Shown here piece by piece: positions 1-24,601 of a stretch of 24,601 nucleotides of DNA. The notes under the pieces were generated by a model that was given only the letters and a program-made list of their open reading frames with translations, was not told the DNA's origin and ran no database searches. Position numbers and translations under genes: made by a program. Source of the stretch: Candidatus Latescibacterota bacterium (GTDB lineage: Bacteria > Latescibacterota > UBA2968); assembly GCA_038279365.1 (NCBI GenBank), contig JAYODI010000084.1, positions 1 to 24,601 of the forward strand, given 5' to 3'. Every line of letters starts with the position of its first letter. Position 1 is the first letter of the stretch.

Positions 1-80
1 TGAGGGGTGGTTACCGGCGTTGCCATTTGCGAGTGTGAGTGCGGAATTTTGAAATTGCTGTGCGTGATTCGTTTTTTTGA

Positions 81-2255
81 TTATGGATTTTCCTGAAACC
101 ATTTTTGAATCAGTGCGGAATGAGGGTAATTGGGATTGATTTCAAGTAGTTTTTGATAATATGTGCGTACCTGATCGCGTTGTCCCAATTGTTCGTAGAC
201 CATGCCCAAACTGTGATATGCCGATATAAATTGTGGGTTTAATCGTATGACTTCTTCAAATGCGGTAACGGCATCATTCCATTGATGCAATTCTGCCAGG
301 GCAAGACCTCGGTTAAAATGTGCGGCTACCAAGTTGGGTTGTAAGGTGAGGGCTATCTTGAGATGTTTGAGCGCTTCATTATAATTTTGTAAGCCCAGAT
401 AGGTATTGCCAATGTTGGCTTGGGCAAATGCATGATTGGGCGCAGTTTGAATGGCTTGTAACAAAACGTCACGTGCGGCCTGGTAATTGCCCATTGCATT
501 ATATGTGTTGCCTAAGTTGTTCAGGGCTTCCGTGAAATGGGGTTTGTTTTTTAGGGCTTGTAGATGTGCATCTACGGCTTTTTTGTATTGGCCTAATGCG
601 TGGTGAGCGACGCCCAAATTTGTGTATGCTTCGGATAAGTTGGCATCCAAACTGAGCGCGTGTTCATAAGCCGAAATGGCTTCTTCATATCGTTCTAATT
701 GATTGAGCGCGTTTCCCAAGTTGGAATATGCACCTGCAAAATCGGGTGTAATGGCCACTGCTTGAAGAAAATGTTGCAGGGCGTTTTCGGGTTGGCCCAT
801 GCGTCGATACAAATTGCCTGCGGCATTCCAGTGTCGTGGGTGTTTGGGGTCGGCTTTGAGGGCTTGTTTGTAGGCTTCTAAGGCAAGGTCTAACTGGTTA
901 TTTGACCGATAGTATCCTCCTAACGTTTCCCATCCATACGATTGTGCATAGGGCGATAACGCGCTTGTTTGTAATGCCATCTTAAATCGTGCCTCTGCTT
1001 TGCTTGGGGTGGTGTTTACACCGATCCAAAGGATTACATGGAGGGCACCGATGCCAATCAAAACGGGGCCGCTTGATTTTACTGCTCCCTTGCGCACAAA
1101 AGCATAGGTGCACCAAAAGATGAAAGGCAAAGTTGCCACGCCCATGACATCCCAATCGCGAAAGGCACCAATTTTAGCATTTGCGATGAGGGTAAATAAC
1201 ACCGGAAAAAGAGCGGCTGTTACAAGAAATATCTCGGTGATATTTTGTGGCCTGAGCTTGCGCCCACACAAAAACAAAATGCCTATGCCTGCTGGTATGA
1301 CCAATAAATATTGATTGGCGACATCAACAACACGTGCGATGGATAAAAGACTGTATGGGCGATGAAAGTCTGCTTCGAATGTTAAAAAAGCTGCGCCCCC
1401 TGACTGCTTTAAGATTTGCCAAGGTGGTAGCCCCGAAACCCACAATAAACCACAGGCAATAATGCTTGTTAAAAACAGTGAGATACACCCTTGTTTGATC
1501 TGTTTTTGTGTGAGGATGAGCAGGGATGGGATGAGTAGAACATAGATTAAATGCAAGGGGATGAGTATGCCGAGTAATATTGCGGGCAAATAAAGAGCAC
1601 GTTTTTCCTGTAAGGCATATTGGCCCGCTAACAAATAGGCCAAGCTCATGGGCAAAAGCAGGGCATAGGTTTCGATATATCCAAAAAAGAGCAATGCAAA
1701 GCTTGGCGTTACCAAAAGCCCCAATGCAACAATACGCTCTGCTCGTATTCGCCCAACTCGGTAAGCGGACAAAAACGCCAACAAGACATATAAGACACCC
1801 GCTGTCCAACTGTAAATCTGGTATGTGATCTCGGCAGTGAATCCTAATTTTTTGAGTTGTCCGATGAGGAAGAAAATGAGAGGCGCACGATCGGGTTGAT
1901 GGGTTGCATCGGGGTTTGTTTGTGACAGTTCGCGCAACAACAAGGCACCGTCGCCCAGAAAATGGGTGGTGGATGGGAAAAGATAGAACAGAAACAATGC
2001 AGAACTGATGAGCAACAAAAGACGCAACCAATGGGGAATTTTTTGACAAAGCCATTCGGCTATTTGCATGATACCGTTGCGCACTGCTGGGATAAATAGG
2101 GCGCTTAAACAGACCAAGGTCAATATCTGCATCCACGTAGGAAAAAATATAAGTAAGTGTATGCCCCAAAAGGCATCGGCAAAACCGAGTGTGACCAGTA
2201 CATAGAGCCCCAACCAAAAGGCTAAAAAAATGGACATTTTGTGTGTGTCAATCAT
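81..2255 (-). CDS. Polytopic membrane protein with C-terminal TPR array (possible GT-C/TMTC-like architecture)
   Basis: 724-aa ORF. The N-terminal ~420 aa has many hydrophobic helices with GYIETY and RDWD loop motifs. The C-terminus has about eight 34-aa TPR repeats (e.g. AYSNLGNALNQLERYEEAISAYEHALSLDAN). Confidence 0.9.
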   Translation of the reverse strand: MIDTHKMSIFLAFWLGLYVLVTLGFADAFWGIHLLIFFPTWMQILTLVCLSALFIPAVRNGIMQIAEWLCQKIPHWLRLLLLISSALFLFYLFPSTTHFLGDGALLLRELSQTNPDATHQPDRAPLIFFLIGQLKKLGFTAEITYQIYSWTAGVLYVLLAFLSAYRVGRIRAERIVALGLLVTPSFALLFFGYIETYALLLPMSLAYLLAGQYALQEKRALYLPAILLGILIPLHLIYVLLIPSLLILTQKQIKQGCISLFLTSIIACGLLWVSGLPPWQILKQSGGAAFLTFEADFHRPYSLLSIARVVDVANQYLLVIPAGIGILFLCGRKLRPQNITEIFLVTAALFPVLFTLIANAKIGAFRDWDVMGVATLPFIFWCTYAFVRKGAVKSSGPVLIGIGALHVILWIGVNTTPSKAEARFKMALQTSALSPYAQSYGWETLGGYYRSNNQLDLALEAYKQALKADPKHPRHWNAAGNLYRRMGQPENALQHFLQAVAITPDFAGAYSNLGNALNQLERYEEAISAYEHALSLDANLSEAYTNLGVAHHALGQYKKAVDAHLQALKNKPHFTEALNNLGNTYNAMGNYQAARDVLLQAIQTAPNHAFAQANIGNTYLGLQNYNEALKHLKIALTLQPNLVAAHFNRGLALAELHQWNDAVTAFEEVIRLNPQFISAYHSLGMVYEQLGQRDQVRTYYQKLLEINPNYPHSALIQKWFQENP

Positions 2256-2565
2256 GAGGCACAGTGTAGATTAAAAAATGAAGGTTTAAAGGGCGAAATG
2301 GTGCAGACTGTTTGCCGTTGCCTTTTTAAGGCAGTGTTTTTTAGCCCTGCGTAATCTCATAAGAGATGTGTTTGATTGTCGGTCGTGCGGTTTAAATTGT
2401 CAAGTGAAACGTCTTTGTATGAATGGATATTTGTAGATCGAAGGATAAATTTTCAAGTGGGTGATGTGATGCCCTAAAAAAATCCTTTTATTGTTTTGTG
2501 TGCGTATTAAATTGGTTAATCACCTGAATTAGTGTATCGGTGTTTTTTAATAAAGGATTTTGAAA

Positions 2566-3633
2566 ATGCCTGAAGAACGCAAGATTCGCGCTGGTTTTAT
2601 TGGATGTGGTGGTCATGCTTTTCGCAATGTGTATCCTACGTTTCAGTTTGCACCCGTCGATTTGATTGCGACATGTGATTTGGATGAAGGTCGGGCCAAG
2701 CAATTTGCCCGTCAGTTTGGTGCGCACAGACATTATACCAACCATCATGAGATGTTGGAAAAAGAAGATTTGGATGCGGTTTTTATTGTGACGGGTTATG
2801 ACAAACAGAACCACCCCCTATACCCACCTTTGGCCATTGATTGCATGCGGGCGGGTTGTCATGCGTGGATTGAGAAACCACCCGCTTCGAGTGCCGCCGA
2901 AATTGAAGCGATGATGGCAGTGGAAAAAGAGACAGGTAAGTTTGTGTTGGTGGGCGTTAAAAAGGCATTTTTCCCTGCCATTCAACGGATGAAAGAAATT
3001 ACGGAACGCCCCGAATTTGGAGGGGTGACGTCTATCAATATCAAGTATCCGCAGTATATTCCCGATGCAGATGAAAAGGTCTTGGAAAACAGCACAAAGA
3101 TGCGCAGTTTTTTGGATCATCTGGTGCATCCAGGGTCGATTATCGATTATGTGATGGGGCCGATTCGGCATATTTATTATGAGCGCAGCCCCAATGGTGG
3201 AGGCGTGGTGTCGATGAAATTTATGAACGATGCCACTGGCGTATTGCACCTAAGTGCAGGACGTTCGGGTACCTCGCCACTTGAGCGTGTGGAAGTGGTG
3301 GGCAATGGGGCCAATGTGATTGTGGACAATGGGGTGAAACTGACGTATTACCGCAAAGGTGGGCGTGGGCCAGGTGGGTATGGACGTGCGACCAATTTTA
3401 TGGGATCTGATGATGAAGCACCGATTTATTGGGAGCCAGAGTGGTCATTGGGCCAGCTTTATAACAAGCAGATTTTTTTGTTGGGGTATGCATTTGAAGT
3501 GATTGAATTTGCCGAATGTATATTGGAAAATCGCTATCCCACACGGGGTTGTTTGGCGTCGGCTTTGGAGTTGATGAAGCTGTATGAGGCATTTCAAAAG
3601 CCACCAGGTGAAGTGATTGTTGTCAATGGATAG
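2566..3633 (+). CDS. Gfo/Idh/MocA family NAD(P)-dependent oxidoreductase
   Basis: N-terminal GFIGCGGHA Rossmann motif, DLDAVFI and WIEKP motifs. ATG at 2566 follows AAGGA. Confidence 0.92.
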   Translation: MPEERKIRAGFIGCGGHAFRNVYPTFQFAPVDLIATCDLDEGRAKQFARQFGAHRHYTNHHEMLEKEDLDAVFIVTGYDKQNHPLYPPLAIDCMRAGCHAWIEKPPASSAAEIEAMMAVEKETGKFVLVGVKKAFFPAIQRMKEITERPEFGGVTSINIKYPQYIPDADEKVLENSTKMRSFLDHLVHPGSIIDYVMGPIRHIYYERSPNGGGVVSMKFMNDATGVLHLSAGRSGTSPLERVEVVGNGANVIVDNGVKLTYYRKGGRGPGGYGRATNFMGSDDEAPIYWEPEWSLGQLYNKQIFLLGYAFEVIEFAECILENRYPTRGCLASALELMKLYEAFQKPPGEVIVVNG

Positions 3634-3746
3634 GTGCCGATGGGCATTTATTTGTTTGCCCAAAAGCTGTTATCCATGCTGTGATTTATTGACTTACCAG
3701 ACGTGCCGGGGGTGGGTTGAATAACACGTTTTCAAAGGGTCTGACG

Positions 3747-5117
3747 ATGCGATTCTTTTTTTCTGTTTTGATGGGTTTGTTTTTGGTTTCGACCGTTGTG
3801 GCTGAGGAAGCCACGGTATCTTCTGAAACCATAATATCTGAGCAATTTGCACCAAGCACAGGTGATTTGCGGTTTTTTGTGGATTCAGGTGTGTTTCGGG
3901 GCCCAGAGAATGGTCTGATGCGGTTGGATGTATTTTTACTTGTTGATGCCACGCAATTTGCTTTGGTAACTGAAAAAGGCAAGTATAAAGCGCAATACGA
4001 TTTGACATTGCGTGTGGTAGATGAAAGCCAAAAAACCATTAAGCGGCAAACGTGGACACGCAATCTTTTCCTTCAAAAACCTGCCGATGGACAAGAAGGA
4101 CAAGCACCGTATCGCGATCGGGTTTGGCTTGATTTGACACCCGGAACGTATCAATTGGTGGTTGAAGTGGATGATATGTTTGGCGATAAGCGCGGCGTTT
4201 GTAAAGGCGGGGTAGATGTTTACAATTTTGAAGAAGATGCGTTGTTGTTTAGTGATTTGATTTGTGCAGGAGAGGTAACACCTGCACAAAATGCAGGTCG
4301 TTTTGTGCGGTATCAGTGGGATGTGGTTCCCAACATTACGCGGCGGTATCTGGTTGATAAAACGGTTCCGATTTATTATGAGCTTTATAATTTGGCGATG
4401 AGCGACGATCCAACACGCAATTCATTTGTCATTGAATACAGTTTGACGGATTCGGTGGGGGGGGTTGTTAAAAAATATCCTGCAAAACGGTATGGCACAT
4501 CGGGAGCCAGTGCAGTACAAACGGCCGATCTTTCTACGACAGATGTCAAACCAGGTATTTACTGGGTGCAAGTGGCTGCTTTTGATCGGGCAGGTAAGCG
4601 GGGTGCCAAACAAAGACGGCGTGTTGTTTTGGCCAGTTTGAAAGAACCGACGCCAGAAATATCGGAACAAGATGCAGCCCAGTTGCGCTATTATAAAGAT
4701 ATTCGGTATTTGGCCAAACCTCAGGAATTGAAGCAGTATGAAAATTTGCCGGAATCGGCACAGTTAAATTTTTTACGCCAGTTTTGGAAGGCGCAAGATC
4801 CAACACCTGATACACCCGTGAATGAGCGTTTGATTCAACACCTTCAGCGCATGCATTATGTGGAGACCAATTTTTCGAGAACCAATACACAAGAGCCCAT
4901 CGATACCGACCGTGGGCGGGTTTATATTAAATATGGGCCCCCCGATGATATTGAGCGCGTGTCTTCTTCTGCAGAAGAAAAAGCATCTGAAGTGTGGCAT
5001 TATGGGCGATATGAATTTATTTTTCGCGATTCAAATGGGTTGGGTGTGTATCGTTTGGTGCATTCGACCTATCCGGGTGAGGTATATAACCCCGATTGGC
5101 GCCTGCAAACGTATTAA
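3747..5117 (+). CDS. GWxTD-domain family exported protein (motif variant PIDTDRG)
   Basis: Signal-peptide-like start MRFFFSVLMGLFLVSTVVA. C-terminal FWKAQDPTPDTPVNE...R...TDRGRVYIKYGPPD...EVWHY...FIFRD signature. Confidence 0.85.
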   Translation: MRFFFSVLMGLFLVSTVVAEEATVSSETIISEQFAPSTGDLRFFVDSGVFRGPENGLMRLDVFLLVDATQFALVTEKGKYKAQYDLTLRVVDESQKTIKRQTWTRNLFLQKPADGQEGQAPYRDRVWLDLTPGTYQLVVEVDDMFGDKRGVCKGGVDVYNFEEDALLFSDLICAGEVTPAQNAGRFVRYQWDVVPNITRRYLVDKTVPIYYELYNLAMSDDPTRNSFVIEYSLTDSVGGVVKKYPAKRYGTSGASAVQTADLSTTDVKPGIYWVQVAAFDRAGKRGAKQRRRVVLASLKEPTPEISEQDAAQLRYYKDIRYLAKPQELKQYENLPESAQLNFLRQFWKAQDPTPDTPVNERLIQHLQRMHYVETNFSRTNTQEPIDTDRGRVYIKYGPPDDIERVSSSAEEKASEVWHYGRYEFIFRDSNGLGVYRLVHSTYPGEVYNPDWRLQTY

Positions 5118-5162
5118 TGATGGATTTTTAAGGGCCAGATAAAAAAATATGGCTGATGGTGG

Positions 5163-5206
5163 TTGACAAATGATGGGTTATTGTTAAAATTTAACCGAAC
5201 GGTCAA
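5163..5206 (+). promoter_or_regulatory. Sigma70-type promoter and palindromic TetR operator
   Basis: TTGACA (5163-5168), 16-bp spacer, extended -10 TGtTAAAAT (5182-5190). Immediately followed by the imperfect palindrome TTAACCGAACGGTCAA (5191-5206), resembling the NemR-type TAGACC-N4-GGTCTA box. Confidence 0.7.
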
Positions 5207-5219
5207 CTATGGAGATGGT

Positions 5220-5831
5220 ATGGGACGAACAAGTGATGCTAAAGAGCGGTTGATTCAGGCTGCAATGGCGTTGATTCACGCGCGCAGTTATGCCGATGTG
5301 GGCGTACAGGAGTTGTGCGAACATGCTGGGGTCAAAAAGGGCAGTTTTTATCACTTTTTTAACACCAAGCAAGATTTGGTGCTGGCGGCCTTGGATCAGT
5401 GGTGGGCTTTTGCCAAAGAACGCAATTGGAATGATGCGTTTTCGCCTACGCGCCCGCCATTAGAGCGCATTGAGCGTTTTTTTGAGATCAATTATGAGCA
5501 AAATGTTGCAGAGTTTGAGCAGATGGGGCAGTTTAGTGGCTGCCCGTTTGGCAATTTATCGATTGAGATGTGTTGTCAAGACGATGCCATTCGTACCAAG
5601 ATCCACGCCATTTTTGACGATGTGGTTGGGCGACTCAAGCAAACTTTGGACGATGCGGTGGCCAATAAAATTTTGGCGCCGATGGACACCCAAGAAACAG
5701 CTTTGGCACTGTGGGCCTATTGTGAAGGTGTGTTGATGTTGGCTAAAGCAAGACAAGATTTGGATTTGTTGCGTCGTTTGGGCAAACGCGCGGTGCGTTT
5801 TTTACAAGGTTCTGGGCGCAAAGCGGCTTAA
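5220..5831 (+). CDS. TetR/AcrR family regulator (NemR/YxaF-like)
   Basis: HTH region AGVKKGSFYHFFNTKQDL and C-terminal GCPFGNL motif. ATG at 5220 follows GGAG. The upstream TTG of the ORF track is the -35 box. Confidence 0.92.
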   Translation: MGRTSDAKERLIQAAMALIHARSYADVGVQELCEHAGVKKGSFYHFFNTKQDLVLAALDQWWAFAKERNWNDAFSPTRPPLERIERFFEINYEQNVAEFEQMGQFSGCPFGNLSIEMCCQDDAIRTKIHAIFDDVVGRLKQTLDDAVANKILAPMDTQETALALWAYCEGVLMLAKARQDLDLLRRLGKRAVRFLQGSGRKAA

Positions 5832-5897
5832 TAACGTGATTTTTATTTGAATTTTAGGAGATTTTTATTGTTCTATTGCGTTGGTTTTTAAGAGGGT

Positions 5898-6560
5898 ATG
5901 GTTATGTCTTTAACTGCAGAATTGGATGTGTTGCGCGAGGGTGCAATAAGTAGGATGCCTTCTGAGGCATTGGGGGCTATTAAACATTCTATTGAGGATT
6001 TGTCTCGGTCGGGTATTGGGGCGCGAAGTTTAAAAGTGGGCGATGTTGTGCCTGACTTTGAATTGCCCAATGCTGTTGGGAAACGGGTGCGGTTGAAAAC
6101 GTTGCTCAAAGATGGGCCCGTGGTTGCTACCTTTTACCGCGGTGGATGGTGCCCATTTTGTTCGGCAGAGTTGCAGGCATATGAAAATGTGTTTGAAGAA
6201 ATAAAAAAATTGGGTGCAACGGTGGTGGCCATTTCCCCACAGACGCCAGATAACTCATTGACCACTGCTGAAAAACAAAATTTGACCTTTGAAGTGCTCA
6301 GCGATGTGTTTAATGATGTGGCACGACAATTTGGTATTGTTTACCATGTGCAAGATGAATTGCAAGCACTATATGAAGATTTGGGATTGGATTTGCCTGC
6401 ATTGAATGGCGACAGCAGTTTTGATTTGCCTGTACCTGCTACATATGTGATTGATCAGGTGGGTATGGTTCGCATGGCTTTTGTTGATCCAGACTATACA
6501 CGCCGTTTAGATCCTGCCGAAGTTTTGTCGGTGTTGCGATCTTTGCGCCGTTCAACGTAA
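5898..6560 (+). CDS. Peroxiredoxin-like AhpC/TSA family protein
   Basis: PDFELPN, FYRGGWCPFC (CxxC), VVAISPQ and LPVPATYVID motifs. Confidence 0.9.
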   Translation: MVMSLTAELDVLREGAISRMPSEALGAIKHSIEDLSRSGIGARSLKVGDVVPDFELPNAVGKRVRLKTLLKDGPVVATFYRGGWCPFCSAELQAYENVFEEIKKLGATVVAISPQTPDNSLTTAEKQNLTFEVLSDVFNDVARQFGIVYHVQDELQALYEDLGLDLPALNGDSSFDLPVPATYVIDQVGMVRMAFVDPDYTRRLDPAEVLSVLRSLRRST

Positions 6561-6646
6561 AAAATTTAATCATTTGTTCACATGGTGTTTATGTGTTGGC
6601 AATGATCAAATGGTATTCTTGTGTTGCGCGTAAGGTAAGCCCTCCT

Positions 6647-6684
6647 GAAGGCGACAATGTGGATGCATTGTCGCCTTCGTTTTT
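6647..6684 (+). terminator. Rho-independent terminator-like hairpin
   Basis: Perfect 13-bp inverted repeat GAAGGCGACAATG / CATTGTCGCCTTC followed by GTTTTT. Confidence 0.7.
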
Positions 6685-6686
6685 AT

Positions 6687-6729
6687 AAAAAAACCGCCTT
6701 TCACATCTTAAGTGAAGGCGGTTTTTTTT
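6687..6729. terminator. Bidirectional terminator between convergent genes
   Basis: A7-CCGCCTTTCAC-loop-GTGAAGGCGG-T8. Confidence 0.8.
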
Positions 6730-6756
6730 GATGTTTCTTTGAATGTGTGGAAGATG

Positions 6757-7524
6757 CTATGTGGTTGTTAAACCGCCATCTATCACAAAATTGGCACCTG
6801 TGGCGTAGCTTGCATCGGGGGTCGCCAAAAAAGTGATCATGGGGGCAATGTCTTCTGGCACCCCCACGCGCCCCAGTGGAATGGCATCACGCAAGCGTTG
6901 ATCGCGACCTGCTGGGTCGGGGTGTTGGTCGTGGTTGGGGGTGCGTGCCAGTGCGCCAGGGCACACGCTGTTGCATCGAATGCCGTGTTTGGCATAGTGA
7001 ACAGCAATGTAACGGCTCAGGCCAATAAGGCCATGTTTGCCCGACATGTAAGACACATTGCGTGATGACCCATTTAGTGCGGTGATGGAAGCGACAATGA
7101 CCACGACGCCTCCTGTGTTTTGTGCGACCATTTGTGCAAGACCGTATTTGGTGGTGAGATACACACCGCGATAATTGATGTTGTGGGTGTGATCCCACAC
7201 GTCTTCGGGCAAGGTATGGAGGTTTACATCTTCGTTGTGCATTTGAATGCCTGCATTGGGCACGAGAATGTCGAGAGAGCCAAATTTATCAACGGTTTGG
7301 GCCACTGCGGCTTCTACTTGATTGGCATTGGAAACATCGGTGGGGATGCCAATGGCTTCATATCCGGCCTCTGTGAGTTCTTTGGCCACGGCGTGAACAC
7401 CCTCGGCTGGTACGCCCGTGATGGCGATTTTGGCTCCTTCTTTGGCCATGAGGCGCGCGGTTGCCGCACCAATGCCACTGCCTGCCCCGGTGATGAGTGC
7501 AACTTTGCCTTCGAGTTTTCCCAT
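6757..7524 (-). CDS. SDR family oxidoreductase
   Basis: TGAGSGIG, PNAG, YMSGK (YxxxK), IRCNSVCPG and IDGG motifs. ATG at 7524 follows GAAGGAG. Confidence 0.93.
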   Translation of the reverse strand: MGKLEGKVALITGAGSGIGAATARLMAKEGAKIAITGVPAEGVHAVAKELTEAGYEAIGIPTDVSNANQVEAAVAQTVDKFGSLDILVPNAGIQMHNEDVNLHTLPEDVWDHTHNINYRGVYLTTKYGLAQMVAQNTGGVVVIVASITALNGSSRNVSYMSGKHGLIGLSRYIAVHYAKHGIRCNSVCPGALARTPNHDQHPDPAGRDQRLRDAIPLGRVGVPEDIAPMITFLATPDASYATGANFVIDGGLTTT

Positions 7525-7718
7525 GGTATCTCCTTCAGGGTTAAACATGCATATCGATTGCTTCGGATATGTTATACCCAATCACTTGCAGATGTTTTTA
7601 GAAAATCATTTAGAGGAACGCCTGCCCCCCAATTAGAAATGTTTGTTGGGGCTTAAAAGCTTTTTTGAATGCGTCTATACCGGGCAAAGGACTAAGAGGC
7701 TGTTTATGTTTAGAGGCC

Positions 7719-9617
7719 TTAGTATAAGACTCGAGATTTGATGGTGTGATCGATGTTGCGCAGTGATTTGATGATGTCGCGATCATGGGCTTTGTCGATG
7801 TCTGTGATCACATAACCAATGGTTTCGTTGGTTTTAAGATATTGCCCAACAATGTTGATGTTGTGGCTGGCCAGCACGTGGTTAATGCGGGCCAAGATGC
7901 CAGGCACATTTTCGTGGATGTGAATGAGGCGATGTGCATTTTCCAATTTGGGCAATTGGAGGTTGGGGAAATTTGCACTGATGGATGTGCTGCCTGTGTT
8001 GATATAGTCCATAATTTTGTTGGGCACAAATTCGGCAATGTTTTCTTGTGCTTCTATGGTACTGCCGCCCACGTGTGGTGACAAGATGGTGTTGGGCAAA
8101 CCGCGAAGGGGAGATATAAATTTTTCATCGTTGCTTTTGGGTTCGTTGGGAAAGACATCGATGGCTGTTCCGGCGACTTTGCCACTTTCAATATTTGTTT
8201 TTAAGGCGTCTATATCCACCACATGGCCTCTGCTTAGGTTGATGAAGATGACACCGTTTTTCATCCATTCAAATTCTTGTTTGCCAATGAGGTTGTGATT
8301 TTCTTTGCGCCCGTCAATGTGTAGGGTAACAATGTCGGCGTGGTTGAGCAGTTCTTGTAGGGTGGCGCATTTTGTGGCATTGCCCAAGGCTAATTTTTCT
8401 TCTACGTCGTAATACAAAACTTTGAGCCCAAGTGATTCGGCCAAAACGGAAAGTTGAGCCCCAATGTTGCCATAGCCCACAATGCCCAAGGTTTTGCCAC
8501 GAATTTCAAAACTGCCTTGGGCCGATTTGTCCCAGTGGCCGTTGTGCATGGCCACAGAGCGGTCAAATACTTGGCGCATGAGCATGATGATGTTGGCAAT
8601 GGCGAGTTCGACAACCGAACGGGTGTTGCTAAATGGGGCATTGAAGACGGCCACGCCTTTTTTGAGGCATGCGTTTAAATCGATTTGGTTGGTACCAATG
8701 CAAAATGCCCCAATGGCGATGAGGCGGTTGGCGTGGTTGAGCACTTTTTGAGTGACTTGGGTTTTGGAGCGAATACCGAGTATGGAAACGTTTTTGATTT
8801 TTTCACACAGCTCGTCTTCATCTAACCCACCAGCGTGAACGGTGACGTTGTAGCCTTCTTCTTTCATGAGTTCAACGGCTTTGGGATGAATGTTTTCGAG
8901 CAAGAGGACGTTGATCCGATTTTTGGGGTAGGATATGGCTGTGTTGAGGTTGTTGAGATAGAGAAATTCATCGAGGCTTGGTGTGACGTGGTCGGCTTTT
9001 TCTAAAATATTTTCGCGGGCGACATTTTCGGTGAACACATAAAACTTGTCGGCCAACCCTGCTTCCTTGATTTCGTAATCGGTATATCCATCGCCAATGA
9101 CATAGACGTCGCCTTGTAGGTCGAGCTGTTTGAGTTGTTCTACTTTACCTTTGTTTGAAGACAGCACATTGTTTTTGTCATAGCTGACAATGTTGCCACT
9201 GTCATCAAATTCGAATGTGTTGGCAAAGACGTGTTCGGCTTTGATGTTGTATTCGGTTACAATGGGCACAATGAAGTCTTTAAAGCCGTTGGAGAGAATA
9301 AAGATTTGTTCGCGGTGGCGGTTAAAAAAGTCGGTGTTTCTTCTAAATGAGGTAGAGACATTTTTTTTGAGTTCTTCAATGAGTTTGGGCAAATGGCTTT
9401 TGTTGGCTTTGAGCAGTTCCAAACGTTGCTCGAGTGATTCACGAAGCGTTTGTGTGCCGGCCATGCCACGATCGGTGATGTCTTTTATTTTTTGGAGGCG
9501 TTCGTTTTTATCTGGGGCATCCTTGAGTGCAATTTCACCCAATATGTCGAGTGCTTCCACTTGTGTAAAGGTGCTGTCAAAGTCGATGATATAATAAGTC
9601 GTTGCTGTTTTTGTCAT
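7719..9617 (-). CDS. serA: D-3-phosphoglycerate dehydrogenase with N-terminal HAD phosphoserine-phosphatase-like domain and C-terminal ACT domain
   Basis: N-terminal DFDST and IGDGYTD HAD motifs. SerA core GIRSKT, FCIGTNQ, FNAPFSNTRSVVEL, GYGNIG, SPHVGGSTIEAQ. ACT domain HENVPGILA. Confidence 0.95.
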   Translation of the reverse strand: MTKTATTYYIIDFDSTFTQVEALDILGEIALKDAPDKNERLQKIKDITDRGMAGTQTLRESLEQRLELLKANKSHLPKLIEELKKNVSTSFRRNTDFFNRHREQIFILSNGFKDFIVPIVTEYNIKAEHVFANTFEFDDSGNIVSYDKNNVLSSNKGKVEQLKQLDLQGDVYVIGDGYTDYEIKEAGLADKFYVFTENVARENILEKADHVTPSLDEFLYLNNLNTAISYPKNRINVLLLENIHPKAVELMKEEGYNVTVHAGGLDEDELCEKIKNVSILGIRSKTQVTQKVLNHANRLIAIGAFCIGTNQIDLNACLKKGVAVFNAPFSNTRSVVELAIANIIMLMRQVFDRSVAMHNGHWDKSAQGSFEIRGKTLGIVGYGNIGAQLSVLAESLGLKVLYYDVEEKLALGNATKCATLQELLNHADIVTLHIDGRKENHNLIGKQEFEWMKNGVIFINLSRGHVVDIDALKTNIESGKVAGTAIDVFPNEPKSNDEKFISPLRGLPNTILSPHVGGSTIEAQENIAEFVPNKIMDYINTGSTSISANFPNLQLPKLENAHRLIHIHENVPGILARINHVLASHNINIVGQYLKTNETIGYVITDIDKAHDRDIIKSLRNIDHTIKSRVLY

Positions 9618-9728
9618 GGTTTTTGACCATTCCTATGGGTAAATATTTATGAATGTAAATTATGTTTTGTAATGTAAAATATTAACAAGGCAAATTAAAC
9701 AAAATGTTAAGGTTCAAGCAAATGAAAT

Positions 9729-9766
9729 AAAAAAAACCGTTCTTAATAAAAACAAGAACGGTTTTT
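9729..9766 (-). terminator. Rho-independent terminator downstream of the hicB remnant
   Basis: AAAAACCGTTCTT / AAGAACGGTTTTT inverted repeat with a long T run on the minus strand. Confidence 0.75.
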
Positions 9767-9789
9767 CGCTTCATAGAACTATAAGTGTG

Positions 9790-9960
9790 TTAGACAACAT
9801 GGAGCATTTTATTGGCGTAATCTCGACCAGATGTGGGAGGCGGAAGGGGTTTGTTTTCTCTTTGATAGGATGCAATCACATCATCAACAATATCACACAA
9901 TTCAGCAAAAACAATTTGTGCATTTTCTCCGTGACACCCACCATAAAACAGTCCAGGTGC
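9790..9960 (-). pseudogene. hicB: 3' remnant of a HicB-like antitoxin gene (no start codon)
   Basis: Manual translation: APGLFYGGCHGENAQIVFAELCDIVDDVIASYQRENKPLPPPTSGRDYANKMLHVV*. This matches the HicB-like pattern PGL..G.HG...EL...V...I......G.PLP. There is an in-frame TAG upstream at 10021-10023 and no ATG. Confidence 0.7.
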
Positions 9961-10049
9961 ACAAAATTGCGATGGTTTCCTTTGCCTCCGCGATTCACAA
10001 ATCCCGCCGCTTCGAGATCTCTAATTAATTCTCTAAGCTTTCGTGGCAT
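9956..10049 (-). pseudogene. hicA: 5' remnant of a HicA toxin gene
   Basis: MPRKLRELIRDLEAAGFVNRGGKGNHRNFVH is the HicA N-terminus with the G(S/N)H motif. Similarity stops at about codon 31. Confidence 0.75.
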
Positions 10050-10132
10050 CTTTAAAACCATGTTTAGTTTTATCGATATTGTTTGATAAATATGGTCAAA
10101 TATTTGGTTTGGTGCAATGGTGATTGTGAATT

Positions 10133-10513
10133 TTAGGCTGAACGGCGATGTTTGACGGCTGTGACCAATAAAAAACCACCGAACAGAACAACGGCACCAA
10201 TGAGCGACGATTGCCAGACGCGTTTTCCAGGTACTGGGATGCGTTGACGAAGGGTTTGCCAGGCGCGTTTGATGGGGTTACGCGTTTCGGTTTGGCCCAA
10301 TATTTCTTGCAAAAGTGTTTCGGGTGCATCATAACTGGGAAGGGTATGGTAAGAGAGTACCAAGGCATTGGCCTCTTCTCTTACAGTCTGACAGCGTTCA
10401 CATTCTTTGAGGTGTGTTTCCCAAAAGATGCGGTGTTGTTCGGGCATATCACCGTCGAGAAAAGCCCAAATAATTTGGTTAAATCGGTTACAAATTTGAT
10501 CGGTTTCGGCCAT
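10133..10513 (-). CDS. Zinc-finger (ZAS/zf-HC2-like) membrane anti-sigma factor
   Basis: AFLDGDM...HLKECERC (HxxxCxxC), C-terminal hydrophobic helix, located downstream of the ECF sigma gene. Confidence 0.8.
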   Translation of the reverse strand: MAETDQICNRFNQIIWAFLDGDMPEQHRIFWETHLKECERCQTVREEANALVLSYHTLPSYDAPETLLQEILGQTETRNPIKRAWQTLRQRIPVPGKRVWQSSLIGAVVLFGGFLLVTAVKHRRSA

Positions 10514-10550
10514 CCTATGCTCCTGTGCAACATTTGGTTTAATGCCAAAG

Positions 10551-10633
10551 GCTGTTAGCCATTAGCGTTTAGCAACCCGTCCACTTTCCACGTCAGGGTT
10601 ATGGTTTAAGCTGACTGCTGATCGCTGACTGCT
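10551..10633. repeat. Inverted pair of heptamer tandem arrays
   Basis: Left arm GC-TGTTAGC-CATTAGC-GTTTAGC (10551-10573). Right arm GCTGACT-GCTGATC-GCTGACT-GCT (10610-10633). Inner AACCC/GGGTT pair. Confidence 0.6.
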
Positions 10634-10647
10634 TGATTCTACTTTGG

Positions 10648-11214
10648 CTATTCGAATTGCTTGTGTTCATCAAAGAGCGGTTTGAGAATGGGTTTTATTT
10701 TGGCAACCGCATAGCGCATTTGGCTGATAATGGTGCTGATAGAAACGCCTTCTTGTTCGGCAATTTCTCTAAATCGCATGTTGGCATGGGTGCGCAATAA
10801 AAAGACCCGGCGTTGTTCTTCGGGTAATTCTGATAAGGCATGTTCTATACGGCGTGTGAGGTCGTTTCTTTCGGCTTCTTCATCGGGGCGCAAGGTTGGG
10901 CTAAAGGCCACATCAATGAGTGTGTCGTCTGTGGTGATGTGGCGTTGTCTTACAACATCACGGCGCTTGGTGTCGCGTGCCACATTGTTGGCAATGCGAA
11001 AAAGCCAATGGTGAAAGGTGCCTTCCTCACGGTATTGGGGCAGGGCCTTTAAGATGCGCAGGCTGGTTTCTTGAAACAAATCGTCTGCGCGATCGGGCGC
11101 ACCTGTAAGACGCAACAAGAAGGTGTAGAGCGCGTTTTGGTGGCGGCGCAAGAGCGTCTCAAAAACCTCTTTGTCACCTTTTTGATATTTTTTGATGAGT
11201 TCTGCATCTGTCAT
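10648..11214 (-). CDS. ECF-type RNA polymerase sigma-70 factor
   Basis: Region 2 ADDLFQET...FHHWLFRIANN and region 4 LPEEQRRVFLLR...FREIAE. Confidence 0.93.
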   Translation of the reverse strand: MTDAELIKKYQKGDKEVFETLLRRHQNALYTFLLRLTGAPDRADDLFQETSLRILKALPQYREEGTFHHWLFRIANNVARDTKRRDVVRQRHITTDDTLIDVAFSPTLRPDEEAERNDLTRRIEHALSELPEEQRRVFLLRTHANMRFREIAEQEGVSISTIISQMRYAVAKIKPILKPLFDEHKQFE

Positions 11215-11315
11215 ATTGAAGGCCTCTTACCATAAAACGCAGAGGAGATGGATTTTGTTTTAATGGGTGAATCAATGGTGTGAACTTATCACACATTGCT
11301 TCATTTTGGCAAGTG

Positions 11316-12269
11316 TTAATCTATGAATGATTTGACATGTGTGTTATAGATGGCGAGATAGATTTCGCCACGCGCTGTCAGACGCCAAATGGGGTCTTGG
11401 GGTTTGTGCAAACGCTGTCGCCCCCAAGACCAGGTTGCGGCGAGTAGCAATAGGTCTTTGACGACATGTTTTTCTGCTGGGGTAAAAGGGCGGCTTTTGT
11501 TGTAGGCTTTAAAAAATGCAATTAGATTGATGTGCTCTATATGATTGGTTGTTGTTTTAAGATCAAAGTGCCCTGCCCAACGAATGGCCGACAAACACAG
11601 GTCAAATAAAAAGGTTCCGGGGATGAGTTCAAAGTCGATGAGACCTGTGAGGTGGTTGTTGTCGAATAAGACATTGCCTGGGGTGGCATCGGTATGCATG
11701 AAACCATAGGGTAAGTTTGTTTGTTGATGCCAGCGATTGTCAAGGTTTGCCAAAGCTTCTTCTGCGGCTTCGCGAATGTCTGAACGGTTCATGCCAAAGG
11801 TATTCCACTCGGCTTGAATGCGGTTGAGACTATTGGTGATGCGAGCGCGCAGATCTGCTGGAGAAGGAATGTTGGGTAGGGTTTGTTGGAGGTGATGGAA
11901 TTGACCTATGCAAAGGCCTGCTTGGGTGAGTCGGTCAAGGGTGATGTGATCCCAACTGGCTTGACCTTTGATAAAGGTCAAGGCTTGATAATATTTTCCA
12001 TCGTGTTGCGTGAGGTATTCGCCATTGCGGTTTTTGAGTGGTTTGGGACAAGTAAATCCGTGTGTGTGCAAGTGATCCATAATGCTACAGGACAATGTGT
12101 GTTGGCGACGCTGATCGTCATCTGATGCATATGTGAGGCATTTGATGATGTATGTTCCAGATACGTGATGGATAAACCATGCGGTGTTGGTGCCATCAAG
12201 TTGTGGCGCAATTTTTGAATGGGGTAGATTGAAAGCAGTGAGAACAGAGGTGAGTGCAGGCGTTGACAT
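11316..12269 (-). CDS. APH / type II homoserine kinase-like phosphotransferase
   Basis: Brenner-type HTDATPGNVLF and GLIDFE motifs. Likely start MSTPAL at 12269. The longer ORF call overlaps the upstream gene. Confidence 0.82.
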   Translation of the reverse strand: MSTPALTSVLTAFNLPHSKIAPQLDGTNTAWFIHHVSGTYIIKCLTYASDDDQRRQHTLSCSIMDHLHTHGFTCPKPLKNRNGEYLTQHDGKYYQALTFIKGQASWDHITLDRLTQAGLCIGQFHHLQQTLPNIPSPADLRARITNSLNRIQAEWNTFGMNRSDIREAAEEALANLDNRWHQQTNLPYGFMHTDATPGNVLFDNNHLTGLIDFELIPGTFLFDLCLSAIRWAGHFDLKTTTNHIEHINLIAFFKAYNKSRPFTPAEKHVVKDLLLLAATWSWGRQRLHKPQDPIWRLTARGEIYLAIYNTHVKSFID

Positions 12270-12327
12270 GGTTTTTATTGCTATAGATTTTAGATGGTTG
12301 TGTGGTTTTTGCGATTGTTTATGGCGT

Positions 12328-12798
12328 TTACTCTTCCGCCCATCCGCGTATGGTGACGATGGCATCGGTGAATGTGTTGTGTTTGCGATTGTAGATGAGA
12401 TACAATTTGAGTTGGCGTGTGACGAGGGGGTGATGTGAGGGGAGTGCGTCGAGCACGCTTTCGATGAGTAGGTTGTCAGTGTGAATGTGTGTGGCCAAAA
12501 AGGATTGGTTTTTGATGGCGGGCAGTTGGTAGGCTGCCATTTCTTTTTGTGCCCAACGTGAAAGTGTTTGAATTTTTTCATCGGTAATTTGATTTAAAAT
12601 GATTTCTCGTTGATCAATCCACACCAGTGCAACTTGTTGCATGACTTGTTTGTATTGAGACGCGTCACAGCGTTCCCAAGTTTCTTCTGGGATGGCTGCC
12701 ATTTCGGGGATGAAACGGACTTGTATAGGCGTCTGTGCTTTTTTACACGCAAAAAACAAGAGCAACAAACAGGTGCCAAATATTATGAATGTGCGCAT
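12328..12798 (-). CDS. Hypothetical lipoprotein
   Basis: MRTFIIFGTCLLLLFFAC lipobox-like signal. The start overlaps the murG 3' end. Confidence 0.7.
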   Translation of the reverse strand: MRTFIIFGTCLLLLFFACKKAQTPIQVRFIPEMAAIPEETWERCDASQYKQVMQQVALVWIDQREIILNQITDEKIQTLSRWAQKEMAAYQLPAIKNQSFLATHIHTDNLLIESVLDALPSHHPLVTRQLKLYLIYNRKHNTFTDAIVTIRGWAEE

Positions 12799-13847
12799 GT
12801 GATGGTGTGGATGATGTCTGCAATGGCGTCTCTATCGTTCCATTCAGACATGGCATTTTTAAGGTTGGGTTCTTTGGTTTTGAGTTCTGTGAGTGATTGG
12901 CGCAAGGTTTCGGGTGTGAGATCGTCTTCGGATAAAACGAGGCTGTAACCTGAGTTTTGAAAGGATTGGGCATTGAGAATTTGGTCGCCACGGCTCACGC
13001 GGGCTGAGAGTGGAATGAGCAAGGTGGGTTTGTGTAAGGTGAGGAGTTCAAAAAGCGTGGTGGCACCTGCACGTGAGACCACAAAATTTGCCATTGCAAA
13101 AAGATGGGAGAGGTCTTCGCTGACATATTCAAATTGGGCATACCCTTCTGTTTGATTCAGGTGGGTATCGATATTGTTGCGCCCACACAAGTGGCAAATT
13201 TGAAAAGTGTTGAGCAAATCGGGCAAGGCGGTGCGAATGGCTGTGTTGATGGCTTGTGAACCTTGGCTGCCCCCTATGATGAGAAGCGTGGGTTTATCGG
13301 ATGTAAAATTACAAATTTCGCGTCCTTTTTGTGCATTTCCTGTGCGCAATTCGGCACGTACAGGAATACCTGTGTGTGTGGCTTTTTCTGTGGGCAAGTG
13401 TTTGCCTGTTTCGGCAAAAGCATAACAGATGCGATGGGCAAATGGCAGGGCAAGTTTGTTGGCCAAGCCGGGTGTGATGTCTGATTCGTGGATGACAACG
13501 GGAATGCGCAACAGCCATGCGGCCCAGACCACGGGAGGGGTGACAAACCCACCTTTGCTGAAAACCACATCGGGTTTGATGCTTGCTAAAGTGAAAAATG
13601 CCTTGATGAACCCGAGTTTGATGCGCGCAATGTCGGTGATGTTTTGCCAGTCGATATAGCGACGCAGTTTGCCTGCAGGAATGGCGTGGTAGGGAATGTT
13701 TTCGGCTTCGATCAGATTGCGTTCTATGCCATCTTTTGTGCCGATGTAATGGATGTCATAACCTGCATGTTTGAGTGCGGGTAAAAGCGCAATGTTGGGT
13801 GTCACATGACCGGCTGTACCGCCGCCTGTGAGTACGATAGTGGGCAA
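12783..13847 (-). CDS. murG: Undecaprenyldiphospho-muramoylpentapeptide beta-N-acetylglucosaminyltransferase
   Basis: TGGGTAGHVTPN, GKLRRY, FSKGGFV, HESD, GIPVR, GGSQGS, SRAGATT and GDQILNA motifs. TTG start. Confidence 0.93.
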   Translation of the reverse strand: MPTIVLTGGGTAGHVTPNIALLPALKHAGYDIHYIGTKDGIERNLIEAENIPYHAIPAGKLRRYIDWQNITDIARIKLGFIKAFFTLASIKPDVVFSKGGFVTPPVVWAAWLLRIPVVIHESDITPGLANKLALPFAHRICYAFAETGKHLPTEKATHTGIPVRAELRTGNAQKGREICNFTSDKPTLLIIGGSQGSQAINTAIRTALPDLLNTFQICHLCGRNNIDTHLNQTEGYAQFEYVSEDLSHLFAMANFVVSRAGATTLFELLTLHKPTLLIPLSARVSRGDQILNAQSFQNSGYSLVLSEDDLTPETLRQSLTELKTKEPNLKNAMSEWNDRDAIADIIHTITCAHS

Positions 13848-13859
13848 TGGGTTTCTTTC

Positions 13860-14810
13860 TTAGGCTTTAATATATTGCATGGCTTCGGGTTTTTGCCACT
13901 TGCGTTGGTCTTCGATCCAGTCGTGATGTTTGAAGGCAGTTTGCACATCGGCAATGGCGGTTTCGATGACGTTTATTTTTTCTAAGTCTGCCACACCAAT
14001 GCCCAATTGGTTGCCATAATAAAGCAGGCCTTGTTCGAGGGGTTCATATCCCATGACTTTGGCCATAACGGCATCTGCGGCAAAAACATCGGCACTGGCG
14101 GCGGCCACGCCGAGGTTTACGGCATCGGTACCATCGGGGCCATTGCCTTGCAGACCCACGGTGCCATCAATGATGCTGATGTCGGGTGTGAGATATTTTG
14201 CAACGCGAATGAGGTTGATATTGATGGCTTGAGATTCTTGTGGGCGAAGGCGTTCTTTGTGGCTCATAAACCCGTGCATTTTGACGCGGTCTTCTTTGCG
14301 GAGGGTGCCCATAATCATGTTTTTGAGCGCGAGTGTGACCACACATACATCGTGTGTTTTGGCCACGGCTACTGAGATGGTGCATGGGCAATCGAGTACG
14401 GTTTTTGGCATGTGAACGTGGTATTCGGTACCGTCATTTAAAAAAATTGGTGTGGTTTCCCAACGGGTTTCTTGGTTGAGGTCGATGAGTTGAATGGGAA
14501 TATCATATTCATCTTTTAAGGCGTGATAACCAAAGTTTTTAAAGGCATCACCTGACACTTTTTCGTTTCCACCTTCGGCAATAATAATTTCTTTGGGTGG
14601 ATTGGGTGTGCTTAATAAAAAATCTATGGCCCCTCGCATGGCATCGGCCTGAGTGGTGGAGAGGGTGTTGCTGGATGATAAGAAGTTGGGTTTAAGAAGC
14701 ACTTGTTCGGTTATTTTGGGTGTGACATCTTTGCGAACCAGATCAAGTGCGCCATATATGTTGTCTCGGCGATTTTCGCGCCGTGCGAGACCGACGTTGA
14801 CTTTGGGCAT
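13860..14810 (-). CDS. DUF362 domain protein (probable Fe-S-associated)
   Basis: LLKPN, IAEG, AKTHD...TLALKNM and IIDG...GNGP motifs. Confidence 0.85.
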   Translation of the reverse strand: MPKVNVGLARRENRRDNIYGALDLVRKDVTPKITEQVLLKPNFLSSSNTLSTTQADAMRGAIDFLLSTPNPPKEIIIAEGGNEKVSGDAFKNFGYHALKDEYDIPIQLIDLNQETRWETTPIFLNDGTEYHVHMPKTVLDCPCTISVAVAKTHDVCVVTLALKNMIMGTLRKEDRVKMHGFMSHKERLRPQESQAININLIRVAKYLTPDISIIDGTVGLQGNGPDGTDAVNLGVAAASADVFAADAVMAKVMGYEPLEQGLLYYGNQLGIGVADLEKINVIETAIADVQTAFKHHDWIEDQRKWQKPEAMQYIKA

Positions 14811-14836
14811 GTGTTATCTCCAAAAAAGGTGCTGTT

Positions 14837-16582
14837 TTAATCGCGTTCCCATGGGAAGGCAAATGTGGGCTGGTTGACATAACGATCTGTTTTAAGTGTT
14901 AATTTTGCGCCGCTGCCAGGGGCGAGTCTTGTGAGTAGCCACGATGAATTTAAGTCGCGTGTTGTGCCATCGGTTTCGACGCTGGTGAATTGGTGTTCGG
15001 CATAGGCACCGGCTTGGATGATGACGTCGCGGTTTTCGGTTTGGCTGATGTTGACAAGTGAGAGGGTGACACTGTCTGCGGTGAGTGATTCGACCAAGGC
15101 GGCCACGTCTTGTGGCAGGCCAGGGCGTTGGTTTTGCAAGTCGAAATAGCGCACCCGTGCATGGAGAGGTTCACCATGACGGGGAGGCAAACCGCCCAAT
15201 TGTTGTTGGATAAGGGTGTTAACGGTTGTTGCTGGGTTGTAGGGTATGGGGTCATCGGATAAACGTGTGTCGGTGCTGGTGTTGTCGTTGCGTACTTGTT
15301 CCATTTTGTTGCGAATGCTGCCCAATGCGTGACGCAAAGACTCGGCGGGAAAGCTGTCGTTTTTGCCTTGCAGAAATTCGATCCACGGATTTTGAGGCAC
15401 GTATTTCAGATCGGCTTCATTTTGCGTCCAATAATAAACGTCTAAGGCTCCTTGACTATAAGGCTGGGATTTGTATCCATACCACCCGTCATCGCCATAC
15501 ATGTGAGGGTAAAGGGTTTGGCCGTTTTCTGTTTTGGTGTTGCTGTTGACGCTGTTGAGCATGGTGCCCCATACGTTGGGGTATTTTTGATTGCCAGTGA
15601 GTAAAAGGGCATTGCCAAAACCAGCCACACCGCGATAGATGGCGTTGCGGTCTGAAAGGGTGCCGTTTTGTGGCACGACAACGGTGAAGCCCCAGCCATA
15701 ACATCCGCCATACCATTTGCCATCACATTCACCACCGATGGTGCCATCGAGGCCAATGTTGGAGGGCAAAATACCGTTGTTCTGTGCGGCACGATCTGCC
15801 CATGCATCGACATATTCGAGCAACCATGTTTTGTATTTGTCTTCGCCAGTGAGGGCATAGGCATTGAGACCGAGTGTGGTGGCGGCTAAGTTGAGCGGCT
15901 GATCACCGACAACATCGGTATAGTCTTGAAAATGCATGAGCATTTCTTCAAATGTACGTTCGCCATGCCGTGGGTTTAAGAACCGTCCCTCAACTTCAAA
16001 GTTGTCGCCTGCCCAATCTAAGGCGGTGGCTTTGCGCAAAAGTGGGCCCCGACTGCCGTTAAAGAGGCTGCGAATGATTTTGTGCTGTGGATCGTAGTTG
16101 GTGGCTTGTGGGTCTTCGTCCATGTAAAAGCCAGCATAGCGGCGCGTGCGATGGCCAAACTCAATTTCGTGTGGATCGGAAAGCCCTTGAAGGTTAAAGA
16201 TGGTGAGGCTTTCGCCGTGGTGGAACCAATCGAAACAGGCCGGAAATTCTTTGTAGTACATGCCCGATCTGGCAATGGGCACATCAACGGTTACGGCTTC
16301 GGAATATTGCTGAATGTGACCTTCCCATGCTTGTTTGTAGAGGTCAAAAATATGTTGGGGGCCACCTAAAGTGTGTACCATGGAATAACCTGTGAGGTTT
16401 TCAATGGCATCATCGGGACCATCATTGCCTCCCCAACGCGGGATGCATTTGAGATACCCTCGGTTGTCAAAATAACGGTGATAAAAGATTTCGCAGGCGG
16501 TGACTTGGGCACGCATGAGTTCGCGTTGTAAAAGTGCCCAATCGGGAGGGGGCGTGGGTGATGAAATGGTGATTGCGGGCAT
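14837..16582 (-). CDS. Conserved hypothetical protein, 581 aa (aromatic/Gly-rich, enzyme-like)
   Basis: Long ORF with RBS GAAGGAG and tight operon spacing. Motifs such as RWGGNDGPDD and DWFHHGE. Function not assignable. Confidence 0.8.
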   Translation of the reverse strand: MPAITISSPTPPPDWALLQRELMRAQVTACEIFYHRYFDNRGYLKCIPRWGGNDGPDDAIENLTGYSMVHTLGGPQHIFDLYKQAWEGHIQQYSEAVTVDVPIARSGMYYKEFPACFDWFHHGESLTIFNLQGLSDPHEIEFGHRTRRYAGFYMDEDPQATNYDPQHKIIRSLFNGSRGPLLRKATALDWAGDNFEVEGRFLNPRHGERTFEEMLMHFQDYTDVVGDQPLNLAATTLGLNAYALTGEDKYKTWLLEYVDAWADRAAQNNGILPSNIGLDGTIGGECDGKWYGGCYGWGFTVVVPQNGTLSDRNAIYRGVAGFGNALLLTGNQKYPNVWGTMLNSVNSNTKTENGQTLYPHMYGDDGWYGYKSQPYSQGALDVYYWTQNEADLKYVPQNPWIEFLQGKNDSFPAESLRHALGSIRNKMEQVRNDNTSTDTRLSDDPIPYNPATTVNTLIQQQLGGLPPRHGEPLHARVRYFDLQNQRPGLPQDVAALVESLTADSVTLSLVNISQTENRDVIIQAGAYAEHQFTSVETDGTTRDLNSSWLLTRLAPGSGAKLTLKTDRYVNQPTFAFPWERD

Positions 16583-16597
16583 GGGTGAACTCCTTCG

Positions 16598-16993
16598 TTA
16601 GACATGCTTTTCTAAACTGCTGATGACATTGGGCAGATGGTCTTTGATGATGTAGTCGGTGACATTTGCTTGGGCTTTAACGCGTTCGATAAGCTTAGGA
16701 TCTTTTTCACCACTGAGTACCACAACGGGAATGCGTTTGAGTTCGTCGTCTATTAAGAGTTCGTCTATGGCACTCATGCCGCCTCGGCTGCCCATTTGGA
16801 GATCGAGCACAATAAGTTGGGGTTTGTGTGTGCGGGCTAAAGAGAGCACTTCGTCGCCATTGCGGGCTTCAATGGTTTGGTATTTGGCTTTTTTGAAGAC
16901 ACTGCTGACAATGGTGCGAATGGTGGCCACATCATCGGCTACAATTACTTTTTTGCTTTCGGTTTTTTTTGAAAAAATTTTAGACAAATTCAT
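16598..16993 (-). CDS. Single-domain response regulator (receiver)
   Basis: VIVADD, LIVLDLQM, VVVLS and DYIIK motifs. Confidence 0.88.
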   Translation of the reverse strand: MNLSKIFSKKTESKKVIVADDVATIRTIVSSVFKKAKYQTIEARNGDEVLSLARTHKPQLIVLDLQMGSRGGMSAIDELLIDDELKRIPVVVLSGEKDPKLIERVKAQANVTDYIIKDHLPNVISSLEKHV

Positions 16994-17003
16994 AATTTAT
17001 CTT

Positions 17004-17804
17004 TCACTTTTCCCAAGCAAGGGCATAGTTGCGTTCTTCGGGTTTGGGATGACCACCAGGGCCATATCCTTTGGTAGACTGTGATTCTTGTGTGAGGGGG
17101 ATAAAGGTATCTTTGATGCCTTGCTCTGTGACGTCAAAACGATAAAATCCCAATGTGGCATCGCCATCTGGCCATCTGTCTGCCCACTGTGGCATGGCAA
17201 TGCCTGCACAGCGGTAAAAGCGAATGCCCTCTACCATTTGCGGTGGGCGACGGCAGTGGATGTGCCCACTTAGGACGATATTGACATTGTTTTGTTTGAA
17301 TGCCTTAAATATGCGTTGTCGATGGGGAGGATCAATAGAAAAATACCAATCATGATATTCCTCTTTTTGGGTGATGTCCCATTTGGGTTCGTCGAGGGCA
17401 TCGACAAAGAGTGTATAATGCATGGTCATCACATGATATTGTGTTTTGGGCAAGGAAGGAAGTTCTTTTTCGAGCCACTCCCACATGCGTTTTTCGTGAG
17501 GCAGGTTGGAACCTGCGACTGCAGCATAAAACCCACTAAAACGCGTGTTTTTGTGTACAAAACTCCAAGGAAATTCGCCAAAGTGGTGGATAAAATTGTC
17601 GAGTTGTTCTGCTGTGACATTGAGGTGAATATCTTCACGCCCCGTAGCACCATTTTGTTGGGTGTGTTTGTTGCAGGTGTCCATGTTGCCAGGAATGGCA
17701 TAATAAGGATAGGGGAGGGCCTCGAGCTCTTGTTTGGCTTTTTCAAATTCGAAATCGTGGATAGAACCGTCTCGGGTGAGATCTCCGCCTACAAGCAGGA
17801 GGTC
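17004..17804 (-). pseudogene. Calcineurin-like metallophosphoesterase, 5'-truncated at the element junction
   Basis: Has motif II (DLLLVGGDLT), III (IPGNMD), IV (MTMH) and V (LSGHIH), but no motif I. Sequence upstream of DLLL is the antisense of a tRNA 3' half and a terminator. Confidence 0.8.
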
Positions 17805-17832
17805 ATTGGTTCGAATCCGATACCGCCCACCA
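17790..17832 (+). tRNA. 3' half only of tRNA-Val(TAC), an att-site fragment and not a functional tRNA
   Basis: TACAA-GCAGG-AGGTC-ATTGG-TTCGAAT-CCGAT-ACCGCCC-A-CCA gives the anticodon 3' side, variable loop, T arm, acceptor 3' strand and CCA. No GGGCGGT 5' strand or D arm upstream. Confidence 0.88.
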
Positions 17833-17840
17833 TAAAAATT

Positions 17841-17881
17841 ACCCTGGGAAGTGAAATTCAACTTCTCAGGGTTTTTATTTT
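17841..17881 (+). terminator. Terminator following the tRNA fragment
   Basis: ACCCTGGGAAGT / ACTTCTCAGGGT stem (one G-U pair) followed by TTTTATTTT. Confidence 0.8.
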
Positions 17882-17990
17882 GTATGTTGCAAAAACATAT
17901 ATTTTACCTATATTTATACACAGGTACTGATGGTGGGAAGACGGGAATTTTGCAGGAAATAACCTCAATGAGACGACCAGATGGGACATA

Positions 17991-18061
17991 CCCATAGATA
18001 CCGGTAAAGCCCCGTAAAAACCCGAAAATACCCATTTTGTATTGTTACATGTATTGTTACA
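17991..18061. repeat. att-arm repeats: 10-bp-period array plus perfect 12-bp tandem
   Basis: CCCATAGATA/CCGGTAAAGC/CCCGTAAAAA/CCCGAAAATA/CCCATTTTGT, then TGTATTGTTACA twice (18038-18049, 18050-18061). Confidence 0.7.
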
Positions 18062-18095
18062 GAATGAAGATGTCCTTCTGTGAAAGGAGATCCAG

Positions 18096-19322
18096 ATGGC
18101 CTCTGTAAGCTGGTTCAAGGCAAGAAACACCTGGCGCATTTCCTATTATGTGAAGCTCAATGGAAAGTTGGTATTGAAGGCCAAATACGCCAAGGTCAAG
18201 TGGGACGCCAACCTGTTGAAACGGCAGATTGAGCGGTTGGAGGATGCCACCAAGATGGGCATTGCCACTGACACAGAAATTGCGGCGTGGATCGATAAGG
18301 GATGGATAAAACAGGAGGAGACTGAACAGGCGTTCTCCGGATATGCGGAAACAGCCAACCGAAAATATCGCAAGGATGTTCATGACGCCGATTTCGAGCA
18401 GATCCTCAACGCTTACGAGCAGTATGCTATTGATACGAGCAAAGGCGGTCCCGACCGCAAATCTCATCAGAACCATATGAGCATGGCGGGAAAGGCCATC
18501 GAATGGCTCAAAGAGGCGGGTCCACTGAATAAGATCACGCCGGAACTCATCACTTCTCATCTCAACCAAATGAAACGGGAATACTCCGAGTGGACCGTCT
18601 ACCACTTTTCTACCAAACTGCGTCTTCTTCTGGATCAAGCAATGACTTTGGGAATGATCCACGAGAACCCGGCCCGGAAGGTAAGCCTGAAGCAACCTAA
18701 GAAGGCAAAGGAACGGCGCATTTTGACGGAAGTGGAGGTTGGCAAGATTCTGGAGGTGTCGCTCAACCACCGACACTACATCAGCGGGAGTGTGCCTACT
18801 GTGGTTCGCCTAGGGTTGTATGCCGGGCTTCGAAACGAAGAAATGTGCTGGCTGAAATGGAATGCCATCGATTGGACCAACCGGATCATCAGCATTCGTG
18901 AGTCAGTGTGTGAAATAAGGGGACGGGTGTGGATACCGAAGGACTACGAGGCGCGAAGGTTGGATGTTAAGGAGGCGTGTATTTCGTATTTGAAAGACGA
19001 GTTTAGTCGTCAGGAACAAGCGGGTATTCTGGGACCTTTTGTGATGCCGGGCGGCAACAAGGATCAACCCGATTTCCGGAAGCGGCCACTTTATCAGGAT
19101 CAGCCGCAGAAGGGATTTGTTAGAATGATTGAAAAAGAGAAGATGGATACGGACATCACTGTTTATTCGCTCCGGCACACCTATGCGACAATGGCTTTGC
19201 GCAGCGGTGTGGATGTTAGAACGCTACAACGCCGTATGGGACACTCGGATATACGGACCACGATGGAATATCTCCACTACATTGAACCTGAACAGCACCC
19301 CATGGACAACCTGCCCTACTGA
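18096..19322 (+). CDS. int: Tyrosine recombinase / site-specific integrase
   Basis: Catalytic set GLRNEE (R), PKD (K), YSLRHTY, MGHS and TTMEY (Y). Also HENPA, and RBS AAAGGAG. Confidence 0.95.
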   Translation: MASVSWFKARNTWRISYYVKLNGKLVLKAKYAKVKWDANLLKRQIERLEDATKMGIATDTEIAAWIDKGWIKQEETEQAFSGYAETANRKYRKDVHDADFEQILNAYEQYAIDTSKGGPDRKSHQNHMSMAGKAIEWLKEAGPLNKITPELITSHLNQMKREYSEWTVYHFSTKLRLLLDQAMTLGMIHENPARKVSLKQPKKAKERRILTEVEVGKILEVSLNHRHYISGSVPTVVRLGLYAGLRNEEMCWLKWNAIDWTNRIISIRESVCEIRGRVWIPKDYEARRLDVKEACISYLKDEFSRQEQAGILGPFVMPGGNKDQPDFRKRPLYQDQPQKGFVRMIEKEKMDTDITVYSLRHTYATMALRSGVDVRTLQRRMGHSDIRTTMEYLHYIEPEQHPMDNLPY

Positions 19323-19324
19323 AA

Positions 19325-19582
19325 CTATTCTTTATGCAGAGATTCCCATTCCAGCCGTAACACGTCTTTGAGGCGATACCGGATCGTCTTTTTTCCCAGT
19401 CGGTATGCTGGCAAATAAAGCCCTTTGGGATTTTCTCCTCGGTGGATGGTCTGCAACTGTCGCTTCGTGATCCCCAACCGGGCCATGACCTGCTCGGGAG
19501 TCAAGAGCGTTTCTCCGTTCAAGACGGCGTTGGTCTCTTGGTAAACATATGCTTTGAAGTTGGATTTGTGTGATCGATCCAT
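19325..19582 (-). CDS. Excisionase-like / AlpA-type HTH protein
   Basis: LLTPEQVMARLGIT...LPAYRLGKKTIRYRLKDV winged-HTH pattern, convergent with the integrase, RBS GAGG. Confidence 0.8.
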   Translation of the reverse strand: MDRSHKSNFKAYVYQETNAVLNGETLLTPEQVMARLGITKRQLQTIHRGENPKGLYLPAYRLGKKTIRYRLKDVLRLEWESLHKE

Positions 19583-19693
19583 GCTATACCTCTATGTGCA
19601 ATGCATCATTTATTCTACGTATCTTTATTTCGTTCTGTTTTCCTTTCGGCCTTGATCGTCGCGACGTTGGCAGCTTTGGCGAAGCAATTACAA

Positions 19694-20374
19694 TCAGAGG
19701 TAGATCGGCTTTCCGCACCAACGGCAGGTGACTTTATACCATCGCGTGCTGCATTTTTGACACCACGTGGGAAACCCACGATACCAGAAAACTTCCCTGC
19801 ATGATTCACAGGAATGCATTGCATATCCGGGGTTGTGGCTGCAATAGGGACAAGTGTCAAAGGATTTGGTTTTGGGGGTTTGCGTCTGCAACTGCGTCGC
19901 GTAGATGATCTCGCACGCGCCATCACCACTGTCTGTGGTGGTTCTGCTTGTTGAAACCAAGAAACCGTCAGAAGAGATGTCCACCAATTTACCAGTGATT
20001 GTTATTCTCTGGCCCACTCTGAGATTTGCACAGGCCGAATAGACGGATCCGTTCGCTGGGACAATGTGGTTGTTGCTGACATGTGATAGAATGTAGGCAA
20101 CCGTGATGCCTCTGGGCAGCGAACTCCAGTTATAGCTGAGCCAGCGGTCCCATTGGCTGTAACGCATATGTTTGTGATATTGAGGTTCGATCAGCTTGCC
20201 CCAGGCGATGCCCAGATCAAACGGGGCGATCAGGGCAAACGGGTCGTTTCCTCCGTAATATTTTTTGGCAATCAAACGCCCAGTGATCGAGTAAGCGCGA
20301 ACAGGGGACAGGTGGAAACTGTCGCGCCCCACATCAATCCAGAATCCGCTGGAGGAATTCATTGATATCGACAT
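19694..20374 (-). CDS. Hypothetical protein with C-terminal double zinc ribbon
   Basis: ATG at 20374 follows AAGGAG. Core motifs APFDLGIAWG, SNNHIVPA and DSGDGACEII. Tail with four CxxC pairs (CPYC, CESC, CQKC, CRWC). Confidence 0.72.
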   Translation of the reverse strand: MSISMNSSSGFWIDVGRDSFHLSPVRAYSITGRLIAKKYYGGNDPFALIAPFDLGIAWGKLIEPQYHKHMRYSQWDRWLSYNWSSLPRGITVAYILSHVSNNHIVPANGSVYSACANLRVGQRITITGKLVDISSDGFLVSTSRTTTDSGDGACEIIYATQLQTQTPKTKSFDTCPYCSHNPGYAMHSCESCREVFWYRGFPTWCQKCSTRWYKVTCRWCGKPIYL

Positions 20375-20477
20375 TAGGACATACTCCTTGAATATGGGGC
20401 AAAACAATAAAGACACAGTTATGCGGGGACAACGGGCGACGGTATAAAACCGTTGCCCGTCGCCTCTCATTCATTTC

Positions 20478-21032
20478 TTACCCCAGAATCCGTGCAGTCT
20501 CCCTAAATACCGGCAGAAGATATCTCGGTGAACTTAAAATCGTTGCAGGGGGGCCAGGAACCACACGATGCATGGCTTTTTCAAAAGCCCTCATTGCATG
20601 AAGAGCCCATCTATAGCTGATGCGCTGCTCCTCAGAATCGATTTGGTCTATTGCTTCATTAGGAATATCGAATCGATAACGCCTGCTTTCATGATTCAGC
20701 ACCGGAACTTGGCTACCCCAGGTTGCGGCAGCAAAAACAGAAATGGAAGCATAGCATTGCCCTAAATCCACCCGCAATTTTCGCTGTGCATCTATTAAGA
20801 ATTGGGGGCAGTGGCCAATCATTTCATTTACCCTGCGGAATGCAGTGTCACGAGGGCTTTCACCCGGTGAGATTGCGGAGTTGATACATCCCCATTGTCC
20901 ATTGTCGGCTCTCTGCAAGAGCATAGCTAGTCCCGGAGGACCTAAACCATTTAAATCGAACAGGTGGACATGCACAGCTTGAATCACTGGCACGGATTCC
21001 ACCACTACAGTGCGCCTTACATAGATGTTCAT
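20478..21032 (-). CDS. Nudix-fold protein with degenerate Nudix box
   Basis: LLQRADNGQW...SAISPGESPRDTAFRRVNEMIG...PVLNHE, a NudB-like layout. RBS AAAGGTG. Confidence 0.7.
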   Translation of the reverse strand: MNIYVRRTVVVESVPVIQAVHVHLFDLNGLGPPGLAMLLQRADNGQWGCINSAISPGESPRDTAFRRVNEMIGHCPQFLIDAQRKLRVDLGQCYASISVFAAATWGSQVPVLNHESRRYRFDIPNEAIDQIDSEEQRISYRWALHAMRAFEKAMHRVVPGPPATILSSPRYLLPVFRETARILG

Positions 21033-21074
21033 GTGATTTCACCTTTGATATTGGCTCAATTGATCGACTCAATC

Positions 21075-21824
21075 ATGATTTCCGTCAGGGTCTTTGCCTT
21101 TGATATCACCGTGATCCGGCGCGCGGTGAGTTTGATCTTTACCCACGAAGGGCACCGCGTTATCGAGGCCGAAAACGGCGCAGAGGCGCTGCGGTTTGCG
21201 CGTCAGTTTGCGCCCGACCTGATCGTTCTGGACGTCAATATGCCCAAAATGGGTGGCATCGAGGCGCTGCACGAACTCCGGGGGGATGCGCGATTTGCAC
21301 GCACCGCCATCGTGATGCTTACCGGTGATCACGAGCGCAAGACCATTCTGTCGGCCATTCAAGAGGGCGCCAGTGACTATATTCTCAAGGACAATCTGGG
21401 AAATATCCGACAGAAGCTTCAGACGTATCTCAGGCTGCTCTCGAAACCGGCAGACGCACAGCGGACGGTGCTGATCGTGGACGATACGCGTTTGATGCGC
21501 CACATTGTCAGTCGCGTCTTCCTGGCAAATGGGCATCAGGTGATCGAAGGGGAAGACGGAGAGAAGGGCATTGCGCTGGCGGTAAAGCACGTCCCAGATC
21601 TGATCGTGCTGGACGTGTACATGCCGAAAATGGATGGCGTTGAGGTGCTCCGGCGCATTCGGGCAAATCCAAAGCTGACGATGACGCCCGTTGTGATGCT
21701 CACCGCAGAACGCGATGTGCCCACCGTCAAAGAGATCATGGCGCTGGGGGTGGACGATTATATCGTGAAAGAGAACGCCGTGGAGATCGAGAATCGTCTC
21801 CGGAATTATCTGAATCTGATGTGA
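21075..21824 (+). CDS. Tandem receiver-domain (REC-REC) protein; start uncertain
   Basis: Two copies of PDLIVLDVxMPKMxG...VMLT...DYIxK. The first domain has FD in place of the DD acidic pair. Confidence 0.85.
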   Translation: MISVRVFAFDITVIRRAVSLIFTHEGHRVIEAENGAEALRFARQFAPDLIVLDVNMPKMGGIEALHELRGDARFARTAIVMLTGDHERKTILSAIQEGASDYILKDNLGNIRQKLQTYLRLLSKPADAQRTVLIVDDTRLMRHIVSRVFLANGHQVIEGEDGEKGIALAVKHVPDLIVLDVYMPKMDGVEVLRRIRANPKLTMTPVVMLTAERDVPTVKEIMALGVDDYIVKENAVEIENRLRNYLNLM

Positions 21825-22744
21825 ATATGCCCCAGGAACCCGGTGTTTCAGCGACAAAGGGCGCCCTTTCGGCGCCCATTTTCAATCTCAGCCATACGCT
21901 GGGTTCTGGCCAGGTGTTTCGCTGGGGAAGGGATATCGACGGTTGGTGGAAGGGAACTGCCTACGGGACGGCCTTTCACCAGAAGCGGAAAGAAGATACC
22001 GTTGTTTTCTGGGCCTCATCCGATCGGATGACAATATATCTGCCTCGGAGTAAGAAAGATTTGCGTTTTCTTGCGAGATCAAAAATCAAGGGGCAGGTAG
22101 AAGGCGGAGAATTCCACGTCTGGGTGGATACTGGCGACCGGGGGGGAAAAGCTGGGGTATATACTTCGGCTGAAGGAATAAAGATCTCCCGTTGGGGAAG
22201 AGATGTCAGGAAAGATATCCGAGTTTCTTTCGCTCTTTCTGTATTTGAAGGGCATCTTCTAGGCTATCTTTCACTTGCCTGCTCGCCTTCAGCAGAGGAC
22301 GATCATCCCCCTGGGCAGGAGGGAGGCGGGAAGAAGCTCCATATCGATGGCCCCGCCAGCAAGTATTTTTGGGCGACCAAAATGATTGGCCAGAAGAAGG
22401 TAAGGGCCATTTTTGTGCAGGTAGACGAGGGTGCGATCAAGCAAAGCCTCAAAGCTCGCCGCAGTGGGGCTGACAAGTGCCCTATGCGGGTAAGCATGAC
22501 GTTCCCGGACTATGGGGAGGGTGATGGTGCAAAGCAGCCTGACATTTTCAAGTTCGATTTTTCAGAAATGGATCGGGAAACTTGGGGATATCATTCAGGA
22601 GGTCCGCAGGTTTCAGGTGGGAATTATCAGGTCTTCCAGCCGGATCTGGTTCCAGAGACGGGGCTAGGGGGTATGGAGGAGGAGGCACCGCCGCAGGAGG
22701 CACCACCGCCCGGGAAGGATGGGACGCCTTTGGAGAATGGGTAG
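21821..22744 (+). pseudogene. Chimeric ORF: N-terminal fragment of an 8-oxoguanine DNA glycosylase (OGG_N-like) fused to unrelated sequence
   Basis: FNLSHTLGSGQVFRW matches the OGG N-terminal L..TL..GQ.FRW motif. No HhH-GPD core follows after about position 22030. Confidence 0.55.
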
Positions 22745-22769
22745 TTCCAGGGTGTAGAACGCATGTGAG

Positions 22770-22823
22770 CCGGGCGCCAGCGATGGCGCCCGGTCGCCCC
22801 ACAAACGTAAGGATGTGGGGCGA
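22770..22823. repeat. Two abutting perfect 10-bp hairpins (REP-like)
   Basis: CCGGGCGCCA-gcga-TGGCGCCCGG and TCGCCCCACA-aacgtaagga-TGTGGGGCGA. Confidence 0.7.
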
Positions 22824-23265
22824 TGGGCGATGTTTTCTGGCATCAAGTACTTCGTCTTCTCTTCGATCATTTCGTCGAAGAGAGCTTTGTAAACCAATCC
22901 AGAGCGCGCTGATGACCGGATCGGAGACGGCATTTTGTCGCTGAATCTGAGCGCCCAGCAGACTGTTGGTTAACTCCATGGGGAAGTCCTCCTGCGGTGA
23001 GCGGATTTTCAGGTTTCCGGTTGATCTGTATTATCGTCAAAATCCGCAAAAGAGAGAAGGATAGGCCAGGAAGCGCACTTCGCTTGGTGGCGCAAATCCG
23101 CCACTAAAGACGCTCGTGATTCTTCTTCATGACGGAATTTTGTTATAAAAATTTGTTTTTTATGGGTTTGTATTATTTGTGAGTGTGTAGTATTGGTTTT
23201 GCTTGTATCCTGACTTTTGAATTAGAGCTCTTCTGTTACCAAATCACGACCCAGGGAGATTATCG

Positions 23266-24601
23266 GTGAACGCATACCGTGTGCTTTATTTCTTCATAGC
23301 GTTTTGTGTTTTTCTTTTCCAGGGGCAATCTGTTTTTGCTCAGCCCTCCTCGTGGCCCGCAGACAATCTGTGGCAGGCCATGAAGAACCAGTCAGGAAAC
23401 ATTATGTATGATGCTGCTGACAATGTGAGTGGCGTAAAAAATCTTATCGGTGATGCTTCCAATGCGACCGGTTACATCTACAACGATGGCACCTGGCAAT
23501 TTTTCCGTATGCGCCTTGAAACCGATCCTCAAGTCACAAACAATCAGGGTGTTGTTACCGGCTACGCCCAATTCGGTTGGGGCATCCTGATTGACACAAA
23601 TGGCGATGCGACTGATTATGAATTGATTGTCATGCTCGACGGGAACCGCGAAGAACTTTTCATCGGGCAGAATGACGAACAGAGGGCTATCGATGATCCC
23701 TCAGATGGAGCGGAATATCAAAATAAAGTATATACCCCCGCTTTGAGTTACTCGCGCGTTGTCAATGCGGGGACAACCCTCAACAATGCAACGAATGTCT
23801 TTCTGGACTTTGCCGTTCCACTGGCGGATATCTATGCGGCCAACAATTCTTCGACCGATACGCCCGCCACAGACAATCGGTTGGATGCGCCTTTAACGGC
23901 ATCTGATCCATTGCGCTTCTTTTTCGGTACGTCGAACCAGGGTTCATCGTTAAGCAACAGTGGATCGGATCTCATGGGAACGACGCTTTCAGCGGGTTTC
24001 TCCAATCCGATTGCACTGGATGGATCGGCACCCACGATTTCAGGAACCATTTCGTTCAAGAATTCGGGCTATTCCGCTGATGTGACAACCTATTCTCTTG
24101 CGGGAACTGTTTACATTGAGTTGAGCAGTGCAAGTATGAACAAGAACAGTGCTGGTGTAGAGGTTGTGAGCATTACGCTCGAGGGCAACGGCAGGCTGGA
24201 CAAGGAGTCCGTGTCACTGACTGAAACCGGCGCCAATACGGGAATCTTCAGAGGCAGCATCAGTTCCGCCGATGCAGCCGCAACTGCCTACGATGCCACA
24301 TTTCAGGTACAGGCGTCAGAAACGATTACGGTTTCGTGGTGGACACAGAAAGATACGGCCACCATCAGCAGTGGGAGCAACAGTGCGCCGGTGTTGTCGA
24401 CGACGGCGAGTCCGTCTTTGAGCGCGATCAACGAAGACAACACGACGAGTGGTGGGAACACGGTTGCAGAGATCGTGGTGGACGGATCGATCACGGATGG
24501 GGACGGGGCGGTGGAAGCGATCGCAGTGGTGGGTGTGGACAACACGAACGGGAAGTGGCAGTATTCGACGGACAGCGGGAGCAATTGGAGTGACTTCAGT
24601 G
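23266..24601 (+). CDS. Large secreted surface protein / adhesin, N-terminal part (runs off the window)
   Basis: Manual translation from GTG 23266 (RBS GGGAG) is open to the window end, about 445 codons. Signal peptide MNAYRVLYFFIAFCVFLFQGQSVFA, then FFRMRL..DP / WGILIDT domain, LTETGANTGIFRG motif, and cadherin-like NSAPVL...INED...GKWQYSTDSG unit. Confidence 0.88.
   Translation, partial: MNAYRVLYFFIAFCVFLFQGQSVFAQPSSWPADNLWQAMKNQSGNIMYDAADNVSGVKNLIGDASNATGYIYNDGTWQFFRMRLETDPQVTNNQGVVTGYAQFGWGILIDTNGDATDYELIVMLDGNREELFIGQNDEQRAIDDPSDGAEYQNKVYTPALSYSRVVNAGTTLNNATNVFLDFAVPLADIYAANNSSTDTPATDNRLDAPLTASDPLRFFFGTSNQGSSLSNSGSDLMGTTLSAGFSNPIALDGSAPTISGTISFKNSGYSADVTTYSLAGTVYIELSSASMNKNSAGVEVVSITLEGNGRLDKESVSLTETGANTGIFRGSISSADAAATAYDATFQVQASETITVSWWTQKDTATISSGSNSAPVLSTTASPSLSAINEDNTTSGGNTVAEIVVDGSITDGDGAVEAIAVVGVDNTNGKWQYSTDSGSNWSDFS

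Follow-up and report, generated by a model that had tools for sequence, protein, structure and literature searches.

A tRNA-Val-type island of a Latescibacterota bacterium, very probably inserted at a tRNA look-alike site inside a metallophosphoesterase gene

The window analyzed in this work (24,601 bp) is the entire contig C82 of a draft genome (G000) made of 199 contigs, with an estimated contamination of 7.4%. It contains a tyrosine integrase gene preceded by the 3′ half of a tRNA-Val(TAC) and, immediately to the left of this half and on the opposite strand, a truncated metallophosphoesterase (MPE) gene. The features of the locus are the following (positions in the window):

17004 to 17801, minus strand: 3′ part of the MPE gene (calcineurin-like), 265 codons and a stop, with the first 44 codons missing
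17788 to 17804, plus strand: attL core or crossover region, CCTACAAGCAGGAGGTC, corresponding to tRNA positions 32-48; its minus strand gives the codons D-L-L-L-V-G
17790 to 17832, plus strand: tRNA-Val(TAC) 3′ part carried by the island (anticodon to CCA), an orphan with no preceding 5′ half
17841 to 17882, plus strand: terminator-like element, a 12-pair hairpin (17841-17872) followed by a T tract, normally located downstream of a rebuilt tRNA
18041 to 18060, plus strand: tandem ATTGTTAC repeats just upstream of the integrase gene, candidate arm-type integrase sites (P′ arm)
18096 to 19322, plus strand: tyrosine integrase gene, full length, 408 aa (PF00589, E = 3.7e-21; phrog_1 integrase, E = 2.7e-40)
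19325 to 19582, minus strand: gene of a small HTH_17 protein, candidate excisionase or regulator (PF12728, E = 2.3e-5, 25 bits for a cut-off of 27)
19583 to 24601, no strand assigned: island cargo up to the contig end, attributed to the island only by its position between attL and attR

At the junction, the same bases can be read in two ways. On the plus strand, positions 17788-17832 run from CCTACAAGCAGGAGGTC through the T arm and the acceptor 3′ strand to CCA. On the minus strand, they encode D-L-L-L-V-G-G-D-L-T in frame with the MPE ORF, and the bases located left of 17790 are the codons G-G-D-L-T of this strand and not the 5′ strand of an anticodon stem. This overlap of a tRNA-Val 3′ half with D-L-L-L-V-G-G-D, with the terminator and the integrase gene on its right and the MPE gene on its left, had been described by an earlier note made from the sequence of the window and is confirmed here. 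ARAGORN did not call any tRNA in the window, and an Rfam scan of positions 17600-18000 gave three chance-level matches and no tRNA at E ≤ 1; the tRNA remnant is therefore a true half only. In five homolog loci from named genome records, the alignment inspected by eye reveals a similar GC-rich hairpin and T-rich tract after the tRNA.

The earlier note expected an intact tRNA-Val(TAC) elsewhere in the genome. A single one was indeed found, on contig C186, where it is unoccupied and precedes its own terminator and an ordinary gene. Over the 43-44 nt starting at 17790, the half and this resident tRNA are identical at 40 of 44 positions. Their T-stem difference is compensated (C-G replaced by T-A), and the acceptor 3′ strand of the half also differs and is expected to pair incompletely with the 5′ strand of the resident tRNA. 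The compensated change and the differing acceptor strand indicate that the half is foreign and not a copy of the resident gene; it is the replacement half carried in the attP site of the island. When the 43-nt half was searched in 168 genomes of the phylum, no match with fewer than three mismatches was retrieved and three matches had exactly three. Since none of these genomes has a closer tRNA-Val, the former host of the island was not traced.

The MPE ORF of the window matches Pfam PF00149 (E = 1.7e-10) over profile positions 30-190 only: it belongs to the family but is split, and the full domain with its first metal-binding segment is not found in it. Among 40 genomes searched, 20 other genomes carry MPE orthologs (69-88% identity over residues 1-265). 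All 11 orthologs examined have 44 additional N-terminal residues, which extend from M-x-P-W-S-F-L-H-I to a conserved Asp located directly before L-[LM]-L-[VI]-G-G-D. Therefore, these uninterrupted proteins do not naturally start near DLLLVGGD, a possibility that the earlier note had itself raised against its reading. A second intact MPE copy was not found in the genome. The split gene consists of a 53-codon stub and of a 5′-truncated remainder; because it is split and its remainder is devoid of the first metal-binding segment, it is most likely inactive. Besides, three relatives (G010, G019 and G024) carry extra copies of the last ~50 MPE residues (65-78% identity) at about 1 kb from the full gene, and two others (G022 and G023) retain only C-terminal pieces. 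In the host family, the MPE gene thus seems prone to partial duplication or decay.

A repeat search for the far end of the island did not find any second copy of the core within the window, and this end is located on another contig. A tblastn search with the N-terminal peptide gave one match in the same genome (C4 4471-4611, 81% identity). The missing 44-codon 5′ part of the MPE gene lies at positions 4483-4614 of this contig and is bordered by the core, beyond which the DNA is no longer that of the host. The frame reads M...D-A-A-L-L-L-V-G, then exits the gene and meets a stop after four further codons. A 15-bp core is repeated there in reverse complement (4614-4628), with one mismatch. The left side of C4 is syntenic with the flank of the orthologs, since it carries a class A penicillin-binding protein gene with 82% nucleotide identity over 1030 bp. 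A TACAAG-type core next to the missing 5′ part of the MPE gene is what the earlier note had predicted beforehand. Its proposal that the element used a secondary attB inside the coding sequence and cut off the 5′ end of the gene agrees with this arrangement. No overlap was found between the ends of C82 and C4; both contigs end inside the island and their join is not assembled.

The two junctions, both observed directly, fit each other to the base. In the orientation of the window, attL reads from the host through CCTACAAGCAGGAGG to the tRNA half and attR (reverse complement of C4) from the island arm through CCTACAAGTAGGAGG to the host. They have in common CCTACAAG[C/T]AGGAGG, with an identical 8-bp CCTACAAG segment. 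When the left side of attL and the right side of attR are joined in silico, an open frame containing ...NITDAALLLVGGDLTRDG... is restored with the architecture of the orthologs (...Q-N-I-T-D-A-A-L-L-L-V-G-G-D-L-T-R-D-G...), no base being lost or gained. The reciprocal join, of the left side of attR with the right side of attL, gives a virtual attP that contains tRNA positions 27-76, 45 of these 50 positions being identical to those of the resident tRNA. It includes a complete anticodon stem-loop, in which a 7-bp inverted repeat flanks a 7-nt loop, and downstream of it the remaining part of the tRNA. Anticodon-centered att sites (PMC4383910) and the ICEBs1 core (PMC3715440) are organized in this way. 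The earlier note was thus right about the presence of a tRNA-like segment at the junction but not about its beginning: the segment starts at tRNA position 27 and not in the loop, the 5′ strand of the anticodon stem being kept at the far end. The attR site differs from the attL core at 2 of 17 positions, and probably also from the empty-site contigs described below; these two differences could reflect either a polymorphic recipient or a later mutation.

Far ends of related islands have the same layout. In G003 (a complete genome of the same family) and in the named MAG G061, they carry partial tRNA copies starting at tRNA position 27-32, and their left arms align with the arm of C4, including two GTTAC motifs and a TTGTAAATA-like block. 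This shared pattern (GTTAC...GTTACGT...TTGTAAATA) indicates that the end located on C4 is a genuine end of this island family.

We consider it very probable that a tRNA-Val-targeting island inserted at a look-alike secondary site inside the MPE gene. The attP of the island, which would carry tRNA-Val(TAC) positions 27-76, has the layout known from elements whose crossover takes place in the anticodon loop and restores the tRNA. Its integrase would have recombined this attP not with a tRNA-Val gene but with a site of the MPE gene where the antisense strand of the Asp-Leu-Leu-Leu-Val-Gly codons mimics the anticodon loop, the 3′ stem and the variable loop. The strand exchange would have taken place within CCTACAA(G). 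The products are (i) attL in the window, with the 3′ part of the host gene, the core, the tRNA 3′ half, the terminator and the integrase gene, and (ii) attR on C4, with the right arm of the island, the core and the 5′ part of the gene.

In a draft of 199 contigs with 7.4% estimated contamination, a contig carrying a tRNA-flanked island could have been wrongly joined to the MPE gene, and a short shared core could prompt an assembler to do so. Four runs (X1, X5, X6 and X8) were compared with positions 17000-18600, as contigs and not as reads; the parts of this stretch that are uncovered in X5, X6 and X8 do not count as evidence of absence. In X1, which may be the source sample, one 2731-nt contig covers the whole stretch without any difference. 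In X8 (a different study, 2018), a 341-nt contig covers positions 17605-17945, also without any difference, with 185 nt on the left and 155 nt on the right of position 17790; two pieces of the integrase gene were also retrieved from this run. The same junction is therefore present on a contig from a third study, which argues against an assembly chimera. As contigs of an independent assembler span the junction in X1 and in X8, the latter from another study and year, and as the reciprocal junction lies on another contig, with gene halves fitting to the base, we regard a chimeric origin as having almost no chance of being correct.

The same comparison retrieved the uninterrupted allele. In X5 and X6, which belong to two further studies, contigs agree with the window between about 17320 and 17804, except for one letter in each contig. 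Beyond this point, they continue with 30 letters, 29 of which match the host flank on C4, as expected for an uninterrupted gene with an empty site. As both alignments extend to 17804 inclusive, the simplest assumption is that the empty site has the sequence of the window as far as this position. In this simplest reading, the codon located before L-L-L is GAC in the empty site, which gives the Asp found in 11 of 11 orthologs; it is GCC (Ala) on C4. The pre-insertion site thus probably matched the core of the island at 16 or 17 of 17 positions. Empty and occupied alleles are both documented in wild populations of an uncultured phylum. A third record of X5 was rejected as evidence of the island, as it corresponds to an intact tRNA-Val of another organism. 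The empty-site contigs of X5 and X6 end, or reach adaptor-like letters, at about 17319-17325 of the window, inside the MPE gene, which may reflect strain variation. None of the three observations that the earlier note had considered incompatible with its proposal was made, neither a chimeric junction nor a far end abutting tRNA-flanking DNA nor naturally short orthologs.

Alternatively, the island could first have inserted canonically in a tRNA-Val gene, whose 5′ half was then lost through a deletion or rearrangement that fused what was left to the MPE gene. Rearrangements are frequent in islands integrated in tRNA genes, and IS and integrase debris is present in the far part of the island studied here. 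However, such events would not join the complementary half of the gene to a family-typical right end carrying the same core, nor would they permit an exact restoration of the frame; furthermore, intact relatives have the gene neighbors found on C82 and C4 with no tRNA in between. We therefore hold this scenario to be extremely improbable.

The integrase itself belongs to a tRNA-targeting family. Its R246, R360/H361, H383 and Y392 residues are invariant in an alignment of seven sequences, as expected for a tyrosine recombinase. Five homologs (53-62% identity) were found in named genome records, the closest named ones belonging to Latescibacterota MAG records, and four others (48-60% identity) in a panel of relatives (61 genomes including G000, with matches in three besides G000). 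An intact tRNA gene is located upstream of all nine evaluable homologs, on the same strand and at about 210-300 bp: tRNA-Val(TAC) (n = 3), tRNA-Asp(GTC) (n = 4), tRNA-Arg(TCT) (n = 1) and tRNA-Pro(TGG) (n = 1). The three closest homologs (62, 60 and 57% identity) all lie beside a tRNA-Val(TAC). Compared to the nine evaluable homologs, only the integrase of the window adjoins a half tRNA. This survey answers the question of where close homologs integrate, which the earlier note had linked to its proposal. Two additional loci found in a metagenome scan (one with 43% identity at a contig edge, the other partial) have no upstream DNA and were not scored. In G003 (L019/L031), the tRNA-Val adjacent to the 60%-identical integrase has a TCTACAA loop (C33) and an altered D arm, but it is still called by ARAGORN. 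Besides this tRNA, G003 has three more tRNA-Val-like copies of full length and three partial ones that begin at position 27-28, an indication of recurrent island movements at tRNA-Val.

Integration at the MPE site was probably catalyzed by the integrase itself. As 17 bp of identity suffice for rare homology-driven events, an exchange by microhomology or RecA-dependent recombination over the shared 15-17 bp, without the integrase, has to be weighed. Such an exchange would have had to occur exactly where the attL/attR identity blocks of the family start (tRNA positions 27-32), to use the junction of the circular form of the island (right arm and tRNA half), which is the integrase substrate, and to give two precise products. 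Taken as a whole, this route appears very unlikely.

The secondary site resembles the core of the island more than the resident tRNA does. If all four bases were equally frequent, the genome would be expected to contain 7e-4 exact copies of a given 17-mer by chance. Only four sites reach at least 15 of 17 matches: attL has 17, and the C4 junction, the resident tRNA-Val and one further site have 15 each. Two positions distinguish the resident tRNA from the core of the island, position 33 (T instead of the C of the island) and position 45; the loop of the island (CCTACAA) is exactly that of the gene, whereas the resident tRNA has CTTACAA. Tyrosine integrases tend to require identity in the overlap segment (PMC10111431). 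If the 7-bp overlap corresponds to the anticodon loop, the resident tRNA would be mismatched within it and the gene would not. This loop mismatch is likely the reason why the island chose the gene over the resident tRNA-Val. It should be emphasized that this explanation is held with reservation, since four unrelated sites of the genome with the exact loop score 16 of 21 on a 7+7+7 core model, above the virtual attB built from the flanks of G000 itself, with the C4-type right arm (15 of 21). As the site is not uniquely the best one on this 21-bp model, it is not claimed to be the sole possible secondary site. The importance of position 33 as a target determinant is also weakened by the C33 of the tRNA-Val that adjoins the 60%-identical integrase.

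A bolder reading is that the island was caught switching targets. U33 is nearly universal in tRNAs. In this reading, the C33 of the attP loop would break the match with the resident tRNA while creating a perfect match of 16-17 bp with the gene. If so, a single change in attP redirected a tRNA-targeting integrase to a coding sequence, and the locus would be a natural intermediate for integrase clades that acquire protein-gene targets. We find this reading doubtful, although less so than the other alternatives to the secondary-site insertion discussed in this work. In its weaker form, the insertion may act as a reversible switch of the MPE gene.

This raises the question of whether the MPE site is a regular, selected target of the island, either as a recurrent alternative attB or as a switch of the regulated-gene-integrity type. 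Empty and occupied alleles coexist in nature, the identical 8-bp CCTACAAG of attL and attR makes excision conceivable, a precise excision would restore the open frame, and the integrase and HTH genes are intact. However, the empty-site contigs come from other samples and therefore do not demonstrate excision. Moreover, the island keeps a full tRNA 3′ half, CCA and a terminator, which are useless at the MPE site, and none of the nine homologous integrases lies at a protein gene. The orthologous sites of 11 relatives match the 17-mer at 12-14 of 17 positions only and never have the exact 7-nt loop (0/11). The 17-mer is also absent from the other 131 of the 132 genomes of the class that were scanned. 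In viral contigs, it gave 15 matches, which were all rejected as unrelated sequences encoding A-Y-K-Q-E-V, with no tRNA and no island. The mimic rests on synonymous codon choices that are particular to this lineage. The earlier note had suggested that the location of the mimic in a conserved motif could make the site a recurrent target; this suggestion does not find any support in these counts, and we judge a regular target to be unlikely, by a wide measure. A mistargeted insertion of a tRNA-Val-targeting island at a look-alike site remains our preferred reading.

The island has a size of at least 10 kb, from position 17788 of the window to position 4628 of C4. Upstream of the integrase gene, GTTAC is found as a tandem pair (18044-18048 and 18056-18060), its background in the window being 0.9 per kb on both strands. 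Of 10 loci of the family, 8 have at least two GTTAC repeats at the corresponding place; the motif is also present twice in the right arm located on C4 and in the right arms from G003 and G061. These repeats are probably arm-type integrase binding sites. In detail, (A)TTGTTAC or GTTAC repeats occur upstream of the integrase start and in the right arm (about 4655-4680 of C4, i.e., L040, in reverse complement). The homolog loci bearing them (L014, L015, L017 and L019-L022) belong to islands that target different tRNAs, and L013 and L016 carry other tandem motifs at the same place.

The small HTH_17 protein also matches phrog_66 “excisionase and transcriptional regulator” (E = 1.1e-4), a weak assignment. 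In the window, the cargo includes two minus-strand ORFs of 258 and 184 aa that belong to no known family. It also encodes a double-receiver response regulator and the beginning of a large protein without family match, and contains a doubtful ORF (21821-22744, 307 aa). The only match of this ORF, a weak one to OGG_N, is confined to its first 67 residues, and its tail is of low complexity and rich in Pro and Gly. The ORF lies where the GC content of the window is highest (0.54-0.55) and may be what is left of a gene rather than a real one. The part of the island located on C4 carries a P-loop kinase-like gene, a weak ASCH-like ORF, an IstB fragment and a C-terminal fragment of another integrase. 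At positions 6195-7300 of C4 (L040), the IS21 IstB fragment lacks about the first 70 profile positions and overlaps the beginning of the second tyrosine integrase fragment. Both fragments look like debris of other mobile elements within the island, near the contig end, and a later rearrangement may have occurred inside the island. The approximately 10 kb of island sequence available did not reveal any gene for conjugation or phage structure.

Taken together, these results have several implications. Secondary-site integration by tRNA-targeting elements is mostly documented in laboratory strains devoid of the primary site. The locus described here provides a natural pair of attB sites (a tRNA and its mimic) for testing the specificity of an integrase family, and a first att-site architecture for Latescibacterota islands, with a core and tandem GTTAC arm repeats. 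It is also a warning for annotation, since an orphan tRNA half next to an integrase gene can mark an insertion in a protein gene.

Islands integrated in tRNA genes with an anticodon-centered attP correspond to type “A” of Islander (PMC4383910). Like them, the present island has a tyrosine integrase gene next to a tRNA-like segment, the same core at both ends and an attP that spans the tRNA from the anticodon arm to CCA and the terminator. Unlike them, its target is a protein gene, the insertion does not regenerate any gene and the tRNA half stays as an orphan next to the integrase gene. Instead of a regenerated tRNA at the integrase-proximal end and a displaced tRNA fragment at the far end, the 5′ part of the MPE gene is found at this far end.

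Another related system is ICEBs1, for which secondary-site integration was described in Bacillus subtilis devoid of attB (Menard and Grossman 2013, PMC3715440). There too, a tRNA-targeting element enters protein genes, at sites similar to a core in which inverted repeats flank a 7-bp crossover region, the sequences of the ends can differ after integration, and the target gene is knocked out. However, integration was forced there in the laboratory by deletion of the primary site, whereas the present case is natural, with a tRNA-Val(TAC) that is present and unoccupied. Here, the secondary site matches the island core (16-17 of 17) better than the resident tRNA does (15 of 17).

Islands involved in regulated gene integrity disrupt their target without supplying a replacement sequence (PMC10111431, citing Mageeney et al. 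2020). As in these systems, a protein gene is interrupted, no replacement part is provided and a precise excision would restore the frame. In contrast to them, there is no sign of a dedicated target, the attP is a tRNA mimic and the site is not conserved at the nucleotide level in orthologs. Secondary-site integration being already known from experiments on ICEBs1 and other elements (PMC3715440), neither the mechanism nor the kind of system is new. The novelty lies in the phylum and the natural setting, in how well the site mimics the tRNA and in the fact that both alleles are available.
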